From Candidatus Limnocylindria bacterium (lineage in GTDB: Bacteria; Chloroflexota; Limnocylindria; P2-11E): a stretch of 64,000 nt of DNA. Within the stretch, counting starts at the first letter, position 1. Every line of letters starts with the position of its first letter. A program made the position numbers and the translations under genes. The stretch is taken from positions 9,172 through 73,171 of the forward strand of contig DASYXA010000065.1 in the NCBI GenBank assembly GCA_035935465.1. Reading direction: 5' to 3'. Below are positions 1 to 64,000 of the stretch, piece after piece. The notes under the pieces were generated by a model. The model was given only the letters and a program-made list of their open reading frames with translations, had not been told where the DNA came from and did no database searches.

Positions 1-784
1 TCGCGCGCGCGACGCCGACGACGTCCGGCGCGTTCGGCGTGAGCTTCACGATCACCGGGAGGTCCGTCTCCTGCTTCACGGCCGCGGTCACCTGCCCCGC
101 GAGGTCCGGATCGAAACCGAAGAGCATCCCGCCCTTCACGTTCGGGCAGGAGATGTTCAGCTCATACGCGACGACGCTCGCGATGCCGGCGAGCTCGCCC
201 ACCACCCTCACGTAGTCGTCGACGCTGTACCCGGCGACGTTCACGATGACCGGGACGCCGAGCTGGGCCCAAGCCTTCGCGTACTTCCTCGCGACGCCGG
301 CCGCGCCGGGGTTCTCGAGCCCGATCGAGTTCAGGATCCCCGACGGCGTCTCCGCGATCCGGTACTGCGGGTTGCCCGGCCGCGCGAGGACCGTCGTGCC
401 CTTGTTCACGATCGCGCCCAGGCGCGACACGTCGATGAGCTCGGCGTACTCGACCCCCTGCCCGAACGTCCCCGACGCCGTGAGCACCGGGTTGCGGAGG
501 CGCAGCCCGCGCGCGGCGTCGACCGCGAGGTCGACCCCGTCCTCGGGCCGCTCGGCCGAGTGGACCGGCGTGACGACCGCCGAGTCGGAGAGCTCGACGC
601 GCGCGAGCTGCGCCGCGAGCGGCGAGGGACCGCGCTGATCGGGGTCGACCTCGCCGGTGGCGGCCTCGACGATCGAGGCGCCGTCGACGTCCGCGAGCTC
701 CACCGCCTCGTCCTCCTCCTCGCCGGCCGAGAGCTCCTCGAGCGTCTCCTCGATCGCCCGGCTCACGTTGACCGGCCGGTCCAC
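1..784 (-). CDS. pyrD: Dihydroorotate dehydrogenase (type 1B) catalytic subunit PyrD, 3'-partial (runs off window start). Start uncertain: GTG at 784 or 714.
   Basis: Hand translation of the minus strand gives ...GLRLRNPVLTASGTFGQG...ETPSGILNSIGLENPGAAG...YELNISCPNVKGGMLFG...VIVKLTPN, matching the DHOD N-terminal half. It lies directly downstream of pyrK. The frame is absent from the ORF track because the gene has no stop inside the window. Confidence 0.75.
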   Translation of the reverse strand, partial: MDRPVNVSRAIEETLEELSAGEEEDEAVELADVDGASIVEAATGEVDPDQRGPSPLAAQLARVELSDSAVVTPVHSAERPEDGVDLAVDAARGLRLRNPVLTASGTFGQGVEYAELIDVSRLGAIVNKGTTVLARPGNPQYRIAETPSGILNSIGLENPGAAGVARKYAKAWAQLGVPVIVNVAGYSVDDYVRVVGELAGIASVVAYELNISCPNVKGGMLFGFDPDLAGQVTAAVKQETDLPVIVKLTPNAPDVVGVARA

Positions 785-810
785 CTTCCTCCGTGGCCTG
801 CGCCAGGGCA

Positions 811-1641
811 TCAGGCGGTCGACCCGACGGTCGCGGGCTCGCCCTCGCTGAACCGCATGTCGCCGAGCTCGAACACCGGTCCCTCACGGCACACGCGCGC
901 GTTGCCCGCCGCGGTCACGACCACGCACGCGCGGCAGACGCCCATCGCGCAGCCCATGTGCTGCTCGACGGCGATCTCGGCGTCGAGGAGCACCTGCCGC
1001 CCGGGGAACACGGCGCTCGCGCGGGCGGCCTCGTCGCGCATGCGGCCGAGCGCCGCGAGCATCGGCCACGGCCCGCAGGCGCAGAGCTGATCGGCCCACG
1101 CCAGGAGCGGTCGCAGCGCGTCGGTGACCCGGCCCGCGATCCCGAACGACCCGTCGTCGGTGGTCGTGACGTATTCGACCGTCGGCGGCAGCAGCCGCGA
1201 CGGCCAGAGGTACTGGATCGAGCGGCCGCCCATGACGAGGGTGACGTTGCGGCGCGAGGACTCGTGCTCCGCGAGCACCCGCATCGGCGCGATGCCCGTG
1301 CCGCCCGCGACGAGCAGGAGGTTCTTCGTCGAGCGCTGGATGACGAACGCGCTGCCGAGCGGGCCGAGGAGGTCGAGGTCGTCGCCCGGGCGGCGCGACG
1401 CGATCCATTCGCCACCCTCGCCGAGCGGCTTCACGATGAGCTCGATCTCGCCGGCCTGGCGGTCGATCCGATTGAAGGAGTACGGCCGCCGCAGGAGCGG
1501 ATCGAACCGCTGCCCCGGTCGCACGTGCACGAACTGCCCGGCGCGCGCCTGGGCGGCGATGCCCGGCGCGGCGACGTTGAGGACGACGCCCAGGTCGCCG
1601 ATCTCGCTCCGCGCGAGCACGCGGCCGTTCTCCAGGATCAC
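811..1641 (-). CDS. pyrK: Dihydroorotate dehydrogenase electron-transfer subunit PyrK (FAD/NAD-binding, 2Fe-2S).
   Basis: Motifs VKPLGEGG, LVAGGTGIAPM and the C-terminal Cys cluster GCAMGVCRAC..VCREGPVF. The probable start is GTG at 1641, which overlaps the upstream toxin stop as GTGA. The ATG at 1728 would give an atypical 29-aa extension. Confidence 0.85.
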   Translation of the reverse strand: MILENGRVLARSEIGDLGVVLNVAAPGIAAQARAGQFVHVRPGQRFDPLLRRPYSFNRIDRQAGEIELIVKPLGEGGEWIASRRPGDDLDLLGPLGSAFVIQRSTKNLLLVAGGTGIAPMRVLAEHESSRRNVTLVMGGRSIQYLWPSRLLPPTVEYVTTTDDGSFGIAGRVTDALRPLLAWADQLCACGPWPMLAALGRMRDEAARASAVFPGRQVLLDAEIAVEQHMGCAMGVCRACVVVTAAGNARVCREGPVFELGDMRFSEGEPATVGSTA

Positions 1642-1997
1642 GATGGGTCCGCCACGGTCTCGCCGAGCGCACGACGCACGCCTCGAATGACCGCGCTCAG
1701 GACCTCGCCCGAAACAGGCATTCCCCACGGGCCACGCGAGAGGAACTCGCGATCCACCGTCGTCAGCTCCTCGCAGAAAAGGACCCCATCCTTCTTGAGG
1801 CCGCCTAGCCCACGCTCGATCCGCACGTGCGTCGGCCCGGCCGCTCCGCGAGAGAAGATCGGCACCACCATCACGTCATCGGCGATGCGATTCCGCACAT
1901 CCGAAGACACGACCAGAGCCGGGCGCGGCTGGTGCGGATCGTCAGGCTGTCCCGGCAGGCGCACTGACCAGATCTCGCCTCGCGTCGGGGTCGTCAC
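1638..1997 (-). CDS. MazF/PemK-family type II toxin (endoribonuclease-like).
   Basis: TRGEIWSVRLPG...RPALVVSSDVRN...VMVVPIFSRG...GLKKDGVLFCEELTTVDREFL matches the PemK/MazF core. The GTG start at 1997 overlaps the antitoxin stop as GTGA. Confidence 0.8.
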   Translation of the reverse strand: MTTPTRGEIWSVRLPGQPDDPHQPRPALVVSSDVRNRIADDVMVVPIFSRGAAGPTHVRIERGLGGLKKDGVLFCEELTTVDREFLSRGPWGMPVSGEVLSAVIRGVRRALGETVADPS

Positions 1998-2284
1998 GTC
2001 GCGCGGTCGAACCGCTTGCGGGCCGCCGCACCGCGGATCCGTCGCCACTCAACGCGCTCGGCGTCGTAGTGCGCGGCATCCTCGCGGAGTTGTCGCTCCA
2101 TGGCGACCTCTTGCTGCCGCTCATGCCAGAGCCGCAGCGCCTCATCGATCACGGCGCTGCGATCCGTTCCCGGCGTATCGGCGACGTGCGCATCCACGAC
2201 CGCGACGAGATCGGGATCGAGCGTCGCTCCGACCTTGACCCGCCGACGGATGGGAGACATAGTGTCCGACACTATACCAGACAT
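1994..2284 (-). CDS. Ribbon-helix-helix (CopG/MazE-like) antitoxin. Alternative start at the internal Met near 2260.
   Basis: A small protein sits immediately upstream of the toxin and overlaps it by 4 nt. SPIRRRVKVGATLDPDLVAVVDAHVADTPGTDRSAVIDEALRLWHERQ is a typical RHH antitoxin N-terminus. Confidence 0.7.
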   Translation of the reverse strand: MSGIVSDTMSPIRRRVKVGATLDPDLVAVVDAHVADTPGTDRSAVIDEALRLWHERQQEVAMERQLREDAAHYDAERVEWRRIRGAAARKRFDRAT

Positions 2285-2290
2285 ATTGGG

Positions 2291-2698
2291 TCACGGCAGA
2301 ACGGTTCCTACGGCGAACGTGTAGCCGTCCGGGTCCTCGAGGATCACGTCGCGCCAGCCGTGCGGCCAATCGCGCGCGCCGAGCAGCACGATCGAGCCGC
2401 GCTCCTTCGCGCGCCGCTCGGCGGCGTCGGGGTCGATGCCGAGGATCCGGATCTCCGCGCCGAGCCCGCGCTTCCCGGCCTCGGCGAGACGCGGAGCCCA
2501 GGGCTGCTTGTCGTAGGTGTGGTCGGCGTGCAGCACGATCTGGGTGGAGTCGAGCTGCAGCGCGGCCATGTCCTCATCCGAGTAGTGGACGGTCATGCCC
2601 AGCACATCCCGGTAGAACGGGACGCTCTTCTGGACGTCGCGGACGATGAGGTTGAGCGACAGCCCGGTGAGGGTCTTGCCGTACGCGTCCGATGCCAT
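2291..2698 (-). CDS. VOC-family (glyoxalase/bleomycin-resistance fold) protein.
   Basis: MASDAYGKTLTGLSLNLIVRDVQKSVPFYRDVLGMTV...VILEDPDGYTFAV is a VOC paired beta-alpha-beta-beta-beta module. The internal ATG at 2698 was chosen because the tracked ORF start at 2839 would overlap carB. Confidence 0.7.
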   Translation of the reverse strand: MASDAYGKTLTGLSLNLIVRDVQKSVPFYRDVLGMTVHYSDEDMAALQLDSTQIVLHADHTYDKQPWAPRLAEAGKRGLGAEIRILGIDPDAAERRAKERGSIVLLGARDWPHGWRDVILEDPDGYTFAVGTVLP

Positions 2699-2724
2699 CC
2701 ACGGCGTGCCGGTGCGCCTGGTCG

Positions 2725-5700
2725 TCACGCCACGATCGGCGCGCTGCGGTATTCGCTCAACGGGGCGACGCTGTAGCGCTGCGCGCTCGCGCGGAGCGCG
2801 GTAACGACGGCGAGCGCGGTGTCGAGCGACGTGAGGCACGGCACGCGCGCCTCGACGGCGGCACGGCGGATGAGGAAGCCGTCGCGATCCACCGCCTTAC
2901 CGAGCGTCGGGGTGTTCACGACGGCGGCGCACTGCCCCGACCGGATGATCTGGAGGATCGTGGCGTCGCCGTCGCCGAGCTTCGGCACCTCCTGGACCTC
3001 GATGCCGAGCGAGCGGATGAGGGCGGCCGTCCCGCGGGTCGCGACGAGGTCGTACCCCAGCCAGTGGAACCCCTCGATGATCGACACGATCTCGGCCTTG
3101 TCCTTGTCGGCGACGGTGATGAGCACCTTGCCGCTCGGCATCGGCGCGAGGCCCGCCGCGACGAGCGACTTCCACAGCGCCGGCGCGAACGTGCGATCGA
3201 TGCCGATCACCTCGCCGGTGCTCTTCATCTCGGGACCGAGGTACGTGTCCACGTCGAGGAGCTTGGCCATCGAGAAGACCGGGGCCTTGAGCGCCACGAG
3301 ATCGCCCGACGGCCAGAGGCCATCCGCCCGCGCGTAGCCCTCGGCCGCGAGCGTGCTTCCGGCCCCGATCGCGACCGCGAGCTTCACCATCGGCACGCCG
3401 GTGACCTTCGTGAGGAACGGGACCGTGCGGCTCGCGCGCGGGTTCACCTCGAGGCACCACACGCGGCCCTCTTCGACTATGAACTGGATGTTCAGGAGGC
3501 CTCGGACGGGGAGCGACGACGCGATCTTCCGGGTGAGCTCGACGATCAGGTCGCGCTCCGCGGGGCTGAGGTTCGCCGCGGGGTACACCGCGAACGAATC
3601 GCCCGAGTGCACACCGGCCCGCTCGATGTGCTCCATGATCCCGGCGACCAGGGTGTCCTCGCCGTCGCTCACCGCGTCGACCTCGACCTCGCGCCCGCGC
3701 ACGTACTTGTCGACCAGCACGCGCCCGAAGCTCGCCTCGAGGGCCGAGCCGAAGTAGCGGTCGAGGTCGTCGGGCCCGTACGCGATCTCCATCCCGCGTC
3801 CGCCGAGCACGAACGACGGCCGCACGAGGACGGGGTACCCGATCCCGTCGGCGATCGCCCGCGCCTCGCTCAGCGAGTCCGCTGTTCCCCCGGGCGGCTG
3901 CGGGATCCCGAGCGCCGTGGCGAACTCGTGGAACCGCCGGCGATCCTCGGCCAAGCCGATCGCGTCGGCGCTCGTGCCGCTGATGTGGCCGCCGATGTCG
4001 GCGATCCGCTCCGCGAGGTTGAGCGCCGTCTGCCCGCCGAACTGCGCGAGCACCGCGACGTCGCCGCCCTCGTTCGCGAGGACGCTCGCGACCGATTCCT
4101 CGTCGAGCGGCTCGAAGTACAGGCGGGCCGACGCGTCGAAGTCGGTGCTCACCGTCTCGGGGTTGCTGTTGATCATGATCGCCTTGATGCCCCGCTCATC
4201 CAGCGCCATCGCGCTCTGGACGCAGCAGCAGTCGAACTCGATACCCTGCCCGATGCGGATCGGGCCGGATCCGAGGATCACGGTCTTCGGGCCCTCGAGC
4301 GCGGGCGCCTCGTTCTCCTGCTCGTACGTCGAGTAGAAGTACGGCGTCACGGCCTCGAACTCGGCGGCGCAGGTGTCGACCATCTTGTAGACCGGCACGA
4401 TCCCCCACTGGAGCCGGAGCCGGCGGACATCGGACATCTGGACGCCGCAGAGCGCCGCGATGTCGACGTCCGAGAAGCCCATGCGCTTCGCGCGCCGGAG
4501 CAGCGTCGGGTTCGGCGTCCGGCCCTCGAGCTCGTCGGCCGCGAATCGCACGACGTTACGGAGCTTGCGCAGGAACCAGCGGTCGATGCGCGTCGCGTCG
4601 TGGACCGCGTCGACGGTCGCCCCGCGCCGGAGCGCCGCGATGACCCGCCAGATCCGGTCATCCGTCGGCTCGCCCGCGAGGTAGCGCGCGACGAACGCGG
4701 CGGGATCCGTGCTGCCGGTCCATGCCGGCGCCTCGGCGAACAGGCTCTGGCCCTTGATCTCCAGCGAGCGGAGCGCCTTCAGCATCGCGGCCTCGAACGT
4801 CCGATCGATGGCCATGACCTCGCCCGTCGCCTTCATCTGCGTGCCGAGCCGGCGGTCCGCGGTGCGGAACTTGTCGAACGGCCAGCGTGGGATCTTCACC
4901 ACGACGTAGTCCAGGGTCGGCTCGAACGCCGCGGTCGTCATCTTTGTGACGGCGTTCGGGATCTCGAACAGCCGCTTGCCGATCGCGATCTTCGCCGCGA
5001 CGCGCGCGATCGGATAGCCCGTCGCCTTCGACGCGAGCGCCGATGAGCGCGACACCCGCGGATTGACCTCGATGACGTAGTACTGAACGCGCGCGTCGGG
5101 GTCATCGGACGGCGAGGCGTCGGGGTGCAACGCGAACTGGACGTTGCACCCGCCCTCGATCCCGAGCGCGCGGATGATCTTGAGCGCGGCGCTCCGGAGC
5201 TGCTGGTACTCCTTGTCCGAGATCGTCTGCGACGGCGCCACGACGATCGAGTCGCCGGTGTGCACGCCCATCGGATCGATGTTCTCCATGTTGCAGACGG
5301 TGATGCAGGTGTCGGCACCGTCGCGCATCACCTCCCACTCGAGCTCTTTCCAGCCCGTCAGGCTCCGTTCGACCAGGATCTGCCCGATCGGCGACGCGCT
5401 GATGCCGCGCTGCGCGCGCTCGCGGAGCTCGGTCGCGTCGGCCGCGAAGCCGCCGCCGGTCCCGCCGAGCGTGTACGCCGGCCGGATCACGACCGGGTAG
5501 CCGATACGCTCGGCGAACGCGACGGCCTCGTCGACGGTGTGCGCGGTCACGGATTCCGGCACCGGCTCGCCGATCTCGATCAACAGCTGCTTGAACGCCT
5601 CCCGGTCCTCGGCCTTGCGGATCGCCTCGAGCGGCGTGCCCAGGAGCTTCACCGCGTACCGCTCGAGGACGCCGGCGTCGGCCAGCGCGACCGCGAGGTT

Positions 5701-5979
5701 CAGGCCGGTCTGCCCGCCGAGGGTCGGCAGCAATCCGTCCGGGCGCTCGCGCTCGATGATCCGCTCGAGGACCTCGACGGTGAGCGGCTCGAGGTACGTG
5801 ACGTCGGCGACTCCGGGGTCGGTCATGATCGTCGCGGGATTCGAGTTCACGAGGATCGTCTCGATCCCCTCTTCGCGGAGCGCGCGGCAGGCCTGCGTGC
5901 CGGCGTAGTCGAACTCGGCGGCCTGGCCGATGAGGATCGGGCCCGAGCCGATGATCAGGACCTTCACAGGTCCAGCCAT
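2725..5979 (-). CDS. carB: Carbamoyl-phosphate synthase large subunit.
   Basis: 1084 aa from the ATG at 5979 ([30 protein letters not shown]...). Two ATP-grasp halves and an MGS-like C-terminus are present. The 72-aa R-rich extension at the tracked ORF start is rejected. Confidence 0.95.
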
Positions 5980-6791
5980 CCGCCACCGGCGATCGCGCAG
6001 CGCCCGCCGACGTGCACGCTCGTGATCCGCTCGCGGCCGCCCCCGACGCGCACGTAGAGGAGCGACGGGCGTCCCATCTCGTAGCCCTGCTCGGACACGA
6101 TGCGCGCGCCATCCGACAGACCGTGGCGCACGAGATACGCGCCGAGCGGTCCGTTCGCGGAGCCGGTCGCTGGATCCTCGGCGATGCCCTGCCACGGCGC
6201 GTACATCCGGCCGTGCACCGTGGACCCCGGCTCGACGGTCTCGGTGGTGAAGATGTAGGCGGCCTCGGCGAGCCCCCGCGGCGACGCGCGCTCGACCGCG
6301 TCGAGCGTCTTCACCGCCACGAACATGAACCGGTTGCCGCTCGAGCCGACCTCGATCGGCAGCCCTGTCTCCAGATCCGCGACCTCGAGCGACAGGGACC
6401 TCGCGACCGCCGCGCGGTCGGCGACCGGCTCGAATGTCGGCAGGGGCTGCTCCATCTCGCTGAAGCCGCCGCGCACGGTGACCCGCAGCGTCCCGACCTG
6501 CTCCTCCAGCCGGAGTGTCGCGTCCTGCGCGCCGGCCAGCACGTACGCCGTGCCGACCGTCGGGTGCCCGGCGAACGGCAGCTCGCGCGACGGCGTGAAG
6601 ATCCGCAGCCGGTGATCGCCACCCCGCTCGGCCGGGACGACGAACGTCGTTTCCGGGAGATTGAGCTCCTGCGCGGCGGTCTGCATGACGGTGCCGGCGA
6701 CGCCGCGACCGTCACGGAAGACCGCGAGCTGGTTGCCGCCGAACTTCCGGTCGGTGAAGACGTCGACCAGCGTGTATTCGTGGTGGGTCAT
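5964..6791 (-). CDS. PhzF-family (phenazine biosynthesis-like / DAP-epimerase fold) isomerase-like protein.
   Basis: [25 protein letters not shown]...[36 protein letters not shown], 275 aa. Its ATG at 6791 overlaps the carA stop (ATGA) and its stop lies 16 nt inside the carB start. The tracked 639-aa ORF is this gene plus a spurious antisense N-extension. Confidence 0.85.
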
Positions 6792-7924
6792 GCGCGCCGC
6801 GCGACGGCGTCGCGCACGTCGTCCATGAACCGGTCGAACACGGGCTCGTTGTCGCGCGGACCCGGCGCTCCCTCGGGGTGGTACTGATACGTGCGGATCG
6901 GCAGCGTGCGGTGGGCGAGACCCTCGACCGAGCCGTCGTTCAGGTTCCGCTTGCTCACGTAGAACTCCGAGTGCAGCGGCAGGGACGTCTCGTCGACCTG
7001 GAACTCGTGGTTCTGGCTCGTGATCACGACCTGCCCGGTGACCGTGTCCTGCACCGGGTGATTGCTCCCGTGGTGGCCGAACGGGAGCCGCGACGTCGAG
7101 GCCCCGATGGCCCGCGCGAGCAGCTGATGGCCGAGACAGATGCCGAGGATCGGCACCGGCCGCCCGGCGCCGCGGCTCTCGGCCATGTCGAGGAGGATCT
7201 TCACGTTCGCGGCGACCGATCCGATCGCGGCCGGGTCGCCCGGGCCGTTCGTGATCACGATGCCGTCGGGCGACCAGGACAACACCGAGCGCAGGCTCGA
7301 CTCCACCGGGAACACGCGCACCGCCGCGCCGCGTTGCACGAGGCTGCGGATCTGGTTCTCCTTCACACCGGTGTCGATCAACGCGATCTTCGGCCCGGCG
7401 CCGACGGTGCGCTCGACGGAAACGCTCGCCTCGGCGACCAGCGGCCGCTGCGCGAGCGGCGTCGTGGCGCGGGCCTTCGCGACCGCCTCGGTCCCGATGT
7501 CGGGATCGAGCGCGCGGTGCGGCGGGACCTGGATGAGCGCGCCGCGCAGCGTGCCGGACGACCGGAGCCGGCGGGTGAGCGCGCGCGTATCGACGCCCGC
7601 GATCCCGGGGACGCCGTTCGCGCGCAGGTACGAGTCGAGGTCGTCGGTCCCCTCGCGGCACGTCGCGTTCAGCTCGCGCACGACGAGCGCCTCGACCCAC
7701 GGCTTGCGCGATTCGGCGGCGCGATCGAACACGCCGTAGCTCCCGATGAGCGGGAAGGTCATCACGACGATCTGTCCGTTGTACGACGCATCGGAGGCGA
7801 CCTCCTGATAGCCGGTCATCGCCGTGTTGAACACGACCTCGCCCGACGCGTTCGACGAATCGCCGAACGCCTCGCCCCACCACACCGAACCATCCTCGAG
7901 CCCGAGGGCGGCCGCCCTGCTCAT
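6788..7924 (-). CDS. carA: Carbamoyl-phosphate synthase small (glutaminase) subunit.
   Basis: MSRAAALGLEDGSVWWGEAFG... with class-I GATase motifs ICLGHQLLA and HPE. Start assigned to the ATG at 7924; the tracked start at 8020 would read through the AT-rich leader. Confidence 0.9.
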   Translation of the reverse strand: MSRAAALGLEDGSVWWGEAFGDSSNASGEVVFNTAMTGYQEVASDASYNGQIVVMTFPLIGSYGVFDRAAESRKPWVEALVVRELNATCREGTDDLDSYLRANGVPGIAGVDTRALTRRLRSSGTLRGALIQVPPHRALDPDIGTEAVAKARATTPLAQRPLVAEASVSVERTVGAGPKIALIDTGVKENQIRSLVQRGAAVRVFPVESSLRSVLSWSPDGIVITNGPGDPAAIGSVAANVKILLDMAESRGAGRPVPILGICLGHQLLARAIGASTSRLPFGHHGSNHPVQDTVTGQVVITSQNHEFQVDETSLPLHSEFYVSKRNLNDGSVEGLAHRTLPIRTYQYHPEGAPGPRDNEPVFDRFMDDVRDAVARRA

Positions 7925-7927
7925 CGG

Positions 7928-7962
7928 TGCATAACTATACATGTCCGATGCATAAAGATGCA
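7928..7962. promoter_or_regulatory. AT-rich island with two TGCATA-containing dyads 21 bp apart, a candidate ArgR operator (ARG-box-like) abutting the carA start.
   Basis: TGCATAACTATACATG at 7928 and TGCATAAAGATGCA at 7949–7962 compare with the ARG box TNTGAATWWWWATTCANW. The island is conspicuous in ~72% GC DNA. Confidence 0.4.
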
Positions 7963-8020
7963 ATTGGCGCTCGAGGAGCAGCGCCTCGCGCTCAGCGGCC
8001 GCGATCCGCCGGCGACCCAC

Positions 8021-9250
8021 CTAGGCGAGCGCCCGCGTCGATCCGTCGAGCCGCAGCTCGCCGTCCACCGCGGCGGCGACGACCTGTCCGACGAGGCCGC
8101 GTCCGAGCAGCGGCGTGTTCTTGCCGAGCGACCGGAGCGAGGCCGCAGCGGGAGTCCACGCAGCGCGCGGATCGATGACCACGAGGTCGTTCGGCGGGAG
8201 CGCGATGCCGAGCACGCGGGCCGGACCGACCGTGAGCGCCTCGACCACTCGGTCCCAGGTCCCCCACCCCGCCGCGACACCGGCGAGCAGCAGCGGTACC
8301 GCGGTCTCGAAGACCGAGATCCCGAACGCGGCGTCTTGGTACTCGACGTCCTTCCGCGTGGACGCGTGCGGCGCGTGGTCGGTCGCGATCGCGTCGATGG
8401 TCCCGTCCATCAGGCCCGCCCAGCAGGCGCGCACGTCGGCGGCCGTGCGGAGCGGCGGATTCACTTTCGTCGACGTGTCGAACGGGAGGACCGGGGGGCG
8501 AGGCCCCCCGGTGGCCGTGTCTTCCCAGGCGAACGCGCGCGAGCCGGCGACCCACTCGTCGGTGAGCGCCAGGTGATGCGGCGTGACCTCGCAGGTGATC
8601 GCGAGTCCACCGGCCTTCGCGCGCCGCACGAGCTCGACGCTGCCGGCGGTGGAGACGTGTGCGAGGTGCAGCCGGCCGCCGGTGAGCTTCGCGAGCGAGA
8701 GGTCGCGGGCGATCGCGCTCTCCTCGGCCGCGGCCGGGATCCCCGGCAGGCCGAGCCGCGCGGACACGACCCCCTCGTGCATCACGCCACCGGCCGAGAG
8801 TGCCTGGTCCTGCGAGTGCTCGAAGATCGGGCGCCCCGCCGCCCGCGCGTACTCGAGCGCGTTGCGGAAGAGCTGCGCGTCGCCGACCGGCGATCCATCG
8901 TCCGAGAACGCGACCGCGCCGGCGGCCGCGAGCTCGACGAGGTCGGCCAGCTCGGCGCCCTTGCGCCCGCGGGTGATCGTCGCGATCGGGAGCACGCGCG
9001 CGGCGGTCGCCGCCTCGCCGCGCGCGATGACCTCGGCGATCAGGCCGGGCGAGTCGATGGCCGGCTCGGTGTTCGGCATGGCGCAGATCGTGGTGAACCC
9101 GCCGGCGAGCGCGGCGCGGGCCCCGGTGGCGATGGTCTCCGACTCCTCGAAGCCCGGCTCGCGGAGGTGCGCGTGCAGGTCGATGAAGCCCGGTGCCGTG
9201 ATGAGTCCGCGCTGCTCGGCATCACGCTTGAGATCCGCCGGCACGCTCAC
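8021..9250 (-). CDS. pyrC: Dihydroorotase.
   Basis: Hand translation from the GTG at 9250 gives [50 protein letters not shown]... The GTGA overlap with the pyrB stop supports this start. The N-terminus is ~30 aa shorter than typical. The first 410 aa of the tracked 819-aa ORF are antisense to pyrB and rejected. Confidence 0.85.
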   Translation of the reverse strand: MSVPADLKRDAEQRGLITAPGFIDLHAHLREPGFEESETIATGARAALAGGFTTICAMPNTEPAIDSPGLIAEVIARGEAATAARVLPIATITRGRKGAELADLVELAAAGAVAFSDDGSPVGDAQLFRNALEYARAAGRPIFEHSQDQALSAGGVMHEGVVSARLGLPGIPAAAEESAIARDLSLAKLTGGRLHLAHVSTAGSVELVRRAKAGGLAITCEVTPHHLALTDEWVAGSRAFAWEDTATGGPRPPVLPFDTSTKVNPPLRTAADVRACWAGLMDGTIDAIATDHAPHASTRKDVEYQDAAFGISVFETAVPLLLAGVAAGWGTWDRVVEALTVGPARVLGIALPPNDLVVIDPRAAWTPAAASLRSLGKNTPLLGRGLVGQVVAAAVDGELRLDGSTRALA

Positions 9251-10191
9251 GCCGTGTGCTCCGGCGTGCCGGCGAGGAGATACAGGAGGGCCATCCGCAC
9301 CGCGACGCCGTTGGTCACCTGCGTCTCGATGAGCGATCGCGCGCCATGCGCGACGGACGCGGCGATCTCGACGCCCTCGTTCATCGGCCCGGGGTGGAGC
9401 ACCGGCGCATCCGGCCGCATGCGCTTCGCCCGCTCCTCCGAGAGACCCCACGTGCGCGCGTACTCGCGCAGCGAGGGCAGCAGGCCGGCGTGCTGCCGCT
9501 CCTTCTGGAGGCGCAGCGCGATGACCGCGTCCGCGCCGTCGAGCGCGCGGTCGAGGTCCGGCTCGAACACCGTTCCCCGCGGCGTCATCCCGCAGCGCCA
9601 CGCGGACGGCACGAGCGTCGGCGGTCCGGAGAGCGTGACCGTCGCGCCGAGCGGCACCAGCGCGTCGATGTCCGACCGCGCGACCCGCGAGTGGGTGATG
9701 TCCCCGACGATCACGATCCGCTTGCCGGCGAGGTCGCCGAGGGCGGCGCGCAGGGTGTAGGCGTCGAGGAGCCCTTGGGTCGGATGGGCGTGCCATCCGT
9801 CGCCGGCGTTGATCACCGCCGCGTCCGTGCGCTCCGCGACGAAGTACGGGGCACCCGATGCGGCGTGGCGCATGACGATCACGTCTCCGCCCAGCGCCGT
9901 GAGCGTGCGCACCGTGTCGAGGAGGGTCTCGCCCTTCTCGACCGACGAGCCGCTCGCGGTGACGTTCGTGACGTCCGCGGAGAGCGCCTTCGCGGCGAGC
10001 TCGAACGACACCCGCGTGCGGGTCGACGCTTCGGCGAAGAAGAGGATGACGGTCCGGCCGCGGAGCGCCGGGGTGCGGCGGATCGGCCGGCCGAGCACCT
10101 CGACCATCGCGCTCGTCGTGTCGAGCACGTGCTCGATCTCGCCGCGTGACCAATCGTCCGTCGCGAGCACGTGGCGGCGCTGCCAGCTCAT
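9247..10191 (-). CDS. pyrB: Aspartate carbamoyltransferase catalytic subunit.
   Basis: [13 protein letters not shown] and HPGP motifs, 314 aa. The start at 10191 overlaps the pyrR stop. Confidence 0.92.
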
Positions 10192-10727
10192 GCCGCCACC
10201 CCGGCGTGGACGAGCTCGACCTCGTCCGTGCCGCCGGTCTCGACGAGCTGGACGCGCACGTCGTCGGTGAGCGCGGTCGGCACGTTCTTGCCCACGAAAT
10301 CGGCGCGGATCGGCAGCTCGCGGTGGCCACGGTCGACCAGGACCGCCAGCCGGATGGCCCGCGGCCTGCCGTAGTCGACGAGCGCGTCCATCGCGGCGCG
10401 GATCGTGCGGCCGGTGAACAGGACGTCGTCCACCAGGACGACGATCTTGTCGTCGACCGAGAAGGGGATGACCGATTCACGGACCACCGGCGCGTGACCG
10501 ATGCGGGTCAGGTCGTCGCGGTACAGCGTGATGTCGAGCGACCCGAGGGGAAGGTCGAGGCCCTCGTTGCGGCGGATCGCGTCGTGGAGCCGCGTGGCGA
10601 TCAGATCGCCGCGCGCGCGGATCCCCACGAGCGTGAGCGCGGGAAGGTCGCGATCGCGTTCGACGATCTCGTGCGCGATGCGCGCGATGGCCCGTCGGAC
10701 GTCGTCGGGCGCGAGGATGATCGGCAG
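10188..10727 (-). CDS. pyrR: Bifunctional pyrimidine operon regulator / uracil phosphoribosyltransferase PyrR. Start is non-canonical (candidate CTG at 10727).
   Basis: Hand translation upstream of the tracked GTG gives [64 protein letters not shown], a full PyrR N-terminus. No ATG, GTG or TTG lies between the in-frame TAA and this conserved region. Confidence 0.85.
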
Positions 10728-10730
10728 CTG

Positions 10731-10770
10731 CGCACTCCCTTTCCGGCCTCGCAGGACCGGTCGTTAAAGG
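10731..10770 (-). promoter_or_regulatory. PyrR RNA-binding loop in the pyrR leader, overlapping the Shine-Dalgarno sequence. Probable -10 (TATACT) just upstream on the same strand.
   Basis: The leader reads UUUAACGACCGGUCCUGCGAGGCCGGAAAGGGAG. Compare the PyrR binding-loop consensus RUCCNGNGAGGYU preceded by UUUAAC. AAAGGGAG is the SD. Confidence 0.6.
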
Positions 10771-10792
10771 TCGACGCGTGTACCGTCAGTAT

Positions 10793-11491
10793 ATGCGGCT
10801 TCTCACCGCGATCTTCGCCGTGCTGGCGCTCGTCGCGATCGCCGCGCTCGCGAGCGCGCCGCGCCCGGGTCCCGTCACGCTCGCAGTGCCGCCGACCCCC
10901 ACGCCGCGGGTCTGGGACTGGCCGCCGGCGGCGCCGACGGAGCAGCCGACGCTCGCGCATCCGCGGCTGCTCTCCGGGTTCATCGTCCCGGTCGACGGCG
11001 TGGCCATCCCGACCGATGCGCTGCACCTGCCGAACTCCCCCCGCGACTACCGCGCCGGCTATCACGAGGGCATCGACTTCCCGGCGAACGCCGGAGCGCC
11101 CGTGCATGCCGCGAAAGCGGGCACCGTCGTCCGCGTCGACAGCGCGTTCACCGAGTGGACCGCCGCCCTCGAGCAGGCCGCGTTCACGGAGTCGCTGGCC
11201 CTCGGGTACACGCCGACCGCGATCCTCGACCGGATCCGCGGGCGCCAGGTCTGGATCGATCACGGCCGTGGCATCGTGACGCGCTACGCGCACCTCTCGG
11301 CGGTCGCGTCGCTGCGGGTCGGCGATCCCGTGGCGCAGGGCCAGGTCATCGGCGCTGTCGGGAGCTCGGGCTACCCCGAGGGCGGGCCGCATCTGCACTT
11401 CGAGATCCGCGTCGGCGATGACTTCTACGGCGATGGGCTGCCGCTTCCGCAGCTGCGCCACGCGATCAGCGTGGCGTTCCGATCGCCATGA
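10793..11491 (+). CDS. M23-family (LytM-type) metallopeptidase with N-terminal signal/TM segment. Alternative GTG start at 10778.
   Basis: YHEGIDF..GAPVHAAKAGTVV...HGRGIVTRYAHL..VGDPVAQGQVIGAVGSSGYPEGGPHLHFEIR carries the HxxxD and HxH motifs of peptidase M23. Confidence 0.85.
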   Translation: MRLLTAIFAVLALVAIAALASAPRPGPVTLAVPPTPTPRVWDWPPAAPTEQPTLAHPRLLSGFIVPVDGVAIPTDALHLPNSPRDYRAGYHEGIDFPANAGAPVHAAKAGTVVRVDSAFTEWTAALEQAAFTESLALGYTPTAILDRIRGRQVWIDHGRGIVTRYAHLSAVASLRVGDPVAQGQVIGAVGSSGYPEGGPHLHFEIRVGDDFYGDGLPLPQLRHAISVAFRSP

Positions 11492-11507
11492 GCGGTCGAC
11501 CGCGTGG

Positions 11508-12170
11508 CTACTTCCCGATGTCGGGCAGCAGGAACAGCAGCAGGAACGAGAGCGCGTTGAGCGTCCCGTGGGCGAGCGCGTTCGTCCAGAGGCTGTGCCG
11601 CCGCTCGTAGAGGTACGCGAGCGCCATCCCGAGCGCGAAGACCGGCAGCCAGGCCGCGATCTCGTGCGCCACGGCGAAGAGCGCGCTCGACAGGATCGCG
11701 GCGGAGGCGAAGCGCATCCGCTGCCGGAGCAGCCCGAACAGCACGACCCGGAAGAAGAGCTCCTCGACGACCGCCACGACGCCGGCGCCGAAGAGGAGAT
11801 CGATGACGAGGCCGGGGAGCGAGCGGTGCGCGGCGGCGGCCGCGATGAGCGACTGCGGGTGCGCGCCGACGACCGCGGCCTGCAGATTGGCGATCGCGAT
11901 CGAGAGCAGCCACAGCGCGACGCCGGCGCCGATCCCGAGGCGGGCGCGGACCGGGGCCGCGAGGCCGAGGTCGGCGCGCCCGAGCCCTGTCCAGACGCGC
12001 AGCAGCACGAGCAGGCCGACGCCGAGCGTGAGGTCCTGGGCCGCGGTGAGGATGCCGATCTGCTCGGGGGTGAGCTGGTCGAGGTGGCCGATCGGGATGG
12101 CGAACGCGCGCCCGGCGACGAGGACCGCGACGTTGGCGACGAGGAACGCGGCGACCGCGCTGACGAGCAC
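11508..12170 (-). CDS. CPBP-family (CAAX-protease-like) intramembrane metalloprotease.
   Basis: Motifs EELFFRVVLFG, FAVAHE and HGTLNA in a polytopic hydrophobic protein. Confidence 0.8.
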   Translation of the reverse strand: MLVSAVAAFLVANVAVLVAGRAFAIPIGHLDQLTPEQIGILTAAQDLTLGVGLLVLLRVWTGLGRADLGLAAPVRARLGIGAGVALWLLSIAIANLQAAVVGAHPQSLIAAAAAHRSLPGLVIDLLFGAGVVAVVEELFFRVVLFGLLRQRMRFASAAILSSALFAVAHEIAAWLPVFALGMALAYLYERRHSLWTNALAHGTLNALSFLLLFLLPDIGK

Positions 12171-12217
12171 CGGCCAGAAGCGCCACCGCCGAGGCGGCGC
12201 GGCGGGCGCGGGAGTGT

Positions 12218-12664
12218 CTAGCGGAGGCCGGTCCGTCGTGCCCGGAGCGCCGCCTCGAGCACGACCTCACTCCAATCGGAGGCGAGTGGCCGTGGCGTGC
12301 GCGCGAAGACGCCGATCTCGGCGACGTCCTCCGGGGTCTCGTACGCCCACGGGACGTGGCGCACTTCGCACATGTACACGTACGAGGTCGACGGCTTCGG
12401 GTCGGTGGAGCGGATCGCGCCGAGGAGGTCGAGCTTCGAGGCGACGATGCGGGCGGAATCCCAGAGCTCGCGCTTGGCGACCTCGAGGATCGTCTCGCCG
12501 GAGCGGCGGGTGCTCGTCGGGAACTGCCAGCCGGTGCCCTGCTCCTTGCGCACGAAGACGGTGAGGTCGCCGTAGAAGGGGATGATCACGGCCAGCTGGG
12601 CCGAGGCCGGTGGGTACTCGCGGAAGGCGTTGTCGCGTCGCGATACGAACGTGGCGTCGGCCAT
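12218..12664 (-). CDS. NUDIX-like hydrolase (degenerate Nudix box).
   Basis: GETILEVAKRELWDSARI resembles G-x5-E-x7-REUxEE. Size and position are plausible. Confidence 0.45.
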   Translation of the reverse strand: MADATFVSRRDNAFREYPPASAQLAVIIPFYGDLTVFVRKEQGTGWQFPTSTRRSGETILEVAKRELWDSARIVASKLDLLGAIRSTDPKPSTSYVYMCEVRHVPWAYETPEDVAEIGVFARTPRPLASDWSEVVLEAALRARRTGLR

Positions 12665-12720
12665 CAGCCGCGAACGTACCCTGTCGCGGAAGTGACCGTC
12701 AATAGCTCACCAGTGTCCGT

Positions 12721-13809
12721 TCAGCGTGCGGCCGCCGCCTGCAACGCGGCGGCCACGACGAACGGATCGGAGGCGATGACGCTCGCGGCGTAGAGCTCCA
12801 TCGACCCGATATCGCACGTGCGACTGCCCGGATCGCCGCGATCGACCAACCGGGCGAGCGGCGGGAAGCGCCGCCAGTCCGCGCCGTCCGCGGCGAGCGG
12901 CGGCAGGTACAGCGCCAGGTCGTGCGCGACCGCCCCGACCGAACGGAGCGCGCGGAGCGCGTGGCCGACGCCGGCGGCGATCGTCCGCTCGTTCGCGCCC
13001 GGCGCACCGAGGATGACGAGCTCGCGCTCCTTCACCGGGGTGAGCGTCGCGAACACGCGCGCACCGCCCACCGCCACGCCCAGCCCGAGGGCCTCGTGCA
13101 CGATCCAGAGGTCGTCGAAGTAGTCACGGTGGTGCCGCTCGTCGTACGCGAGCGCGGCCTGCCGCAGGCGCTCGACCTTCGGGTAGTGCATCCCGCGCGT
13201 CGTGGTCATCTGCATGTGCCCGTGGACGATCGATCCGCCCGCCCGCCACAGGCAGTTCCACATGAGGAAGTAGTACGGAGCCGCCGGGTCGCGCGCGAAC
13301 GCCGCCTCCGCCCAGGACCGCGCGGTCGTGAAGTGGTCGCCGATGGCCTCGGCATCCAGCGGTACCCGCGGGTCGTGCGCGTTGAAGATCAGGACGCCGT
13401 GGTAGCCGTCGTACTTCGCGACGTTCGACGCGGTCACGCCGAGCCGGCCGGAGATCCGCCCGAAGTCGTCGGCCGGCGTGCCGGTCTCCGGGTGGCAGAA
13501 CGGATCGTTCTCGGTGGAGCGGATCGTCTCGTCGACCTCCGCGCCGCTCTTCTCGGGAACCGACATCGGCCGGCGCGCGCGCAGGTCGTTGAACAGCGCG
13601 CCCTCGAGCGTGACGCGGTCGGTGACCCGCACGATCCGCTGCGCCGTCACCGACTCGACGGAGCCGAAGAGCTTCTCGATCCACGGGCGCATCTCCTCGG
13701 GCGCGACGAGCGTCCCGGTGGTGGCGCTGACGGCGAAGATCCGGTCCGCGGCCGAGCGCGCCTCCGGCGGAAGCCCGGCGATGCGCTCCTCGAGCTCGAC
13801 CATGCTCAT
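12721..13809 (-). CDS. HIT-superfamily GalT-like nucleotidyltransferase/phosphorylase (ADP-glucose- or UDP-hexose-phosphorylase-like).
   Basis: From MSMVELEE, 363 aa, with the HxHxQ active-site signature (SIVHGHMQM) and a DPFCHPE putative metal site. The ATG at 13809 overlaps the glgA stop (ATGA). The tracked 464-aa ORF has an R-rich false N-terminus. Confidence 0.65.
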   Translation of the reverse strand: MSMVELEERIAGLPPEARSAADRIFAVSATTGTLVAPEEMRPWIEKLFGSVESVTAQRIVRVTDRVTLEGALFNDLRARRPMSVPEKSGAEVDETIRSTENDPFCHPETGTPADDFGRISGRLGVTASNVAKYDGYHGVLIFNAHDPRVPLDAEAIGDHFTTARSWAEAAFARDPAAPYYFLMWNCLWRAGGSIVHGHMQMTTTRGMHYPKVERLRQAALAYDERHHRDYFDDLWIVHEALGLGVAVGGARVFATLTPVKERELVILGAPGANERTIAAGVGHALRALRSVGAVAHDLALYLPPLAADGADWRRFPPLARLVDRGDPGSRTCDIGSMELYAASVIASDPFVVAAALQAAAAR

Positions 13810-15218
13810 CGGCCGTGCCGCTCCTGCGCGAGCCGGTAGAGATCGAGGTATCGCTTCGCCGACGCGGTCCACGAGTGATCCAAGCGCATCGCCCGGCCGC
13901 GGAGCTCGTTCCAGCGATCGCCGTCGCGGCGGAACGCCCGGAGCGCGCGAGCGAGCGCCCCCGAGAACGCCGTCCGGTCGTACTGCGCGAACGAGAAGCC
14001 GTTCCCGTCCCGCGGACGCTCGTCGAGATCGCGCACCGTGTCGGCGAGACCGCCGACGGCGCGCACGACCGGAATGGTCCCGTACCGGAGCGAGATGAGC
14101 TGGCCGAGGCCACACGGCTCGAACCGCGACGGCATGAGGAAGAGGTCACAGCCCGCGTAGATGCGCTGGGCCAGCGCCGCATCGAAGCCGAGCGTGAGGA
14201 ACAGCCGCGACGGGTAGCGCTTGTGGAGCGTGCGCCAGCGCTCCTCGTACGCGGGGTCGCCGCTGCCGAGCACGACGAGCTGCGCGCCGCCCTCGAGGAG
14301 GTCCGGCGCCACCGCGATGAGCAGGTCGACGCCCTTCTGCTCGACCAGCCGGCCGATCACGCCGAGCACCGGGCTCTCGGCATCCACCCGCAGCCCGCCC
14401 TCCGCCTGGAGCGCGGCCTTGTCGACGGCCTTCCCACGGCGGTCCTCGGCGGAGAACGGCGCCGCGAGGTGCGGGTCCGTCGCCGGATCGAAGACGTCGG
14501 TATCGATGCCGTTCACGATCCCGCGGACATCCGCCTTGCGCTGCCGGAGCAGACCCTCGAGACCTTCGCCGAACTCGGGCGTCAGGATCTCCTTCGCGTA
14601 GCGCGGGCTCACGGTGCTCACGATGTCCGCGCGCGCGATCGCGCGGGCCATCGGGTTGCACTCGCCCGGCCGCTCGGGCGCGACGCGTGTCTTCGGCAGC
14701 CCGACCGGTGCCAGGAGCTCCGCCGACGTCTTCCCCTGGTACGCGAGGTTGTGGATCGTGAAGACTGTCGCGGCGGCGCGCGCGATCATCGGGACGAGGA
14801 GCGCCGCGTGCCAGTCGTGCGCGTGCACGACGTCGGCCGGCTCGTCGGCGAGCGCCGTCGCGACCGCGCGGCAGAAGAACGCGTAGCGCTTCGCGTCGTC
14901 GGGTGCGCCGTAGACCCTGTCGCGCCCGATCCGCTTGTGCGTGACGAACACGATGCGGACACCTTCACGTTCGATCGCCGGATACGTGACCCGGAAGGAC
15001 GACGCGCCGTACGTCACCGACCGCTCGACCCCATCGCCCGGGATGCCCCAGCGCGCGCGATCGATCGTGCCGTGGAGCGGCACGTACAGCGTCACAGCGC
15101 AGCCGAGCCGGGCGAGCGCCTGCGGGAGCGAGCCCGCCACATCCGCGAGCCCGCCGACCTTCGCGAACGGCGCGGCCTCGGCGGCGGCGAAGGCGGCCCG
15201 GAGGGTGAGAGCCGGCAT
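13806..15218 (-). CDS. glgA: Glycogen/starch synthase (GT5, ADP-glucose type).
   Basis: MPALTLRAAFAAAEAAPFAKVGGLADV... contains the KVGGLAD motif, 470 aa from the ATG at 15218. The upstream 242 aa of the tracked ORF are rejected. Confidence 0.9.
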   Translation of the reverse strand: MPALTLRAAFAAAEAAPFAKVGGLADVAGSLPQALARLGCAVTLYVPLHGTIDRARWGIPGDGVERSVTYGASSFRVTYPAIEREGVRIVFVTHKRIGRDRVYGAPDDAKRYAFFCRAVATALADEPADVVHAHDWHAALLVPMIARAAATVFTIHNLAYQGKTSAELLAPVGLPKTRVAPERPGECNPMARAIARADIVSTVSPRYAKEILTPEFGEGLEGLLRQRKADVRGIVNGIDTDVFDPATDPHLAAPFSAEDRRGKAVDKAALQAEGGLRVDAESPVLGVIGRLVEQKGVDLLIAVAPDLLEGGAQLVVLGSGDPAYEERWRTLHKRYPSRLFLTLGFDAALAQRIYAGCDLFLMPSRFEPCGLGQLISLRYGTIPVVRAVGGLADTVRDLDERPRDGNGFSFAQYDRTAFSGALARALRAFRRDGDRWNELRGRAMRLDHSWTASAKRYLDLYRLAQERHGR

Positions 15219-15335
15219 CCGGAGATTGTCAGCAGTTCGTAAGAACGGCGCAGGGAGCGCGCCATTCGAGACCGCAACGGAACCCGCCAGGCGCGTTGAG
15301 CATCTACAACCGGTGGCGCGTTCAGGAGGGCGGAG

Positions 15336-15986
15336 ATGACACGCAAGAGCTGGCCGCTGGCGGTCGTGGCCGGCGCATGCACCACGGCGCTGGTCGGCGG
15401 GGTGGCCCTCGCGGGCTTCCAGCCGTTCGCGGGCCCCGACGGCATGGTCGTCGGTGGACCGCCCGCGGCATTCGCCGCGAAGGACCAGCCCCGCGACAAG
15501 CTGAAGGAGATCCTCGACGCCCTCGTGGCGAAGAACACGATCACGCAGGCGCAGGAGGAGGCGATCCTCCAGGCGCTCAGGGACGGGCGGCCCTCGCCGA
15601 AGCCGAAGGCGCCCGGCTCGAAGCCGGTCCGGCCGAACGTCCCGAAGGTGCGGTCGTTCATCGGCGACGTCGTGAAGACCACGAGCCAGTACCTGGGTGT
15701 GGACCGCAGGACGCTCGTAACCGAGCTGCGCGCCGGGAAGAGCCTCGCCGAGCTCGCGAACGCCGCACCGGGGAAGAGCGCGCAGGGTCTGATCGACACG
15801 CTCACGGCGGCCGCGGACGGGAAGGTCGATCGGGCCGTCGCGGCGAACAGGCTCACCACCGAGCAGGCCGCGACGCTGAAGCCGAAGATCGCGGCGGAGA
15901 TCACGACGGTCGTCGACCGTTCGTTCACGAAGCGGCCGCCGCACCCGCTCGCGCCGGTCAGGCCGACCCCCACGCCGAAGTCGTAA
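15336..15986 (+). CDS. Hypothetical secreted protein (signal peptide, Lys/Ala-rich repeats).
   Basis: AGGAGGG SD 6 nt before the ATG. N-terminal hydrophobic segment LAVVAGACTTALVGGVALA. AAG-rich coding typical of genuine genes here. Confidence 0.6.
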   Translation: MTRKSWPLAVVAGACTTALVGGVALAGFQPFAGPDGMVVGGPPAAFAAKDQPRDKLKEILDALVAKNTITQAQEEAILQALRDGRPSPKPKAPGSKPVRPNVPKVRSFIGDVVKTTSQYLGVDRRTLVTELRAGKSLAELANAAPGKSAQGLIDTLTAAADGKVDRAVAANRLTTEQAATLKPKIAAEITTVVDRSFTKRPPHPLAPVRPTPTPKS

Positions 15987-16124
15987 GGCACTGGACCGCG
16001 AAGTATCCGAACGGTCTCGGTGGCAACGGAGAACGTCCTAGGACCGTGCTTCCCGGGCCGAAGTAACGCGCATGCTCGCGCCTCGTTGGTCACGGAGAGC
16101 GACGCCGGGCGACGAGGGAACACG

Positions 16125-18149
16125 ATGGGGAATCCGCTGGTCAACGCATTCGACCGGAGATCCGGGGCTATCGTAGGCAGCCCCGGCAGCGAAGGAACGC
16201 GGCGGGGTACGGAGCTGGGAGTGGATCGCGTCCTCGATCAGCGCTACCGGATCCTCGAGCCGATCGGCGCGGGCGGCTCATCTCAGGTCTACCTCGCGCA
16301 GGACACGGCACTGGGCCGCGAGGTCGCGATCAAGGTGCTCGACCCCCACGCCGCGGCCGACACCACGCTCCGCAAGCTCTTCGTCAAGGAAGCGCGCGCG
16401 CTCGCACAGCTCTCCCACCCGAACATCGTCGGCGTCTTCGATGTCGGTGAGGTCGACGGGCTGCCGTTCATCGTCATGGAATACGTGCCTGGCGCGTCCC
16501 TGAAGTCGCGCATCGAGCGCGCCGGCGCGCTCCCGCTCGCGGACGCGGTGCGGCTCGCCGACGGCATCGCGAGCGGCCTCTCGTTCGCGCATTCGCGCGG
16601 GATCATCCACGCCGACATGAAGCCGTCGAACGTCCTGCTGGACCAGAGTGACAAGCCGAAGATCTGCGACTTCGGCATCGCCCGCACGCCCGAAGAGAGC
16701 TCCGAATCGCCGCAGCTCTTCGCGACGGCGCTGTATGTCGCGCCGGAGCGCGTCGAGGGCAAGCCCGCGTCCGTCGCGTCCGACGTGTACGGGCTGGGCC
16801 TCGTCCTGTACGAGATGCTGGTGGGCAAGCCGCCGTTCACGAGCGGCAACGCGGCCGTGCTCCTGCGCGACCACGTCGTCCGCCCGCCCGTTCCGCCGAG
16901 CCACCTGCGGCCGTCGCTGCCGAAGGATGTCGACACGATCGTGTTGAAGGCGCTCGCCAAGGATCCGGCGCTGCGCTACCAGAAGGCGACCGAGATCGGC
17001 GACGCCCTCACCAAGACCCTTCAGGCGCACACCGCCATCGTGCCCGCGCATCACGGGTTCGAGGATTACGCCCCCGGCGTGATGACCGAGCCGCTCCGCG
17101 GGTTCGTGCCCCGAACCGAGCAGAGCCCGGTCGTCGCGCTGCTCACCGCGTACGGGCGGCCGATCCGCCGTGGCTTCTACGGCGTGCTCGGCGCCCTTCC
17201 GCTGTTCGCGCTGACGCTCGTCGCGGGCCTGGGCATCATTCCGGCAGCGCTCGGCGGAGGCCTCGTGCTGCTGATCGGATTCGCCGGACAGCTCGGACTC
17301 GGCCTCACGATCGCGTGGGTCCTCGAGACGGCGCTGCTCTTCCTCTTCGTCCCGGGCATCGCGGTGCTCTGGGCGGTCATGGGTCTCTTCCTCTGGCTCC
17401 GCGACGTATCGAGCGAACGGACGGCGATGGCGATCGCGATGCCGGTCACCGCACCGTTCGGCCTCGCGCCCGCGCTCGTGCTCTCCGCGTCGGCGATCCA
17501 CGGGCTGGGCGGCGTCGTCACGGTCCTCTGGGGCGCGGCCATGACGATGATCGTCGCGATCGCAAGCGGCCAGCAGTCGTTCGGCGCCTTCGTGCAAAGC
17601 GGCCTCTCGCTGCAGCAAGAGACGCTGTTCAGCGCGGTCCGCGCGACCGAGGCCAAGAGCGCCTTGCTCACCGCGCTGCAGGGCAACAGCCCCGATCGCT
17701 TCGGGCCGCTCCTCACGCTGCTCGACCCGACCGCGATCCTCGGTCAGATGACCGGCATCGTGTCGCGCGTCAGTGGCGCGGATGTGACCTGGATCGGCAC
17801 GGTCATCGCCTGGGCGGTCGCGGCCCTGGTGGTCTGGACGGTGACGCGCCTGCTGCGCGTGCTCTTCGACACCGTCCTGCGGCGGCCGAAGCGCTGGTTC
17901 GCGCTCTACGTCTTCGCGGTGGCCCTCGGCATCGTGAGCGGCGCGGCGGTGCTGTACATGCTGTTCGTCACCTGGGCGCCGCTCGCCGGGTCACCGGCGC
18001 GTCCCGCGGACGGCATCCTGTTCATCGCCGCGCTCGTCGGGGCGACGCTCGCGACCGCGCTGAGCGTCGTCATCAGCGCGACGGAGCAACCGGCGCCGGA
18101 CGAAGGCGCCGCACCCGCGATGACCGGCGCCCGCGCGCTCGTCCGCTAG
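16125..18149 (+). CDS. Hanks-type Ser/Thr protein kinase fused to a polytopic (about 8 TM) C-terminal membrane domain.
   Basis: Kinase subdomains GAGGSSQVYLA..VAIK, HADMKPSNVLL, DFGIAR, APE and DVYGLGLVLYEML, then about 350 aa of hydrophobic helices. Start assigned to MGNPLVNAF. Confidence 0.85.
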   Translation: MGNPLVNAFDRRSGAIVGSPGSEGTRRGTELGVDRVLDQRYRILEPIGAGGSSQVYLAQDTALGREVAIKVLDPHAAADTTLRKLFVKEARALAQLSHPNIVGVFDVGEVDGLPFIVMEYVPGASLKSRIERAGALPLADAVRLADGIASGLSFAHSRGIIHADMKPSNVLLDQSDKPKICDFGIARTPEESSESPQLFATALYVAPERVEGKPASVASDVYGLGLVLYEMLVGKPPFTSGNAAVLLRDHVVRPPVPPSHLRPSLPKDVDTIVLKALAKDPALRYQKATEIGDALTKTLQAHTAIVPAHHGFEDYAPGVMTEPLRGFVPRTEQSPVVALLTAYGRPIRRGFYGVLGALPLFALTLVAGLGIIPAALGGGLVLLIGFAGQLGLGLTIAWVLETALLFLFVPGIAVLWAVMGLFLWLRDVSSERTAMAIAMPVTAPFGLAPALVLSASAIHGLGGVVTVLWGAAMTMIVAIASGQQSFGAFVQSGLSLQQETLFSAVRATEAKSALLTALQGNSPDRFGPLLTLLDPTAILGQMTGIVSRVSGADVTWIGTVIAWAVAALVVWTVTRLLRVLFDTVLRRPKRWFALYVFAVALGIVSGAAVLYMLFVTWAPLAGSPARPADGILFIAALVGATLATALSVVISATEQPAPDEGAAPAMTGARALVR

Positions 18150-18184
18150 GCGAGGCCGACCGCGGTCCGCGCGGCGCTGCCGCA

Positions 18185-18340
18185 AGCCGCCGGCCGCGCC
18201 ACGCCGGGACGACCGTCGAGATGAACACCCGGACCAGGCCCACGATCGGCACCGCGAAGAGCGCGCCGACGATGCCGGCCGCTTGAACCCGGCGAGCAGC
18301 GCGAGCATCGCGGCGAGCGGGTGCAGCCCCACCGCGTGGC
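18185..18340 (-). pseudogene. Possible remnant of an AI-2E (PerM/YhhT) family transporter C-terminus, frameshifted.
   Basis: Minus-strand fragments HAVGLHPLAAMLALLAGF and, in a +1 frame, AGIVGALFAVPIVGLVRVFIST resemble the conserved AI-2E C-terminal motif. There is no start or intact ORF. Confidence 0.25.
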
Positions 18341-18530
18341 TACGTCGCGCTCGCCGCGCTCGCCGTGATCGCGGTCCTTGGCGCGTCGCGCCTCGTGCTC
18401 GAGACGCTGGCTGCGGATGCAGGCGCCGAAGACTCCTCGGCGCGTTCGCCGGCATCGTCGAGCTCGTCCCGCGCTCGGTGAGGCACCGGGCATGCCACCT
18501 GGCGCGGACGCCGATTTTTCGGGTTTTTGC

Positions 18531-18577
18531 TTGACATTCGGGGTGTCTCTGTGATAGAACAGATGTTCTAGAGACAC
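18531..18577 (+). promoter_or_regulatory. Sigma-70-like promoter (TTGACA-17-gATAGAAC) with an embedded LexA SOS box TAGAACAGATGTTCTA inside a larger dyad (GTGTCTCT...AGAGACAC).
   Basis: GAAC-N4-GTTC core at 18557–18568 overlaps the -10 region. A T-rich UP-like tract (GATTTTTCGGGTTTTT) lies just upstream. The promoter sits 50–90 nt before the first HNH gene. Confidence 0.65.
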
Positions 18578-18620
18578 GGAACGGCGCGAAGAGTGGCTCG
18601 CAGCCGCGGTCTCGGGTGTC

Positions 18621-19097
18621 GTGGTGTCCGATCCCGTAGCGATGCGCACCTGCGCCCGCTGCCAGGTGGCGAAACCGGTGGTCGAGTTCGCGCTGAAGAG
18701 CGCCGCGCGAGGCACGTACCGGTCCTACTGCCGGCCGTGCTGCAGCGACTACGGCAAGGAGCACTACCGGAAGAACATCGCGAGCTACCTCAGCCGGTCG
18801 AAGATGCGCGGCCCGATCGACCGACTTCGGAACCGCCGGTTCGTAGCGGCATACCTCGCCGCACACCCTTGTGTGGATTGCGGCGAGGCTGATCCGATCG
18901 TGCTCGAATTCGATCACCGCGACCCGACAACGAAACGATCGGATGTGGGTCGGCTGATCCACACGAGCACCGTTGGCATCGTGCGCGCCGAGATCGAGAA
19001 GTGCGATGTCCGCTGCGGCAACTGCCATCGCATCCGCACCGCGACGCAGTTCGGCTGGTATCGCCTTGGAGAGGCTCTCGGTGCGTATCTCATCTGA
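18621..19097 (+). CDS. HNH-endonuclease-domain protein with N-terminal Cys4 zinc ribbon (paralog 1).
   Basis: CARC..YRSYCRPCC...HPCVDCG...VLEFDHRDP...EIEKCDVRCGNCHR. Immediately followed by a paralog with the same motif order. Confidence 0.75.
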   Translation: MVSDPVAMRTCARCQVAKPVVEFALKSAARGTYRSYCRPCCSDYGKEHYRKNIASYLSRSKMRGPIDRLRNRRFVAAYLAAHPCVDCGEADPIVLEFDHRDPTTKRSDVGRLIHTSTVGIVRAEIEKCDVRCGNCHRIRTATQFGWYRLGEALGAYLI

Positions 19098-19542
19098 GGA
19101 CAGGCTCTATCGGTGCAGCGCGTGCGGCGCGATGAAACCGGCAAGCAACTTCTCCTATTCGGATCAAGCCCGAGGCCTTTTGAACTCGTACTGCCGAACG
19201 TGCCACGCCGCATATCGGCATGCTCACTACATCGCGAACAAGGCCGATTACATCCGGCGTGCCATCGCGCAGACGCATGCGCGACGGGTAGAGAACCGGC
19301 GGGAGATCTTGCGATACCTGGCATCGCACCCTTGCGTCGACTGCGGACTGACGAACGTGATCGTGCTCGAGTTCGATCACCGCGACCCACGGAACAAGCT
19401 CGGCAACGTCGGCACCATGATGCTGAGCAGGCGCTGGCAGCGCGTGCGGGCGGAGATCGAGAAATGCGACGTGCGCTGCGTCAACTGCCACAGGCGCAAG
19501 ACCGCCGTGACCCTGAATTGGCGGATGAGGGGAGCGTCGTAG
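19081..19542 (+). CDS. HNH-endonuclease-domain protein (paralog 2). GTG start overlaps the end of paralog 1.
   Basis: CSACG..YCRTCH..HPCVDCG..VLEFDHRDP..EIEKCDVRCVNCHR. GGAGAGG SD before the GTG at 19081. The tracked N-terminal 36 aa overlap gene 1 in another frame and are rejected. Confidence 0.7.
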   Translation: MRISSEDRLYRCSACGAMKPASNFSYSDQARGLLNSYCRTCHAAYRHAHYIANKADYIRRAIAQTHARRVENRREILRYLASHPCVDCGLTNVIVLEFDHRDPRNKLGNVGTMMLSRRWQRVRAEIEKCDVRCVNCHRRKTAVTLNWRMRGAS

Positions 19543-19545
19543 AAT
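19518..19545 (+). promoter_or_regulatory. Putative tRNA promoter TTGGCG-16-TAGAAT ending 10 nt before the tRNA 5' end.
   Basis: Hexamer spacing and distance to the mature tRNA 5' end. Confidence 0.35.
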
Positions 19546-19555
19546 TTGCGCACGT

Positions 19556-19626
19556 GCGGGTGTGTTGAAGTGGCATCAAAGGATCTTCCCAAGATTCGAT
19601 CGCGGGTTCGATTCCCGCCACCCGCT
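19556..19626 (+). tRNA. tRNA-Gly (anticodon CCC), 71 nt, CCA not encoded.
   Basis: Hand-folded cloverleaf. Acceptor GCGGGTG/CACCCGC (7 bp), D arm TTGA-AGTGGCA-TCAA, anticodon arm GGATC-TTCCCAA-GATTC, variable loop GATC, T arm GCGGG-TTCGATT-CCCGC, discriminator T. Confidence 0.85.
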
Positions 19627-19662
19627 CAGTGATCGGGAAACGACTCACTAGTCTCTAGCCCG

Positions 19663-20856
19663 ATGCGCACCCCCTCCGGCTGGCGTCTCATGCTCACGCT
19701 CTTCACCCTCGCATCGTTCATCGAAGTCGTCGCGTACGGCCAGCTCGCGGCGTTCACCCCGCTGCACCTCCCGACGATCGGCGTCCCGCCCGAGGACGTC
19801 CCGGTGGCGGTCGGCCTCATCACCGCGGGCGTGAACGTCATCGGCCTGCTGTTCCTGCCGTTCTGGGGCGTGCTCGCCGATCGCTACGGCCGCAAGCCGC
19901 TGATCATCCGGTCATTCGTCGCGACCGGCGCGGGCCTCGCCGTCGCGGCGGTCGGCCGCAGCGTCTGGCTCTTCACGCTGGGCCGCGGGCTCAACTCGCT
20001 CAACCTCGGCAACAGCGGACTGATGATGACGACGCTCCAGGAATCGGCGCCCGCACGACGCCTGGGCTTCGCGTTCGGCGTGGTGAACGGCGCGGGCCCG
20101 CTCGGTGCGTTCATCGGTCCCCTCGTCGGCGGCCCGCTCGTCGACCGTTACGGCTTCAACGTCGTGCTCGGCATCGACGCGGCGCTCCTCGCGGGCGTCG
20201 TCCTCGCGCTGACGCTCGGCTACCGCGACGCCTTCGTGCCATCACCCGCGCGGCCGCCGATCCTGCGCGCCGCGTTCGAGGGGCTCCGCATCATCCGGAG
20301 CTCGCCCCGGCTGCGGGCACTCTTCCCCGCCCTGCTGGTCGTGTTCGCCGGCTGGATGCTCACGTTCATCTACCTGCCGCTCGTGGTCCAGCGGATCCAT
20401 GGCGATGAGGGACTCGGCACGGCGGTCGGCATCGCGCTCGGGGCGAGCGGGCTCGTCACGCTCCTCGCCTCGCCGGCCATCGGTGCGATCGCCGACCGGC
20501 ATGGGCACTGGCGCGTGCTCTACATCGCGGCCATCGCGGACGGGATCCTGTGGCTCGCTCCATGGTTCACCCGTGAGTACTGGCCGTTCGTCATCGCGTT
20601 CGCGGTGGTGAGCGGGATCGGCAGCGGGGTCTTCAGCCTCAGCTTCAACGTCCTGGCTTCCTCCGCGACGGATGCCGCACGCGCGCGCGTGATGACCTTC
20701 GCGTACCTGCCGTTGAATCTCGGATTCATCGTCGGCCCCGGCGTCGGCGCGTTCCTCGTGGGCCGCGACGTGTTCGCCATCTTCCCCGCGGCGACGGCGT
20801 TCGAGCTCGTGGGCGTCGCCCTCCTCGCGAACGCCGCGCGGAAGCGCATCGCGTGA
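19663..20856 (+). CDS. MFS transporter.
   Basis: Twelve-TM profile with the G-x3-D-R/K-x-G-R-K-like loop GVLADRYGRKP. Confidence 0.85.
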   Translation: MRTPSGWRLMLTLFTLASFIEVVAYGQLAAFTPLHLPTIGVPPEDVPVAVGLITAGVNVIGLLFLPFWGVLADRYGRKPLIIRSFVATGAGLAVAAVGRSVWLFTLGRGLNSLNLGNSGLMMTTLQESAPARRLGFAFGVVNGAGPLGAFIGPLVGGPLVDRYGFNVVLGIDAALLAGVVLALTLGYRDAFVPSPARPPILRAAFEGLRIIRSSPRLRALFPALLVVFAGWMLTFIYLPLVVQRIHGDEGLGTAVGIALGASGLVTLLASPAIGAIADRHGHWRVLYIAAIADGILWLAPWFTREYWPFVIAFAVVSGIGSGVFSLSFNVLASSATDAARARVMTFAYLPLNLGFIVGPGVGAFLVGRDVFAIFPAATAFELVGVALLANAARKRIA

Positions 20857-20866
20857 CAATGACGCT

Positions 20867-21763
20867 ATGATCGCCGCACGCGACCGTGGACCCCTCCTCG
20901 CATTCGCCGTTGCCGTGCTCATCGGTGGCCTCAACTTCGTCGCCGTGCGCTTCAGCAACCGCGAGCTCCCGCCGTTCGAGGGCGCCGCGTTCCGATTCGC
21001 CGCGGCATCGCTCCTGTTCCTCGCATATGCGCGGACCCGCGGCATCCCGCTCCCGCGTGGCCGCGGTCTCACCGGTGCCCTCCTGTTCGGACTGCTCGGC
21101 TTCTCGGGCGCGTACGCGTTCCTCTATTGGGGTCTCGTGAGCGCGCCGGCGGCGATGGGCTCCATCGCGCTCGCGCTCGTGCCGGTGGCGACGCCTCTGC
21201 TCGCGACCGCACACGGCCTGGAGCGTCTTCGGGCACGAAGCCTGGTCGGCGGCGGACTCGCGGCGGCTGGCATCGCCGTCGTGCTCAGCGATCAGCTCGC
21301 GACCGCGATCCCGTTGGCCTCGGTGATCGCGCTGCTGCTCGCGGCACTCGCGGCGGCGGAATCGGGCGTCGTCGTCAAGTTCTTCCCGCGCAGCCATCCG
21401 GCGGCGACGAACGGCGTGGCGATGGCGGTCGGCGCCGGCGCGCTCGTGGCCATCTCGCTGATCGCCCGCGAGCCCTGGATCGTGCCGGCGCAGCCGGCGA
21501 CGCTCATCGCGTACGGGTACATCGTCGCGAGCACGATCGTCCTGTTCGTCGCCGTCCTCTACATCCTCGGCCGGTGGTCGGCATCCGCGACGTCGCTCCT
21601 GTTCCCGCTGCAACCGCTCGTGACGGTGGTGGCGGCGAGCATCCTCGCGGGCGAAGGTGTCGCCCTTGCGTTCGTCGCTGGCGCGGTCATCGTGCTGCTG
21701 GGCGTCCTCATCGCGTCAGGCGTGCGGATGCGCCGGGCGCGACTCACGAGTCAGACCTCGTAG
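20867..21763 (+). CDS. EamA/DMT-superfamily transporter.
   Basis: Two repeated five-TM EamA-like halves, Ala/Leu/Gly-rich, 298 aa. Confidence 0.8.
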   Translation: MIAARDRGPLLAFAVAVLIGGLNFVAVRFSNRELPPFEGAAFRFAAASLLFLAYARTRGIPLPRGRGLTGALLFGLLGFSGAYAFLYWGLVSAPAAMGSIALALVPVATPLLATAHGLERLRARSLVGGGLAAAGIAVVLSDQLATAIPLASVIALLLAALAAAESGVVVKFFPRSHPAATNGVAMAVGAGALVAISLIAREPWIVPAQPATLIAYGYIVASTIVLFVAVLYILGRWSASATSLLFPLQPLVTVVAASILAGEGVALAFVAGAVIVLLGVLIASGVRMRRARLTSQTS

Positions 21764-22161
21764 CGGTAGAGCCGCCGTACGGCGATGGCGTACGTGACCC
21801 GCTCCTCGGACGACCACACGGTCCGGGTCTGGCGCTCGGCGGCGGCCTCGCCGTTGTAGCGCACGCCGAGGTCGTGGATGTCCCGCACCGCCTCCGCGCC
21901 GGTGGCGACCACGCGGGCCGGCCCCTCGACCCGCACGTAGCGCTCCATCTCACCGACGAGCACGGACGCGCGCGGGTCGTGCTCGAGGTTCCGCGCTTTC
22001 GACCGAGGGACCGTGGTGTTCACGATGAGCTCGTCGCCGCGCCGCGCGTACCACACGACCGTGAGCTGCGGCGAGCCGTCGGGGCGGATCGTCGCGAGGA
22101 CCGCGAGCCGCGGCGCATCGAGGAACGCGCGCACCTCGTCGGGCAGCTTCACCGATCTCAC
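21751..22161 (-). CDS. PPOX-class F420-dependent / pyridoxamine-5'-phosphate-oxidase-like small FMN-binding split-barrel protein.
   Basis: GTG start VRSVKLPDEVRAFLDAPRLAVLATIRPDGSPQLTVVWYARRGDELIVNTT, 136 aa. The tracked 480-aa ORF upstream part is antisense junk. Confidence 0.75.
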   Translation of the reverse strand: MRSVKLPDEVRAFLDAPRLAVLATIRPDGSPQLTVVWYARRGDELIVNTTVPRSKARNLEHDPRASVLVGEMERYVRVEGPARVVATGAEAVRDIHDLGVRYNGEAAAERQTRTVWSSEERVTYAIAVRRLYRYEV

Positions 22162-22182
22162 GCTAGCGCTAGCCTGATCGCC

Positions 22183-23163
22183 GTGCGGTACGACGTGCAC
22201 ACCCACCACTACCCGAACGCGTACTTCGAGCTGATCGAGCGGAGCGGCGGCGACTTCTCGTTCGGCACCGATCCCTCGGGCCAGACGATCATCCGGTACC
22301 GGGGCTCGCGCTTCTTCGGCGTCACCGCGCCGATGACCGACCCGGCGCTCCGTCTCGCCGACATGGACCGCGCCGGGATCGACGTGGCGGTGCTGTCGCT
22401 CTCGACGCCGAACGTCTTCTTCGCGGAGGGCGCCGCGCAGGCACCCGTGGCGCGGATGGTCAACGACCACTACGCCGAGCTCGTCGCGGCGCACCCCGAT
22501 CGGTTCAAGGGCTTCGCCTCCATCCCGATGGACGACCCCGACGCGGCGATCGGCGAGCTCCATCGCGCGATCGACACGCTGAAGCTCAACGGCGCGATCC
22601 TGCTCAGCAACATCCGCGGGCGTGCGCTCGATGACCCGGCGTACCGCCCGTTCTTCAAGGAGGCCGACCGGATGAAGCTCTGCATCCTCCTGCACCCGAT
22701 GCTGCCGGCGAGCGCGGACGCGTTCCGTGACTTCGTCCTCGGTCCGCTCGTGGGCTTCCCGTTCGACACCACGCTCGCGGTCGCGCGGATGTGCTTCAGC
22801 GGCATGCTGCGTGAGCTGCCGAACATCCGCTGGATCGTGGCCCACGCCGGCGGCGCGATCCCGTTCCTCGCCGAACGGCTCGACAACGGATACCGCGACT
22901 TCGCCGAGGACCGTGCGCAGATCGATGACCTGCCGAGCACGTACCTCAAGCGGCTGACGTACGACACGGTGACGTTCAGCCCGCACGTGCTGCGGCTGCT
23001 GCGCGACTGGGCCGGCGCCGAGCGGATGGCGATGGGCAGCGACTATCCGCACAAGCTCGGCGACATCACGCGGGCCGTGACGACGATCGAGGCGCTCGAC
23101 GTGAGCGGGGCCGAGCGCGAGCGGATCTTCAGCGGGACCGCGAGGGCGATCCTCAACGGCTGA
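22183..23163 (+). CDS. Amidohydrolase-2 (ACMSD/TIM-barrel metal-dependent hydrolase) family protein.
   Basis: N-terminal metal-binding HxH in VRYDVHTHHYP, then ...VAHAGGAIPF...GSDYPH. GTG start at 22183. The first 350 aa of the tracked 678-aa ORF are rejected. Confidence 0.8.
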   Translation: MRYDVHTHHYPNAYFELIERSGGDFSFGTDPSGQTIIRYRGSRFFGVTAPMTDPALRLADMDRAGIDVAVLSLSTPNVFFAEGAAQAPVARMVNDHYAELVAAHPDRFKGFASIPMDDPDAAIGELHRAIDTLKLNGAILLSNIRGRALDDPAYRPFFKEADRMKLCILLHPMLPASADAFRDFVLGPLVGFPFDTTLAVARMCFSGMLRELPNIRWIVAHAGGAIPFLAERLDNGYRDFAEDRAQIDDLPSTYLKRLTYDTVTFSPHVLRLLRDWAGAERMAMGSDYPHKLGDITRAVTTIEALDVSGAERERIFSGTARAILNG

Positions 23164-23164
23164 T

Positions 23165-23734
23165 ATGCGAGAGCTCATCGCGACGGTGTTCAACTACTCG
23201 CTCGACGGCCTTCTCGCCGACGAGGGCACCGAGTTCTGGACGTTCTGCTTCGACCAGCCCGGGAACCGTGAGCCCAACGACCCGGTGCAGCTCGACTTTC
23301 TCCGGAGCGCGTACGCGCACCTCATGGGCCGCACCGCCTACGAGGCGATCGCCAGATCCATGACCGCGACGGCCACCGACCACCCGTTCGCCGACATCCT
23401 GAACGCCGGGCGAAAGGTCGTCTTCTCCCGGACCCTCAAGACGGCCGGTTGGGCCAACACCACGATCGCCGCGGGCGACACGACCGCAGAGATCGAGCGG
23501 CTCAGGCAGGGCGGCGACGGCCACATCGTGGTGTGGGGCGGCGTCAGGCTCTGGCGGTCGCTCATGCGGCTCGATCTGATCGACGAGCTCCGGCTGACGT
23601 TGTTCCCCTACGTTGCGGGCGAAGGTACCCGGCTGTTCGACGGCGAGCCCACGTCGTACCAGCTCGACCTGCTCTCCAGCACCGCCTCGGGTGGCGGGGT
23701 CCTCGAGTTGCGGTACCGCCGGCACCGTACCTAG
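23165..23734 (+). CDS. Dihydrofolate-reductase-like (RibD C-terminal domain) family protein.
   Basis: GRKVVFSRTL...HIVVWGGVRLWRSLMRLDLIDELRLTLFPYVAGEGTRLF is the RibD_C/DHFR fold signature. Its start lies 1 nt after the upstream stop. Confidence 0.75.
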   Translation: MRELIATVFNYSLDGLLADEGTEFWTFCFDQPGNREPNDPVQLDFLRSAYAHLMGRTAYEAIARSMTATATDHPFADILNAGRKVVFSRTLKTAGWANTTIAAGDTTAEIERLRQGGDGHIVVWGGVRLWRSLMRLDLIDELRLTLFPYVAGEGTRLFDGEPTSYQLDLLSSTASGGGVLELRYRRHRT

Positions 23735-24993
23735 CCGGCGTCCGCGACCTCATCGCGGTGCGCGCGGAAGCGCCTGATCTCCGGGATCCACGCCGCGATC
23801 GCGAAGACGGACGCGACGCAGGCCACGCCGCCGGACACCACCGAGGCCACCGGGGACCAGAGCGCCGCGACGGCACCCGACTCGAACTGGCCGAGCTGCG
23901 GTCCGCCGAGCACGAACATGATGTTGATCGCGTTCAAGCGGCCACGGAGCGAGTCCGGAACGATCATCTGCAGGATCGTCCCGCGGAAGATCGAGCTCAC
24001 CGCATCCGCACCGTTCGCGATCGCGAGCAGCGCGAGCGCAGGCACGAACCAGCGCTCGTCGAGCACTCCGAACACCGCGATCGACAGACCCCAGACCGCG
24101 ACGGCGACGAGGACGGTGAGCCCCTGCCGCTGGACACGGGCCGTCCAGCCCGAGGCGACCGCGGCGACGAGGGCGCCCGCGCCCATCGACGCGTAGAGCA
24201 GGCCGAGCCCTTCCGGTCCGACGTGGAAGACGCGCTCGGCGTAATACGGGAACAACGCCCGGGGCGATCCGAAGAACGTCGCGAGGAAGTCGAGGGCCAT
24301 CGTCGCAAGGAGGATCCGCGTCGCCCCGAGATAGCGGACCCCCTCTGCCAGTGAGCGCAGCACCGGCTGCCGTTCGGCCGGGGCACGCGGAGGCGTGCGC
24401 ATCATCCACACGGCGATGAAGGAAGCGACGAACGAGATCACGTCGAGCCAGTACGCGCCGGCAAGGCCGAAGCGGGCGATGACGAGGCCCGCGAGGACGG
24501 ATCCGAAGACCAGCGCGAACTGGAAGATCGTTTGGTTGAGGGCCATCGCGGCGCGGATGAGCCGCCGTTCGACGAGCGTTGGCGCGATCGACGCGCGGGT
24601 CGGATTGTCGAGCGCCGAGAAGCACGCACCGACCGCCGTGAGCACGTAGAGGAGGGGGACCGACGCGAGACCGGCTTGCGTCGCGACGGCGAGGGCCAGG
24701 GAGACGACGGCCAGTCCGGTCTGAGTGACGAGGAGGAGCCGGCGGCGATCGACCGCATCCGCGATGACACCGCCGAACAGCGAAAGCAGCAGCAGCGGCA
24801 CGGCCTGGAACACACCGATGAGCCCCACCGCGAACGACGACCCGGTGAGCAGGAAGATCTGGTACGGCAGCGCGACCAGGCGCAGCTGGCTCCCGCTCAG
24901 CGAGATGAGCTGGCCGACCCAGAGCAGCCGGAACGATCGCGACTCGCGCAGCGGGGCGGTATCGGGGAGCAGGAGCTGGCGCCAGCCGGTCAC
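23731..24993 (-). CDS. MFS transporter (EntS/MFS_3-like).
   Basis: Twelve predicted TM helices. GTG start MTGWRQLLLPDTAPLRESRSFRLLWVGQ was chosen so as not to overlap the upstream PRTase gene. Confidence 0.75.
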   Translation of the reverse strand: MTGWRQLLLPDTAPLRESRSFRLLWVGQLISLSGSQLRLVALPYQIFLLTGSSFAVGLIGVFQAVPLLLLSLFGGVIADAVDRRRLLLVTQTGLAVVSLALAVATQAGLASVPLLYVLTAVGACFSALDNPTRASIAPTLVERRLIRAAMALNQTIFQFALVFGSVLAGLVIARFGLAGAYWLDVISFVASFIAVWMMRTPPRAPAERQPVLRSLAEGVRYLGATRILLATMALDFLATFFGSPRALFPYYAERVFHVGPEGLGLLYASMGAGALVAAVASGWTARVQRQGLTVLVAVAVWGLSIAVFGVLDERWFVPALALLAIANGADAVSSIFRGTILQMIVPDSLRGRLNAINIMFVLGGPQLGQFESGAVAALWSPVASVVSGGVACVASVFAIAAWIPEIRRFRAHRDEVADAG

Positions 24994-25043
24994 GAGCGGC
25001 GGAGGTCGCGGCGGCGCGGGCGGGCGGCGTCGATGCTCGAACG

Positions 25044-25688
25044 TTAGAGGAGCGGCGCCCGCCGGCTCCGCGCGACGAGCTCGCGGACCGCGTCGTCGGA
25101 CACCGAGCCGAAGTCGTCGTAGTACCTGCCGACGGCGTGGAAGTCCTGGTACTCGCCGAGGCAGACCACGCCGTCGACCTCGCGGCGCAGCTCGGCGGCG
25201 GTCGGAGCCGCGCACACCGGTACCGCCACGATCAGGTGCTTCGGCTGGTGGTGCCTGACCGAGCGGACCGCGGCCGTCGCCGTCGCCCCGGTGGCGAGCC
25301 CGTCGTCGACCACGATCGCGGTCCTTCCACCCAGCGGCACCGCGGCGAGATCACCGCGATAGCGCGTCGCCAGCTCCGCGAGCTTCGCCGACTCGCGGGC
25401 CGCGGCGGCGTCGATGTCCGATCGGCCGAGCCCGGATGCGCCGATGACGTCATCGCGCAGCGCGATCACGCCGGGCGCGACCGCGCCGAACGCGAGCTCG
25501 GGCTGCCACGGGACGCCGAGCTTCCGAGCGACGACGATGTCGAGGGGCGCGGCGAGCGCATCGGCCACGCCGGCGGCGACCACGACCCCGCCGCGCGGCA
25601 GGCCGAGGACGACCGGATCGTCCAGCGGCTCCTCGCGTAGCCGGCGGCCGAGCGCGCCGCCGGCGTCGACGCGATCGCGGAACCTCAC
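25044..25688 (-). CDS. Phosphoribosyltransferase-domain protein (COG1926-like).
   Basis: VRFRDRVDAGGALGRRL... with the PRPP loop AIVVDDGLATGATATAAV. The GTG at 25688 overlaps the DUF983 stop (GTGA). Confidence 0.75.
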   Translation of the reverse strand: MRFRDRVDAGGALGRRLREEPLDDPVVLGLPRGGVVVAAGVADALAAPLDIVVARKLGVPWQPELAFGAVAPGVIALRDDVIGASGLGRSDIDAAAARESAKLAELATRYRGDLAAVPLGGRTAIVVDDGLATGATATAAVRSVRHHQPKHLIVAVPVCAAPTAAELRREVDGVVCLGEYQDFHAVGRYYDDFGSVSDDAVRELVARSRRAPLL

Positions 25689-26038
25689 CCGTCGCGATCC
25701 ACGTCTGGGTCGATCGGGTCGATCCGACGGTCGAGGTACATCCACAGCGCCCGTGCATATCGGAAGCACAGTGGCGATAGCGGCAGGAACGCCAGACCCG
25801 CGACGAGGAGCACCCACTCGAGGGACCAGCGCGTGGCCGCGAGGACCGCGAAGAACAGGATCGCGATGAGCCCGACCGCGAGGCCGTAGCTGATCGCCAT
25901 CGCACCGACGAAGTAGCCGTGCTCGCGCTCGTAGACCAATCCGCATTCGGGGCAGCGCTCGGGCATGTCGATGATCCCGGAGAACAGCCTGCCGCGGCGG
26001 CACCGCGGGCAGCGGAGCGTGAGGATGCCGCGGAGCAT
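25685..26038 (-). CDS. DUF983-family zinc-ribbon membrane protein.
   Basis: CPRC...CPECG zinc ribbon followed by two TM helices, 117 aa. Its ATG overlaps the M20 gene stop by 1 nt. Confidence 0.7.
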   Translation of the reverse strand: MLRGILTLRCPRCRRGRLFSGIIDMPERCPECGLVYEREHGYFVGAMAISYGLAVGLIAILFFAVLAATRWSLEWVLLVAGLAFLPLSPLCFRYARALWMYLDRRIDPIDPDVDRDG

Positions 26039-27396
26039 CAGCTCCGCCCCGTCGCTCCGAACAGGCCGAAGAACGTCGCCTCGGCGACGCAGACGTTCTC
26101 GAACTCGGCGAGGTGCAGGCTCTCGTTCTCGGAGTGCGCGTTCGACTGCGGATCCTCGACCCCCGTCACGAGCAATGCCGCCCCCGGGAACGTGCGCGCG
26201 AAGTCGAACAGGAACGGGATGCTCCCGCCCTGCCCGATGTCGATCGCCTCGCGTCCCCAGGCCGCGCCGAGCGCGCTCTTCAGCGCCCCGTAGGCCGGCC
26301 CGGTCGTCGCGCCGGTGAATGCCTCCCCCGTCGGCCCGCGCGTGATCTCGAGCTCGGCACCCCATGGGGCGTGCGACTCGAGGTGCCGCACGAGCGCGTC
26401 CTGCGCGGCTCTCGCGTCCTGACCCGGCGGCACGCGCATCGAGATACGCGCCGTCGCGACCGGCCAGAGCGTGTTGGACGCCTCCTTCACCGGCGTCGCG
26501 TCGAGCCCGATGATCGAGATCGACGGCTTGCGCCACAGGCGCGAGGTCATCGATCCATCACCGATCAGCTTCACCGACGGCCGCGTGCCGACCCAGCCCC
26601 GCAGCTCCTGTTCCGTGAGGTCGAGCGGGTCGGCGTCGTCGCGCTTCAGGCCGGGCACGGCGACGCTGCCGCGGTCGTCGTGCAGCGACGCGAGCAGCCG
26701 GCTCATCGCCATGAGGGCATCGGGCACCACGCCGCCGAAGCCGCCGCTGTGGACCGCGTGATCGCTCACCCGGAGCTCGACCGTCACGAGCGCGTTGCCA
26801 CGCAGCGTCGTCGTGATCGCGGGCTGGCCGATCCGCCAGTTCGCGGAATCGGCGATGATCACGGCGTCGCACGTCAGCGTGTCGCGCTCCGCGTCGAGGA
26901 AGTCCATCAGGTGCGTCGAGCCGGATTCCTCCTCGCCTTCGATGAACAGCGCGACGCCGCAGGGAGGCTTCCCGCCGTACGCGCGCAGCGCCGCGAGGTG
27001 CGCCGCGATGCCGGCCTTGTCGTCCGCGACCCCGCGCCCATAGAGCCGGCCATCGCGCTCCGTGGGCGTGAACGGGTCGGATGTCCACCGGTCGCGCGGT
27101 CCCGGCGGCTGCACATCGTGGTGCGCGTACAACAGGACGGTCGGCGTGCCCGCCGGCCCAGCGGCGCGGCCGACGACCGCGGGATGCGCCCCGTCCGTCT
27201 CGATGACCCTCGCCTCCACCCCCGCGGCCCTGAACAGCCCGGCCGTGAGCGTGGCGGTCTCGCGGACCGGCGCCGCGTCGTAGCCCGGCGCGCTCATCGA
27301 CGGGACCCGGGCGAGACGCTCGAGGCCCGCGCGCACGTCGGCCATCGCCGCGCGCACCTTGGGGCGGAGCTCCAGGGCGAGCTGTGTCGCGTTCAC
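26038..27396 (-). CDS. M20-family metallopeptidase / dipeptidase (ArgE/DapE-like).
   Basis: LLYAHHDVQPPG, GRGVADDKAGIAAHL and FIEGEEESGS are M20 metal-ligand motifs. Confidence 0.85.
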   Translation of the reverse strand: MNATQLALELRPKVRAAMADVRAGLERLARVPSMSAPGYDAAPVRETATLTAGLFRAAGVEARVIETDGAHPAVVGRAAGPAGTPTVLLYAHHDVQPPGPRDRWTSDPFTPTERDGRLYGRGVADDKAGIAAHLAALRAYGGKPPCGVALFIEGEEESGSTHLMDFLDAERDTLTCDAVIIADSANWRIGQPAITTTLRGNALVTVELRVSDHAVHSGGFGGVVPDALMAMSRLLASLHDDRGSVAVPGLKRDDADPLDLTEQELRGWVGTRPSVKLIGDGSMTSRLWRKPSISIIGLDATPVKEASNTLWPVATARISMRVPPGQDARAAQDALVRHLESHAPWGAELEITRGPTGEAFTGATTGPAYGALKSALGAAWGREAIDIGQGGSIPFLFDFARTFPGAALLVTGVEDPQSNAHSENESLHLAEFENVCVAEATFFGLFGATGRS

Positions 27397-27408
27397 GGTC
27401 CGCGCAGT

Positions 27409-28698
27409 CTACGTCCGATAATCGCGCGCGCTCACCGGGGAGACGAGCAATCGCGGGTGTCTCCAGAGCGATGGCTTCGCGCCGATCCGCGCCGCGATGT
27501 CGTCGAGGTACGGAAGCAGCTCGATGCGCATCTGGTCGTCACCGGTCGCCCGCGCGCGGCGGACGCGCGCCTCAATCTCCCGCCGCATGATCTCCGCCGG
27601 CGGCAGGGCGACCCGTCCGGAGAAGACCGCGCCGACCCAGCGGGCCTGCAGCTCGGCAACGGGGAATACCGGTCCGGAAACGCGCGTCAGGCCGACGAAC
27701 GCGAGCCCGGCGACGCCCGGCGGGAACACCAGCCGGTAGAGCGCGAGCGCTCCGTCGAACGACGCGGGGACGCCGGGTGGAAGGAACGGGAGCTCCGCGA
27801 GGTAGCCGGTCGCGAGCACGACCGCATCGGCGTCGATCCGCGTGCCGTCGGCGAACATCGCGCCGCCCTCGTCGAGTGCGACCAGCGCGGGGCGCATCAC
27901 GACGCGGCCGCGCGCGAGCTCGTCGAGGAGGTCCGTTCCCGGCGTGGTGTTCGCGGCGAGACGCTCGAGCCGCAGGCCACGCCGGCGGTACTCCTCCGCG
28001 ACGACCCGCCGTAGCCGCCACCACCGGACCGGCGGCGGCAACACCCCGGCGAGGCGGGTCGCGCGGTGGTCGTACGGCCGGCCGCCGTGATGGCGCGGCA
28101 CGAACATCGGCATCTCGCGCACCGCCACGCTCACGGATCGCGCGACGGCGGCGAGCTCGACCGCGATGTCCGCGCCGCTCGAGCCCGCGCCGGCGACCAC
28201 GACGTCCTTGCCGGCGAACACGGCCGGGTCGCGGTAGTCGCGCGCATGGACGATGGTCCCGCGGAAGCGAGCGCGATCCCGCAGCGGCGGCTCGTTCGGC
28301 CGGCCGAAGAGACCGGCTGCGACCACGACCGCGTCGAACTGCTCGCCGTCCACGATCCAGCCGTCACCCGACGGGCGGACCGCGGTCACGGCGCGGTGGA
28401 AGCGGATGTGCGGCCGGACGCCGGTCACGTCGGCGTACCGCTCGAGGTACGCCAGCACCGCGTCACGCGACGGGTGATCGGGCAGCGCGGGATCGAAGCC
28501 GAGGTCCGAGAACGCGGTCTTCTGTTTCGACGTGTTCGTGCGCAGCGACGGATAGGCGAAGCCGGTATCCGGCCGCCAGAGCCCGCCGACCGCGCCCGTC
28601 CGCTCGAAGACCGCCGGCTCGAGGCCCGCGTCCCGCAGCCAGCGGGCGCTCGCGAGACCCGAGGCGCCCGCGCCGATGACCGCCACGCGCTTCACCAC
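27409..28698 (-). CDS. Flavin-containing monooxygenase-like NAD(P)/FAD-dependent oxidoreductase.
   Basis: Two Rossmann motifs, VAVIGAGASGLA and VVVAGAGSSGADIA. Confidence 0.8.
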   Translation of the reverse strand: MVKRVAVIGAGASGLASARWLRDAGLEPAVFERTGAVGGLWRPDTGFAYPSLRTNTSKQKTAFSDLGFDPALPDHPSRDAVLAYLERYADVTGVRPHIRFHRAVTAVRPSGDGWIVDGEQFDAVVVAAGLFGRPNEPPLRDRARFRGTIVHARDYRDPAVFAGKDVVVAGAGSSGADIAVELAAVARSVSVAVREMPMFVPRHHGGRPYDHRATRLAGVLPPPVRWWRLRRVVAEEYRRRGLRLERLAANTTPGTDLLDELARGRVVMRPALVALDEGGAMFADGTRIDADAVVLATGYLAELPFLPPGVPASFDGALALYRLVFPPGVAGLAFVGLTRVSGPVFPVAELQARWVGAVFSGRVALPPAEIMRREIEARVRRARATGDDQMRIELLPYLDDIAARIGAKPSLWRHPRLLVSPVSARDYRT

Positions 28699-28727
28699 CC
28701 GGCGAGTATCGGTCGCACACTGGTGGG

Positions 28728-29450
28728 GTGACCGGGCCCGACCGCGACGCCGCGCTCCGGCTCCTCGAGCAGGGGGAGCTCACGGTGCAGGGCCGGTTGG
28801 TCGCCGCATCGAACGCGACCTTTCTCGGGACGGTCCGTCACGACGACGGCACGCTGACCTGCATCTACAAGCCGGTGCGTGGCGAGCGCCCGCTCGACGA
28901 CTTCCCCGACGGCACGCTCTGGAAGCGCGAGCGTGCCGCGTACCTCGTGTCCGACGCGAGCGGCTGGGACATCGTGCCGCCCACCGCCACCCGCGAGGAC
29001 GGACCGTTCGGCGAAGGGATGGTCCAGCTCTGGATCGACGTGGCCGAGGACGCCGACGTCTGGAGGATGGTGAACGAGCCCGATGTGCGGCTCCGGCGCG
29101 TCGCCCTATTCGACGCGGTGGTGAACAACGCCGACCGCAAGGGCGGGCATCTGCTTCCGGTGGCCGGCGGTCACGTGTACGGCGTCGACCACGGGATCTG
29201 CTTCGCGGCGGAGCCGAAGCTGCGGACGATCCTCTGGGACTGGCGCGGCGAGCCGATCGCTCCGGACGAGCTCGACGTGCTTCGGTCGCTGCGCGCGAAG
29301 CTCGATGGTCCGTTATGCGAAGCGCTGCGGCGGCTCATCTCCCCGGCCGAGCTTTTGGCCCTGAACGCGCGGGTGGACCGGCTCATCGGCACGAGAGCCT
29401 TCCCCCAGCCGGATCCCTACCGGATGGCGGTGCCCTGGCCGCCGTTCTGA
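28728..29450 (+). CDS. SCO1664-family (PI3/PI4-kinase-like fold) protein.
   Basis: FDAVVNNADRKGGHLL and GVDHGICF are catalytic-loop-like motifs. Size 240 aa. Confidence 0.6.
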   Translation: MTGPDRDAALRLLEQGELTVQGRLVAASNATFLGTVRHDDGTLTCIYKPVRGERPLDDFPDGTLWKRERAAYLVSDASGWDIVPPTATREDGPFGEGMVQLWIDVAEDADVWRMVNEPDVRLRRVALFDAVVNNADRKGGHLLPVAGGHVYGVDHGICFAAEPKLRTILWDWRGEPIAPDELDVLRSLRAKLDGPLCEALRRLISPAELLALNARVDRLIGTRAFPQPDPYRMAVPWPPF

Positions 29451-29499
29451 ACCCCGGGCCCGTCGCCGCGTTGCGCCGGCCGAGGCGCGGTCCCCGAGG

Positions 29500-29895
29500 T
29501 TACGCGGCGATCTCCTGCTCGAGCAGCCCGCGCACCGTCTCCACGAGGAGCTCGATGTCGAACGGCTTCGCCAGCACCTCCCGGGGCGCGCTGCCGCGGA
29601 GCGTGCCGCGCGCGATCTCGGGATCGGCGGTGACGAACAGGACGGCGACGTGCGCGAGCGCCGGATGGTTCCGCACGACGTCGTAGACGTCGATCCCGCT
29701 CGCGCCCGGCAGCTGCACGTCGAGGATCAGGAGCCTGGCGCCCGAGTCGATGACCGCGTCCGCGACGAGCGCGCCGTTCGAGACGACGACCGGCTCGGCG
29801 AGCCCGTCGGCGCGGAGCGTCTCCTCGATGATCCGCGCGATGTCCGGATCATCCTCGGCGACGACGACGGCCGGCCGTGCGTGATCGCCGTTCAT
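29500..29895 (-). CDS. Stand-alone response-regulator receiver domain (CheY-like).
   Basis: VVVAEDDPDIARII...LLILDVQLPGASGIDV...LFVTAD....KPF. Confidence 0.8.
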   Translation of the reverse strand: MNGDHARPAVVVAEDDPDIARIIEETLRADGLAEPVVVSNGALVADAVIDSGARLLILDVQLPGASGIDVYDVVRNHPALAHVAVLFVTADPEIARGTLRGSAPREVLAKPFDIELLVETVRGLLEQEIAA

Positions 29896-29902
29896 TGGCG
29901 CA

Positions 29903-31229
29903 TCCTCTGCCGGTGAGCGAGCTCCGCGTCGGCCTCGACTTCGGCACGTCCAACAGCGCGGTCGCCGTCGCGGACGGATCCGGCGTTCGGCTGCTGCCGA
30001 TCGACCCGATCGGTGGCGACACGCTGCCGAGCGTGCTGTACGTCCGCCGCGACGGCAGCTCGCTGATCGGTCATCCGGCGATCCGATCGTTCCTCGAGGA
30101 CAACCGCGCCCGTGGACCGGTGAAGCGTGAGCTCAAGCCGCTCGGGATCCGGATGGTGTCGAGCAACCCGCGCCAGGCGACCGGGGTCGAGGCGGTCATC
30201 CTCACCGACCCGTCATCGCCAGGACGGCTGTTCCAATCCTTGAAGACGTTCCTCGGCGATCCGCTGGTCTCGCACACGAACGTGTTCGGCGACGAAAAGG
30301 GCCTCGAGGACCTGATCGCCGTCATCCTCGACGGCATCTTCGAGCGCGTCGGTGAGCTCACCGGCACGCGCCCGTCGTCGGCGACCGTCGGCCGGCCGGT
30401 GGAGTTCGTCGGTGGCGCGGAGGTCGAAGAGCGGGCACGGACCCGGCTAGAGCAAGCCGCGCGCCTCGCGGGGCTCACGGCGGTCCGATTCATCGAGGAA
30501 CCCGTCGCTGCGGCGCTCGCCGCCGACGTGCCCGCGGGCCTCACGCTCGTGTTCGATTTCGGCGGCGGAACGCTCGATCTCTGTGTAACGCACCGTCACA
30601 ACGGCGAGATCGAGGTGCTCGGTACCGCGGGGGTGGACGTGGCCGGCGATCGGTTCACCCAGCTGCTCATCGATCAGCTCGTCGCTCCACACCTCGGCGC
30701 CGAGCGGGAATGGGGTCCCAAGCGGCTGATCCTCCCGCGATCCATCACCGGCGCGATCCGCGACTGGCGCGCGCTCTCGGCATTGAACGAGAGACCGATC
30801 CTCGAAGCCCTCGACGATCTGCGATCGCTCGGTGCGCCGAAACGCGAGCTCGCGGCGCTCCGCAGCGCCATCGAGCTGCAGCTGGGCTACGAGATCTTCG
30901 CCGCGGTCGATGCGACGAAGATCGAGCTCTCCTCGACCCAGCTCGCCCTGTTCAGCTTCCACCGCGGGGCCGTCGACATCGACCAGCAGGCATCGCGCCG
31001 CGCGTTCGAGGTCGCGATCGCGCCCTTGCTGGCGCGCGTCGACGCCGCGCTGACGCAGGTGCTCGAGCGGAGCGGCGTCAACGCCGCCGACATCGTCGAG
31101 ATCGTCTGCACCGGCGGCTCATCCGCGATCCCGGCGGCGCGCTCGCTGCTCCGGAAACGGTTCGTGAACGCCGAGCTGCGCGATGCCGCGGCCCATACGG
31201 CGGTGGCCGCGGGGCTCGCCCTGGCCTAG
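29903..31229 (+). CDS. Hsp70/actin-fold ATPase family protein (DnaK-like nucleotide-binding domain, atypical).
   Basis: VGLDFGTSNSAVAV phosphate-1 motif, DFGGGTLD phosphate-2, CTGGSSAIP adenosine motif. GTG start at 29903, because the tracked start overlaps the divergent RR gene. Confidence 0.75.
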
Positions 31230-31232
31230 CAC

Positions 31233-32060
31233 CTAGGACCGCGGCTCGTACGACGCGCAGAGCATCCCGAAGTACGTCGGGGCTTCGTAGCTCAGGAATT
31301 CGCCCTTCCACCGCGCGCCGGCCAGCGCGCCGTGCAGCATGAGCAGCTGCCAGTAGCTGTCGGCCTTCGCCTCGACCGGGAGCGTTGGGTCCAGCGTCAG
31401 CAGCGCGCCGAGGTCGTCGCGCTTGACGATCTCCACGACCTGGTCGTCGAACTCCCTGGACTTCGGCGTGAAGCCGTACGGCCCGTTCGCGTCGTGGCCA
31501 TGGCCATGGTCGCAGCTCGCGATGACCGCGACGCGCTGACCGGACGCCGTCGCCGCGTTCGCGATCGCCCGACCGGCCGCGACGTGGAGCTCGTACGGGA
31601 GGTCGCGCGCGGGCGCGACCACCACGGTCCGGATCGGCGGATCGGAGCGGCCGCCCATGAACCACAGTGGGACGAGCACGGCCCAGTCCATCGGGAAGCT
31701 CGCCGCGGCGGCGTCGTTCGCCCCGTAGCTCACGCCCGCGACCGGGATGCCGTCGGCGGTGATCGCGTCGCGGATCGCGAGCGCGAGCGCGCGATCGACG
31801 GCGCTGCGCAGCGCGACGCCGGGATGCCCTTCGAGCGCGCCCGCGACGGTGCCCGAGGTGATGACGGCCATCGCACCGTCGACGTGGACGTTGTGCGGCG
31901 TGAGCACGACCGCGACCTCCGGCTTCGCGCGCTCGAAACGCCTTCCCAGCTCCTCCATCCCTCGCCGCGTGACCGCGGCGAGCTCGAGCTGCTCGGGCGC
32001 GCAGGCCTCGGCGATCGCGAGGCCACCGTGCGGGGCGATGCATCCGTACACGAGTCCCAT
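31233..32060 (-). CDS. Class-III extradiol ring-cleavage dioxygenase (LigB/DODA family).
   Basis: CIAPHGG..LTPHNVHV...IASCDHGHGH are LigB-type His ligands. The ATG directly abuts the upstream stop. Confidence 0.75.
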   Translation of the reverse strand: MGLVYGCIAPHGGLAIAEACAPEQLELAAVTRRGMEELGRRFERAKPEVAVVLTPHNVHVDGAMAVITSGTVAGALEGHPGVALRSAVDRALALAIRDAITADGIPVAGVSYGANDAAAASFPMDWAVLVPLWFMGGRSDPPIRTVVVAPARDLPYELHVAAGRAIANAATASGQRVAVIASCDHGHGHDANGPYGFTPKSREFDDQVVEIVKRDDLGALLTLDPTLPVEAKADSYWQLLMLHGALAGARWKGEFLSYEAPTYFGMLCASYEPRS

Positions 32061-32912
32061 CTAGCGGACCCGGCGCGCCTCGAGCTTTCCCTCGGCTCGC
32101 CGTACCTCGAACAACGGCTGATCGGTCGTGGCCGGCCCGACGACGACGTTGCCGTCGGCGAGGGTGAACCGCGAGCCGTGGCAACCGCACTGGATGGTGT
32201 CGCCGACGATCTTCCCCTCGGAAAGCGAGCAGCCGGCGTGGGCGCAGCTGTCGTGGAGCGCGTGGATCGCGTCGCCGATCCGGACCAGCACGAGGGTCTG
32301 GGCGCCGGCCTTCGCCTTCACCGGCTGCCGCTCGGGGACCTCGGTGACATCCAGCGCGACCCACTTGGTCCCGCCCGACCGCCAGGCGTGCCGGTCGACC
32401 ATGTTGCCGAGCGTGAAGACGAGGTCGCCGCCGATGTACGCGCCCAGGACGAGGAACAGGTACCCGAGCGCCGCGATCACCGTCGCTTCATACGGCGTGC
32501 CCGGGGCGTAGCCGAACCGGATGACGAGCGAGAACACGTAGAACCCGAGTGCGACGAGCATGAGCGAGGCGTGGATCCCGCCGTACTGGCGGGCCTTGCC
32601 GTCGGTCTCGTCGAGGTCGACGAAGCCGGCGAGCGCCGCGAGGACCATGCCGCCGGCACCGAGGAGCGTCGCCCAGTTCGCGCCGTCGTGGATCCCGAGG
32701 AGGTCGAGCGCGAGCGCGACCGTGAGCGCGCCGACCGGGACGTCGGTCAGGAGCGGGTGGAGCGGGTGGCCCAGCCAGGTGCCGTGCAGGACGCTCCGCA
32801 GCCACTTCGGCCGGATGACCGACCGGTCGACCGCGGTGAAGAAGTCCGCGATCCCGACACCCCAGCCCCACTTGTCGAGCATGTTCCGGTTGACGAAACG
32901 CCTGATCATGTC
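32061..32912 (-). CDS. DUF2231-like membrane domain fused to a Rieske [2Fe-2S] domain.
   Basis: Four TM helices, then CAHAGCSLSEG....CGCHGSRF (CxH...CxxH). Internal Met start at 32912 favoured; 32957 also possible. Confidence 0.7.
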   Translation of the reverse strand, partial: DMIRRFVNRNMLDKWGWGVGIADFFTAVDRSVIRPKWLRSVLHGTWLGHPLHPLLTDVPVGALTVALALDLLGIHDGANWATLLGAGGMVLAALAGFVDLDETDGKARQYGGIHASLMLVALGFYVFSLVIRFGYAPGTPYEATVIAALGYLFLVLGAYIGGDLVFTLGNMVDRHAWRSGGTKWVALDVTEVPERQPVKAKAGAQTLVLVRIGDAIHALHDSCAHAGCSLSEGKIVGDTIQCGCHGSRFTLADGNVVVGPATTDQPLFEVRRAEGKLEARRVR

Positions 32913-32938
32913 CAGCCTCCCCGCTGCCGCGCGATCGC

Positions 32939-33859
32939 ATGATGCGTCATCCTGCATACGTGCAGGTCGCGGGCCGGGATGTCACGGTCACGAACCGGGA
33001 GAAGGTCTTCTTCCCGAAGCGTGGACGTACGAAGGGCGACCTCGTCGATTACTACGTGTCGGTCGCTCCGGCGGTGCTCCCCCACGTCCGGCGGCGGGTC
33101 ATGCAGATGCTGCGCTACCCGAACGGCGTCGACGGTCCGTTCTTCTACCAGAAGCGCGTGCCGGTGCCGCACCCCGACTGGCTCGAGACCCACACGATCG
33201 AGTTCCCGAGCGGTCGCACGGCCGACTTCCCGGTGGTCAACGATGCAGCAGGCCTGGCCTGGATCGCGAACCTCGGCTGCATCGACCTACACACGTGGTC
33301 GTCGCGCGTCGGCGACGTGGAGAAGCCCGACTACCTGCTCATCGACCTGGACCCGCGCGGCGGCGACCCCTGGTCGCACGTGCGGACCATCGCGCTCGTC
33401 GTCAAGGACGTGATGGACGAGCTCGGCCTCGCGAGCTGGCCGAAGACCTCGGGCTCGACCGGGATCCACATCATCGCGCCGATCGTCCCGGAGCTCGAGT
33501 TCCCCGAGGTGCGCCGTTTCGCGAAGGCCTTCGCACAGGAGGTGGAGCGGCGCGTCCCCGACCTCGCGACGACCACGTGGAAGGTGGCCGACCGGACGGG
33601 GGTCTTCGTGGACTTCGGGCAGAACGCGCGCGACCGCACGATCGCATGTGCGTACTCGATCCGGCCGACCCAGGACGCGCGCGCATCGGCGCCGCTGCGC
33701 TGGGACGAGGTCGCCGATGTCGAGGCCGCCGACTTCACGATGGAGACGATGGGCGCGCGCATCGCGAAGGTGGGCGATCTCATGGCCGGCATGTGGGAGT
33801 CGCCGGCGAGCCTCGTCCCGCTCTTCGACCGACTGAAGCTCAAGCCGGCGAAGGTGTAG
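32939..33859 (+). CDS. LigD polymerase/primase domain (NHEJ PolDom) as a stand-alone protein.
   Basis: TNREKVFFPKRGRTKGDLVDYY...FFYQK...LIDLDP...KTSGSTGIHI matches the LigD Pol-domain signature. The competing 441-aa ORF 32560..33885 is rejected. Confidence 0.85.
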   Translation: MMRHPAYVQVAGRDVTVTNREKVFFPKRGRTKGDLVDYYVSVAPAVLPHVRRRVMQMLRYPNGVDGPFFYQKRVPVPHPDWLETHTIEFPSGRTADFPVVNDAAGLAWIANLGCIDLHTWSSRVGDVEKPDYLLIDLDPRGGDPWSHVRTIALVVKDVMDELGLASWPKTSGSTGIHIIAPIVPELEFPEVRRFAKAFAQEVERRVPDLATTTWKVADRTGVFVDFGQNARDRTIACAYSIRPTQDARASAPLRWDEVADVEAADFTMETMGARIAKVGDLMAGMWESPASLVPLFDRLKLKPAKV

Positions 33860-34219
33860 CTAGCAGGCCTTCTCGATCGCGCTGATCACGTGGTCGAGGT
33901 CGAACGGCTTGGCGATGATCGCCACCGCGCCGAGCGCCTCCTTGTGCCGCTCGAGCTCACCCGCCGCCGACAGGAGCACGACCGGCACGGTGTTGCCCGA
34001 GCGCCGCTGCTCGGCACGGAACGCCCAGCCATCCATCACCGGCATCATCAGGTCGAGCAGGATCACGCACGGCGACCAGCGCTCGAGGATGTCGAGGGCC
34101 TCGCGGCCGTTCGACGCGCACTCCACGGTGAACCCTTCGTCGTCGAGCGCGGTCTGCAACGACTCGCGGATCGCCTCCTGATCGTCGACCACCAGCACAT
34201 TCACGTTGCGCCCACTCAC
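33860..34219 (-). CDS. Stand-alone response-regulator receiver domain.
   Basis: VSGRNVNVLVVDDQEAIRESL...ILLDLMMPVMDGW...KPF, 119 aa from the GTG at 34219. The R/S-rich upstream 145 aa of the tracked ORF are rejected. Confidence 0.75.
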   Translation of the reverse strand: MSGRNVNVLVVDDQEAIRESLQTALDDEGFTVECASNGREALDILERWSPCVILLDLMMPVMDGWAFRAEQRRSGNTVPVVLLSAAGELERHKEALGAVAIIAKPFDLDHVISAIEKAC

Positions 34220-34253
34220 CGCGTCGAAGGGTACCCGCCGGCGTTCGCGCCCG

Positions 34254-35297
34254 CTACGAGCGGGGAACCAAGCCGGCTGCGTCGAGCAGCCCGGAGATCG
34301 TCGGGTCGCCGTCCTGGCGGACCGGGCGGACCTGGTCCCACCGGCAGTCGCGGGGGTCCGTGTCCGGGCGGAAGCGGAGGAACCGCGTGCCGTGCCGGAA
34401 GCGGTCGGACTCCATCTTGTCGTACCGGACCTCGCACACGAGCTCCGGACGCACCTCGACCCAGTCGAGCTCTTTTCCCTGCGACCAGCGGCTCTCGCCG
34501 CCGGGCATCCGGCCATCGCCGAGGTGCCCGGTCTCGACGAGGGGCGGCAATCGCTTCCGCAGATCGTCCTGGAGCGCACCCGAGATCCCGGAGGTATGGC
34601 CGACGAAGTCGAGTGCTCCGTCATCCCGGTAGAGGCCGAGCAAGAGGCTCGCGACACGCGACCCGTTCTTCCGATAGCCGACGATGATGCAGTCGCAGGT
34701 CTTGTGGTGCTTCACCTTCAGGACCGCCTCGCGCGAGCCGGGCTTGTACGCGAGGTCCGCGCGCTTACAGACCACCCCGTCGAGCCCGATCATCTCGAGG
34801 CGCCCGAGCCACCGCTCCGCGAGCGCACGGTCCGTGGTCTGCGGCGACAGCGTGAACGCGGTCGCGCGCCGCTCGAGCTCGACGCGACGGTCCGCGAGCG
34901 GACGCCGGTGCAACGGCTCGCCGTCCCAGAGCAGGATGTCGAACGCGATGTAGGTCGCCGGCGTCTCCTGGGACAGCTTCCGGACTCGCGACTCGGCGGG
35001 GTGGAGGCGCAGCTGCATCGCGTCGAAGTCGAGCGCGCCGTCGCGCTCGATGACGATCTCGCCGTCGAGCGCGGAATGTGGCGGCAGCCGCTCGCCGACG
35101 CCGCGGAGCTCCGGGAAGTAGCGCAGCAGCGGCCGGCCGTTGCGGCTCCAGAGCGCGACGTCGCCGCCGTCGTTCTCGAGGACGCCGCGGAACCCGTCCC
35201 ACTTCGGCTCGTACCGCCAGCGCTCGCCGGTGGGGAGCTCGTCGACGAGGAGGGCCTCCATCGGCGGGAACGGCACATTGGCGCCGGGTGCGTTCAC
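34254..35297 (-). CDS. ATP-dependent DNA ligase (LigD ligase-domain-like), stand-alone.
   Basis: Adenylation motif I EPKWDGFRGV, later DGVVCKR, and the OB-fold region LKVKHHKT. Confidence 0.85.
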   Translation of the reverse strand: MNAPGANVPFPPMEALLVDELPTGERWRYEPKWDGFRGVLENDGGDVALWSRNGRPLLRYFPELRGVGERLPPHSALDGEIVIERDGALDFDAMQLRLHPAESRVRKLSQETPATYIAFDILLWDGEPLHRRPLADRRVELERRATAFTLSPQTTDRALAERWLGRLEMIGLDGVVCKRADLAYKPGSREAVLKVKHHKTCDCIIVGYRKNGSRVASLLLGLYRDDGALDFVGHTSGISGALQDDLRKRLPPLVETGHLGDGRMPGGESRWSQGKELDWVEVRPELVCEVRYDKMESDRFRHGTRFLRFRPDTDPRDCRWDQVRPVRQDGDPTISGLLDAAGLVPRS

Positions 35298-35306
35298 CCG
35301 ATGAGC

Positions 35307-35552
35307 CTAGGACCGGCGACCTTTGGTCTTCGGGCCATCCATCATGCTGAGGTCCTCGGGATGCGGCACACCCGGCTCGGGCCGGTCACTGTCCTTCAGC
35401 GGACCCTTCGCGGCGACGATCCCCTCCTGCTGCTCGACGACGCGCTCGGCTTCCCGGTCGGGTCGACCGAAGCGCTCGGTCCTGGGCTTGGCCGGCTCGG
35501 TCATGCCCCGGTGGGGGTGCACGGCCCGTGCCACGCGCTCGGCGGCGGACAC
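35307..35552 (-). CDS. Small acidic hypothetical protein.
   Basis: 81-aa ORF in the gap between the ligase and GGDEF genes. Low-complexity, charged sequence. Weak support. Confidence 0.3.
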   Translation of the reverse strand: MSAAERVARAVHPHRGMTEPAKPRTERFGRPDREAERVVEQQEGIVAAKGPLKDSDRPEPGVPHPEDLSMMDGPKTKGRRS

Positions 35553-35561
35553 GTCGCGCGG

Positions 35562-37100
35562 CTACGCGGACGCGGGAGCGATGAACACGCGGTCCTTGCC
35601 GTGGCGCTTCGCGTCGTACAGCGCGGCGTCGGCACTGCGGAAGAGCGAGTCCTCGTCGGACGCGGAGCGAGGGAATCCGGCCACCCCGATCGACACGGTG
35701 CCGATGACGTGCGCGCCCTCCCCCGCGGGGATCCGCGATGCGGCGACCGCCACCCGGATGCGCTCCGCGACGAGCGCCGCGGCCTCGGGGGTGGCGTCGG
35801 GCTGGAGCACGAGGAACTCGTCGCCGCCGAATCGCGCGACGACGTCGCTCGTGCGCACATGACCCTGCACGGCTTGCGCGATCGCCACGAGGTGCCGGTT
35901 GCCGGCCTCGTGGCCGAACCGGTCGTTCACTTCCTTGAGCGAGTCGCTGTCGATGACGAGCAGCGAGAGGGGGCGGCCACCGCGGCGGGCGCGCTCGATC
36001 TCCTCGTGCAGCCGAGCGCGGAAGTGCCGGCCGTTGTACACGCCGGTGAGCTCATCCGTGACCGACAGCCGGCGGACTGCCTCATGCGCGGCCGCGGCCG
36101 AGATCGCGAGCGACGCCTGGTTGGCCAGGGTCTGCGCGAAGCGATAGTGGTCCGCGGTGAACGAGTCCACCCCGATCTTCACCGCGCGGATCACGCCGAG
36201 AAGGCGCTGGTCGGCGACGAGCGGGACCACGATCGCGGACTTGCGGTCGAGCGGGACGCCGGGCACGGCGGCGACGCGCCGATCGGCCTCGGCGTCGCCG
36301 ATGAGGGCCGGCTCGCGATGCTCGGCGGTCCAGCCGACGATGCCCTCGCCGAGCTTCACCTTCGTCTCGCGGACCATCGTCTCGTACTCGGCCGGGTAGT
36401 AGCGCGGATCGAACATCATCGTCGCGACCTCGAGCCACTGCGTCTCCTCATCCCAGAGGAACACCGCCGTCGAGTCGGCGGTGGTGACCCGCTGGAACGC
36501 CTCCACGATCGTGCGCAGCGTGCCGTCGCGGTCGAGCGTCGCCGCGCGGCGCGCGACCTCGTTGACGGCCTGCAGCTCCTCGATGTCGCTCCGCCGGGCG
36601 GCGTGCTCGCGCGCATGCATGAGCGCGAGCGACACGAGGCCGGCGAAGGCTGAGAGCAGCCGCTCGTCCTGCAGGGAGAACGCGTCGGTCTTGGGGCTCT
36701 GCACGGTGAGCACGCCGAGCAGGTCGCCGCGCGCGATCAGCGGCACGCACATCTCCGATCGGCACCCCGCGGCCGCGGCGATGTACCGGGGATCGCTCGA
36801 GACGTCGCCGACGTTGACCACCGCGCGCGTCCGCGCACACGCACCGGTGAGGCCGTGCTCGGTGGTCATCCGGTAGTTCAGCACCGAGGGCTCGGTGCTG
36901 CCCTCGCCGGCGGCCACGCCCGTGTAGAGCTCGCGGTGCTCCGGGTCGTACAGCAGCAGGTAGCGCATCGAGTAGCCGAGCTGCTCGCCGAGGAGCTCGA
37001 CCGCGTGCGACAGCACGCTCGCCTCGTCCAGGGCGGCGTTCAGCAGCGCGTCCGCGGCGCGCATCAACAGGGAGAGCTCGTTCGCCCGGGGTGTCATCAC
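35562..37100 (-). CDS. GAF-GAF-GGDEF diguanylate cyclase.
   Basis: C-terminal GGDEF domain with RFGGDEFLVL; two N-terminal GAF-like modules. Confidence 0.85.
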   Translation of the reverse strand: MMTPRANELSLLMRAADALLNAALDEASVLSHAVELLGEQLGYSMRYLLLYDPEHRELYTGVAAGEGSTEPSVLNYRMTTEHGLTGACARTRAVVNVGDVSSDPRYIAAAAGCRSEMCVPLIARGDLLGVLTVQSPKTDAFSLQDERLLSAFAGLVSLALMHAREHAARRSDIEELQAVNEVARRAATLDRDGTLRTIVEAFQRVTTADSTAVFLWDEETQWLEVATMMFDPRYYPAEYETMVRETKVKLGEGIVGWTAEHREPALIGDAEADRRVAAVPGVPLDRKSAIVVPLVADQRLLGVIRAVKIGVDSFTADHYRFAQTLANQASLAISAAAAHEAVRRLSVTDELTGVYNGRHFRARLHEEIERARRGGRPLSLLVIDSDSLKEVNDRFGHEAGNRHLVAIAQAVQGHVRTSDVVARFGGDEFLVLQPDATPEAAALVAERIRVAVAASRIPAGEGAHVIGTVSIGVAGFPRSASDEDSLFRSADAALYDAKRHGKDRVFIAPASA

Positions 37101-37344
37101 TGCGACTACGAGACCTTACGTTCGGGCCTGCCCGCTGTTGCTTCCGCGCGAGGGAGTACTGACGTCCTACCGCGCGAGGCGTGCGGGTACACCCGCCAGG
37201 GGGAGGGATCCGGGCCGGCTGTCCCGTCGGTCCGTCACGCACCAGGAGCCGCGCCGGATCGCGAGCTCCGCGCGACGGGGCTCGGGCGGGGACGCCGCGG
37301 GCCGCGAGCGTTCGGCGCGCGACGGCCTCAGTATGTGAGCGCAA

Positions 37345-38346
37345 GTGGACGACCGCGTGATCGTGAGTCGTGAGCCGTTCAACGCGGAGACCCGGCTCGA
37401 CCTGCAGGACGGGCCGCTCACGGCCGACGGCCGCCATTACGTCCGCAGCCACTTCCCCTTCCCGAGCCCGCCGGCCGCCCTGGCCATCGGCGGTGCGGTA
37501 CGACAGCGACGATCGCTGTCGCTCGCCGAGCTGCGCGCGCTCCCGGGCCGCACGCTGACGGTGACCCTCGAGTGCGCGGGCAACGGCCGCTCGTTCCTCG
37601 CGCCGCCGGCGCCGGGCGAGCAGTGGGGCCTCGGCGCGGTGAGCACCGCCCGCTGGACCGGCGTCCCGCTCCGCGCGCTCCTCGAGCCCGCGGGCCTCTC
37701 CGGATCCGTCGTCGAGATCCTCTTCCGCGGCGCGGACACCGGCACGCCGCCGGACGTCGGCACGACGATCGCGTTCGAGCGCTCGCTGCCGCTCGAGCGC
37801 GCGCTCGCCGACGACGTGCTCGTCGCGTACGCGATGAACGGCGCGGACATCCCGCTCGAGCATGGCGCACCGGCACGCGTGATCGTCCCGGGCTGGTACG
37901 GCATGGCGTCGGTGAAGTGGCTGGCCGAGATCGTCGCGCTCGAGCGGCCGTTCCGCGGCTTCTACCAGGCCGACCGCTATGTGATCGGTGACGAGCCCCT
38001 CGCCGCGATGCGCCCACGCGCGGTCGTCGTCGCGCCACTTCGGTCCGTCCGTGCCGACGCCGCCACCGTGATCCGCGGATACGCGTGGTCGGGGCACGGG
38101 CCGGTGGTCCGCGTCGAGCTCTCGACGGACGGCGGCCGCAGCTGGGACGACGCGACGCTCGGCGCGGACAACGGGCCGGCGGCGTGGCGCGAGTTCCGGT
38201 CGGAGTGGCTACCGCGCCCCGGGACGTATCAGGTGCTCGCGCGCGCAACGGACCCACGTGGCGCGGCGCAGCCGCTGCGGAACGTCGTCAACGCCTTGGG
38301 GTACGCGAACAACGCGGCTCAGCCGGTGCGGGTCGACGCGCGCTGA
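37345..38346 (+). CDS. Sulfite-oxidase-family molybdopterin oxidoreductase (cytoplasmic, no Tat signal).
   Basis: TLTVTLECAGNGRS molybdopterin-Cys motif, and VKWL of the SO family dimerisation/Moco domain. Confidence 0.8.
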   Translation: MDDRVIVSREPFNAETRLDLQDGPLTADGRHYVRSHFPFPSPPAALAIGGAVRQRRSLSLAELRALPGRTLTVTLECAGNGRSFLAPPAPGEQWGLGAVSTARWTGVPLRALLEPAGLSGSVVEILFRGADTGTPPDVGTTIAFERSLPLERALADDVLVAYAMNGADIPLEHGAPARVIVPGWYGMASVKWLAEIVALERPFRGFYQADRYVIGDEPLAAMRPRAVVVAPLRSVRADAATVIRGYAWSGHGPVVRVELSTDGGRSWDDATLGADNGPAAWREFRSEWLPRPGTYQVLARATDPRGAAQPLRNVVNALGYANNAAQPVRVDAR

Positions 38347-38385
38347 CGACGGCGCGGGCCGTCGTCGCCCAGGAGAACGCGAGGG

Positions 38386-39456
38386 TCAGGACGCGGCCGA
38401 GCTGACGTCCAACGAAGGCGAAGATCGCGCCGATGGGGAGCATGCGCCGGGATGTCGCAGGAGCCATGCCGTCACGTCCTCGAGCAGCGCCTGCGCCCCG
38501 ACGATGTTCGACTCCGCGCCGGAGTGCGGGTTGAGGTGCAGCCCGTCCACCCCGTCGGCGACGCGTCCGGCCGCGCGGTCGTACACCCGCGACCCGGCCG
38601 GATTGCGCCCGTCGAACCACGCGCGGGCGTCCTGTGCCGCGGATCGGTAACGCGGGTCGCCGGTGACCAGGGCGAGCCGCCCCAAGCCGAACGCGGCGGA
38701 GGCCGCGCCATACGGCTGCACGGTCGGCAGCGCGAAGCGGCTCTCGACGAGCGGAACGACGTACGCGTCGGCGCTGCGGCGTGCGATGTCGATGAGGTCG
38801 GGCCGTCCGAGGGCCACGCCCGCCATCGCGAGGACGCCCTCCTGGATGTGTCCCCAGATGTGCGGCTCGGTCGCGTCGTGCGCGTCCATCAGCACATCCC
38901 CGCGGCGCTGCGACACGATGTCGTCGCACCACCGTGCGATCTCCGGCAGCGGATCGCCGGCGTCGAGCGCGGCCAGGACCTGGACCGCCCGCACGTCCGA
39001 CCCCACCGCTCGGTCGTCGAACGACGCGCGCGCGCGCAGGTAATCGTCGCGTGCGCGCTCGTCACCGAACACGCGCCAGACCTTGGCCATCGCGCGCGCA
39101 CCGCGGGCCTGCCAGAACGACGATCCGTCGGGGCGCGACGTGATGCCGTCGGTGTTGCGAACGCCCGTCCAATCGAGGACGAAGTTCACGAAGCGGCCGT
39201 CGTCCTGCTGCATCCAGCGACAGAATGCGAGCAGCCCGTCGACCCACTCGCGCGCGACCGGCAGCTTCGTGCGGGCCGAGAGATCGGTCCAGAGGACCAG
39301 CGCGCGGGACGCGTCATCGAGGCACGCGACGCCTTCGATGCCGCTCTCGCGCGCGGCGAAGTGCTCGCCCGCCTGATCGGCGTAGATGGCGAGGCCGAGC
39401 GCGCGCTGCTCGGGAAGGTCGAGGGGCCGCGCGAGGGCCGCGAGGCGGTTCAGCAC
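38386..39456 (-). CDS. Six-hairpin (alpha/alpha)6-barrel glycoside hydrolase/epimerase-like protein (possibly AGE family).
   Basis: 356 aa from the GTG at 39456, which overlaps the GH130 stop by 7 nt. Repeated W/aromatic-rich helical hairpins (WVDGLLAFCRWM, HIWGHIQEGVLAMAG). Family assignment is tentative. The first 197 aa of the tracked ORF are rejected. Confidence 0.5.
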   Translation of the reverse strand: MLNRLAALARPLDLPEQRALGLAIYADQAGEHFAARESGIEGVACLDDASRALVLWTDLSARTKLPVAREWVDGLLAFCRWMQQDDGRFVNFVLDWTGVRNTDGITSRPDGSSFWQARGARAMAKVWRVFGDERARDDYLRARASFDDRAVGSDVRAVQVLAALDAGDPLPEIARWCDDIVSQRRGDVLMDAHDATEPHIWGHIQEGVLAMAGVALGRPDLIDIARRSADAYVVPLVESRFALPTVQPYGAASAAFGLGRLALVTGDPRYRSAAQDARAWFDGRNPAGSRVYDRAAGRVADGVDGLHLNPHSGAESNIVGAQALLEDVTAWLLRHPGACSPSARSSPSLDVSSAAS

Positions 39457-40655
39457 GGCTCGAGGCTGTCGAGGATCTCCCGGACGTCGAGGTCTGCGGC
39501 CGCGACGACCGAATCGGCGGCGCCGTAGTAGACGCGGATGCGGTCGCTGCGCTCGTCGAGGGGGATATGCCCGCACGAGAAGACCGTGTCGTTGAACAGA
39601 CCGGTCGTCTCGTAGACCTCGGTCGGCCGCAGGATCGGCGTCGGCGATCGCGCGATGACCGTGCGCGGGTCGTCGAGGTCCATGAGCAGCGCGCCGATCG
39701 CGTACGTCGTGTCGCGATCGACGCCGTGGTACAGCTCCAGCCAGCCGCGCTCGGTCCGGAACGGCACGGCCGACGCCCCCGTCCGCAGCTCGTCCCAGGA
39801 GCCCCAGCGCGGCATCGCGAGCGGCTGGTGACCGCCCCACTCCTTCAGGTCGTCGGAGAACGCGATCCAGATGCCGAAGATCTTCGCGAACGACTGGGGC
39901 ATCGGGCGGGTCAGAGCTACGTACTTGCCCCGGATCTTCTCCGGGAAGATCACGACGTCCTTGTGATCGGGCAGGAGGATCACGCCCTTGCGGTCGAACG
40001 AGACGAAGTCCGAGGTGGTGGCCAGGCTCGTCGTGATCCCCCACCGCGACACGGACACGTAGGTCACGTGGAACGTGCCGTCGATCCAGGTGATCCGGGG
40101 ATCCTCGACGCCGTACTCCTCGAGCGCGGCCAGCGGCCCGAGCGCAACGTCCTTCTCGACCGTGAAGTGGATGCCGTCGCGTGACCGCGCCACGCGCAGG
40201 TGCGAGATCTGGGCGAGGTAGTCCTGATAGCCCTCGTTCACCAGGTGCAGCGGGCCGGTCCCGTTCTTGTAGCGGATCGCGCGCGGATCGCGGAGGTCGA
40301 GGCCCGGCAGATCCTTCGGGATGTAGGCGACCCGCACGGACGGCGGCTGCGTCGACGCGTCCATGTACGCCATGCCGATGACGTCGTCCTTCGTGTACTG
40401 ATGCGGCAGCGGCCGCTGGACCGGGTGCGGTCCGCTCAAGTCGAGCGTCAACGCGCCCGGTGGCAGCGCGAGATCGGTCCGCGGACGCTCGGCGACGCGC
40501 AACAGGAGGATGACCTCGTCCTCGATGACGGCCGTGGCCGCGTTGAAGACCGAGACGACCTCGAGGGCGTCCTGCGAGGCCGGGACATCCCGCGCGACCA
40601 GGAGCGGATTCTCAGCGAGGCGACGACCGAGGTCGGCCCGCGCGGCGACCTTCAA
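39450..40655 (-). CDS. GH130-family glycoside phosphorylase (beta-mannoside phosphorylase-like, DUF377).
   Basis: VFNAATAVIEDEVILLLRVAE...EDPRITWIDGTFHVTY...ELYHGVD is the GH130 five-bladed propeller signature. Confidence 0.8.
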   Translation of the reverse strand: MKVAARADLGRRLAENPLLVARDVPASQDALEVVSVFNAATAVIEDEVILLLRVAERPRTDLALPPGALTLDLSGPHPVQRPLPHQYTKDDVIGMAYMDASTQPPSVRVAYIPKDLPGLDLRDPRAIRYKNGTGPLHLVNEGYQDYLAQISHLRVARSRDGIHFTVEKDVALGPLAALEEYGVEDPRITWIDGTFHVTYVSVSRWGITTSLATTSDFVSFDRKGVILLPDHKDVVIFPEKIRGKYVALTRPMPQSFAKIFGIWIAFSDDLKEWGGHQPLAMPRWGSWDELRTGASAVPFRTERGWLELYHGVDRDTTYAIGALLMDLDDPRTVIARSPTPILRPTEVYETTGLFNDTVFSCGHIPLDERSDRIRVYYGAADSVVAAADLDVREILDSLEPC

Positions 40656-41833
40656 ACGGCGACGAGCGGCCCGTGCTGCTCCGGCGCGAGCACGTGCTGG
40701 GTCAGCGCGAGGACGCGCTGCCCGACGGCCGGCCAGGCGGTCTCGCGACCGTACGCGTAGGCCCGCCGCTCGAGGCGCCGCTTCAGCTCCGGATCGCCGA
40801 GGATCCGCTTCACCGCGTCCGCGATCGCGGCCGCATCGCGGAACGGGACGACGATGCCGCGATCGTCCGCGAGCGCCTCGATCGCGTGCAGGTACGGCGT
40901 GGAGACGATCGCCTTCCCGGCCCCGAGCGCGTACGCGAGCGTGCCGCTCGTGATCTGGTTCGGGTCGAGATACGGCGTCACGTAGACGTCGGATGCGAGC
41001 AGGTAGCCGACGATGTCGCGCTGGGTCAGGTACTCGTTCACGAACGCGATGTGGTCGGTCATGCCGAGCTCCTCAGCGGCGCGCTCGAGCGTGTTGCGGT
41101 ACGTCTCGCCCTGCTGCTTCAGGAGCTCCGGGTGGGTCTGGCCGACGATCAGGTACAGCGCGTTCGGGTGCCGCTCGACGATCGACGGCATCGCGTCGAT
41201 GACGTACTCGAGGCCCTTGCGCGGATCGACGAGCCCGAATGTCGAGATGATCGTGCGGCTCTCCACGCCGAGCTTCGTCTTGAGGCGATGACGGCCGGTC
41301 GGCTCGATCGCGGGCATGCCGTGCGGGATCACGACCGGCGTCTTCGTGATGCCGTAGTCCGATACGAGCAAGCGGGCTGCCGTGTGAGCCATCACGATGA
41401 CCTCGTCGCTCCGCGCGGCGATGAGCCGGACGGCCTCGCGCATCGACGGAGAGGGATCCGGCGGGACGCTGTGCAGCGTGACCAGGGCCGGCTTCCGCAG
41501 CTCGAGCAGGAACGGACGAAGGTGATCCTCGTACACGCCGTCCTTCCAGGTGCCGTACAGCCCGAACTCGTGCTGGATGTTCACCACGTCGACGTTCGAG
41601 TCGTTGAGGAGCGCGGCCGCGGACCGGTACGAATCCGGCTCGCGCTGCCGGATGCGCGCCTTGACCTCCGGACCGTACGCGCGGGCGCTGTTCGGCTCGT
41701 CGATGGCGACGACCGAGCAACGGACCGTCGGATCGGCGGCCTTCACAGCGGCCATGACGTCGGCCATGAAGGTCGCGATCCCGCAGCGGCGTGGGACCGA
41801 CGAGGACACGAACGCGATACGCATGCCATCCAT
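40652..41833 (-). CDS. GT4-family glycosyltransferase (mannosyltransferase-like).
   Basis: 393 aa from MDGMRIAFVSS. GT-B C-terminal motif region VTPYLDPNQITSGTLAYALGAGKAIVST. Confidence 0.8.
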   Translation of the reverse strand: MDGMRIAFVSSSVPRRCGIATFMADVMAAVKAADPTVRCSVVAIDEPNSARAYGPEVKARIRQREPDSYRSAAALLNDSNVDVVNIQHEFGLYGTWKDGVYEDHLRPFLLELRKPALVTLHSVPPDPSPSMREAVRLIAARSDEVIVMAHTAARLLVSDYGITKTPVVIPHGMPAIEPTGRHRLKTKLGVESRTIISTFGLVDPRKGLEYVIDAMPSIVERHPNALYLIVGQTHPELLKQQGETYRNTLERAAEELGMTDHIAFVNEYLTQRDIVGYLLASDVYVTPYLDPNQITSGTLAYALGAGKAIVSTPYLHAIEALADDRGIVVPFRDAAAIADAVKRILGDPELKRRLERRAYAYGRETAWPAVGQRVLALTQHVLAPEQHGPLVAV

Positions 41834-41859
41834 GCTAGGTGTCAGTCGGCGCTTGATTG

Positions 41860-42123
41860 TCAGCCGCGAGCGATGCGTGTTTGCTGCGCTTTCCGCTCCT
41901 TTTCGAGCGCGCGCTCGCCGGGGCCGGGCGCGTCCTCGCCGAATGGGCCCTCGCGTCCGATGCCGCCCTGCGGGACGTTCGCGGCGACCGCGCCGGGCAG
42001 CTCGATCTCCGGGACGACATCGGTGTCCATGCGCGTCGGCACGCGCTCGTCGACGGACCTGCTCTTCTCCTCGGCGGTCTCGAGGTCGTCGGACGCGCGC
42101 GCGGTGGACCTCTGATCGGGCAT
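41860..42123 (-). CDS. Small hydrophilic hypothetical protein with strong RBS.
   Basis: AAGGAGG 6 nt upstream of the ATG at 42123. 87 aa, acidic (MPDQRSTARASDDLETAEEKSR...). It lies 26 nt upstream of the GT4 gene. Confidence 0.45.
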   Translation of the reverse strand: MPDQRSTARASDDLETAEEKSRSVDERVPTRMDTDVVPEIELPGAVAANVPQGGIGREGPFGEDAPGPGERALEKERKAQQTRIARG

Positions 42124-42170
42124 GCGGCACCTCCTTGGTGACGCGGGCCGGCCGTGCATCGCCCGTGCCG

Positions 42171-42944
42171 CTAGCGGATGCCGGCGACCCCCAGCAGGCC
42201 GGGCAGGAACGAGCCGAAGAACGAGCCCGCGATCGCGGCGCCCGCGACGAGCACCAGGATCTCGAGTCCGGACACGAGCGGGCTCCGCTTGGTGAGCCGT
42301 GACTTCCACAGACCCACGCCGAACATGACGACGGCCGAGAGCGCGACCGAGACCCAGATCCCCTCGCGCACCGGAAGGAAGAAGTACGGGCCGAGCGGGA
42401 CGAGCGCGGCGAGGAAGAACGCGCCGGCCAGGATGAGCGCGCCTTGCAGCGCTGATCCGCCATGCTCGACGGCGAGGCCGAGCTCCTTCTCCACCATCGT
42501 GCGGAGGAGGACGTTGGGCTCGCGCGCGAGCTCGGCCGCGATGCGCCGCGCGGCGTCCGCCGACAGCCCTTCGCGCTCGAACATGTACGCGACCTCGGCC
42601 TCGGCCTCGCCGGGGCGCTCATCGACCTCGGCCCGCTCGGACGCGATCTGCGCGTCGAAGATCTCACGCTGGCTCTTCGAGGACATGTACTCGCCGGCGC
42701 CCATCGAGAACACCTCGGCGAGCGTCGCCGCGATGCCGCTGATGAGGACGGTGTAGGTGTCGTTGGACGCGGCCGCCACCACGCTCACGACCGCGAGGAT
42801 GCTCGTCACGCCGTCCTGCAGCCCGAACACGACCTCGCGGACCTCGGCCAGGAGGTCGGCTTCTTTGCGTTCGTCGTCGAGGTGGGCCGCCAGCCAGGCC
42901 CGGTCGTGGAACGGCCGCTCCGCGGTGGGCTCGGGGTGCCGCAT
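42171..42944 (-). CDS. VIT1/CCC1-family iron/manganese transporter.
   Basis: EVVFGLQDGVTSILAVV....GEYMS..SQREIF, two TM bundles, 257 aa. Confidence 0.8.
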   Translation of the reverse strand: MRHPEPTAERPFHDRAWLAAHLDDERKEADLLAEVREVVFGLQDGVTSILAVVSVVAAASNDTYTVLISGIAATLAEVFSMGAGEYMSSKSQREIFDAQIASERAEVDERPGEAEAEVAYMFEREGLSADAARRIAAELAREPNVLLRTMVEKELGLAVEHGGSALQGALILAGAFFLAALVPLGPYFFLPVREGIWVSVALSAVVMFGVGLWKSRLTKRSPLVSGLEILVLVAGAAIAGSFFGSFLPGLLGVAGIR

Positions 42945-43258
42945 CAGATGACCCGTCCCGGGCCGCCGTCCTCCGCCTCGAGCGGCAGGCCGGCCTGCTT
43001 CCACGCCGTCACGCCGCCGTCGAGGTTCTCGACGGTGTAGCCGAGCGTCCGCAGGCCGCGCGCCGCCGCGTCGCTCCGGTTGCCATGGCGGCAGACCGTG
43101 AGGATCGCCGTGTCCTTCGGAACCTCGGCCACGCGCGCGCGCAGCTCGCCCAGCGGGATGTGCTGCGAGCCGGCGATGTGCCCGGCCCGCCACTCGTCGG
43201 GCTCGCGGACATCGAGGAGGTGGAGGTCGGAGCGGGCCGTCGCGTCCTCGGGCGTCAT
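42944..43258 (-). CDS. Single-domain rhodanese-like sulfurtransferase.
   Basis: Active-site loop CRHGNRS. 104 aa. Stop overlaps the VIT start by 1 nt. Confidence 0.85.
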   Translation of the reverse strand: MTPEDATARSDLHLLDVREPDEWRAGHIAGSQHIPLGELRARVAEVPKDTAILTVCRHGNRSDAAARGLRTLGYTVENLDGGVTAWKQAGLPLEAEDGGPGRVI

Positions 43259-43285
43259 GCCCAGGATTCTGCGTCAGGCCGCAGG

Positions 43286-44299
43286 TCCATGGAGCCGTAT
43301 GGCACGGGCGTGATCGGCGGAACGGGGCTCCCGGCGAGCGCCTCGAGGCTCGGGCCCGAGACGCCATACTGCGTGGCGGACGCCGCGACGCAGAACGGCT
43401 GGCCAGGAGGGACACCGGTGCGCGAGCCCTACCCGCTGGCCCTCGTGCCGCTGCTCCCCCAGTTCCTCCAACGTCGCCGCGCGAAGAGCGACTTCCCGCT
43501 GCGGGCGATGGAGCGGCTGGGCCTCGACCGGCCGGCGTACTTCGCGACCATCGACCTCGCGACGCAGGATCCGCGCGGCGCGCGCCCGCAGGACATCCAG
43601 AACAGCGCGTACCGCACGACCGACGAGCCGCTCCGCGCGCCGCTGGCGGCCGCCGAGTCGGTCGGCCTGCTCGAGTGGCGCGACGGACGCTGGTCGCTGA
43701 CCGAGAAAGGCCGGGAAGCGGTCGGCGGATTCCGGCGGGCGATCGACGGCTATTTCGCGACGCTCACGCCGATCGACGCGCACGATCTCGATCGGCTCGC
43801 CGGGCTCCTGGACGACGCGCTCGCTGCGTGCCTCCGGTCCGCGGATCCGAAGACGCGTGACCACACGGCGCGCGCGGCGCGCTACCGCTGGCAGGAGCCG
43901 TCGTCGGCGTTCGCGCGGCTGGACGCGGCGGTCTACGGGCTCTGGCAGGTGCGCGACGATTGCCACGTCCAGGCCTGGCGCGACGCGGGCCTCTCCGGCC
44001 CGACGCTCGACGTGCTCACCCGGGTGTGGCGCGCGGAAGCCGCGTCCGCGGACGAGCTGGCCACGAAGATCAGCACCCAGACGGCCGCGGACGTCCGGGC
44101 ATCGGTGCAGCGGCTGCGCGCTGACGGACTCGTGACCCCGGGTCCGGAGCTCGGTCTCACACCCAGGGGAACCGCCATCCGCGAGGGCATCGAGGCGGCG
44201 ACGGACCGCTACTTCTTCGCGCCCTGGCCCGACGCCGTGGCTGCGACGGCCGACTGGGTGACCGAGCGGCTGGGGGCGGTGAACGCGGCGCTCGCCTAG
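43286..44299 (+). CDS. Hypothetical protein with two winged-helix-like segments.
   Basis: GLLEWRDGRWSLTEKGREA and RLRADGLVTPGPELGLTPRGTAIREG resemble MarR/PadR-type wings. The 67 aa of the tracked ORF before the ATG at 43286 are rejected. Confidence 0.5.
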   Translation, partial: SMEPYGTGVIGGTGLPASASRLGPETPYCVADAATQNGWPGGTPVREPYPLALVPLLPQFLQRRRAKSDFPLRAMERLGLDRPAYFATIDLATQDPRGARPQDIQNSAYRTTDEPLRAPLAAAESVGLLEWRDGRWSLTEKGREAVGGFRRAIDGYFATLTPIDAHDLDRLAGLLDDALAACLRSADPKTRDHTARAARYRWQEPSSAFARLDAAVYGLWQVRDDCHVQAWRDAGLSGPTLDVLTRVWRAEAASADELATKISTQTAADVRASVQRLRADGLVTPGPELGLTPRGTAIREGIEAATDRYFFAPWPDAVAATADWVTERLGAVNAALA

Positions 44300-44356
44300 A
44301 GCCCCCTTTCCACGATCGTTACGTCTGGCACCGATATTGCGAACGCACCGTGCAGA

Positions 44357-45118
44357 ATGGCGATCGCGAATCCGGGCCAGCAAGCCGAGCGCAGCGTCAC
44401 CCACGACGCGCGGATCCTGGTCGTGGATGACGAGCCCGACATCGCCGATCTCCTGGGAACGGTGCTGCGCGAAGAGGGCTTCACCGTCCGCGTGGTCACC
44501 GACTCGCGCCAGGCGCTCGAGGTCTTCAACAGCTTCCGCCCGGACCTGGTGAGCCTCGACGTGATGATGCCGAGCGTCGATGGGATCAGCATCTGCCTGC
44601 AGCTCCGCCGGGAGACCGACGTCCCGGTCCTGTTCGTGTCGGCGAAGAGCGATCCGCCGGATCGCGTCGTGGGCCTGCGGATCGGCGCGGACGATTACAT
44701 GGGCAAGCCGTTCGACAACAACGAGCTCGTGGCGCGCGTCGAGGCGCTCCTGCGCCGGCGCTCGTACGCCGCGGTCGCCGATCGCGACCGGCGCCAGCTG
44801 CGCTTCGGTCTGTTCATCATCGATCTCGGCAGCGTGCAGGCGATCCGCGGCGACACCGCGCTTCCGCTGACGCCCACCGAGTTCAAGCTGCTGAAGGCGC
44901 TCGGCGGCGAGCCGGGCCGCGTCTTCACGCGCGACGACCTGCTCATCGGCGTGTGGGGCTACACGCCCGGAAGCGACACCCGCCTCGTCGACGTGCACGT
45001 CGGCCGGTTGCGCAAGAAGCTGCTGGACGCCGGGGTGAGCGAGGTGGCGATCGAGACCGCTCGTGGCTTCGGATACAAGCTCACCGTGACGCAGCCGGGA
45101 CAGCCGCCCGAGAGCTAG
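44357..45118 (+). CDS. OmpR-family two-component response regulator.
   Basis: Receiver (ILVVDDEPDIADLL..DVMMP) plus C-terminal winged helix (LTPTEFKLLKAL....RLVDVHVGRLRKKL). Confidence 0.9.
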   Translation: MAIANPGQQAERSVTHDARILVVDDEPDIADLLGTVLREEGFTVRVVTDSRQALEVFNSFRPDLVSLDVMMPSVDGISICLQLRRETDVPVLFVSAKSDPPDRVVGLRIGADDYMGKPFDNNELVARVEALLRRRSYAAVADRDRRQLRFGLFIIDLGSVQAIRGDTALPLTPTEFKLLKALGGEPGRVFTRDDLLIGVWGYTPGSDTRLVDVHVGRLRKKLLDAGVSEVAIETARGFGYKLTVTQPGQPPES

Positions 45119-45119
45119 C

Positions 45120-46145
45120 TCAGCCAGCCGCCCGCGCGGGGCGCAGCGCGTCGAGCCCCCGCAGCATCGCGCCGAACTGATCGAAGGTCAGCGACTGCGG
45201 CCCGTCGGACAGGGCGCGCTCCGGATCCGGATGCACTTCGATGATCAGCCCGTCCGCGCCCGCGGCAACGGCCGCGCGCGCCAGCGCGGGCACGTACGAC
45301 GCCTTCCCGGTGCCGTGGCTCGGGTCGACGACGACCGGCAGGTGCGACAGCTCGTGGACGACCGCGACCGCCGAGACGTCGAGCACGTTGCGGGTCGCGG
45401 TCTCGCCGCCCGGGGCCGGAAGGCCGCGCTCGCAGAGCATCACGTTCCGATTGCCTTCGCGCAGGATGTACTCGGCGCACAGCAGCCAGTTCTCGATCGT
45501 CGGGTACATCCCGCCCCGCTTGAGCAGCACGGGGTGGCCGGAGCGGCCGACCTCGCGGAGGAGCGCGTAGTTCTGCATATTGCGCGCGCCGATCTGGAGG
45601 ATGTCGACGTACTGGGCGCAGAGCGCGACGTCGTGCGGGTCGAGCACCTCGGAGACGATGGGCATCCCGGTCTCACGCTTCGCGCGCGCCAGGATCTCGA
45701 GGCCGTCCCGGCCGAGACCCTGGAAGTCGTAGGGCGAGGTCCGCGGCTTGAACGCACCGCCGCGGAGGACGTGTGCGCCGGCCGCCTTCACCGCGCGCGC
45801 GGTCGAGAGCAGCTGCTCCTCGCTCTCGACCGAGCACGGCCCGGCCATGACCACCAGCGAGCCGCCGCCGATCTCGAGACCGTCGACCTTGACCACCGTG
45901 GGGTCGGGCTGGAACTCGCGCGAGGCGAGCTTGAACCGCTTGAGCACCGGCACGACCTTCTCGACGGCCGGCAGTGACTGCAGCTGCTCGGCGAGCCGCG
46001 CCTTGTCGTCGTCGAGCACGCCGATCGCGCCGATGACGCTGACCTCGCTGCCGGACAGGTTCGCGCCGTAGCCGCGCTCGGTGAGGCGATCGACGACGTG
46101 GTCGATCTGCTCTTTCGTCGCACCCTTCCGCATGATGATGATCAC
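45120..46145 (-). CDS. 3-deoxy-7-phosphoheptulonate (DAHP) synthase, type I-beta with N-terminal ferredoxin-like regulatory domain (Thermotoga-type). KDO8P synthase is a less likely alternative.
   Basis: VIIIMRKGATKEQIDHV (compare MIVVLKPG.TEE.I of Thermotoga DAHPS), ....GPCSVES....LRGGAFKPRTSPY...KRGG. GTG start at 46145. Confidence 0.75.
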   Translation of the reverse strand: MIIIMRKGATKEQIDHVVDRLTERGYGANLSGSEVSVIGAIGVLDDDKARLAEQLQSLPAVEKVVPVLKRFKLASREFQPDPTVVKVDGLEIGGGSLVVMAGPCSVESEEQLLSTARAVKAAGAHVLRGGAFKPRTSPYDFQGLGRDGLEILARAKRETGMPIVSEVLDPHDVALCAQYVDILQIGARNMQNYALLREVGRSGHPVLLKRGGMYPTIENWLLCAEYILREGNRNVMLCERGLPAPGGETATRNVLDVSAVAVVHELSHLPVVVDPSHGTGKASYVPALARAAVAAGADGLIIEVHPDPERALSDGPQSLTFDQFGAMLRGLDALRPARAAG

Positions 46146-46163
46146 GCGAATATCGTACGAGCC

Positions 46164-46688
46164 GTGCCGCTGTACGTGTTCAAAGGCAAGTCGCCGCGGG
46201 TGCATCCGACCGCGTTCGTCGCCCCGACCGCCGTGCTGATCGGCGACGTGACGCTGCACGAGAACGCGTCGGTCTGGTTCGGCACCGTGCTCCGCGCCGA
46301 CATGGACCGCATCGAGATCGGCGCCCGGTCGAACGTGCAGGACAACAGCACGATCCACACGGACGAGGGCGAGCCGACCATCATCGGCGAGGACGTCACC
46401 ATCGGGCACAACGCCCTCGTCCATTCGAGCGTCGTGGAGCGCAACGTGCTCATCGGCCAGGCCGCGGTCCTCGTCGGGGGCTGCGTGATCGGGACCGGCT
46501 CGATCGTCGGCGCCGGTGCGGTCGTGCCCGCGAGGATGACCGTGCCGCCCCGCTCGCTCGTGGTCGGCGTGCCCGGGAAGGTCGTGCGCGAAGCGAGGCC
46601 GGATGACGAGCGCTGGACCGTGAAGGCGGCGGAGCATTACGTCGAGCTCGGCGCCTGGTACCGCGACAACATCGACGGGCATCGGTAG
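46164..46688 (+). CDS. Gamma-carbonic-anhydrase / hexapeptide-repeat (LbH, PaaY/YrdA-like) protein.
   Basis: Left-handed beta-helix hexapeptide repeats (IGDVTL, IGARSNV, IGEDVTIGHNALV) and metal-site His residues. GTG start at VPLYVF. Confidence 0.8.
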   Translation: MPLYVFKGKSPRVHPTAFVAPTAVLIGDVTLHENASVWFGTVLRADMDRIEIGARSNVQDNSTIHTDEGEPTIIGEDVTIGHNALVHSSVVERNVLIGQAAVLVGGCVIGTGSIVGAGAVVPARMTVPPRSLVVGVPGKVVREARPDDERWTVKAAEHYVELGAWYRDNIDGHR

Positions 46689-48217
46689 TGGCGACGCTCC
46701 GCATCGACGGCAACAGCCTGACGATCGCCGACGTCGTGAGCGTGGCCCGCCGCGAGACGCCGGTGGCCCTCGATCGCGCCTCGGAGCAGCTCGTGCGGGC
46801 GGCCGCGAGGCTGGTCGCCGAGTTCGCGGACGGCGACGAGCCGATCTACGGCATCAATACCGGCTTCGGCGACCTCTCCCAGGTCCGGATCCCGCGGGCG
46901 GATCTCGCGACGCTCCAGCTCAATCTCCTGCGGAGCCATGCCGCCGGCGTCGGCGATCCGCTGCCCGCCGACATCACGCGCGCGGTCCTGTTGCTCCGCG
47001 CGAACACGCTCGCCGCGGGCCGCTCGGGGGTCCGGCCCGAGATCATCGATCTCCTCCTCGACCTCCTCAACCGCGGCGTCCATCCGGTCATCCCGATGCA
47101 CGGGAGCGTCGGCGCGTCGGGCGACCTGGCGCCGCTGGCGCACGCGGCCCTCGTCCTCGTCGGCGAGGGCGAGGCGGCGTTCGACGGAAAGGTCATGAGC
47201 GGCGCCGACGCGTTGAAGCGCGCGGACCTCAAGCCGCTGGAGCTCGCGCCCAAGGAGGCGCTCGCGCTCATCAACGGGACGCAGGTGATGACCGCCATCG
47301 GCTGCCTCGCCCTCCACGACGCCGAGGTCCTCTGCACGTCCGCCGACATCATCGGCGCGCTGTCGTCGGAGGCGCTGCGCGCGACGGACGCCGCGTGGGA
47401 CGCGTCGCTCAATGCGGAGCGGCCGCATCCGGGACAGGAGACCGTCGCGGCGAACCTGCGGCGCCTCGTGCACGGCAGTCCGATCATCGCGTCCCACCGC
47501 TTCGGCGATCCGCGCGTGCAGGACCCCTACTCGATCCGCTGCATGCCGCAGGTCCATGGTGCTTCGCGCGACGCGCTCGCGTACACGAGGCGCGTGCTCG
47601 AGGTCGAGATCAACAGCGTCACCGACAACCCACTCGTGTTCGCCGAGGAGAAGCGGATCGTGAGCGGCGGCAACTTTCACGGCCAGCCGGTCGCGATCGC
47701 GCTCGATCTCGCGACGATCGCGGTCGCCGAGCTCGCGGACATCAGCGAGAGCCGCATCGACCGGATGACCAACGGCCGGACGAGCGGCTTGCCGGCGTTC
47801 CTGTCGCCCGATCCGGGACGCCACTCGGGATTCATGGTCGCGCAGTACACGGCGGCGGCCCTCGTCACCGAGAACCGCCTGCGCGCGATGCCCGCGTCGG
47901 TCGAGTCGATCCCGACGAGCGCGGACATGGAGGATCACGTGAGCATGGGCGTGCACGCGGCCCACAAGCTCGCGGCGGTCGTGCGCAACACCCGCGACGT
48001 GCTCGCGATCGAGTCGCTCTGCGCGGCGCAGGGCCTCGACCTGCTCGGCATGACGAGCTCGGCCGCGGTGGAGGCCGCGCGGCGGGTCGTGCGCGAGCAC
48101 GTCCCCACGCTCGCCGCCGACCGGGCGCTCGCGCCGGATATTTCCACGATGCGCGACGTGATCGAGCGCGATCTGCTCGCGACGGCCGTCCGGCATGCGG
48201 CCGGGGCGATCGCGTAG
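46688..48217 (+). CDS. hutH: Histidine ammonia-lyase.
   Basis: MIO-forming ASGDLAPL triad, 509 aa. The GTG start overlaps the upstream stop by 1 nt. Confidence 0.92.
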   Translation: MATLRIDGNSLTIADVVSVARRETPVALDRASEQLVRAAARLVAEFADGDEPIYGINTGFGDLSQVRIPRADLATLQLNLLRSHAAGVGDPLPADITRAVLLLRANTLAAGRSGVRPEIIDLLLDLLNRGVHPVIPMHGSVGASGDLAPLAHAALVLVGEGEAAFDGKVMSGADALKRADLKPLELAPKEALALINGTQVMTAIGCLALHDAEVLCTSADIIGALSSEALRATDAAWDASLNAERPHPGQETVAANLRRLVHGSPIIASHRFGDPRVQDPYSIRCMPQVHGASRDALAYTRRVLEVEINSVTDNPLVFAEEKRIVSGGNFHGQPVAIALDLATIAVAELADISESRIDRMTNGRTSGLPAFLSPDPGRHSGFMVAQYTAAALVTENRLRAMPASVESIPTSADMEDHVSMGVHAAHKLAAVVRNTRDVLAIESLCAAQGLDLLGMTSSAAVEAARRVVREHVPTLAADRALAPDISTMRDVIERDLLATAVRHAAGAIA

Positions 48218-48271
48218 CCGTTCTTAGCCGGGATTCATGCTCGCATGGCGGTCGCGTGATGCACTACGTTC

Positions 48272-48541
48272 GTGGCCCGACGCAAGCGCGTACCGCTCAT
48301 CAGCTCGGTGCAGGCCCTCCGCGGCATCGCGGTGGGCATCACGATGCTCAGCCTCGCCGGCATGACCGCGTACGCCGGCGGTCACCCTTACAACACGGGT
48401 GCCCCGCTCCAGCCGCAGCAGCCCGTCGCGGCCCCGGCCGCCGCTCCGGCGACGACCACCACGACCACCGGCCGCCTGCAGCTGAGCCGCGGCATCACGA
48501 CCACCACGACCCGGCCGGTCACGATCACTCGCCGAAGCTAG
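48272..48541 (+). CDS. Small Thr/Pro-rich putative secreted protein.
   Basis: N-terminal hydrophobic segment, then PQQPVAAPAAAPATTTTTT low-complexity. Weak support. Confidence 0.3.
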   Translation: MARRKRVPLISSVQALRGIAVGITMLSLAGMTAYAGGHPYNTGAPLQPQQPVAAPAAAPATTTTTTGRLQLSRGITTTTTRPVTITRRS

Positions 48542-48545
48542 CCGC

Positions 48546-49109
48546 ATGACCACGCTTGTGTGGATCGTCGCCCGCTCGACGGGCACGGCGGCCCTGGTCG
48601 CGATCGTCCTCTCCGTGCTCTCCGGCATGGCGCTCCGTTCCGGAGCGCTCGCGTGGCTATCGCACAACCGTGGCCTGCGGGCGGTCCACGATCTCACCGG
48701 CGTCCTCTGGCTGCCGCTCGCGCTCGCGCATGTGATCGCGCTCCTGCTCGACCCGTATTCGAGGATCGGACTCGCCGACCTGGTCGTCCCGTTCCTCGTC
48801 CCGTACGGATCGTTGGCGATCGGCCTCGGCACGATCAGCCTCCAGCTCATCGTCGTCGTCCTCCTGTCGACCTGGCTGCGCTCGGCGCTCACGCAGCAGG
48901 GCTGGCTCGCGATCCACCGCCTGTCGTACGTGGCGTTCGTGCTGGCGTTCGCGCACGGCCTGCTCGCGGGCACGGACCTCGCGCAGCCGATCCTGAGCGC
49001 GCTCGCCTGGGTCACCGCCGCGGTCCTCGCGATCGTCGGCATCCGCCGGCTCACCGCGGCGCGCGGGCGTCAGTCCGCCGCCCGCTCCAAGACCGTCGCG
49101 ATCCCCTGA
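48546..49109 (+). CDS. Polytopic membrane protein (ferric-reductase/cytochrome-b-like TM domain). The last 13 codons are encoded by direct-repeat copy 1.
   Basis: Five to six TM helices with conserved His residues (HDLTG, AHVIALL, AHGLLAG). Confidence 0.6.
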   Translation: MTTLVWIVARSTGTAALVAIVLSVLSGMALRSGALAWLSHNRGLRAVHDLTGVLWLPLALAHVIALLLDPYSRIGLADLVVPFLVPYGSLAIGLGTISLQLIVVVLLSTWLRSALTQQGWLAIHRLSYVAFVLAFAHGLLAGTDLAQPILSALAWVTAAVLAIVGIRRLTAARGRQSAARSKTVAIP

Positions 49110-49116
49110 CCGACGC
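49071..49116. repeat. 46-bp direct repeat, copy 1 (45/46 identical to copy 2).
   Basis: CAGTCCGCCGCCCGCTCCAAGACCGTCGCGATCCCCTGACCGACGC. Copy 2 at 49946 differs at one base. Confidence 0.9.
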
Positions 49117-49562
49117 TAGCGCTTCGCGCTCTTCTTCGCGGCCCGCTTTGTCATTGCTCTCCCAGTAGTGCGCGCCACGGTCGTACTCCTCCGAGCCCGA
49201 AGGATGCTGCCCGCTGCCGAACGTCGAAGGGCGCGCACGTTCGGCATGAGGCTGGACGCCTTCTTGGGTACAGGCATGTTGATCGCGTCGAATTCCACCA
49301 CAAGCTTCGCGTGCAGCGCGCGACCGATCTTCTCGAGAGTGTCGATCGAGGGATACACACCGCCGGCTTCGAGACGCGAGATAGCGGATTGAGTGGTGCC
49401 CATCCGTTCGGCGAGCTGTCCTTGTGAGAGTCCGCCGGCGACTCGCAGCGCCCGAACGCGCTCCGCCAGGATGTAGCCAGCGCGTGCCTTGTGGTAACCA
49501 GCCACGACATCCCCGCCCTGCACACGGTCTCTCTTGATCTGGGCCCACGTCTTCGCTGTCAT
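49116..49562 (-). CDS. XRE-family HTH antitoxin (HigA-like).
   Basis: HTH LSQGQLAERMGTTQSAISRLEAG. Directly downstream of the toxin with a 1-nt spacer. K/R-rich tail. Confidence 0.75.
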   Translation of the reverse strand: MTAKTWAQIKRDRVQGGDVVAGYHKARAGYILAERVRALRVAGGLSQGQLAERMGTTQSAISRLEAGGVYPSIDTLEKIGRALHAKLVVEFDAINMPVPKKASSLMPNVRALRRSAAGSILRARRSTTVARTTGRAMTKRAAKKSAKR

Positions 49563-49945
49563 CTCACTCCTCCGCTTCGTGCCCTTGTTCGATGCATCGC
49601 ATCATCGCCCGCTCCGCCCGATCGATCTCGCGTGCCTCACGATCTTGCTGTTTTGCGAACACGGTGAGAAGGATCTGCCGGCGACCGCGAGCGACGTAAT
49701 ACGTGATCCGTCTGCGCTCCCTCCCAAGGTAGAACCGAAGTTCTCTCAGTTTGCCACGCAACCGGCGCGTGTATGGCTCACCAAGAGCCACGCCCTCTCG
49801 CTCGAGAAGGTCGACGTAGAACTGGACGTGACCGAAGTCGTCTCCCGACAGACCACGGAGCCACTGCTCTACCTCGGGCTCGACCTCGACCGCGCCCCAC
49901 ATAGCGTACATGCTATATCGGCGTCGGGTGTCGGTCGGGAGTGAT
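49117..49945. mobile_element. About 830-bp lower-GC cassette carrying the higBA-like pair, bounded by the 46-bp direct repeats. Putative inserted element.
   Basis: Bounded by near-identical repeats. Local GC visibly lower (about 60%) than the flanks (about 72%). It separates the convergent membrane-protein and thiolase genes. Confidence 0.55.
49564..49911 (-). CDS. RelE/ParE-superfamily toxin of the Gp49/HigB-like group.
   Basis: 115 aa. VQFYVDLLEREGVALGEPYTRRLRGKLRELRF is a typical Gp49-like (PF05973) pattern. Toxin-first order as in higBA. Confidence 0.65.
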   Translation of the reverse strand: MYAMWGAVEVEPEVEQWLRGLSGDDFGHVQFYVDLLEREGVALGEPYTRRLRGKLRELRFYLGRERRRITYYVARGRRQILLTVFAKQQDREAREIDRAERAMMRCIEQGHEAEE

Positions 49946-51159
49946 CAGTCCGGCGCCCGCTCCAAGACCGTCGCGATCCCCTGACCGACGCCGATGCACA
50001 TCGAGACGAGCGCGTAGCGCGCATCCGTCCGGCGCAGCTGCAGCGCGGCGGTGCCGGCGAGCCGCGCGCCGCTCGCGCCGAGCGGGTGCCCGATCGCGAT
50101 CGCGCCGCCGTTCGGATTGAGGCGCTGCTCGTCGCGCCAGTCGATGCCGAGCTCGGCGCAGCACGCGATGACCTGGCTCGCGAACGCCTCGTTCAGCTCG
50201 ACGATCGCCATGTCCGCCAGGTCGAGCTTCGCGCGCCAGAGCGCCTTGCGGGACGCCGGGATCGGGCCGAGGCCCATCTCGTCGGGGCGCACACCCGCGG
50301 CACCGGTGCTCACCACGCGCGCGATCGGCTGGAGGCCCAGCGCCTTCGCGCGCTCGCCCGAGGCGACGACGAGCGCCGACGCGCCGTCGTTGATCCCCGA
50401 GCTGTTGCCCGCCGTGACACTGCCGTTCTCGGCGAACGCGGGCCGCAGCTTCGCGAGCGCCTCGAGCGTGCTGCCGGCGCGCGGATGCTCGTCTCGGTCG
50501 ACCGCCACCGCCGGGCCCTTCGCCTGGGGCACCGGTGTCGCGACGATCTCCTCGGCGAGGAGGCCGTTCGCCATCGCGCGTTCCGCCTTCTGCTGGCTGA
50601 GGAGCGCGAGGCGGTCCTGATCGGCGCGCGACACCAGGCGCCGCTGCGCGACGTTCTCCGCGGTCTGGCCAAGCGTGACGGTGTGGCCGTCGGCGACGAG
50701 CCGCGGATGCGCGAAGCGCCACCCGAGCGTGCTGTCGGCGGACTCGGGCGCGCCGCGCGGGAACGCGGTATCCGGCTTCAGGGTCACGATCGGCGCCCGG
50801 GTCATGCTCTCGACGCCGCCGGCGATGAACAGGTCGCCCTGCCCGCCCCAGATCGCCTCGGCCGCGCTGTTCAGCGCCTGGAGGCCCGAGCCGCAGAGCC
50901 GGTTCACGGTCTGCGCCGGCACCTCCACCGGGAAGCCGGCGAGCAGCGTCGCCATCCGCGCGACGTTGCGGTTGTCCTCACCGGACTGGTTCGCGCACCC
51001 GAGGATGACATCGTCGATGCCCGCTGGATCCATGCCGCTCCGCTCGACGACCGCGCGCAGGACGTGGGCGGCCATCGCGTCGGGACGCAGGCCGGCGAGC
51101 GCGCCGCCGTAGCGGCCGAACGGCGTGCGAAGGTACGCGCAGATGAACGCGTCGGTCAC
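49945..51159 (-). CDS. Acetyl-CoA C-acyltransferase (thiolase, PcaF/PaaJ/FadA-like).
   Basis: Active-site Cys in NRLCGSGLQA, plus NGGAIAIGHPLGASGAR and CIGVGQG. Confidence 0.9.
   Translation of the reverse strand: MTDAFICAYLRTPFGRYGGALAGLRPDAMAAHVLRAVVERSGMDPAGIDDVILGCANQSGEDNRNVARMATLLAGFPVEVPAQTVNRLCGSGLQALNSAAEAIWGGQGDLFIAGGVESMTRAPIVTLKPDTAFPRGAPESADSTLGWRFAHPRLVADGHTVTLGQTAENVAQRRLVSRADQDRLALLSQQKAERAMANGLLAEEIVATPVPQAKGPAVAVDRDEHPRAGSTLEALAKLRPAFAENGSVTAGNSSGINDGASALVVASGERAKALGLQPIARVVSTGAAGVRPDEMGLGPIPASRKALWRAKLDLADMAIVELNEAFASQVIACCAELGIDWRDEQRLNPNGGAIAIGHPLGASGARLAGTAALQLRRTDARYALVSMCIGVGQGIATVLERAPD
49946..49991. repeat. 46-bp direct repeat, copy 2.
   Basis: CAGTCCGGCGCCCGCTCCAAGACCGTCGCGATCCCCTGACCGACGC. 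On the minus strand it encodes the thiolase C-terminus GQGIATVLERAPD. Confidence 0.9.
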
Positions 51160-51221
51160 CCCGTCGAGTCTAGTGAGCGCGAGCGCGCCGACGCCGGCGA
51201 TCTGGACGACAATGTCGTGCC

Positions 51222-51734
51222 ATGGGCACGACGGACGGACCCGAACGCGTCGGCGCGCGCCCGTACGTGCTGAACGCGCCGGCCGTGTATCGCTTCCCGC
51301 GCGAGCGCTCGGCGCTGCTGTCGTGGACGCACGCCGAACAGCGCCTTCGGGCGGCGCGCCGGTACTGGCTCGTGACCGTTCGGGCAGATGGGCGCCCGCA
51401 CGCGACGCCGCTCTGGGGCGTGTGGGTCGCGGACGCGCTCTACTTCGACGGACCGGCGACGACGGTGTGGGGTCGTAACCTCAGCCGGCGGCCCGAGGCG
51501 ACCATGCACCTGGAGAGCGGCGACGACACGTTGATCATCGAGGGCCGGGTCGAGGACCTCACCACCGCTGTCGAGCTCGGCGAGCGCGTGAAAGCGGCGT
51601 GGGCCGAGAAGTACGGCCGGCTTGTCCCGGAGCCCTCGACCCGCGGCATCTGGCGGCTGCGCCCGCGCCGGGCACGCGGGTGGAGCGCGGAAGACCTCCG
51701 CGATGGCACGGGATGGCGCATGGCCGCTCGCTAG
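51222..51734 (+). CDS. Pyridoxamine-5'-phosphate-oxidase-like FMN-binding split-barrel protein.
   Basis: RYWLVTVRADGRPHATPLWGVWVADALYF is the PNPOx-like fold signature. Confidence 0.7.
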   Translation: MGTTDGPERVGARPYVLNAPAVYRFPRERSALLSWTHAEQRLRAARRYWLVTVRADGRPHATPLWGVWVADALYFDGPATTVWGRNLSRRPEATMHLESGDDTLIIEGRVEDLTTAVELGERVKAAWAEKYGRLVPEPSTRGIWRLRPRRARGWSAEDLRDGTGWRMAAR

Positions 51735-51743
51735 CATCACGGC

Positions 51744-53396
51744 ATGAGCGCCGTCGCGAGCCGGGTCGTCCGGGCCCCCCGTGGATCGTCGCTGTCGTGC
51801 CTGGCGTGGCCGCAAGAAGCGGCGTTCCGGATGCTCCAGAACAACCTCGATCCGGACGTGGCCGAGCGTCCGGACGAGCTCATCGTCTACGGCGGCACCG
51901 GCCGGGCGGCCCGCTCGTGGCCCGCGTTCGACCGGATCCTCTCGACGCTGAAGCGCCTCAAGGGCGACGAGACCCTGCTCGTGCAGTCGGGAAAGCCGGT
52001 CGGCGTGTTCCGCACCCACGAGTGGGCGCCGCGGGTCCTCATCTCGAACGCGATGCTCGTCCCGAAGTGGGCGACCTGGGACGAGTTCCGCGCGCTCGAG
52101 GCGATGGGCCTGACGATGTACGGGCAGATGACCGCGGGTTCCTGGATCTACATCGGGACCCAGGGGATCCTCCAGGGCACCTACGAGACCTTCGCCGCGG
52201 TCGCGCGCACGCACTTCGACGGCACGCTCGATGGCCGGCTCGTGGTCACGGCCGGTCTCGGCGGCATGGGCGGGGCGCAGCCGCTGGCGATCACGATGAA
52301 CGGCGGCGTCGCGCTCGTGGTGGAGGTCGACCCGACCCGCGCCGGGCGCCGCCTGAAGCAGGGCTTCCTGGACGAAATGACCGATTCGCTCGACGACGCG
52401 CTCGCCCGGGCCGAGGGGTACCTCGGCTCGCGCACGCCGCGGTCGATCGGCCTGGTCGCGAACGCGGCGGCCGTGCTGCCCGAGCTCGTGCGCCGCGGGG
52501 TGCGCGTCGACGTGGTCACCGATCAGACCTCCGCCCACGACCCGCTCGACGGCTACGTCCCCGACGTGCGCCATGCCGGCGTGCTGCGGATCAACGATCC
52601 GGCCGGCTACATCGCGGCCTCGCGCGCGTCGATCGCGACGCAGTGCGAGGCCATCGTCGCGCTGAAGGACCGCGGCGCGATCGCGTTCGACTACGGGAAC
52701 AACCTGCGCGGCGAAGCCCGGACCGCCGGCTTCGCGCGCGCGTTCGACTACCCCGGCTTCGTGCCCGCGTACATCCGTCCGCTGTTCGAGCGTGGCAAGG
52801 GACCATTCCGGTGGGTCGCGCTGTCCGGCGATCCGCGGGACATCCTCGCGACCGACCGCGCCGTCCTCGACCTGTTTCCCGAGGACCGCTCGCTCCGGCG
52901 CTGGATCGAGCTCGCCGAGGCGCGCGTCCCGTTCCAGGGACTGCCCGCCCGCGTCTGCTGGCTCGGGTACGGCGAACGGGCCGAGTTCGGCGCGCGGATC
53001 GACGACCTGGTCCGGACCGGGACCCTGGGCGCGCCGATCGTCATCGGGCGCGACCACCTCGACTCCGGATCCGTCGCGTCACCGAACCGCGAGACCGAGG
53101 GCATGCGCGACGGCAGCGACGCGATCGCCGACTGGCCGATCCTGAACGCGCTCGTGAACACCGCCGCGGGCGCGACGTGGGTGTCGGTCCATCACGGCGG
53201 CGGGGTCGGCATCGGGAACTCGATCCACGCCGGCATGGTCGCCGTCGCGGACGGGACGGAACTCGGCCGTCGGAAGCTGGAGCGCGTGCTGGTGACCGAT
53301 CCGGGCACCGGCGTCATGCGTCACGCCGACGCCGGCTACCCGGACGCGATCGCGTTCGCGAGCGAGCGCGGCGTCGACCTCCCGAGCGTCCCCTAG
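51744..53396 (+). CDS. hutU: Urocanate hydratase.
   Basis: 550 aa. NAD-binding [12 protein letters not shown], plus ...[18 protein letters not shown]..., typical of HutU. Confidence 0.92.
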
Positions 53397-53476
53397 CCAT
53401 CGCCCCGGCGCATTGCCGGATCCGCACGATCGGGTAACGGAGCATCCCGGGGAGGGCTCGTCGGCATCGCACCTGC

Positions 53477-54043
53477 GTGCCCGGTCGCGTGACCGTGATG
53501 CCACCGACCGAGCGAGCGCTCCATTCCTGCGCGATCTTCGACTCTCCGGCCGAACGGCTGCGGGTGATGTGCCGCCATCTGGCCGACGGCCTCGGACGGG
53601 GGCTCCTGGCCCTGGGCCTGGTGGAGGAGGTCAGCCCCCGCGAGCTGACCGACGGGCTCGAACGCGACGGGATCGATGCCGGACTCCAGGTCGCGCTCGG
53701 TGCGCTGCGGATCCGGCGGGCGCGGGCCGTCTACGTCCGGCATGGGGCGTTCGACCCGATGTCGATGATCGCCCTCGTGGCCGAGACCGAGCGGGAGGCT
53801 CGGCTCGCGGGCTATCGGGGCCTCTGCGCCGCCGGTGACATGAGCTGGGCGCTCTCCGACGACCCCGGCGCGGACCGCCTCGTCGAGTACGAGTACCTGC
53901 TGGGTCGCACCATCTTCAGCCGCTTGGACGTCGTCGGGCTCTGCCTCTACGACGCGAGGCGGTTCGACCCGGGAGTGCTCCGGCACATGTCCAAGGCCCA
54001 TCCGGTGCACATCGCGAACATCCGTGGGAGCGCCACCGGCTGA
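53477..54043 (+). CDS. MEDS-domain (DcmR-like sensory) protein.
   Basis: HSCAIF..........GYRGLCAAGDMSW......EYEYLL...VGLCLYD matches MEDS domain conservation. Confidence 0.6.
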   Translation: MPGRVTVMPPTERALHSCAIFDSPAERLRVMCRHLADGLGRGLLALGLVEEVSPRELTDGLERDGIDAGLQVALGALRIRRARAVYVRHGAFDPMSMIALVAETEREARLAGYRGLCAAGDMSWALSDDPGADRLVEYEYLLGRTIFSRLDVVGLCLYDARRFDPGVLRHMSKAHPVHIANIRGSATG

Positions 54044-54057
54044 ACGGCCGGCGCTCG

Positions 54058-55356
54058 CTAGCGCGGGCCCGCTGCGATCGGTAGGCGCAACGTAAAGGTG
54101 CTCCCCTCGCCGAGGCGCGAGGTGACCTCCAGCGTGCCGCCATGGCGTTCCACGATGCCGCGGACGGACCAGAGGCCGACGCCGCTTCCGGGGACCGCGC
54201 TCGCATTCGATCCCCGGTAGAACCGGCCGAACACCAGCTCGCGCTCGTCGTCCGGGATCCCGAGACCCTGATCGCTGATCGCGATCGCAGCGAGACGGAC
54301 CTCGCCGGCGCGCTCCTCCGACACCGCGGCCGAGATCCGGCCACCCTGGGGACTGAACTTCACCGCGTTGCTGACGAGATTGTCGACCGACCGCTCGATC
54401 TGGTCGCGGTCCAACGCGCCGACGAGCGAGTCGATGCCCCGATCGAGGACGAACTCGTGCCCGTTGTCCGTCACCCGATACCCGTCCAGCACGCTCCGCA
54501 CGAGCGCCACGAGCTCGACGGGCTCCCGGTGCAGCGGCGATCCGTCGGACCCCTCACGCCTGGCGAGGTCCATCAGCTCGTCCACCCGCAACGCGCCCCG
54601 GCGCAGGGCCGCCTCGATGGACGAGAGCCGGCTGCCGAGCTGCGCCTGGTCGAGCCGACCCTTCGTCGCCTGGTGGCGGAGGAGCTGGGCGATCGCGGTC
54701 GCGCTGGCCAACGGGCTCTTCAGATCGTGTCCGAGCGTCGCGAAGAACGCGTCGCGCTCGCGCGCGGCGATCGCGCGCTCTTCCTCGAGGGCGACCTCCG
54801 CCCTGCGCCGCGCGACCTCGTGCTCGCTCAGCGTCGTCAACGCAAGGAACACCGCGCCGTCCAGGGCGTCGTGGAGCAGCAGCTCCGCACCGACCACGTC
54901 GGTCGTGGGCGAGCGGTCCGAGACATACCTGCGCAGGGCCCGGCCGATCTCCTGGCGCAACAGCCGGAACTCGACCACGACGTCCGGAGCGATGAAGCCC
55001 TGCTCGAAGCGCACGCGGGCATGGCCCTGGGCCGCGGCGAGCACATCGGGATCCTCGAGCGGGACGCCGGCGTTGCCGGACCGTCGGCCGTACCTCGTCA
55101 ACAGGCGGGTGAGCGCATCGAACAACGCGGGGATGTGGTCCGCGACGGCGCGCTCCGAGCGGGCGCGGTGAAATGGTTGATCGGTGGCGGCATCGAGCCA
55201 GCGAGTGAGGATCTCGTCGCGCCGCGCGCTGAGGAGCTCCACCACCCACGACAGGTCGGCATCCTGGATGATCGCTTCCACCCGCGTCGCCACGTCCGAC
55301 TCCGGTGGCACCAGTGGCAGCGCTGCCACGAATCGATCGGTCATCAGCCTCTCCAA
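54058..55356 (-). CDS. Cytoplasmic sensor histidine kinase (HisKA + HATPase_c, RsbRD-like N-terminus).
   Basis: H-box ATLGHDLKSPL, N-box DNLVSNAVKFS, G-boxes DQGLGIP and GSGVGLW. Confidence 0.85.
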   Translation of the reverse strand: MERLMTDRFVAALPLVPPESDVATRVEAIIQDADLSWVVELLSARRDEILTRWLDAATDQPFHRARSERAVADHIPALFDALTRLLTRYGRRSGNAGVPLEDPDVLAAAQGHARVRFEQGFIAPDVVVEFRLLRQEIGRALRRYVSDRSPTTDVVGAELLLHDALDGAVFLALTTLSEHEVARRRAEVALEEERAIAARERDAFFATLGHDLKSPLASATAIAQLLRHQATKGRLDQAQLGSRLSSIEAALRRGALRVDELMDLARREGSDGSPLHREPVELVALVRSVLDGYRVTDNGHEFVLDRGIDSLVGALDRDQIERSVDNLVSNAVKFSPQGGRISAAVSEERAGEVRLAAIAISDQGLGIPDDERELVFGRFYRGSNASAVPGSGVGLWSVRGIVERHGGTLEVTSRLGEGSTFTLRLPIAAGPR

Positions 55357-55404
55357 CGTGGCGCGGCCGCCACCTGCGCTGATGGTCGCATCACGATCGC
55401 GTAA

Positions 55405-55445
55405 CGAAAAGCGCCCGAGCGGCGATCTGCTCGGCCGCTCGCCGG
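55405..55445 (-). terminator. Rho-independent terminator downstream of the ArsR-SRPBCC operon.
   Basis: GC-rich hairpin (CGAGCGGC...GCCGCUCG, 8-bp stem) followed on the minus strand by GGCGCUUUUCGUU. Confidence 0.45.
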
Positions 55446-55465
55446 GTGGTCAGGTCGGCTGGCGG

Positions 55466-55957
55466 CTAGCCGTGCGTGAGCTCGACCAACACCGCGTCGA
55501 GCCGCTCGTAGCTCTCGCGTGCGCCGGACTCCATGCCACTCTCGACCATCCCGTCGAGGTCCTCCTTCGACGCGAACTGGTCGCGGACGGTGAGGATGGT
55601 CCGGCCGTCCCGCTCGGTCAGGGTCAACGTCTCGACCGAGATATGTCCCGGCAGCGGCTCGTACTCGAAGGTCCAGACGATGCGCTCGGGCGGCACGATC
55701 TCGCGGTACTCCCCGCGGAACGCGTGCTCGCCGCCATCGGCGGCGATGTTGCGCATCCGCCACTTCCCGCCCGGCCGGAGGTCCAGCGTGTCGACGACCG
55801 TCGTGTACCGGCGCGGACCCCACCAGCGCGAGATGAGCGTCGGATCGGTCATCGCCTTCCAGACGAGGTCGCGCGGGGCGTCGAACTCTCGCCTGAGGAC
55901 GAGCTCCGTGTCGGATACGCGGGTGACGCTCAGGTCGAACCTACCTGCGGCGGCCAT
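55466..55957 (-). CDS. SRPBCC / AHSA1-domain (polyketide-cyclase-like) protein.
   Basis: 163 aa from the ATG at 55957 with a GGGGAAG SD. WKAMTDP....WWGP is typical AHSA1-like. Confidence 0.75.
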   Translation of the reverse strand: MAAAGRFDLSVTRVSDTELVLRREFDAPRDLVWKAMTDPTLISRWWGPRRYTTVVDTLDLRPGGKWRMRNIAADGGEHAFRGEYREIVPPERIVWTFEYEPLPGHISVETLTLTERDGRTILTVRDQFASKEDLDGMVESGMESGARESYERLDAVLVELTHG

Positions 55958-56279
55958 CTGGCTTCCCCTTTTCCCGTTGTAGCTCGCGCAGCACGTCATC
56001 GAGCTGTTCGAAGCGCTCACCCCAGAGCCTGCGGTACCCCTCCAGCCAGTCGTCGAGCTCCTTGAGGCCCGCCGCCCGCAGGCCGTAGATGCGCTGCTGC
56101 GCGACCGGCCGGACCTGCACGAGGCCCGCGTCGCTCAGCACGCGCAGGTGCTTGGACACCTGCGGCTGGCGCATCCGGAGGCGCTCCGCGATCCCGCCCA
56201 CCGGGAGTGGCTTGTGGCGGAGCAGCTCGACGATCTGGAGCCGGTTGGGCTCCGCGAGGGCGCTGAACGTGGCGTTCAC
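55941..56279 (-). CDS. ArsR/SmtB-family metalloregulatory transcription factor.
   Basis: LAEPNRLQIVELL....PVGGIAERLRMRQPQVSKHLRVLSDAGLV. GTG start at 56279. Confidence 0.85.
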   Translation of the reverse strand: MNATFSALAEPNRLQIVELLRHKPLPVGGIAERLRMRQPQVSKHLRVLSDAGLVQVRPVAQQRIYGLRAAGLKELDDWLEGYRRLWGERFEQLDDVLRELQREKGKPDGRRR

Positions 56280-56282
56280 GAG

Positions 56283-56325
56283 CTCTGTATACGCCTATAG
56301 GAATATACCTGTCAAGGAATATTCA
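56283..56325 (-). promoter_or_regulatory. Promoter TTGACA-18-TATACA that places the TSS about at the ArsR GTG (leaderless), overlapped by an AT-rich imperfect inverted repeat (AATATACC-N6-GGAATATT) as candidate ArsR operator.
   Basis: Hexamers read on the minus strand. The island is AT-rich in GC-rich DNA. The dyad centres on the -35 element. Confidence 0.5.
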
Positions 56326-57037
56326 TGACCAGACACCGCAGCACGCGCGGTGGGTCCGTCCGGCGGCTCCCGACCGCGGACCCGAGCCGGATCAGCCCCT
56401 CCCGGGGCGGCGGCGGGCCGAACCGCCGCACGGTCGTCGCCAGGATCGCGGCCGCGGTCGGGGTCGTGAGCTCGCCGGCCTCCGGCCCCTCGCGGGTCGT
56501 CGGCAGCGAGCGGAGCAGCTCGGCCGTCGCCGGCGGCGGCACCGGGAAGGTCCCGTGGGAGAACGTGATCGTGCCCCCACCCACGTTGATCGGCGACGCT
56601 TCGACGGCCTCGACCGCGAGCGCAGCGCAGAGCGCGTGGAAGCCGACGACATCGAGGAGGGTGTCGGCCGCGGAGAGCTCGTGGAGCTGGAGTCGCTCGA
56701 GCGGCACCCCGTGGATCCTGGACTCGACCGCGCCGAGCCGGCCGATGGTCCGCGCGGCGGCGCGGCGGACCGCCTCGGGGAGGCCGCTCCGGTCGATCGC
56801 CGCGAGCGCCGCGGGGAGCTGCCGCTCGACCGCGGGTCCGCGCTCCGTCAGGCGGAGTCGCGCGGCGCGCCGTGCGCCCAGCGGGATCTCGTCGATGGCG
56901 ATCTCGAGCTCATCGCCCAGACCGAGCGCGTCGCGGACCGCGATCAGCCGGTCGAGCGGAGCGCCCGCGTCGAGGAGCGCGGCCAGCAGCATGTCCCCGG
57001 CCGCACCGGCGGAGCAGTCGAAGTACGCGATCCGCAC
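56312..57037 (-). CDS. LarC/DUF111 N-terminal-domain-only protein (nickel-insertion protein family), apparently truncated relative to full-length LarC.
   Basis: MRIAYFDCSAGAAGDMLLAALLDAG is the DUF111 N-terminal signature. At 241 aa it lacks the ~140-aa C-terminal domain. Confidence 0.65.
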   Translation of the reverse strand: MRIAYFDCSAGAAGDMLLAALLDAGAPLDRLIAVRDALGLGDELEIAIDEIPLGARRAARLRLTERGPAVERQLPAALAAIDRSGLPEAVRRAAARTIGRLGAVESRIHGVPLERLQLHELSAADTLLDVVGFHALCAALAVEAVEASPINVGGGTITFSHGTFPVPPPATAELLRSLPTTREGPEAGELTTPTAAAILATTVRRFGPPPPREGLIRLGSAVGSRRTDPPRVLRCLVMNIP

Positions 57038-57093
57038 TCAGGGCCCTTCGGCGTGGTCGGCCCCGACCCGGCGCTCCCGCGGCGGGTCGTCCA

Positions 57094-58268
57094 CTACGCC
57101 ACGCGCGTGCCGGCCTGGTACACCGCCCACACCCGCCAGAGGGCCCGGGCATCGGAGAGCGGATCGCCATGAACGAGGACGAGGTCGGCGGGCATCCCCG
57201 GCTCGATCCGCCCGGCGTGCGCTTCGCCGAGGAGCTCGCCGCCCGCGCGCGTCGCCGCGACGAGCGCCTCGCGCGGCGTGAGCCCGGCGGCCACGAGCAG
57301 CTCGACCTCCCAGGCGAGATGTCCGGCGCGCACCGAGCCGCCGCCGAAGTCCGAGCCGGTCGCGATACGCACGCCGGCGCGCTTCGCGACCGCGACCGAC
57401 GCGTACGCGCCCTCCTTCCGCGTCGCGATGCGCCGCGCGCCGTCCGTCGTCGTGAAGCGCTCGATCGCGGTGGTGCGAGCGAAGCTCTCCCACGACGCGA
57501 AGACGGAGAGCGTCGAGGTGAGGGTCACGTTGTTCCGCCGCATCGTGCGCGCGATGTCGTCGTCGAGCTCCATGCCGTGCTCGATCGAGTCGACGCCCGC
57601 CGCGGCCGCGACGCGCGCGCCGTCGAGGTATCCCGAGGGCAGGCGACGCGCGCGCCGCGGGCGTGGACGGCGTTCGTCATCGCGGTCATCGCCGCGACGC
57701 TGAACGGCGAGTCCTTCACGCCGCCCGGCGCGTCCATATAGATCTTCACGAAGTCGGTGCCGAGATCGAGCTGGCCGAGCGCGGCCGCGGTGAGGCCCTC
57801 GTCGTCGGTGGTCACCCACAGGTCCGGGTACCCGGTCTTGCCGATCCAGGTGCCCGCCACGCGGATGTACGGCTCGCCGGCCTTGCCCCGCAGCTCCTCG
57901 CGCACATCGAGCGAGATCGGCCGCCCGGCGCTGCTCGGCGCGCCGACATCGCGGGCCCACAGCACGCCGGCCTGCACGAGCCGGTGCGCGTTGGCGCGCG
58001 CGACGTCGCGAAGCACGGCGGGCGGGTCGCCACCGCGGTCGATCCAGTGACTGCCGCCCGGCATGGTGAGATGGCTGTGGCAGTCGACCATCGCCGGCAC
58101 GATGACCGCGCCGCCGGTGTCGATGACGGTCGCGCCGGTATGGTCGATCCCGTCGTTCGGTCCGATCGCCTCGATCCTGCCGTCCGCGATCGCGACGCTC
58201 ACGCCGAGGCGCAGCGAGTCCGACGACCCGTCGGCGAATGCCGCGTCGCGCAGCACGGTGCGCGTCAC
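57094..58268 (-). pseudogene. Metal-dependent amidohydrolase-family gene interrupted by a frameshift (35-bp insertion/duplication).
   Basis: The N-terminal half ...AMVDCHSHLTMPGG....MTNAVHARGARVA is in one frame and the C-terminal half GARVAAAAGVDSIEHG...GSDFGGGS...PADLVLV is in another. Deleting 35 bp between two 14-bp direct repeats (57608–57621, 57643–57656) restores HARGARVAAAAGVDSIEHG. Confidence 0.6.
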
Positions 58269-58789
58269 TTCGCCGGCCCGGCGGCCTGACCCTCGCCCTG
58301 ATACCTCCCCTTGTAGCCCTCGGCCGTCGCGGCGGACAGGCGCAGGAACACGAGCTGCAGGACCGCCGCGCCACGCTGCAGCCGGTAGCCCTTCGGATTG
58401 AGGACGCTCAGCAGACCTTCGCCCCGGCCCGAGTACCCCGCGTCCCAGACCGCGGTGTGGATCGCGACGCCGGAGCGCAGCAGCGTCGAGCGCGGCCGCG
58501 CGAGCGCCATGAGATCCGCCGGCAGGTTGACCTTCTCGGCGTAGCCGATCACGTAGCCGCCCTGATGGAGGTCCCACCACCCGTCGGCGTCGGGCTGGAC
58601 GTCCTCGCGGGCCGCGGGCTCGCGAAGGTGCGGCGCCGCGCCGAGCAGGCCGGGCGAGGTGAGGCGCTGGACCCGCTCCACGCGCAGGTCGATCCCGTTC
58701 GGCTGGATCTGGGTCGCCTCGATGCCCTCGACCAGGGGTGGCTGCGCGGTGATCGCCGCTTTCAGCTCCTCACGCGAGAGCACACTCAC
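58265..58789 (-). CDS. dcd: dCTP deaminase (dUTPase-fold).
   Basis: VSVLSREELKAAI....EATQIQPNGIDLRV.....GYVIGYAEKVNLPADL....RSTLLRSGVA is a Dcd signature. 174 aa from the GTG at 58789. The first 570 aa of the tracked 743-aa ORF are antisense junk. Confidence 0.8.
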   Translation of the reverse strand: MSVLSREELKAAITAQPPLVEGIEATQIQPNGIDLRVERVQRLTSPGLLGAAPHLREPAAREDVQPDADGWWDLHQGGYVIGYAEKVNLPADLMALARPRSTLLRSGVAIHTAVWDAGYSGRGEGLLSVLNPKGYRLQRGAAVLQLVFLRLSAATAEGYKGRYQGEGQAAGPAK

Positions 58790-58837
58790 TGGCACGGATG
58801 CTAGGCGGGCAGGCGGCCAGATGCCACACTTCGCCCG

Positions 58838-59305
58838 ATGCCCGACCTCGCACCGAAGCCCGTCGCCGCGTCGAAGACCGTGTTCGCGAAGTCGATGCTG
58901 CCGAGCGACGCCAACCCCTCGGGGAACGTGCACGGCGGCGAGATCATGAAGCTCATCGACGAGTGCGCCGGCGCGGCCGCGGGCCGCCACGCCCGCCGCC
59001 GCGTCGTGACGGCGCGGGTGGACGAGCTCTCGTTCCTCGCACCGGTCTACGTCGGCAATCTGGTCACGGCTCGGGCATCGGTGAACGACGTCGGCACGAA
59101 GAGCATGGAGATCGGCGTGCGCGTCGACGCCGAGGACATGCTCACCGGCACGGTCGTCCACGTGTCGTCCGCGTATCTCGTGTACGTCGCGATCGACGGC
59201 GACGGCAAGCCGGTCCCGATACCGCCGGTCATCGCCGAGACCGACGAGGAGCGGCGCCGGATGGCCGCGGCGAAGGTCCGGCGCGCGCGCCGCGTTCAGC
59301 GGTAG
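58838..59305 (+). CDS. Hotdog-fold acyl-CoA thioesterase (YciA/4HBT-like).
   Basis: PSGNVHGGEIMKLIDECAGAAA is a typical acyl-CoA hydrolase motif. Confidence 0.8.
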   Translation: MPDLAPKPVAASKTVFAKSMLPSDANPSGNVHGGEIMKLIDECAGAAAGRHARRRVVTARVDELSFLAPVYVGNLVTARASVNDVGTKSMEIGVRVDAEDMLTGTVVHVSSAYLVYVAIDGDGKPVPIPPVIAETDEERRRMAAAKVRRARRVQR

Positions 59306-59332
59306 CATCCCGCCAGCGCGAAGGAGGCAGAG

Positions 59333-60358
59333 ATGAGAGGCGCACGCACCCTGTCCGTGACTCTGGCGATGCTGCTGGTCGCAGCCGGCTGCCAGGCCCC
59401 GCGAGCCACCTCGAGCGGCACGACGCCACCGCCGGCTGTGAGCGCGAGCGCCACCGCGAGCGCGGCGCCCGACTTCACCGGCAAGACGCTGAACGTCGTC
59501 ACCGGGGGCACCGGGGGCGTGTACATCCTGTACGGCGCCGCGCTGGCCGACCTGCTCACCAAGAAGATGAAGGTCGCCGCGAGCGCCGAGTCGACCGCGG
59601 CGTCGGTCGCGAACATGCAGCTGATCCGGGACGGCAAGGCCGATCTCGCGTTCAGCCTGTCCGACACCACGTACGACGCGGTGAAGGGCAATGGCACGTT
59701 CAAGGACAAGCCCGCGGACGCGAAGGCGCTCGCGGTCCTGTACACGAACTTCACCCACATCGTCGTCAAGGACGGCGCGGGCATCAATACGATCGCGGAC
59801 CTCAAGGGCAAGCGCGTGTCGGTCGGCGCGGCCAACTCCGGCACGGAGGTCATCGCGAACCGGGTCCTCGATGTGAATGGCCTCGATCCGGCGAAGGACA
59901 TCCAGCGCGAGCGGCTCGGGGTCGCCGACTCGGCTAGCGGCCTGCACGACGGCAAGCTCGACGCGTTCTTCTGGAGCGGGGGGCTGCCGACGCCGCAGAT
60001 CACCGACCTCGCGAACAACACGAAGCTCAAGCTGCTCGACCAGGGCGACACGGTCACCAAGCTCGCGGCGAAGTACGGCCCGTTCTACTTCGCCGCGAAG
60101 ATCCCCGCGGGCGCCTACAAGGACGTCGGCGCCAGCGTCAGCGCGGGTGTCGCCAACATCCTCGTGGTCCCGACCAAGATGGACCCGGCCCTGGCCCGGG
60201 CGATCCTCCAGACGATCTTCGACAACAAGGCGGACCTCGAGGCCGTGCGCCCGGAGGCCAAGGATCTGACCCTCGCGTCGGCGACCGTCGGCTCGCCGAT
60301 CGACTTCCATCCGGGGGCCATCGACTTCTACAAGTCGAAAGGCGTTTGGAAGCCGTGA
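59333..60358 (+). CDS. TAXI-family TRAP transporter substrate-binding lipoprotein.
   Basis: Signal peptide with lipobox LVAAGC, and TGGTGGVY, the TAXI/Imm (TIGR02122) motif. Confidence 0.85.
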   Translation: MRGARTLSVTLAMLLVAAGCQAPRATSSGTTPPPAVSASATASAAPDFTGKTLNVVTGGTGGVYILYGAALADLLTKKMKVAASAESTAASVANMQLIRDGKADLAFSLSDTTYDAVKGNGTFKDKPADAKALAVLYTNFTHIVVKDGAGINTIADLKGKRVSVGAANSGTEVIANRVLDVNGLDPAKDIQRERLGVADSASGLHDGKLDAFFWSGGLPTPQITDLANNTKLKLLDQGDTVTKLAAKYGPFYFAAKIPAGAYKDVGASVSAGVANILVVPTKMDPALARAILQTIFDNKADLEAVRPEAKDLTLASATVGSPIDFHPGAIDFYKSKGVWKP

Positions 60359-60359
60359 C

Positions 60360-60836
60360 GTGCGGGCGCTGGTCGCCCCGCTCTTCCTTCTCCTGACCGT
60401 GACGGGGGCGGCGCTCGCCGCCCCTGTTCCCGTCCTCGCGCTCGGATCGATCGGCACCTCGATCACGCTGCCGCTCGCGGAAGGCGAGCGCTTCACCTCG
60501 AGCTACGTCCAGTCGATCTACCGGGTACCGGTGATCGAAGAGCTGGAGCGGCACGCTGATGCCGTCCGCCTGCTGCGGGTCCGGTCGACGGACCGGCGGG
60601 CGGTGGAGTACTTCGGCTGGCACGGCGAGATCCGGAGCGAGGGCGGCTGGTACATCGAGGAGGCTCCGCCGGTCGAGCTACCGCAGCTCGTGATCCGGAC
60701 CACCGCGATGTGGGATCAGCGGATCTCCGAGCCGAACGGGAGCGTCCCGCTGGCGGCGCGATTCGGGGACGAGGCGCGGGTCACGGTCCGTCCGATCACG
60801 GTGGCCCGGCTCGTGGCCGTGCTCACGGCGCGATGA
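60360..60836 (+). CDS. DUF1850-family protein (accessory to TAXI-TRAP systems).
   Basis: N-terminal TM segment. Position between the TAXI receptor and the fused permease. Its stop overlaps the permease ATG (ATGA). Confidence 0.65.
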   Translation: MRALVAPLFLLLTVTGAALAAPVPVLALGSIGTSITLPLAEGERFTSSYVQSIYRVPVIEELERHADAVRLLRVRSTDRRAVEYFGWHGEIRSEGGWYIEEAPPVELPQLVIRTTAMWDQRISEPNGSVPLAARFGDEARVTVRPITVARLVAVLTAR

Positions 60837-62860
60837 GCGACGAGGTCATCGCGCGACCCGACCTCGATCAGGTGCTCACGGACGACAAGAACCGCGAGAT
60901 CATCGAAGCGTTCGAGAACGAGTCGAAGACCCGCACGCTGAGCGGGGCGTGGGGCCGGGCGGTCACGATCCTCTCGGTCGCGACGACGCTCTTCGCCCTC
61001 TATTACGCGGCCGCCGGCGCGGACATCCCGGGGACCACCTTCGTGCTGATCCCCGACGTCCGGATCCTCGGGCAGACCCTCACCACGCCGCAGATCTACG
61101 TGATGCTGTTCCTCTCGGCGACGCTCGTGCTCACGTTCCTGGTGTACCCGGCCGGCCATCGCTGGCTGGGACGGGTGCACCCGACGGATGTCGCGCTCGC
61201 GATCGCCGCGGTCGCGATCACCGCGTACGTGTTCGTCGACTTCGACCAGGTCATCTACCGGATCAACACCCCGACCCCGGTCGACTTCGCCTTCGGCGTG
61301 CTCGCGATCCTCCTGGTGATGGAGGCCGCCCGCCGGACGATCGGCTGGCACCTGCCGGTGCTCGGGATCCTTTCGATCGCCTACGCGTACTTCGCGGACT
61401 TCATGCCCGGGCCGTTCCGCGGCCCGCCGAAGGACCTCGACTCGATCATCGGCAACCAGTACCTCGGCCTCGACGGGATGCTCGGGACGCCGCTCCAGGT
61501 GGCGGCCACGTTCATCATCCTGTTCACGATCTACGGCGCGATCCTCGACTACACCGGGGCCGGGAAGTTCTACGTCGATCTCGCGTTCGCGCTGACCGGG
61601 CGCAAGCCGACGGGCGCCGGCCGCACGGTCACGCTGGCGTCCTTCCTGCTCGGGACGGTCTCCGGGTCGGGGGTCGCGACCACGGTGACCCTCGGATCGA
61701 TCACCTACCCGATGCTGAAGCGGGCCGGTCACGATCGCGAGTCATCGGGCGCGATCCTGTCGGCGGGCGGCATCGGCGCGGTCATCTCGCCGCCGGTGCT
61801 CGGGCCCGCGGCGTTCATCATGGCCGAGATCCTCCGGGTCAGCTACCTCGACATCGTGATCATGGCGATGATGCCGACGATCCTGTTCTACCTCGGCATC
61901 CTGCTGATGATCGAGATCGATGCCCGCCGCCTCGGGGCGAAGGCGATCCAGCTCGACGCGCCGGGATTCTGGAAGCTGACCTTCCGCTACTGGTACCAGT
62001 ACACCTCGCTGTTCGCGATCATCGTCTTCCTGCTCCTCGGATTCAGCACGGTCACCGCGATCTTCTGGTCGATCATCCTGGCCATCGCCGTCTCCTACAT
62101 CCGCCGCGAGACCGCGCTCTCGCTCGCGAAGCTCGTGGCGGCGCTCGCCAGCGGCACCCGCCAGGTGCTCACGGTCACCGCGACGACCGCCGTCGCGGGG
62201 ATCACGGTCGGCATCCTCCTGCAGACCGGCCTCGGCCTGAAGATCTCGAGCCTCATCCTCACGCTCGGTCTCGGCAACCTCGTGCTCACCCTGATCATCG
62301 CCGGGATCGTCCTGTGGGTCCTCGGACTGTCCCTTCCGATCACCGCCACCTATCTCGTCGCGGTCCCGACCGTGATCCCCGCGCTCACGTCGCTCGGCGT
62401 GCCGCCTCCCGCGGCGCACATGTTCGTCTTCTACTACGCCGTGCTCAGCGAGGTCTCGCCGCCCGTCGCGCTCTCGCCGTTCGCGGCGGCGGCGATCACC
62501 GGCGGCAACCCGTACAAGACGATGATGCTCACCTGGAAGTACGCGCTGCCGTGCTTCCTCGTGCCGTTCATGTTCACGCAGCCCGGCGGGCTCGCCCTCC
62601 TGTGGCGCGACACGACCGTCGTCGAGGCGGTCGTCGCATCGGTCTCGGCGATCGCCGGGATCATCGCGATCGTGTCGGGCGTCGGCGGCTACCTGCTCAA
62701 GCCGACAAGCCTGATCGAGCGCGTCGCGCTCGTCGCGGCCGGTCTGCTCCTCCTCGCCCCGGGCGCGGCGGCGGACATCGCCGGCCTCGCGCTGTTCGCG
62801 GCTGCCGTCGGGTCGCAGGTCCTGCTGCGGCGGCCGATCGCTCGAACGCGCGCCGCGTGA
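60833..62860 (+). CDS. TRAP transporter fused permease (DctQ-DctM-like, TAXI type).
   Basis: 675 aa from MSDEVIARPDLD with about 18 TM helices. The tracked start at 60710 would overlap the DUF1850 gene. Confidence 0.85.
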   Translation: MSDEVIARPDLDQVLTDDKNREIIEAFENESKTRTLSGAWGRAVTILSVATTLFALYYAAAGADIPGTTFVLIPDVRILGQTLTTPQIYVMLFLSATLVLTFLVYPAGHRWLGRVHPTDVALAIAAVAITAYVFVDFDQVIYRINTPTPVDFAFGVLAILLVMEAARRTIGWHLPVLGILSIAYAYFADFMPGPFRGPPKDLDSIIGNQYLGLDGMLGTPLQVAATFIILFTIYGAILDYTGAGKFYVDLAFALTGRKPTGAGRTVTLASFLLGTVSGSGVATTVTLGSITYPMLKRAGHDRESSGAILSAGGIGAVISPPVLGPAAFIMAEILRVSYLDIVIMAMMPTILFYLGILLMIEIDARRLGAKAIQLDAPGFWKLTFRYWYQYTSLFAIIVFLLLGFSTVTAIFWSIILAIAVSYIRRETALSLAKLVAALASGTRQVLTVTATTAVAGITVGILLQTGLGLKISSLILTLGLGNLVLTLIIAGIVLWVLGLSLPITATYLVAVPTVIPALTSLGVPPPAAHMFVFYYAVLSEVSPPVALSPFAAAAITGGNPYKTMMLTWKYALPCFLVPFMFTQPGGLALLWRDTTVVEAVVASVSAIAGIIAIVSGVGGYLLKPTSLIERVALVAAGLLLLAPGAAADIAGLALFAAAVGSQVLLRRPIARTRAA

Positions 62861-64000
62861 CCGCAGGCCGCGACCGCGCGATCGCGGTCGCCCTCGCCGC
62901 CTTCGTGATCGCGACACGGCTGCCGTTCGTCACCCACCTGCTCTGGGAGTGGGACTCGGTGCTGTACGCGCGCGCGATCGAGCAGGGATTCCACGTCAGC
63001 GCGGTCATCGGCGACCAGCGGCCGCATCCGCCCGGCTACCTCTTCTATGTCGCGCTCTCCGCCGCGTTGCGAACGCTGCTGGCGGACAGCAACACGGCGC
63101 TCGTCGCCGTCGCGGTCATCGGGAGCGCGGGCGCGGTGGTCCTCGTCTATCTCGCGGGGCGGCGGTTCGCGGGCGTCGAGACCGCGACGTTCGCCGCGCT
63201 CGCCTTCGCGGTCGATCCGCTGGTGTGGGCGCACGGGGAGATCGCGCTTCCGTACATCGTCCTCGCTGCCGGATCGTGCGGCCTCGCGCTCGTGTTCTGG
63301 GACGCGCGACGCGGCACCGACCGCCGCGCGATCGCCGCGAGCGTCGGCTTCGGGCTCGCTGCCGGCTTCCGTCAAGACCTCCTGCTGCTCCTCGGTCCGC
63401 TGTGGCTGTGGAGCATGGCCGGGGGTGGACCGCGGCGGGTCGCGACCGGAGCGATCGCGGTCGCCGCGGCCTGCCTGGTCTGGCTGATCCCGTCTGCCGC
63501 CATGTCCGGCGGCGGCGAGGCGTACGCCGGCGCGGTGCTGTCGCAGTCCGGCTCCATCACCGGCGCCTCGGCGCTCGGCGCGGCCGGCGGAGCGGCCCTC
63601 TGGTACGACCTGCGGTTCACGCTCCTCGCGCTCGGGTGGGGTCTGTTCGCCACCGGCCCCGTGCTCCTCGGCCTGCTGCTCGCGCCCGCGCTCCACTGGC
63701 TGCGCCGGCCCGCGCTGCGGTGGCCCGGCGAGCCGGCGACGTTCTTCCTGCTGTGGCTCGGGCCCGGGCTCGCGGTCTACCTGCTGTGGATCATCGGCGA
63801 CTGGGGCTACGTCCTCTCGCTCCTCCCCGGCCTGTACGTGCTGTGCGCGGCGCTGCTCGAGCGCGCGCTCGGATCGGCACGCCGCGCCGCGCTGTCGGTG
63901 TGGCGCGCGGCCGCGGTCGCCCTCATCGCGGGCACGGCCCTGTTCTTCGTCGCGTCCGGGACGCGCTGGTCGGCGAGCCTGCTCGCGTCGCACGATGCGA
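62857..64000 (+). CDS. GT-C-fold membrane glycosyltransferase (ArnT/PMT-like), 3'-partial.
   Basis: Hand translation from the GTG at 62857 (GTGA overlap with the permease stop) gives ...LPFVTHLLWEWDSVLYARAIEQGFHVS...HPPGYLFYVAL, an ArnT/PMT_2-like N-terminus, then more than 10 TM helices to the window end. Absent from the ORF track because it has no stop in the window. Confidence 0.6.
   Translation, partial: MTAGRDRAIAVALAAFVIATRLPFVTHLLWEWDSVLYARAIEQGFHVSAVIGDQRPHPPGYLFYVALSAALRTLLADSNTALVAVAVIGSAGAVVLVYLAGRRFAGVETATFAALAFAVDPLVWAHGEIALPYIVLAAGSCGLALVFWDARRGTDRRAIAASVGFGLAAGFRQDLLLLLGPLWLWSMAGGGPRRVATGAIAVAAACLVWLIPSAAMSGGGEAYAGAVLSQSGSITGASALGAAGGAALWYDLRFTLLALGWGLFATGPVLLGLLLAPALHWLRRPALRWPGEPATFFLLWLGPGLAVYLLWIIGDWGYVLSLLPGLYVLCAALLERALGSARRAALSVWRAAAVALIAGTALFFVASGTRWSASLLASHDA

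Follow-up and report, generated by a model that had tools for sequence, protein, structure and literature searches.

The DNA analysed here, a 64-kb stretch referred to as the window, comes from an uncultured soil Chloroflexota (Candidatus Limnocylindria) and carries a pyrimidine biosynthesis operon with the order pyrR-pyrB-pyrC-carA-(phzF)-carB-VOC-mazE-mazF-pyrK-pyrD (Table 1). The operon is headed by pyrR, whose product matches the NF003549 equivalog at 228 bits (cut-off 138). Apart from the interleaved extras, the order pyrR-pyrB-pyrC-carA-carB-pyrK-pyrD is the core shared with the Bacillus-type pyr operon (pyrR-pyrP-pyrB-pyrC-carA-carB-pyrK-pyrD-pyrF-pyrE). In contrast to that operon, phzF, VOC and mazEF are interleaved here, and promoter-like elements stand before carA and mazE. 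The initial annotation had placed three extra genes between carB and pyrK, encoding a VOC-fold protein, a ribbon-helix-helix (RHH) antitoxin and a MazF/PemK toxin, at a position where Bacillus-type operons are contiguous. The three identities are borne out by profile matches, and in Sporolactobacillus only 35 nt lie between carB and pyrK. Across Ca. Limnocylindria, conserved promoter-like elements divide the pyr operons into segments, and accessory genes gather between carB and pyrK.

Table 1 Features of the carB-pyrK region, in window coordinates.
Feature	Positions	Strand	Size and basis
carB, carbamoyl-phosphate synthase large subunit	2725-5979	minus	1084 aa; ORF and translation; homologous loci with CPSase_L domains
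VOC gene (glyoxalase/bleomycin-resistance fold)	2291-2728	minus	145 aa; PF00903, PF18029, PF22677; GTG start 2728 overlaps carB TGA
Promoter-/operator-like spacer	2256-2290	minus	Sequence read directly; conserved in pyr-resident relatives
mazE, ribbon-helix-helix antitoxin	1994-2260	minus	88 aa from ATG 2260; PF01402
mazF, PemK/MazF endoribonuclease toxin (predicted)	1638-1997	minus	119 aa; GTG start 1997; TGA 1638-1640; PF02452
pyrK, dihydroorotate dehydrogenase B electron-transfer subunit	811-1641	minus	276 aa; GTG start 1641; PF10418, NF000799
mazEF cassette	1638-2290	minus	653 nt; equals the indel relative to module-less relatives

The carB/VOC, mazE/mazF and mazF/pyrK junctions are each 4-nt overlaps. 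The GTGA overlaps reported earlier between the mazE stop and mazF start (1997-1994) and between the mazF stop and pyrK start (1641-1638) are real, and both are backed by start-codon switching at the same sites in relatives. There the mazE/mazF overlap reads ATGA or GTGA, with mazF starting on GTG or ATG, and pyrK starts on GTG, ATG (L014) or TTG (L028), the site being unchanged in each case. Among the junctions examined from pyrC to pyrD, VOC-mazE is one of only two that do not overlap.

The predicted product of the VOC gene belongs to the VOC/glyoxalase-bleomycin-resistance superfamily, both by sequence (PF00903 Glyoxalase match for 2294-2728, 36 bits) and by structure model. The AF2 model has a pLDDT of 87 and a pTM of 0.81, and its best Foldseek match has E = 5e-10, with the top TM-scores to mitomycin-binding MRD. 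At E <= 0.001 the model has 347 PDB matches, all VOC proteins among the matches listed. An integron-cassette origin, suggested by a top structural match that is an integron cassette protein, was rejected because the 4-nt overlaps leave an attC no room. The start first assigned to the gene, ATG 2698, is wrong: GTG 2728, which overlaps the carB TGA (2725-2727), is supported by a conserved 10-codon N-terminal extension, VTT(K/R)RTGTPW, with a GC3 of 1.00. The extension opens with ATG in L023 and L025, the internal ATG is lost in L023, and NCBI calls an identical protein at 145 aa.

Profile searches had been proposed for the two small proteins, and both gave matches above cut-off. The toxin (1641-1997) matches PF02452 PemK_toxin at 63 bits against a curated cut-off of 23.1, over profile positions 2-107 of 109, and its sequence matches in the PDB include B. 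subtilis EndoA, S. aureus MazF and M. tuberculosis MazF9. The catalytic residues are R25/T48 in B. subtilis EndoA and R29/T52 in E. coli MazF. R25 and T56 of the MazF described here are invariant among 24 homologues and correspond in alignment to R25 and T48 of EndoA, and in an alignment that includes EndoA the invariant positions are R25, P26, N36, P55, T56, E76 and T80. An exact look-up of the 119-aa protein gave no match. A 108-aa call in a near-identical contig from a public-run assembly (L121) was rejected because it drops the RGEIWSV strand; the 119-aa start is kept since conservation of this N-terminal strand extends to B. subtilis EndoA. A terminator-like hairpin inside mazF (1802-1782) is within chance expectation.

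The antitoxin (1997-2284) matches PF01402 RHH_1 marginally, at 21.6 bits against a cut-off of 20.5, and its homologues are termed Arc/MetJ-type RHH regulators by several sources. Against the NCBIfam MazE equivalog NF050104 it scores 18 bits, below the cut-off of 65. The AF2 monomer model has helices at residues 16-28 and 34-87 and an unformed N-terminal strand (pLDDT <50 at residues 6-9), and its top Foldseek matches, MazE-mt1, NikR, ParD2 and Arc, are all RHH proteins and all weak (E >= 0.34). The pairing of mazE with mazF is found in all but a few family loci. Taken together, the profile scores and the pairing indicate that the antitoxin is of an RHH type that accompanies MazF and lies outside the curated MazE equivalog. 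Its most likely start is ATG 2260, giving 88 aa, which is also the predominant length among the 120 homologues listed. The in-frame ATG 2284 was rejected on the basis of these homologue lengths, of the low GC3 of the 8 extra codons (0.50 vs 0.80 in the remainder of mazE) and of the coincidence of these codons with a promoter-/operator-like motif. The 6-nt gap previously described after VOC, ahead of the antitoxin gene, holds only with ATG 2284, the start that the homologues disfavour.

Median dN/dS is 0.15 for mazF, vs 0.23 for pyrK, and 0.13 for mazE, values that indicate purifying selection on both module genes. Every intact mazF seen was accompanied by mazE, and the sole mazF without an upstream mazE (L076) is frameshifted. 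The predicted function of MazF as a growth-arresting endoribonuclease is supported indirectly, by the low dN/dS, by the antitoxin that outlasted its toxin at L040 and by the decay of the one mazF that lacks mazE. On these sequence grounds, the MazEF pair is a genuine type II toxin-antitoxin (TA) module of an ordinary type, in an unusual and entrenched position.

With mazE starting at ATG 2260, VOC and mazE are separated by a spacer of 30 nt that is AT-rich and has no Shine-Dalgarno sequence; its GC content drops to 0.50, one of the two lowest values in 1-12000. The spacer holds an extended -10 sequence, TGgTATAGT (TG at 2279-2278, TATAGT at 2276-2271), and the -10 box is followed 10 nt later by ATG 2260. 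A perfect 17-bp palindrome, ATAGTGTC-G-GACACTAT, occupies 2275-2259 and takes in the AT of the mazE start codon, and RTGTC repeats begin at 2284, 2272 and 2260, a 12-nt spacing. TATAGT occurs at only two sites in the 64 kb, this spacer and an element before carA, the latter kept in 25 of 25 distinct sequences examined and placed 9 nt ahead of the carA ATG. The operator core TGTCGGACA has one further copy in the window, within a coding region (59658), and its near-matches are at chance level. Folding of the spacer RNA is no better than that of shuffles (z = -0.69), so we read the palindrome as a DNA operator and not as an RNA structure.

The -35 region of the candidate promoter is poor (3/6 matches), and because of this weak -35 a sigma-70 scan did not call the minus-strand site before mazE; the scan reported only an antisense TTGACC-17-CATAGT, which is a by-product of the palindrome. 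A -10-like box just 5' of the antitoxin start is a trait of the whole RHH-MazF family, free-standing copies included. Of 57 family loci, 25 carry it, vs a background of 1.6% (P ~1e-29), and TGTC/GACA tetramers upstream of mazE average 2.95 vs 0.33 (P ~5e-16), both P-values counting related loci as independent. In a general search for perfect inverted repeats upstream of the family members, the observed frequency equalled the background (25% vs 25%), and this result carries no weight here. Given the extended -10 and the palindrome in the spacer, the module probably has a promoter of its own, autoregulated and near-leaderless, that also drives pyrK-pyrD.

This bears directly on the regulation assumed in the initial annotation, in which the toxin genes are co-transcribed and co-translated with the pyr genes under PyrR/UMP control. 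The downstream part of this claim stands: the toxin ORF is fused to pyrK, and with neither a gap nor a terminator after mazF, transcription of mazEF would necessarily continue into pyrK-pyrD. The upstream part does not, as the non-overlapping 30-nt VOC-mazE spacer breaks the translational chain to the preceding pyr genes. PyrR/UMP control itself was an assumption. pyrR is present and is preceded in all clades by a conserved PyrR-loop-like hairpin, CCGG-UCCUGnGAGG-CCGG, that abuts the pyrR ribosome-binding site and resembles mycobacterial-style translational control; Rfam recognizes no PyrR element, either in the whole window at the gathering threshold or in 1-12500 at E <= 1. A module without autonomous expression, whose toxin dosage follows pyrimidine status as part of a PyrR/UMP-controlled operon, would fit the pyrR gene and hairpin at the operon head, the lack of any terminator above chance between carB and pyrK and the three 4-nt overlaps, and these features do make some read-through into mazEF likely. 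We nevertheless consider such a module unlikely, given the AT-rich spacer devoid of a Shine-Dalgarno sequence, the lack of an Rfam PyrR element, the recurrence of the -10 box and operator repeats in free-standing members of the TA family, and the universally conserved promoter-like element before carA, by which the operon is already segmented. As the -10-like box is family-wide, the module's own autoregulated candidate promoter is more likely to set toxin dosage than PyrR/UMP. No sign was found of a functional tie of mazEF to pyrimidine metabolism or to the regulation of pyrimidine synthesis.

Alignment of the carB-pyrK interval across relatives, as had been suggested for dating the insertion, points to an old but patchy cassette. 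The three genes are not universally conserved in the operon: VOC is present in 25 of the 34 Ca. Limnocylindria species representatives and mazEF in 5, which for mazEF is the opposite of universal conservation and makes it a dispensable accessory cassette. In five relatives with pyrK 90-95% identical (L009, L013, L014, L015 and L023), a MAFFT alignment shows a clean 653-nt gap, so that the interval measures 1083 nt with the cassette and ~430 nt without it, and in these cassette-free relatives pyrK is coupled to VOC. The cassette has CGTGA at both edges, leaving its boundary ambiguous by 5 nt; a target-site duplication was rejected, since only GTGA is consistently common to the relatives and the stop/start role explains it. 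GC3 is 0.78-0.80 in the cassette vs 0.93-0.96 in the flanking genes (pyrK, 0.96), and the codon composition of the cassette is distinct from its flanks in 11 of 11 loci tested. An orphan antitoxin remains at L040, where the toxin is lost, and a frameshifted, decayed mazF at L076.

The same architecture recurs in homologues with MazF identities of 65-90%. In all type A loci with the module, the mazF stop overlaps the pyrK start; in type B loci it is the VOC start that mazF overlaps. The pyr-resident MazFs form three subclades that mirror the three pyrK clades in a neighbour-joining tree without support values. A recent transfer of mazF is unlikely because its dS exceeds that of pyrK for the same genome pairs (for example, 0.97 vs 0.46 between the window and L001). 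A sister module (L062, L118) is nested near the pyr-resident clade yet lies outside any pyr operon, which implies at least one relocation in the history of the family. These comparisons indicate that mazEF is old in the Ca. Limnocylindria pyr operon and has been kept patchily.

A position retained over deep divergence (pyrK ~75% identical), a toxin stop always fused to the next start and purifying selection on both genes are what would be expected if the pair had been domesticated, either with the pair, or its promoter and repressor alone, providing stress-responsive, PyrR-independent control of pyrK-pyrD, or with MazF tuning the stability of pyr mRNA. We find domestication very improbable, as the cassette is cleanly absent from relatives with pyrK 90-95% identical, where pyrK is coupled to VOC, some loci hold orphan or decayed copies, the codon composition of the cassette stays atypical and a close sister module lies outside the operon, a pattern typical of accessory TA loci and not of an integrated regulator. 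The pyr location could also be incidental, with the module acting as an abortive infection or addiction device for a hypervariable interval. TA cassettes stabilize variable arrays such as superintegrons, and the carB-pyrK interval, between 2 nt and 5.4 kb in length, holds MFS, PNPOx-like, methyltransferase and Hcp-like genes in different species. Against this, PADLOC gave no matches, the interval showed no integrase, attC or phage genes, and in the clade of the window only VOC could be stabilized, a gene that is kept equally well without the cassette; we therefore give a defence or stabilization role very little weight.

The reading that we consider likely is that a type II MazEF module is present as an accessory 653-bp cassette, with its own promoter, at the VOC/pyrK junction of the pyr operon. 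The cassette would be transcribed from its extended -10 promoter, which MazE or the MazE-MazF complex would repress on the overlapping palindrome, and the mRNA would be leaderless or carry a leader of 2-4 nt and run on into pyrK-pyrD; read-through from the upstream operon would probably add transcripts. Translation of pyrK would occur by termination-reinitiation at the mazF/pyrK GTGA and, in cassette-free relatives, by re-initiation likewise from the VOC stop. The cassette would have entered the operon early in the lineage and afterwards been inherited, lost precisely or swapped by recombination, shifted across VOC in one clade, and left to decay in places. It would thus be a selfish or accessory TA element, in a position where sloppy deletion is costly, and its behaviour would be unlike that of a dedicated regulator of UMP synthesis.

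The MazEF modules of Bacillus, Staphylococcus and Listeria (EndoAI/EndoA, ydcDE/ndoAI-ndoA) share with the present one the order of an RHH antitoxin followed by MazF and the aligned catalytic Arg and Thr. They lie directly upstream of, and are co-transcribed with, the sigB operon (PMC5308263, PMC7470975). Both arrangements are chromosomal, sit in a conserved gene cluster and are transcribed with downstream non-TA genes. However, MazF identity is only ~26%, the host operon here is a biosynthetic one, the stop of the toxin gene overlaps the start of a gene for an essential enzyme subunit, the mRNA is predicted to be near-leaderless and the distribution is patchy instead of near-universal in the lineage. 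M. tuberculosis MazEF9 (MazEF-mt1, PDB 6KYT) has an RHH MazE that is the best match to the antitoxin in both structure and sequence, though a weak one (MazE9, E = 0.79), and MazF9 is among the matches of the toxin. TA operons of M. tuberculosis are predominantly leaderless (PMC3898074). This agrees with the -10 box found here 7-10 nt before the start codon, but the mycobacterial modules are free-standing, and coupling to a metabolic operon is not described for them. In E. coli relA-mazEF (chpA), a MazF-family toxin lies downstream of, and is co-transcribed with, a metabolic or stringent-response gene, and the E. coli MazE fold is of the AbrB/SpoVT type, not RHH. In contrast to the pyr operon described here, mazEF is the last unit there, so no essential gene relies on its translation.

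With a well-known family, precedents for mazEF co-transcribed with housekeeping genes and uncultured hosts, the significance of the locus is limited. A further step, that the cassette is entrenched and partly co-opted, with the mazF stop as the re-initiation site of pyrK and the MazE-repressed promoter as the one nearest pyrK-pyrD, seems to us improbable. If it were true, production of the dihydroorotate dehydrogenase B subunits would depend mechanically on translation of a toxin gene and on TA autoregulation, antitoxin degradation and the resulting derepression would give pyrimidine control in these species an arm that responds to stress and is independent of PyrR, and a selfish element would be hard to lose except by base-precise deletion. 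Independently of co-option, the locus offers a clean natural case of a chromosomal TA cassette wedged in an essential biosynthetic operon, in which the toxin stop would double as the launch site of the next, essential gene. The empty site, orphan antitoxin and decayed copy in close relatives form a useful series on the role and persistence of chromosomal TA modules, in which a selfish element that translational coupling has entrenched can be weighed against an element with a physiological role.

Profile matches bear out the identities that the initial annotation had given to the three genes between carB and pyrK: a MazF/PemK toxin (mazF), an RHH antitoxin (mazE) and a glyoxalase-fold VOC protein. 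All relevant genes of the window lie on the minus strand. The claimed overlaps are present in the sequence, with one GTGA common to the mazE stop and mazF start (1997–1994) and another to the mazF stop and pyrK start (1641–1638); pyrK and pyrD share TGATG. The PhzF-family gene shares ATGA with the carA stop and overlaps the carB start by 16 nt, is fully host-like in GC3 (0.93), and is present in some relatives and absent in others.

Features of the pyr operon in the window, in gene order
Feature	Position	Strand	Evidence or remark
pyrR	about 10188-10727	-	PyrR equivalog model match
pyrB		-	After pyrR; limits not drawn
pyrC		-	Between pyrB and carA; limits not drawn
carA	6788-7924	-	
PhzF-family isomerase gene	5964-6791	-	PF02567, 202 bits; between carA and carB
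carB	2725-5979	-	
VOC gene	2291-2728	-	Glyoxalase/VOC family matches
mazE (RHH gene)	1994-2260	-	RHH_1, 21.6 against a threshold of 20.5, marginal
mazF	1638-1997	-	PF02452, 63 bits, cut-off 23.1
pyrK	811-1641	-	DHOD-B electron-transfer subunit
pyrD		-	Only gene start present, continues beyond the window

Among proteins of solved structure, MazF matches B. subtilis EndoA, S. aureus MazF, Kid, and M. tuberculosis MazF7 and MazF9. When MazF is aligned with EndoA and 23 homologues, R25 and P55-T56 are among the invariant columns, and R25 and T56 align to EndoA R25 and T48, the catalytic pair of the EndoA and MazF literature. Both mazF and mazE are as constrained as pyrK (median pairwise dN/dS of 0.15, 0.13 and 0.23, respectively, across 14 pyr-resident loci). 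One locus (L040) has kept the antitoxin and lost the toxin, and in another (L076) mazF is frameshifted and lacks a mazE 5' of it; no intact toxin without an antitoxin was seen among the loci examined. The antitoxin falls below the NCBIfam MazE equivalog cut-off and its best fold matches (MazE-mt1, NikR, ParD2, ArtA and Arc) are all weak. Its model predicts helices at 16–28 and 34–87 and leaves the N-terminal strand unformed, as would be expected for the monomer of an obligate RHH dimer.

Comparison with relatives fixes four start codons. At the site of the pyrK start (1641) most relatives have GTG, L014 has ATG and L028 has TTG, and the mazF start at 1997 is likewise GTG or ATG. An alternative 108-aa MazF, called in a near-identical contig (L121) assembled from a public sequencing run, leaves out the RGEIWSV strand and is regarded as a truncation because this N-terminal strand is kept as far as EndoA. 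The internal GTG is used at L121 2376–2702 and in several database entries (P0022, P0034, P0038); such calls, often made by gene callers, drop the first beta-strand and mask the 4-nt mazE overlap, making the 108-aa start an annotation pitfall of this MazF family. For VOC, the ATG at 2698 given in the initial annotation was rejected, and the comparative data place the start at GTG 2728, overlapping the carB TGA: the N-terminal extension VTT(K/R)RTGTPW is conserved, has a GC3 of 1.00, has ATG as its first codon in both L023 and L025, persists in L023 despite a lost internal ATG, and NCBI annotates the identical protein as 145 aa. For mazE, ATG 2260 gives 88 aa, as in most of the 120 homologues listed. 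The upstream ATG 2284 was rejected, given that its eight extra codons have a GC3 of 0.50 (gene, 0.80; operon, about 0.95), contain a rare ATA and fall on a repeat motif at the DNA level. The 6-nt gap described between VOC and antitoxin thus exists as a string but is probably not the functional junction.

The 30 nt from the VOC stop to ATG 2260 read cccaatATGTCTGgTATAGTGTCgGACACTATG, and GC drops to 0.50 at this point, among the two lowest values of the first 12 kb. They contain an extended -10 (TG 2279–2278, TATAGT 2276–2271), RTGTC repeats with a 12-nt period, and a perfect 8+1+8 palindrome (ATAGTGTC-G-GACACTAT, 2275–2259) reaching into the mazE start codon. The 64-kb window has only two copies of TATAGT, each on the operon strand: one in this spacer and one 9 nt before the carA ATG. 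An element between pyrC and carA (TTGCATCTTTATGCATCnGAnnnGTATAGTTATGCACC, also given as caaTTGCATctttatgcatcggacatgTATAGTtatgcaccgATG; 7922–7965, minus strand), 9 nt 5' of the carA ATG, is nearly invariant in 25 of 25 distinct Limnocylindria carA-upstream sequences, even where carA identity is only 77%. This near-invariance makes TATAGT 9–10 nt before an ATG look like a genuine promoter layout in the lineage, and the element itself looks like an internal, near-leaderless carA promoter. Its repeated TTATGCAyC half-sites resemble an ArgR-type operator.

The mazE-upstream element is conserved among pyr-resident relatives, and a TAnnnT box 7–10 nt 5' of the antitoxin start is also found in free-standing members of the RHH-MazF family. 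A TATAAT-like box with at least five of six matches is present in 25 of 57 unique loci compared with 1.6% of background windows (P about 1e-29, related loci treated as independent). In the K(V/I)GAT antitoxin subgroup, the mean number of TGTC/GACA tetramers per 55 nt is 2.95, compared with 0.33 in background (P about 5e-16, related loci again treated as independent). The upstream repeats vary by antitoxin subgroup (GGTAGGACA...GTAGTAC; CCTACCGAT...ATCGGTAGG) and the beta-strand sequences vary alongside, a qualitative observation of the kind that operator/repressor co-evolution would produce. A generic test for perfect inverted repeats was not above background, spacer RNA folding was unremarkable, and a weak -35 kept a promoter scan from calling the mazE-upstream site. 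An antisense promoter-like match (TTGACC-17-CATAGT, 2235–2263, plus strand), directed into the VOC gene, is probably a by-product of the palindrome; it could yield divergent transcription from the operator region.

Most likely, the cassette is a standard type II module that brings a near-leaderless promoter of its own, repressed by MazE; for M. tuberculosis, leaderless TA operons are well documented (PMC3898074). With mazF and pyrK sharing GTGA, and pyrK and pyrD sharing TGATG, the transcript from this promoter has to run on into pyrK-pyrD, and pyrK translation probably relies on ribosomes terminating at the mazF stop. Read-through from the carA-carB-VOC unit is likely, given that nothing terminator-like lies between it and mazEF; on those transcripts, the spacer supplies mazE with no ribosome-binding site. 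At the operon head, a hairpin CCGG-UCCUGnGAGG-CCGG (DNA CCGG-TCCTGCGAGG-CCGG; 10743–10760, minus strand) lies directly 5' of the pyrR AAGGGAG ribosome-binding site and is kept across all clades as CCTTTAAnGACCGGTCCTGnGAGGCCGG. It matches the PyrR binding-loop consensus; Rfam did not recognise it (no match at E <= 1). Together with the PyrR equivalog match, the conserved hairpin makes PyrR control plausible at the operon head; tight PyrR control of the toxin is unlikely given the promoter-like elements 5' of carA and mazE.

The initial annotation, real and mostly accurate as an observation, had coupled the module to the pyr operon as a whole, an interpretation that was half right: the physical and translational linkage to pyrK through GTGA stands, and there is probably none to the upstream pyr genes or PyrR. 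We consider it rather improbable that the TA promoter and toxin translation are now a working part of pyrK-pyrD control. Directly 5' of the pyrK start, clade-3 loci without VOC overlap (L035 about 1560–1597, L037, L038) carry (C/T)CTGCGAGACTTG, which resembles the pyrR-leader hairpin loop and might be a second PyrR site. The pyrR start appears to be a CTG (10725–10727, minus strand), 7 nt past the ribosome-binding site, common to L037 and L045; other clades have an ATG or GTG at the aligned position. From the upstream stop to the conserved N-terminus there is no ATG, GTG or TTG in frame.

For the distribution, pyrK was scanned against species-representative genomes and MazF against metagenomes, individual homologues were looked up, and genes at the loci were mapped by tblastn. 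The mazEF pair is not universal in the operon: of the 34 species representatives whose carB-pyrK interval is complete, 5 have mazEF and 25 have VOC; the interval is 2 nt to 5.4 kb long. MazF homologues that are at least about 65% identical lie in Limnocylindria pyr operons, except for a free-standing module (L062/L118) with a MazF about 70% identical; more distant homologues are free-standing RHH-MazF pairs. Two arrangements are seen, carB-(PNPOx or MFS)-VOC-mazE-mazF-pyrK (type A) and, in one clade, carB-MFS-mazE-mazF-VOC-...-pyrK (type B), in which the mazF stop likewise overlaps the next gene's start. Within the window's clade (pyrK 90–95% identical), the sole difference is a clean 653-nt indel (2290–1638, 5-nt ambiguity), and in cassette-free loci the same kind of overlap, GTGA or ATGA, joins the VOC stop to the pyrK start.

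The pyr-resident MazFs form three subclades mirroring three pyrK clades (neighbour-joining tree without support values), and for identical pairs of genomes synonymous divergence is higher in mazF than in pyrK; by these comparisons the cassette is not recent. Its composition has not blended in with its flanks, mazE and mazF having a GC3 of 0.68–0.83 against 0.84–0.97 for flanking genes in 11 of 11 loci tested. A sister module (L062, L118–L120) lies outside pyr operons, flanked by an AlkZ-like gene and an EamA gene, and in L011 and L012 a VOC identity of 72% against 95% for pyrK suggests recombination in the interval. We therefore read the cassette as captured early and inherited vertically, then repeatedly lost with precision or replaced by another allele, relocated at least once and occasionally decayed. 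The carB-pyrK interval is a plasticity zone (L004, L007, L036, L039, L040, L042, L044) whose contents vary by species, including an MFS transporter, PNPOx-like and 517-aa methyltransferase-like proteins, and two Hcp-like proteins (L040). The VOC protein has its best TM-scores (0.69) with the mitomycin-binding protein MRD and a Burkholderia VOC-family protein, and scores about 0.55–0.65 with other antibiotic-sequestering VOC proteins (TnmS, ZbmA).

Full-text literature searches returned no paper on a TA module within a pyr operon and none connecting Limnocylindria with TA systems, and PADLOC gave no matches. The closest analogues are the Firmicutes RHH-MazE/MazF pairs just upstream of, and co-transcribed with, the sigB operon (PMC5308263, PMC7470975) and the leaderless mycobacterial MazEF modules (PMC3898074; structure 6KYT); E. 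coli relA-mazEF is a loose analogue. The MazEF family and its mechanism are already known, and the position of this module is unusual and well entrenched. The novelty lies in the setting: the operon is biosynthetic and essential, the toxin stop is fused to the start of an essential gene, and relatives with and without the cassette form a natural presence/absence series.

Follow-up and report, generated by a model that had tools for sequence, protein, structure and literature searches.

A PhzF-family gene lodged between carA and carB in a Limnocylindria pyrimidine operon is probably an exchangeable accessory cassette

Why would a gene for a PhzF-like isomerase lie between carA and carB? The two carAB genes, which code for the CPSase subunits, are usually regarded as an invariant core unit. 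PhzF/YddE proteins are widespread, but to our knowledge almost none has a known substrate outside phenazine synthesis. A family member wired to CPSase expression in a class of soil and freshwater bacteria that is abundant and uncultured would thus offer concrete conditions and candidate substrates. We analyzed a stretch of 64,000 nucleotides (the window) that carries such a gene. A sequence-only reading of this DNA had assigned it to a Gram-positive host; a 100%-identical NCBI protein instead belongs to a Candidatus Limnocylindria MAG from the Chloroflexota. On balance, we favor the view that the window encodes a genuine PhzF/YddE isomerase that is co-expressed with CPSase, its gene being an accessory, exchangeable cassette and not a CPSase component.

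All genes of the cluster are on the minus strand. The pyrR gene codes for a PRTase-type pyrimidine operon regulator (10188..10628, start approximate; from the ORF list, with PF00156 on orthologues). It is followed by pyrB, coding for aspartate carbamoyltransferase (9247..10191; from the ORF list, with OTCace_N/OTCace on the orthologues in loci L001 and L002), which is 92% identical to its L002 counterpart. The dihydroorotase gene pyrC (8021..9250; from its translation, with Amidohydro_1/DHOase on the L001 and L002 orthologues) begins at a GTG overlapping the pyrB stop. Immediately 5' of carA is a conserved AT-rich element (7927..7966; CAATTGCATCTTTATGCATC followed by GGACATGTATAGTTATGCAC). The carA gene (6788..7924) encodes the 378-aa small, glutaminase subunit of CPSase (TIGR01368, 389 bits; PF00988 and PF00117), and its start, MSRAAALGLEDG, aligns with those of homologues. 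Then come the phzF-like gene (5964..6791, sequence type F1) and carB for the CPSase large subunit (2725..5967; NF003671, 1448 bits), with a start conserved in homologues. The GTG of a 145-aa VOC/glyoxalase-family gene (2291..2728; PF00903, E=5.5e-9) overlaps the carB stop. Overall, the order is pyrR-pyrB-pyrC-carA-(phzF)-carB-VOC-...-pyrK-pyrD, and the neighbors of phzF are only pyrR, pyrB, pyrC, carA, carB, VOC, PemK, pyrK, and pyrD. Gene order is the same in L001, L002, L003, L084/L085, L088, L089, and L171.

The VOC gene is the second non-pyr member of the operon. It is found downstream of carB in L001, L002, and at least 22 of the 80 survey loci (best 80 listed), and is missing in L088. 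The operon also carries a PemK toxin gene. A role in defense was considered and dropped, as the PhzF, VOC, and PemK ORFs had no match to known anti-phage defense systems in PADLOC-DB at E<=0.01.

The 275-aa ORF between carA and carB is a PhzF/YddE-like gene, as the earlier reading had proposed. It matches Pfam PF02567 with E=1.8e-59 (202 bits, cut-off 27), residues 9-267 covering profile positions 1-277 of 281. Family membership is also given by TIGR00654 (206.5 bits, cut-off 76.2). At the carA junction, TCAT at 6788-6791 reads ATGA on the minus strand, so that the phzF ATG (6791-6789) overlaps the carA TGA (6790-6788), again as proposed. The same 4-nt arrangement is found at 46 of 49 loci among the matches listed.

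The other junction had been described as a 16-nt overlap with carB. An in-frame carB ATG at 5979-5977 would indeed give 16 nt with the phzF stop, the TGA at 5966-5964. However, homologous carB genes, with the start motif xKVL(I/L)IGSGP, favor a start whose equivalent in the window is the GTG at 5967-5965 (GTGA). Among the matches listed, the carB start and phzF stop overlap by 4 nt (NTGA) in 31 of 41 related loci. The upstream ATG arises incidentally from the conserved codons for Gly-Trp (GGA TGG); that triplet is ATG in only six of 32 loci and missing in eight (among the matches listed). As homologues start at the position of GTG 5967 and ATG 5979 is not conserved, overlaps of 4 nt at both ends of phzF appear the better-supported annotation. 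Four-nucleotide overlaps also link pyrR to pyrB, pyrB to pyrC, and carB to the VOC gene, the exception being a 96-nt gap between pyrC and carA. They are the rule in this operon and therefore not peculiar to phzF. Spacers of 88-514 nt precede carB in the remaining ten of the 41 loci (among the matches listed). To conclude from the overlaps that PhzF is made stoichiometrically with CPSase was therefore an over-reading. Co-expression is another matter and is very likely, given that phzF lies within the carA-carB transcription unit with coupling-type overlaps. We propose that phzF is co-transcribed with the CPSase genes and translationally coupled to them through the NTGA overlaps. A mobile element was considered and rejected: phzF in the window joins its neighbors by 4-nt overlaps at either end, leaving no non-coding flank, and its composition is not anomalous (GC 0.71-0.73, compared to 0.69-0.74 in neighboring genes).

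The element 5' of carA reads as two adjoining 20-nt boxes. Box 1 has the core TGCAT-N4-ATGCA, which is that of experimentally bound Streptomyces coelicolor ARG boxes (PMC5839063 Table 1), and box 2 is degenerate (TGTAT-N4-ATGCA). The element overlaps a possible -35/-10 pair (TTGCAT-18 nt-TATAGT) and is conserved in L001 and L002. A core-like motif is present upstream of carA in 74 of 75 related loci among the matches listed. A generic sigma-70 scan gave no hit at the element upstream of carA. The element is a putative ArgR-type operator with an internal promoter for carA-phzF-carB, and transcription would probably start from this ARG-box-like promoter/operator.

To determine how regularly phzF accompanies carA, we surveyed related metagenome loci centered on carA, taking the best 80 of at least 600 matches with about 5 kb covered on each side. 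Of these, 76 were informative. The phzF slot does recur: the gene follows carA in 51 of the 76 (best 80 listed). In the other 25, carA and carB are directly adjacent and phzF is missing over about 5 kb. These loci occupy at least six separate patches of the carA tree. Two of the 51 copies are decayed, with L157 retaining a 47-codon remnant and L166 having a deletion and a frameshift. The lineage-wide co-occurrence expected of an obligate CPSase accessory or third subunit was thus not found, and the sequence-only suggestion of a dedicated CPSase-linked activity fares poorly. Wherever phzF was seen (more than 55 loci), it was exactly between carA and carB. The long carA-carB spacers of phzF-less loci had no detectable PhzF remnant. 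A model of tandem paralogues and differential loss was rejected, with no second copy or remnant in any spacer (blastx E<=0.05). The phzF-less lineages may carry the gene elsewhere in their genomes.

An ORF in this slot is not unique to the window, contrary to what had been implied. Pseudomonas aeruginosa and Xanthomonas citri also have an extra, co-transcribed ORF between carA and carB, and that of X. citri overlaps the carA end (PMC4619228). Unlike the genes surveyed here, those two ORFs are reported to be unrelated to each other and are not called PhzF-family members, and no presence/absence variation or allelic types are described for carA-orf-carB in that paper (PMC4619228).

The embedded PhzF proteins fall into at least eight types with about 54% mutual identity (47-61% for F0-F6), and types F0-F6 are incongruent with the carA clades. 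Loci with the same type from different carA clades gave values of 0.77 for carA and 0.70 for phzF, while those with different types from the same clade gave 0.85 and 0.54. In sliding DNA comparisons of the window with L094/L095, identity is 73-93% over 10 kb and 64-68% inside phzF only (for L094, 78-93% and 64-66%). Identity with L092 is uniform. Divergent PhzF types, with a median identity of 54%, are therefore found in carA/carB backgrounds whose CarA proteins are 83-94% identical, and PhzF does not co-evolve with the CPSase subunits. Loci of different types and loci with an empty slot are found together in the contig sets Ga0207646, Ga0207684, and WNGI01.

Within type F0, unsaturated pairs (dS 0.16-0.40) have an omega of 0.087 for phzF and 0.084 for carA. 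Judged by these rates, phzF is under strong purifying selection within types. Between types dS is saturated (~0.5-0.8) and dN/dS was discarded, so it is protein distances and within-type rates that underlie the description of the types as ancient alleles. In a bootstrapped NJ tree, soil types F0-F5 grouped at 80% and F6 with F7 at 75%, while both formed one clade at only 4%. Monophyly of all embedded PhzF was not retained, as the backbone lacks resolution, and the tree spoke neither for nor against a single insertion. Because the two clades were not recovered as one, independent capture into the same slot is possible, and this would argue for functional coupling. P0141, the NJ neighbor of type F6, is not adjacent to carA, and P0125 and P0293 are in other contexts as well.

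In the scenario we favor, the cassette is present in about two-thirds of related lineages (best 80 listed) and would have been lost repeatedly, the remnant and the pseudogene being intermediates. Its types are distributed without regard to the carA/carB background, which fits either an ancient polymorphism or exchange by homologous recombination in the highly conserved flanking sequences. The most likely role would be a peripheral metabolite conversion, with expression merely tied to arginine and pyrimidine demand. The carAB unit here hosts an optional gene with several seemingly ancient alleles and sharp, recombination-like boundaries.

The main competing explanation is that PhzF specifically assists CPSase or pyrimidine or arginine synthesis and is for that reason made together with CarA and CarB. 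Its substrate could be derived from glutamine, carbamoyl phosphate, or a ureido compound; PhzF might, for example, epimerize or repair N-carbamoyl-aspartate, dihydroorotate, or some side-product. The invariant position with coupling overlaps, the common ARG-box-like control region, and purifying selection equal to that on carA are consistent with this, as is the possibility of repeated capture left by the low bootstrap support for a single embedded clade. Enzymes with the DapF fold can also use ureido amino acids, as does O-ureidoserine racemase (7vdy), one of the distant Foldseek matches to the window protein. Against it are the phzF-less third of the survey with its decay intermediates and the lack of co-variation between PhzF type and carA/carB. 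The 4-nt overlaps are generic to the operon, and the operon tolerates the VOC gene and the PemK toxin and so accepts unrelated passengers. Outside the lineage, a scan of GTDB genomes with the PhzF alignment listed relatives 36-50% identical, none from the embedded clade, and serves as a negative control only; PhzF was near car or pyr genes at none of the 80 distant loci among the matches listed. A search of the literature found nothing on a PhzF-CPSase link, including in a Limnocylindria genomics paper. A CPSase-coupled role is thus not favored, and we consider this explanation unlikely. The strong purifying selection could mean that PhzF has a real CPSase-related role that is dispensable in some lineages.

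What the protein itself might do was approached through its fold and active site. An AF2 model of the window PhzF (pLDDT 82, pTM 0.84) is PhzF-like, with PhzF, YddE, and PA4716 as top Foldseek matches (TM 0.84-0.86; PhzF 1xub/5iwe, 0.85). DapF and proline racemase follow at about 0.65, consistent with a two-domain DapF-like fold. The catalytic-region motifs are intact, as had been noted from the sequence: E47, H76, and D206 align with PhzF E45, H74, and D208, and they do not vary among 48 embedded homologues or in a 12-sequence alignment (A2). Across the 48 homologues 61 columns are invariant, including all catalytic residues. The invariant scaffold comprises N20, E47, A74, G75, H76, D206, and G210, with one exception each at M196, A208, and T209. 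Like P. fluorescens PhzF (1t6k, 1u1w, 5iwe; 36% identity in a structural alignment), the protein has the catalytic Glu, the His/Asp pair, and the backbone-amide carboxylate-binding motifs AGHP and EDxATGS. At 275 aa it is shorter than family members of about 300 aa, lacking several loops. Like E. coli YddE, PA4716, and YHI9, it is encoded outside a phenazine cluster and has the same fold (Foldseek TM 0.81-0.86). It is nevertheless distant from them (E=1e-31 or weaker) and falls below the YddE equivalog NF007625 (156.8 bits, cut-off 386), and their genes, unlike phzF here, are not linked to carAB.

The conserved residues suggest a small amino-acid-like substrate. The backbone amides at Gly75/His76 and Gly210/Ser211 would hold its carboxylate, and Glu47/Asp206 its ammonium. 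Most likely the mechanism is PhzF-like and independent of a cofactor, with Glu47 taking and returning a proton to give isomerization or epimerization.

Alternatively, the enzyme may be a cofactor-independent amino-acid racemase or epimerase in which Glu47 and Asp206 each serve as a base. It could act, for example, on glutamate or glutamine that CarA releases or uses, or on another amino acid. Strauch et al. reportedly described such an activity for plant PhzF-family proteins in PNAS in 2015. Both residues are invariant and would correspond in position to the catalytic Cys pair of DapF. Racemases and epimerases are among the fold relatives, and the scaffold for an amino-acid-like ligand is conserved while the side-chain pocket varies by type. 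However, Asp208 of PhzF itself is not a catalytic base (PMC5524880, PMC4586147). We regard a racemase as doubtful, somewhat more so than a CPSase accessory.

Pocket variation bears on how the types differ. The 17 ligand-contacting positions of P. fluorescens PhzF (PMC4586147) are identical in the window at 13, with alignment uncertain around indels; V205I is conservative, and S44P, H155F, and Y203Q (PhzF numbering) are changed. Among the embedded proteins, A177 (Pf-A183) is N/S, A, G, or D, and Q201 (Pf-Y203) is L, Q, V, or A, while the Pf-H155 equivalent deviates from PhzF. Because of alignment indels, the mapping is less certain within 150-205. That two positions contacting the ligand ring in PhzF vary by type suggests the types may differ in substrate specificity. 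The carA-carB slot could be a long-term balanced polymorphism, in which ancient PhzF specificity types and a null are selected in co-occurring soil populations, some perhaps recaptured. This would be the case if the enzyme acted on a metabolite linked to CPSase, arginine, or pyrimidines or derived from glutamine, and if it made a difference between strains which metabolite this is, as with a signal, an antimetabolite, or a compound used in cross-feeding. This is a speculative reading to which we give little weight. If true, it would give the large, uncharacterized PhzF/YddE family its first physiological foothold and show diversifying selection at work within an operon of core biosynthesis.

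Replacement-type variable loci between conserved genes are known from the capsule and O-antigen loci of pneumococci and enterobacteria. The phzF slot resembles these in having deeply divergent alleles and presence/absence in one place, with sharp identity drops at conserved flanks able to mediate homologous exchange. Such a pattern is normally found at surface or defense loci, whereas the variable unit here is a single gene, part of an essential biosynthetic operon, and its product is a cytoplasmic enzyme. Should the types be maintained by selection, the slot would be an unusual case of metabolic diversification at the strain level. If they are not, it would be a clean natural example of highly conserved flanks easing the swapping and loss of an insert.

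It is improbable that the gene codes for a true trans-2,3-dihydro-3-hydroxyanthranilate (DHHA) isomerase feeding phenazine or another DHHA-derived product. The best solved relative is a bona fide PhzF, that of P. fluorescens (E=1e-47, with YddE at 1e-31), the window protein retains the catalytic E/H/D along with the residues that bind carboxylate and ammonium, and the JGI annotation gives this name. The JGI name, though, is an automated family-level label, and NCBIfam backs the family level only. Some ligand contacts seem to differ, with Pro, Phe, and Gln at the positions of Pf-S44, H155, and Y203. Unlike the P. fluorescens gene, phzF here is inside a primary-metabolism operon with no phenazine operon. 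The phz-operon or PhzE/PhzD context of a bona fide PhzF (EC 5.3.3.17) is lacking, as phzA/B, C, D, E, and G are missing from the 12.8-kb loci L001 and L002 and from the surroundings of phzF in the window, which has a single PhzF match. The locus is thus a warning against naming such genes DHHA isomerase and against reading function from operon position alone.

Long spurious ORFs are frequent in high-GC DNA and some relatives have remnants or pseudogenes, but the idea that this ORF arose by chance in DNA of 72% GC, or is a passenger in decay, is effectively refuted by the Pfam score, the 61 invariant columns, the within-type dN/dS of 0.087, and the confident PhzF-like model, and we give it almost no credence.

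More than 14,000 clusters at 50% identity match the window PhzF. Searches of the literature on non-phenazine PhzF functions returned nothing useful. Across the 80 distant loci listed, neither a conserved partner gene of PhzF nor a clue to its function was found, many of the ORFs being spurious high-GC frames. There were small lineage-specific clusters of neighbors, with a response regulator at five loci and a small Cys-rich protein at three. TrpE-like, RidA-like, and aminotransferase-like neighbors, named by reading the sequence only, were each present at two.

A real, selected PhzF-family gene occupies a fixed slot between carA and carB, overlapping both neighbours. A profile search, the check proposed with the sequence-only reading, assigned the 275-aa ORF at 5964-6791 (minus strand; also in the ORF list) to PhzF (PF02567, E=1.8e-59; TIGR00654, 206 bits against a cut-off of 76), and its flanks match CarA (TIGR01368, 389 bits) and CarB (NF003671, 1448 bits), so the gene and its placement stand as first read. 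In the window ORF list, every gene concerned lies on the minus strand, in the order pyrR-pyrB-pyrC-(96-nt gap)-carA-phzF-carB-VOC-(small ORF)-PemK toxin-pyrK-pyrD. The phzF ATG (6791-6789) does overlap the carA stop (6790-6788), the plus-strand TCAT at 6788-6791 being ATGA on the minus strand. The phzF stop codon, TGA, is at 5966-5964. For carB, an in-frame ATG at 5979 exists and would give the 16-nt overlap claimed earlier, but the homologues favour another start. They begin xKVL(I/L)IGSGP, with a 4-nt NTGA overlap with the phzF stop in 31 of 41 related loci, and the window counterpart is GTG 5967. The upstream in-frame codon is ATG in only six of 32 loci, and ATG 5979 derives from conserved PhzF Gly-Trp codons. 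Overlaps of 4 nt are also found at the pyrR/pyrB, pyrB/pyrC and carB/VOC junctions; they are the default of this operon and not a peculiarity of phzF. No change in GC content relative to the surroundings was found across phzF in the window.

At the phzF end (5967-5990), the codons for a conserved C-terminal Gly-Gly-Gly-Trp (GGN GGN GGN TGG) make up a run rich in purines that lies 10-20 nt 5' of the carB start. This 3' end may also serve as the ribosome-binding site of carB. The same codons create a spurious in-frame ATG or GTG at -12 relative to the carB start. Junctions without the usual 4-nt overlap have GC-rich spacers of 70-510 nt, many highly structured, as in L001:6829-7108, where arms 74 nt long are 77% complementary. 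Others are in loci L149/L155 (carA-phzF), L119/L130 (carA-carB) and L144/L147 (phzF-carB). The spacers of L149/L155 and L119/L130 match one another in inverted orientation and look MITE- or REP-like. None of these spacers is present in the window.

Homologues at least 75% identical to the window PhzF are numerous in soil metagenomes, and two long-contig relatives, L001 (75%) and L002 (82%), have the same operon. More distant PhzF proteins, P0121 (60%), P0122 (58%), P0128 (52-54%) and P0290, are also encoded directly after carA; P0125, P0141 and P0293 (about 50-54%) are not. The arrangement is restricted to this clade. None of 80 PhzF loci listed from other taxa (GTDB genomes, 36-50% identity) has carA, carB or a pyr gene within 5 kb, and no conserved neighbour gene common to these 80 was found. 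The host had been taken for a high-GC Gram-positive, which was mistaken, as Candidatus Limnocylindria is a class of Chloroflexota. Two near-identical proteins 88% identical to the window's, P0010 and P0020, are labelled Candidatus Saccharimonadales bacterium at NCBI; so high an identity to a protein labelled Limnocylindria points to soil MAGs that were wrongly binned or classified. The closest non-embedded homologues among the matches listed (48-50%) are from Chloroflexota/Anaerolineae loci L004, L006 and L009, which share a downstream gene for a ~130-aa Cys-rich protein (CPRC...CPxC motifs). Distant homologues lie directly downstream of an anthranilate synthase component I (TrpE)-like gene in cyanobacteria (L069, L071) and downstream of a RidA/YjgF-family-like gene in Terriglobia/Bryobacterales, Acidobacteriota (L063, L080). 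These neighbours, named from reading the sequences with no profile search, are possible functional hints for other PhzF-family branches.

We surveyed synteny with a carA-centred scan of JGI metagenomes using the clade-specific peptides WWGEAFG and QNHEFQV. Among the best 80 loci (CarA 70-93% identical to the window's; four uninformative), phzF directly follows carA in 51, with carB then seen in 42 of the 51, whereas carA and carB are directly adjacent in 25. The slot is therefore polymorphic for presence of the gene, and decay intermediates are found in two of the 51 phzF-bearing loci. L157 has a 145-nt spacer with only 47 N-terminal phzF codons left, and the L166 phzF has a ~39-codon deletion and a frameshift. 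Loci lacking phzF are scattered over the CarA tree, in at least six patches set apart by phzF-bearing ones, which indicates that the gene is dispensable. Its absence reflects either repeated loss or removal by exchange with empty alleles.

The full-length embedded proteins fall into multiple deep types incongruent with their flanks. Types F0-F6 are 47-61% identical to one another, and L171 encodes an eighth, F7. In the CarA clade of the window (CarA at least 89% identical), F1, the window's own type, occurs beside F2 and F3; F1 is also found in CarA clade A2 and F2 in A0, so that types cut across CarA clades. Median identities for CarA and PhzF, respectively, are 0.93 and 0.83 (same type, same CarA clade), 0.77 and 0.70 (same type, different clade), 0.85 and 0.54 (different type, same clade), and 0.76 and 0.54 (different type, different clade). 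PhzF divergence thus roughly tracks the host within a type and is large between types whatever the host. Against L094/L095, sliding DNA identity of the window is 73-93% over ~10 kb, spanning the M23 peptidase gene, pyrR, pyrB, pyrC, carA, carB and VOC, and 64-68% within phzF; against L092 it is uniform (76-91%). The types are not products of relaxed constraint, as in F0 pairs with unsaturated dS phzF is close to carA in both omega (0.087 vs 0.084) and dN (0.023 vs 0.019). Either they predate the splits between the CarA clades sampled or they were imported, and they would since have been sorted or exchanged among lineages, possibly by homologous exchange via the very conserved carA 3' and carB 5' ends. 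No remnant of a second phzF copy was found in any spacer. In a bootstrapped NJ tree, soil types F0-F5 group at 80% and F6 with F7 at 75%; the union of the two was not recovered (4%). A single insertion or two captures into the slot may lie behind this.

The catalytic motifs are intact, as first read: E47, H76 and D206 align to E45, H74 and D208 of PhzF. Among solved structures, P. fluorescens PhzF is nearest in sequence (E=1e-47); E. coli YddE (1e-31) and PA4716 follow. An AlphaFold model (pLDDT 82, pTM 0.84) matches all three at TM 0.84-0.86, with DapF, proline racemase, hydroxyproline epimerase and O-ureidoserine racemase as more distant fold matches. We mapped the 17 PhzF active-site residues listed in PMC4586147 onto the embedded proteins (PhzF numbering). 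N18, E45, A72, G73, H74, D208 and G212 are kept in all embedded types, M198, A210 and T211 with one exception each, and position 213 is mostly Ser. H155 is replaced by Phe in nearly all, S44 by Pro in the window's type, and by type position 183 (Ala in PhzF) is N/S, A, G or D and position 203 (Tyr) L, Q, V or A. Conservation thus covers the proton shuttle and the grip on the ligand's carboxylate and ammonium groups, and the part of the pocket touching the rest of the ligand varies. The enzyme would shift a proton on an amino-acid-like ligand by way of Glu47, and the types may differ in specificity. Membership is at the family level only; the protein fails the YddE equivalog model (157 vs 386 bits), and no phz genes were found nearby in L001 and L002.

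An accessory activity linked to CPSase had been proposed. A real gene, co-located with carA and carB and overlapping both, supports part of that proposal, but its distribution and the missing co-variation speak against an obligate partnership with CPSase. Both are compatible with an optional CPSase-linked role, which we do not favour. Unrelated ORFs between carA and carB are already known in P. aeruginosa and X. citri (PMC4619228). Our literature search found no paper linking PhzF to CPSase or mentioning PhzF in Limnocylindria; the novelty lies in the setting and population pattern of phzF, the protein family itself being already known.

A 40-nt AT-rich element (CAATTGCATCTTTATGCATC + GGACATGTATAGTTATGCAC; 7927-7966, minus strand) lies in the 96-nt gap between pyrC and carA, just 5' of the carA ATG (7924), in a genome of 70% GC. 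It is conserved in both long-contig relatives, L001 and L002, and 74 of 75 related loci contain a core-like motif. The element comprises two adjacent 20-nt ARG-box-like boxes, with core TGCAT-N4-ATGCA in box 1 and a degenerate TGTAT-N4-ATGCA in box 2. The box 1 core is also that of the ArgR-bound boxes of Streptomyces coelicolor argH and argG (PMC5839063). A possible -35/-10 pair, TTGCAT-18 nt-TATAGT, overlaps the element, with the -10 ending 9 nt 5' of the carA ATG. The layout points to an internal promoter for carA-phzF-carB that responds to arginine and would be controlled by ArgR, and the carA transcript may be leaderless.

Downstream, the 145-aa VOC/glyoxalase-family gene (2291-2728, minus strand) has a GTGA overlap with the carB stop. 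At very variable identity (54-88%), it is found behind carB in at least 22 survey loci as well as in L001 and L002; the L088 lineage lacks it. Between it and pyrK, the pyr operon encodes a PemK/MazF-type toxin (1638-2048, minus strand; PF02452, E=5.6e-17), with a small ORF upstream (~2050-2290) as putative antitoxin. The toxin gene is present in L002 and not in L001, which makes it another optional passenger of the operon.

Follow-up and report, generated by a model that had tools for sequence, protein, structure and literature searches.

How chromosomal toxin-antitoxin (TA) pairs move when no plasmid, phage, transposon or integron carries them is still poorly explained. A locus in Candidatus Limnocylindria (Chloroflexota) raises this question in an unusually clean natural form, presenting a bare TA module together with empty and occupied versions of its site in many related lineages. 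The module lies in a stretch of 64,000 nucleotides, referred to here as the window and numbered from its first base, where it is bounded by two long and nearly identical direct repeats. What these repeats are, how two genes came to lie between them, and what has become of the arrangement in related genomes are the subjects of this analysis. The literature searched contains no account of a TA cassette bounded by such a duplication, nor of one lying in a convergent gene overlap.

The gene pair and its boundaries

The site lies between two convergent host genes, and genes for histidine ammonia-lyase and urocanase are also among its neighbors. Immediately upstream of the cassette, and co-directional with it, is the thiolase gene (49945-51159, minus strand), encoding a 404-aa protein that resembles acetyl-CoA C-acyltransferase or 3-oxoadipyl-CoA thiolase. 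On the other side, a gene for a ferric-reductase-like (YedZ/MsrQ-like) membrane protein of 187 aa (48546-49109, plus strand) ends within the left repeat copy. Both open reading frames are full length in the window, matching most relatives in which the site is empty, and 187 aa is also the length of the membrane protein in most homologues among the matches listed.

The direct repeat is 47 nt long, with a left copy on the membrane-gene side (49070-49116) and a right copy on the thiolase side (49945-49991), and the two agree at 46 of 47 positions, the sole mismatch being C49078 versus G49953. A sequence-only reading of the window had described it as a 46-bp repeat with 45 of 46 positions identical; the repeat is confirmed, with a slightly greater length. 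Within the 64-kb window it is no common repeat, occurring only twice when up to three mismatches are allowed, and no match was seen in dinucleotide shuffles (n=100). Among close-range direct repeats of the window it ranks second in length, and a scan of the whole 64 kb found no second island between near-identical direct repeats.

The repeat consists of host DNA, comprising the last 14 codons and stop codon of the thiolase gene. The right copy carries the functional thiolase 3' end (…VGQGIATVLERAPD, stop codon at 49945-49947, minus strand), while positions 49070-49109 of the left copy hold the last 13 codons and stop codon of the membrane-protein gene on the plus strand. Read on the minus strand, the left copy is a duplicate of the thiolase 3' end (…VGQGIATVLERAAD, then the stop), now non-coding. 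Because the overlap is duplicated, each host gene has its own complete 3' end, the left copy serving the membrane-protein gene and the right copy the thiolase gene. On sequence grounds, then, the 47-nt repeat is host sequence, a target duplication extending over a 40-nt convergent gene overlap, and not an att site borne by an element.

Between the copies lie 828 bp (49117-49944, minus strand) that hold a putative promoter/operator block, a toxin gene and an antitoxin gene, and no more. The GC content of this insert is 62.7%, versus 71.2% for the window, which places it 3.7 sd below the window mean (sd 2.3% for 828-nt windows); GC3 is 0.70 and 0.73 in the two cassette genes versus 0.94-0.95 in the flanking genes. 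The earlier description of a lower-GC segment of about 830 bp is thus borne out, as is that of a toxin-first HigB(Gp49)/XRE pair, with which profile matches to PF05973 and HTH_3 and the gene order agree.

The toxin gene (49564-49911, minus strand) encodes a HigB-like protein of the RelE/ParE superfamily, Gp49 family, with 115 aa when read from the first ATG. The true start is likely to be the second ATG, at 49902, giving 112 aa in agreement with the NCBI annotation; a 112-aa protein, P0001, is 100% identical to the toxin. The match to Pfam Gp49 (PF05973) scores 47.5 bits (cut-off 23.9) over profile positions 1-89 of 90; the match to the HigB structure PDB 6af3 is marginal (E=1e-4), and none was obtained to NCBIfam models. 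The antitoxin gene (49116-49562, minus strand), whose stop codon abuts the left repeat, encodes 148 aa with an XRE-type HTH at residues 32-85 (HTH_3, 51.3 bits, cut-off 23; HTH_31, 49 bits, cut-off 27) and, at its C-terminus, a K/R-rich tail of ~45 residues that is a native feature of its subfamily. The toxin precedes the antitoxin on the minus strand with a gap of 1 nt, an order shared by 14 related loci, and dN/dS between lineages is ~0.07 for the toxin and ~0.2 for the antitoxin. The pair is predicted to be a type II TA system of HigBA-like kind under purifying selection.

Upstream of the toxin, a block of 28 nt (49895-49922; GCCGATATAGCATGTACGCTATGTGGGG on the minus strand) is 100% identical across the three genomes known to be occupied. 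It contains a -10-like TATAGC (49912-49917) and the start codons, together with a palindrome, ATAGC-N6-GCTAT (49901-49916). Cassette relatives from other contexts retain this layout as TATAGCA-N4-TGCTATG, with the analogous palindrome ATAGCA-N4-TGCTAT. The 22-nt spacer that separates it from the thiolase stop (49923-49944, minus strand) is variable, with 45-57% identity among the three occupied genomes. We infer that the block is a promoter combined with an antitoxin operator, which would give a leaderless or near-leaderless transcript; scans of the cassette for sigma-70 promoters and intrinsic terminators returned no matches.

Empty and occupied sites in related lineages

In 12 related Candidatus Limnocylindria loci the 47-nt zone is present as a single copy and the cassette is absent. 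These loci span ~8 lineages, with protein identity down to 67%, and the mean difference among empty sites, taken over 8 lineages, is 4.75 of 47 positions. The thiolase (minus strand) and membrane-protein gene (plus strand) overlap tail to tail by exactly 40 nt in 11 of the 12, and by 32 nt in the remaining locus (L002), where the membrane-protein tail is frameshifted to unrelated sequence. Because 12 empty loci carry one copy only, the empty overlap is ancestral and the repeat is the duplicated target. The sequence-only reading had proposed an insertion and a search of relatives for empty sites, and this is what the search shows; relatives with the same arrangement in an ancestral, repeat-less form were not found.

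Two further genomes are occupied, L003 (an NCBI metagenome-assembled genome) and L004 (a JGI metagenome), both with diverged cassettes in the identical site and orientation and each with its own repeat pair, of 46 and 52 nt respectively. Across the three occupied genomes the junctions agree to within one base on the side of the thiolase stop and to within ~5 nt on the side of the antitoxin stop. Cassette dS between the three lineages is 0.7-1.3, versus 0.25-0.56 for the host genes, and is ~2-fold the host value in 3 of 3 pairs with rank order unchanged. Cassettes at one site that differ by dS ~0.7-1.3 imply that the insertion is not recent, and the values fit cassette genes that are old, functional and have diverged together with their hosts. 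GC3 in the cassettes of the occupied genomes is 0.68-0.78 and, even after the long residence inferred, has not shifted toward the 0.94-0.95 of the host. The closest toxins are 84-87% identical, and near-identical cassettes in different lineages were not seen.

The occupied genomes are not monophyletic, L004 being sister to the empty L001 with 98.5% bootstrap, so a single gain would have to be followed by no fewer than 3-4 independent precise losses. Precise excision by way of the repeats would fit this patchy occupancy. The flanks beside the repeats are of recipient-lineage type, the left flank of the window equaling that of L025 and the flank of L004 that of L001, which rules out horizontal transfer of an occupied allele together with its flanks.

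Within genomes, the left and right copies differ at 1, 3 and 3 positions, whereas copies of the same type are 4-7 positions apart between genomes, and this greater likeness within genomes reaches P=0.01 in a Poisson test and P=0.03 in a Fisher test. Left copies are 87-89% identical between genomes, versus 45-57% for the adjacent non-coding spacer, and in L003 and L004 the left-copy mismatches are concentrated at the edge next to the cassette. An argument from shared derived bases in both copies was weakened by two outgroups that have the same states: L029 equals the right copy of the window at positions 1-19, and L027 also has A21G. Since lineage-specific states recur in these outgroups, homoplasy at doubly synonymous sites contributes to the likeness, and count statistics were used instead; they give modest statistical support to homogenization of the repeats.

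Entry, persistence and loss of the cassette

Machinery that could have moved the pair was sought in the insert and the adjoining genes, where no recombinase, attC or terminal inverted repeats were found, and the insert has no further open reading frame with a domain. No terminal inverted repeats beyond chance level occur at 49117 or 49944. One arm of the best inverted pair (49119-49135 and 50004-50020, 15/17) falls beyond the repeat, within the thiolase gene, and L003 and L004 do not conserve a perfect 11-nt pair (49917-49927 and 49985-49995); by a rough estimate both are at chance level for a GC-rich region of 1 kb. The DNA fold of the target and junction region is unremarkable against shuffles (z=-0.8), and no microhomology was seen at the insertion junctions. 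A search for a phage carrier gave no match, viral contigs gave none either at the protein level or with the 28-nt promoter block, and plasmid homologues are actinobacterial only and distant (≤46%). Looking up the exact sequences of the thiolase and the toxin from the window returned no record.

The cassette also has 12 relatives in other contexts, with toxins 70-75% identical, which lack the 47-mer and in which no flanking repeats of ≥12 nt were found. They share a minimal unit running from ~10 nt upstream of TATAGC through the antitoxin stop. Because these relatives are repeat-less, the TA family has no dedicated repeat-forming insertion mechanism, and a general mechanism of that kind was rejected. 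Of the earlier proposal of a site-specific or homology-mediated insertion, or an att-like duplication, the insertion stands, while an att site borne by the element does not, given that the repeat is host DNA and that no recombinase lies in the insert or the adjoining genes.

We consider it probable that the 828-bp module was inserted with long target duplication, and that no transposase, integrase, att site or attC took part. The type II module would have entered the Candidatus Limnocylindria chromosome with its own promoter/operator, at the 40-nt tail-to-tail overlap of the thiolase and membrane-protein genes, and 47 nt of host DNA spanning the entire overlap would have been duplicated at insertion. 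The joining was presumably illegitimate, for example through staggered breaks or across two sister duplexes. A simple insertion would have cut short one of the two proteins, thiolase or membrane protein, so survival would have required duplication of the overlap; the 47-nt duplication is functionally explicable as exactly what keeps two overlapping convergent genes intact. For the time since, the most likely course, to which we give about an even chance, is one old event followed by vertical inheritance, repeat homogenization and precise losses. The cassette would have been inherited vertically under purifying selection, gene conversion would have kept the two 47-nt copies nearly identical, and recombination between them would have deleted the cassette precisely in several lineages, restoring the ancestral overlap. 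A stable toxin and a labile antitoxin would penalize deletion and so promote persistence, and transcription would proceed from the cassette's own -10/operator block, possibly with read-through from the thiolase gene.

A history of one founding duplication followed by recurrent re-integration, in which the three occupied lineages are separate gains, is a tentative alternative that we regard as unlikely. Recombination between the repeats would free an 875-bp circle, consisting of the cassette and one 47-nt copy, which related lineages would take up as a circle or within carrying DNA and which a RecA-type single crossover (Campbell-type) would place into the single-copy overlap, with the duplicated overlap serving as a recombinase-free, att-like homology arm. 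Such gains would suit the patchy, non-monophyletic occupancy, the flanks of recipient-lineage type right up to the repeats, the near identity of repeat copies within genomes, and the position of the left-copy mismatches of L003 and L004 at the edge where donor sequence would lie. The excess of cassette over host dS and the unameliorated GC3 also speak for them, as does the conserved target, since dual coding keeps the overlap ~75-98% identical across the clade. However, neither a circle junction nor a tandem copy nor a carrier was found, closely similar cassettes across lineages are lacking, and the dS ratio, which is ~2 for each of the three pairs and preserves the rank order, fits co-divergence. 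A homology of 47 bp with mismatches is, moreover, near the lower limit for RecA-dependent integration, which counts against re-integration as well. Rather more doubtful is the view that the copies are alike by purifying selection alone, acting on the thiolase C-terminus in the right copy and on the membrane-protein tail in the left, with no conversion or recent duplication. The 47-nt zone is indeed highly conserved in every empty relative, and left copies encode a tail near-identical to those of empty relatives (0-2 amino-acid changes), but the frameshifted tail of L002 suggests that the membrane-protein tail is weakly constrained by itself, and 7 nt of the left copy past the membrane-protein stop are non-coding yet conserved in the window. 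Nor does conservation alone predict that identity should be higher within than between genomes (P=0.01-0.03).

We think it very improbable that the repeats are the attL and attR of a site-specific integrative element whose attB was the thiolase 3' end, and whose integrase acted in trans or has decayed to leave an addictive TA module, even though integrative elements often target and restore gene 3' ends with att identity blocks that reach 40-60 bp (PMC2853133) and one site has been used in three lineages. No integrase, other gene or remnant lies between the repeats in any of three diverged copies; one repeat directly adjoins the antitoxin stop, with the other 22 nt from the promoter block; the insert equals the minimal TA unit of the 12 repeat-less contexts; and the copies match the host lineage instead of a common element-borne attP. 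An assembly chimera at the repeat, or insertion of a transposon, MITE or integron cassette, is scarcely credible. The source is a metagenome-assembled genome, but three independent assemblies agree in architecture, and its recurrence in L003 and L004 excludes an artefact. Against mobile elements of these kinds stand the lack of terminal inverted repeats or an attC-like structure, the best inverted pairs lying at chance level and away from the cassette ends, and, for an integron cassette, the unremarkable fold of the junction region (z=-0.8). A 47-nt duplication is also far beyond known transposase target duplications (PMC2853133), which supports the earlier remark that the repeats are too long to be one.

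Relation to known systems

With HigBA modules the pair shares its Pfam families, gene order, 1-nt spacing, operon-start palindrome and strong purifying selection; it differs in the extra K/R-rich tail of ~45 residues common to its antitoxin subfamily, and in a toxin that has no NCBIfam match and resembles the solved HigB 6af3 only marginally (E=1e-4). Integron gene cassettes carry TA pairs, for example in Vibrio superintegrons, and are likewise promoter-proximal, two-gene TA units of ~0.8 kb bounded by repeats. Here, by contrast, the repeats are host coding sequence and not attC, and there is no imperfect palindrome, integron integrase or array. Insertion sequences, transposons and MITEs differ in their terminal inverted repeats and in target duplications of a short type (<~15 bp). 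Integrative elements that target and restore gene or tRNA 3' ends are similar: their direct repeats are also tens of bp long, with one copy supplying the functional 3' end of the target gene, and they too allow precise excision; unlike them, this locus has no integrase or excisionase, holds a TA module only, and has repeats that follow the host lineage.

The closest parallel is found among restriction-modification (RM) systems. Nobusato et al. (2000, Gene 259:99) took as their subject RM gene complexes and insertion with long target duplication, and Furuta, Abe and Kobayashi (2010, NAR 38:2428, PMC2853133) published such insertions with criteria for recognizing them: a single-copy empty site in a related genome, a duplication of >30 bp, an insert of <20 kb with no mobility gene, a repeat that is not dispersed in the genome and, as a condition of the screen and not of the mechanism, cargo with R and M genes. 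The corresponding features here are 12 empty loci, repeats of 47, 46 and 52 nt, an 828-bp insert with two TA genes only, and a repeat with two copies in the 64-kb window and one in each empty locus. Among published RM cases are 46-bp repeats in H. influenzae that overlap the 3' ends of genes, and a 47/47 case in T. thermophilus (PMC2853133). In common with them, the present locus has a compact 'addiction' gene pair of deviant GC without a mobility gene, and direct repeats of >30 bp that are single in the empty site and unique in the sequence available. It differs in that what was duplicated is precisely a convergent, dual-coding overlap, in being old and common to three diverged lineages instead of a strain polymorphism, and in its cargo, a type II TA pair without R and M genes, which makes it an analogue and extension of the RM data set and not a member.

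The difference in cargo bears on mechanism. HigB/RelE-type toxins act on mRNA, so a cause based on double-strand breaks is not available here; the RelE/HigB-like family is not known to cut DNA, which argues that the process is independent of any nuclease activity of the cargo. For the RM cases, double-strand-break activity had been invoked as the common cause, and a virus-like life cycle was once hypothesized (PMC2853133). It is conceivable, although we give the idea a small chance, that the duplicated dual-coding overlap acts as a recombinase-free 'portable att site' through which the cassette circle re-enters other lineages by ordinary homologous recombination. If so, a two-gene TA module would possess a full excision and integration cycle, minimal and gene-free, and the virus-like cycle of RM type would be backed by evidence from nature that gains had recurred at a single site. 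The locus offers a system for measuring repeat-mediated precise excision, the concerted evolution of very short repeats and the protection that addiction affords against excision. Read as the insertion that we favor, it would extend long target duplication from RM systems to a TA pair, as a rare, recombinase-free entry route for selfish gene pairs.

The insertion site in occupied and empty genomes

In the window, a bare toxin-antitoxin module lies within the overlap of two convergent host genes, the overlap is duplicated around it, and related genomes carry the same site empty and unduplicated. The inserted segment (49117-49944, 828 bp) is bounded by two direct copies of a 47-nt sequence, TCAGTCCG[C/G]CGCCCGCTCCAAGACCGTCGCGATCCCCTGACCGACGC. 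The left copy (49070-49116) holds the last 13 codons and stop of a ferric-reductase-like membrane-protein gene on the plus strand (48546-49109, 187 aa), and the right copy (49945-49991) the last 14 codons and stop of a thiolase gene on the minus strand (49945-51159, 404 aa). The copies are identical at 46 of 47 positions, the sole mismatch being C49078 versus G49953; read on the minus strand, the left copy amounts to a second, now useless, thiolase end. With up to three mismatches allowed, only these two copies occur in the window, and no match to the repeat arose in 100 dinucleotide-preserving shuffles. The flanking repeats described in the sequence-only reading are therefore real, although they measure 47 rather than 46 nt. 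Its low-GC, toxin-first pair is likewise borne out: the insert has 62.7% GC compared with 71.2% for the window, 3.7 standard deviations below the mean of 828-nt windows, and the two cassette genes have GC3 values of 0.70 and 0.73, as against 0.94-0.95 in the flanking genes.

Empty sites were collected by a representative-genome scan with the membrane protein (L001 and L002, both Candidatus Limnocylindria MAG contigs) and through membrane-protein homologues (L019-L023, L025, L026, L027, L029 and L031); together they make up 12 informative loci and represent about eight lineages, with protein identity down to 67%. L001 and L002 lack the cassette and have the repeat sequence once; their two host genes are convergent and overlapping. 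Of the 12 loci, 11 have an overlap of exactly 40 nt; the exception is L002 with 32 nt, where a 4-nt difference frameshifts the membrane-protein tail into unrelated sequence. Because these relatives are empty, the empty overlap is the ancestral state, and the proposal of an inserted mobile module is upheld. Judged against the empty sites, the 47-nt repeat is evidently duplicated host target DNA, comprising the whole overlap plus 7 nt, and not the att-like site of an element that had been suggested. Host protein lengths in the window equal those in most empty relatives, and the duplication would be exactly what lets DNA insert here without truncating either host gene.

The 40-nt overlap (49070-49109 in the window, 2226-2265 in L019, 1337-1376 in L027 and 3025-3064 in L029) persists down to 67% protein identity and contains 16 sites, synonymous in both frames, at which G and C alternate. 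Since the third codon positions of both reading frames coincide, it is highly conserved yet varies at a few G/C sites. The surrounding genes form a histidine-utilisation neighbourhood whose order is kept in most relatives, with histidine ammonia-lyase upstream (46688-48217, plus strand; PF00221 in orthologues) and urocanase downstream (51744-53396, plus strand). An 89-aa ORF directly upstream of the membrane-protein gene (48272-48541, plus strand), unmatched in Pfam, with a hydrophobic segment and a tail rich in Pro, Ala and Thr, corresponds to a gene of 80-92 aa kept there in all relatives examined, and so probably encodes a partner of the ferric-reductase-like protein. In the empty locus L025, an extra 230-aa methyltransferase gene (1456-2148) separates the ammonia-lyase gene from the small ORF; this extra gene is missing from the window and the other relatives, and so represents another indel polymorphism in this neighbourhood.

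Two further features of the window were recorded. Bracketing the right repeat copy, at 49917-49927 and 49985-49995, is an 11-nt inverted repeat without mismatch, ATCGGCGTCGG / CCGACGCCGAT; it is not kept in L003 or L004, the two other genomes with the cassette at this site, and by rough estimate its frequency is about that expected by chance in GC-rich DNA of 1 kb. Just one other island of strongly reduced GC is present (18301-20129; minimum 0.612 in 828-nt windows), and it contains a tandem pair of paralogous ORFs (18621-19097 and 18973-19542) that share a 75-nt repeat (18851-18925 and 19314-19388, 77% identical). Both carry a CxxC…HPCVDCG…LEFDHRDP…CxNCH motif that by eye resembles an HNH nuclease, and neither has a Pfam match at E<=0.01.

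The toxin-antitoxin pair and its relatives

By its domain matches, the pair appears to be an ordinary Gp49/XRE member of HigBA-like type. The toxin, on the minus strand, has 115 aa, or 112 aa from the second ATG as in the NCBI annotation; it matches Pfam Gp49 (PF05973) well over threshold and the solved HigB 6af3 only marginally in sequence (E=1e-4). The antitoxin, also on the minus strand and one base downstream of the toxin gene, has 148 aa and an XRE-type HTH.

Toxin homologues number more than 1300 at E of 1e-10 or better, one being the window's own protein, whose recorded source is a Candidatus Limnocylindria MAG. Apart from it, just two exceed 80% identity, and both lie at the same site: L003, from another Limnocylindria MAG (toxin 84%, antitoxin 66% identical to the window's), and L004, a JGI soil metagenome contig (toxin 87-88%, antitoxin 72%). 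Each has the order thiolase, toxin, antitoxin and, on the other strand, membrane gene, with its own flanking repeat pair (45/46 identical in L003 and 49/52 in L004). In all three occupied genomes the thiolase-stop junctions coincide to within one base, and the antitoxin-stop junctions to within about 5 nt. A 28-nt block (49895-49922) containing TATAGC, the palindrome ATAGC-N6-GCTAT and the start codons is 100% identical in all three, while the spacer beside it (22-25 nt) is 45-57% identical. These being three independent assemblies, an assembly artefact is excluded.

A metagenome scan yielded 12 relatives in other genomic contexts (L005-L016), with toxins 70-75% identical. They share the same minimal unit, an analogous TATAGC-palindrome-ATG layout, and antitoxins with the same K/R-rich C-terminal tail, ending …AKK(T/S)A(K/R)R. 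No direct repeat of at least 12 nt flanks any of the 12; the repeats therefore belong to one insertion site and not to the toxin-antitoxin family. In this subfamily GC is 0.59-0.65 and GC3 0.55-0.78 everywhere, GC is always below that of the flanks (0.63-0.72), and amelioration is persistently absent.

Age and number of insertions

Across the lineages sampled, host genes show 80-89% identity and nearly star-like relationships. Neighbour-joining on both host genes placed occupied L004 as sister to empty L001 (98.5% bootstrap) and grouped the window weakly with empty L025; the occupied genomes are therefore not monophyletic. Between pairs of the three, dS is 0.25-0.56 for the host genes, 1.0-1.3 for the toxin and 0.7-1.0 for the antitoxin, with a cassette-to-host ratio of about 2 in all three pairs and the same rank order. 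Together with a toxin dN/dS of about 0.07, these values indicate that the cassettes are old, functional and not recently exchanged. They would fit co-divergence of cassette and host if synonymous sites evolve more slowly in host genes with a GC3 of 0.95. The insertion event is old rather than recent.

The repeat copies are more alike than independent evolution predicts. In a fixed 47-nt frame, left and right copies differ at 1, 3 and 3 positions within genomes, and copies of the same type at 4-7 between genomes; independent evolution since before the split would give about 16 differences in total, compared with 7 observed (Poisson P=0.01; Fisher on sites P=0.03). The left copies, which now encode the membrane-protein tail only, are 87-89% identical between genomes versus about 50% for the neighbouring neutral spacer. 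Gene conversion, recent re-creation of the repeats and unexpected selection on the tail remain as explanations. An argument from lineage-specific derived bases in both copies was weakened once outgroups showed the same states: positions 1-19 of the window's right copy recur unchanged in L029, and A21G is also present in L027.

A single old insertion, followed by homogenisation of the repeats and at least three to four precise losses, has in our judgement about an even chance of being correct. It would explain the matching junctions, the constant cassette-to-host dS ratio and the lack of insertion machinery, but it has to assume many losses, with conversion modestly supported and no amelioration of GC3 in the cassette. 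Repeated gain, in which a repeat-bearing circle re-enters the conserved single-copy overlap by homologous (Campbell-type) integration, accounts for the patchy occupancy, for flanks that are of the recipient's type as far as the repeat edges, for the concentration of mismatches in L003 and L004 where the left copy adjoins the cassette, and for the deeper divergence of the cassette; however, no circle, tandem copy or carrier was found, and we regard it as rather improbable. A decayed integrase-borne element is also unlikely, as no remnant DNA is present in three diverged copies and the repeats follow the sequence of the host lineage. No mobility gene, terminal inverted repeats or attC were found at the locus; the missing inverted repeats and the 47-nt duplication exclude a transposon, and the missing attC an integron cassette. 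Searches for an unusual DNA structure in the target and for a close phage or viral carrier found none, and plasmid homologues were only distant (<=46% identity).

Mode of insertion and published cases

The original event may have been an illegitimate joining, at staggered breaks or between two sister duplexes, and at the overlap only a duplicating event would be tolerated. Thereafter the repeats would permit precise RecA-type deletion, which the difference in stability between toxin and antitoxin would penalise. The module could be expressed from its own -10/operator block, perhaps with read-through from the co-directional thiolase gene. With this locus, experiments could address excision through the repeats, the homogenisation of very short repeats and stabilisation by addiction.

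In its arrangement, the locus appears to match a published category, 'insertion with long target duplication', drawn from genome comparisons of restriction-modification complexes (PMC2853133; PMC3874152); the latter paper also names Nobusato et al. 2000 for such duplications. The category requires that the repeat occur once at the empty site and exceed 30 bp, and that the insert be under 20 kb and free of mobility genes; its examples include 46- and 47-bp repeats overlapping gene ends; its authors suspect DNA breakage made by the cargo as the common cause (PMC2853133). The window locus has every one of the defining features and differs in the kind of cargo, for which no toxin-antitoxin case was found in the literature searched. 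No DNA-cleaving activity is known for HigB/RelE-type toxins, so this case argues against a requirement for breakage by the cargo. The mode of insertion is a known kind that is rarely documented, and the locus is a clean, well-controlled natural example rather than a categorically new one.
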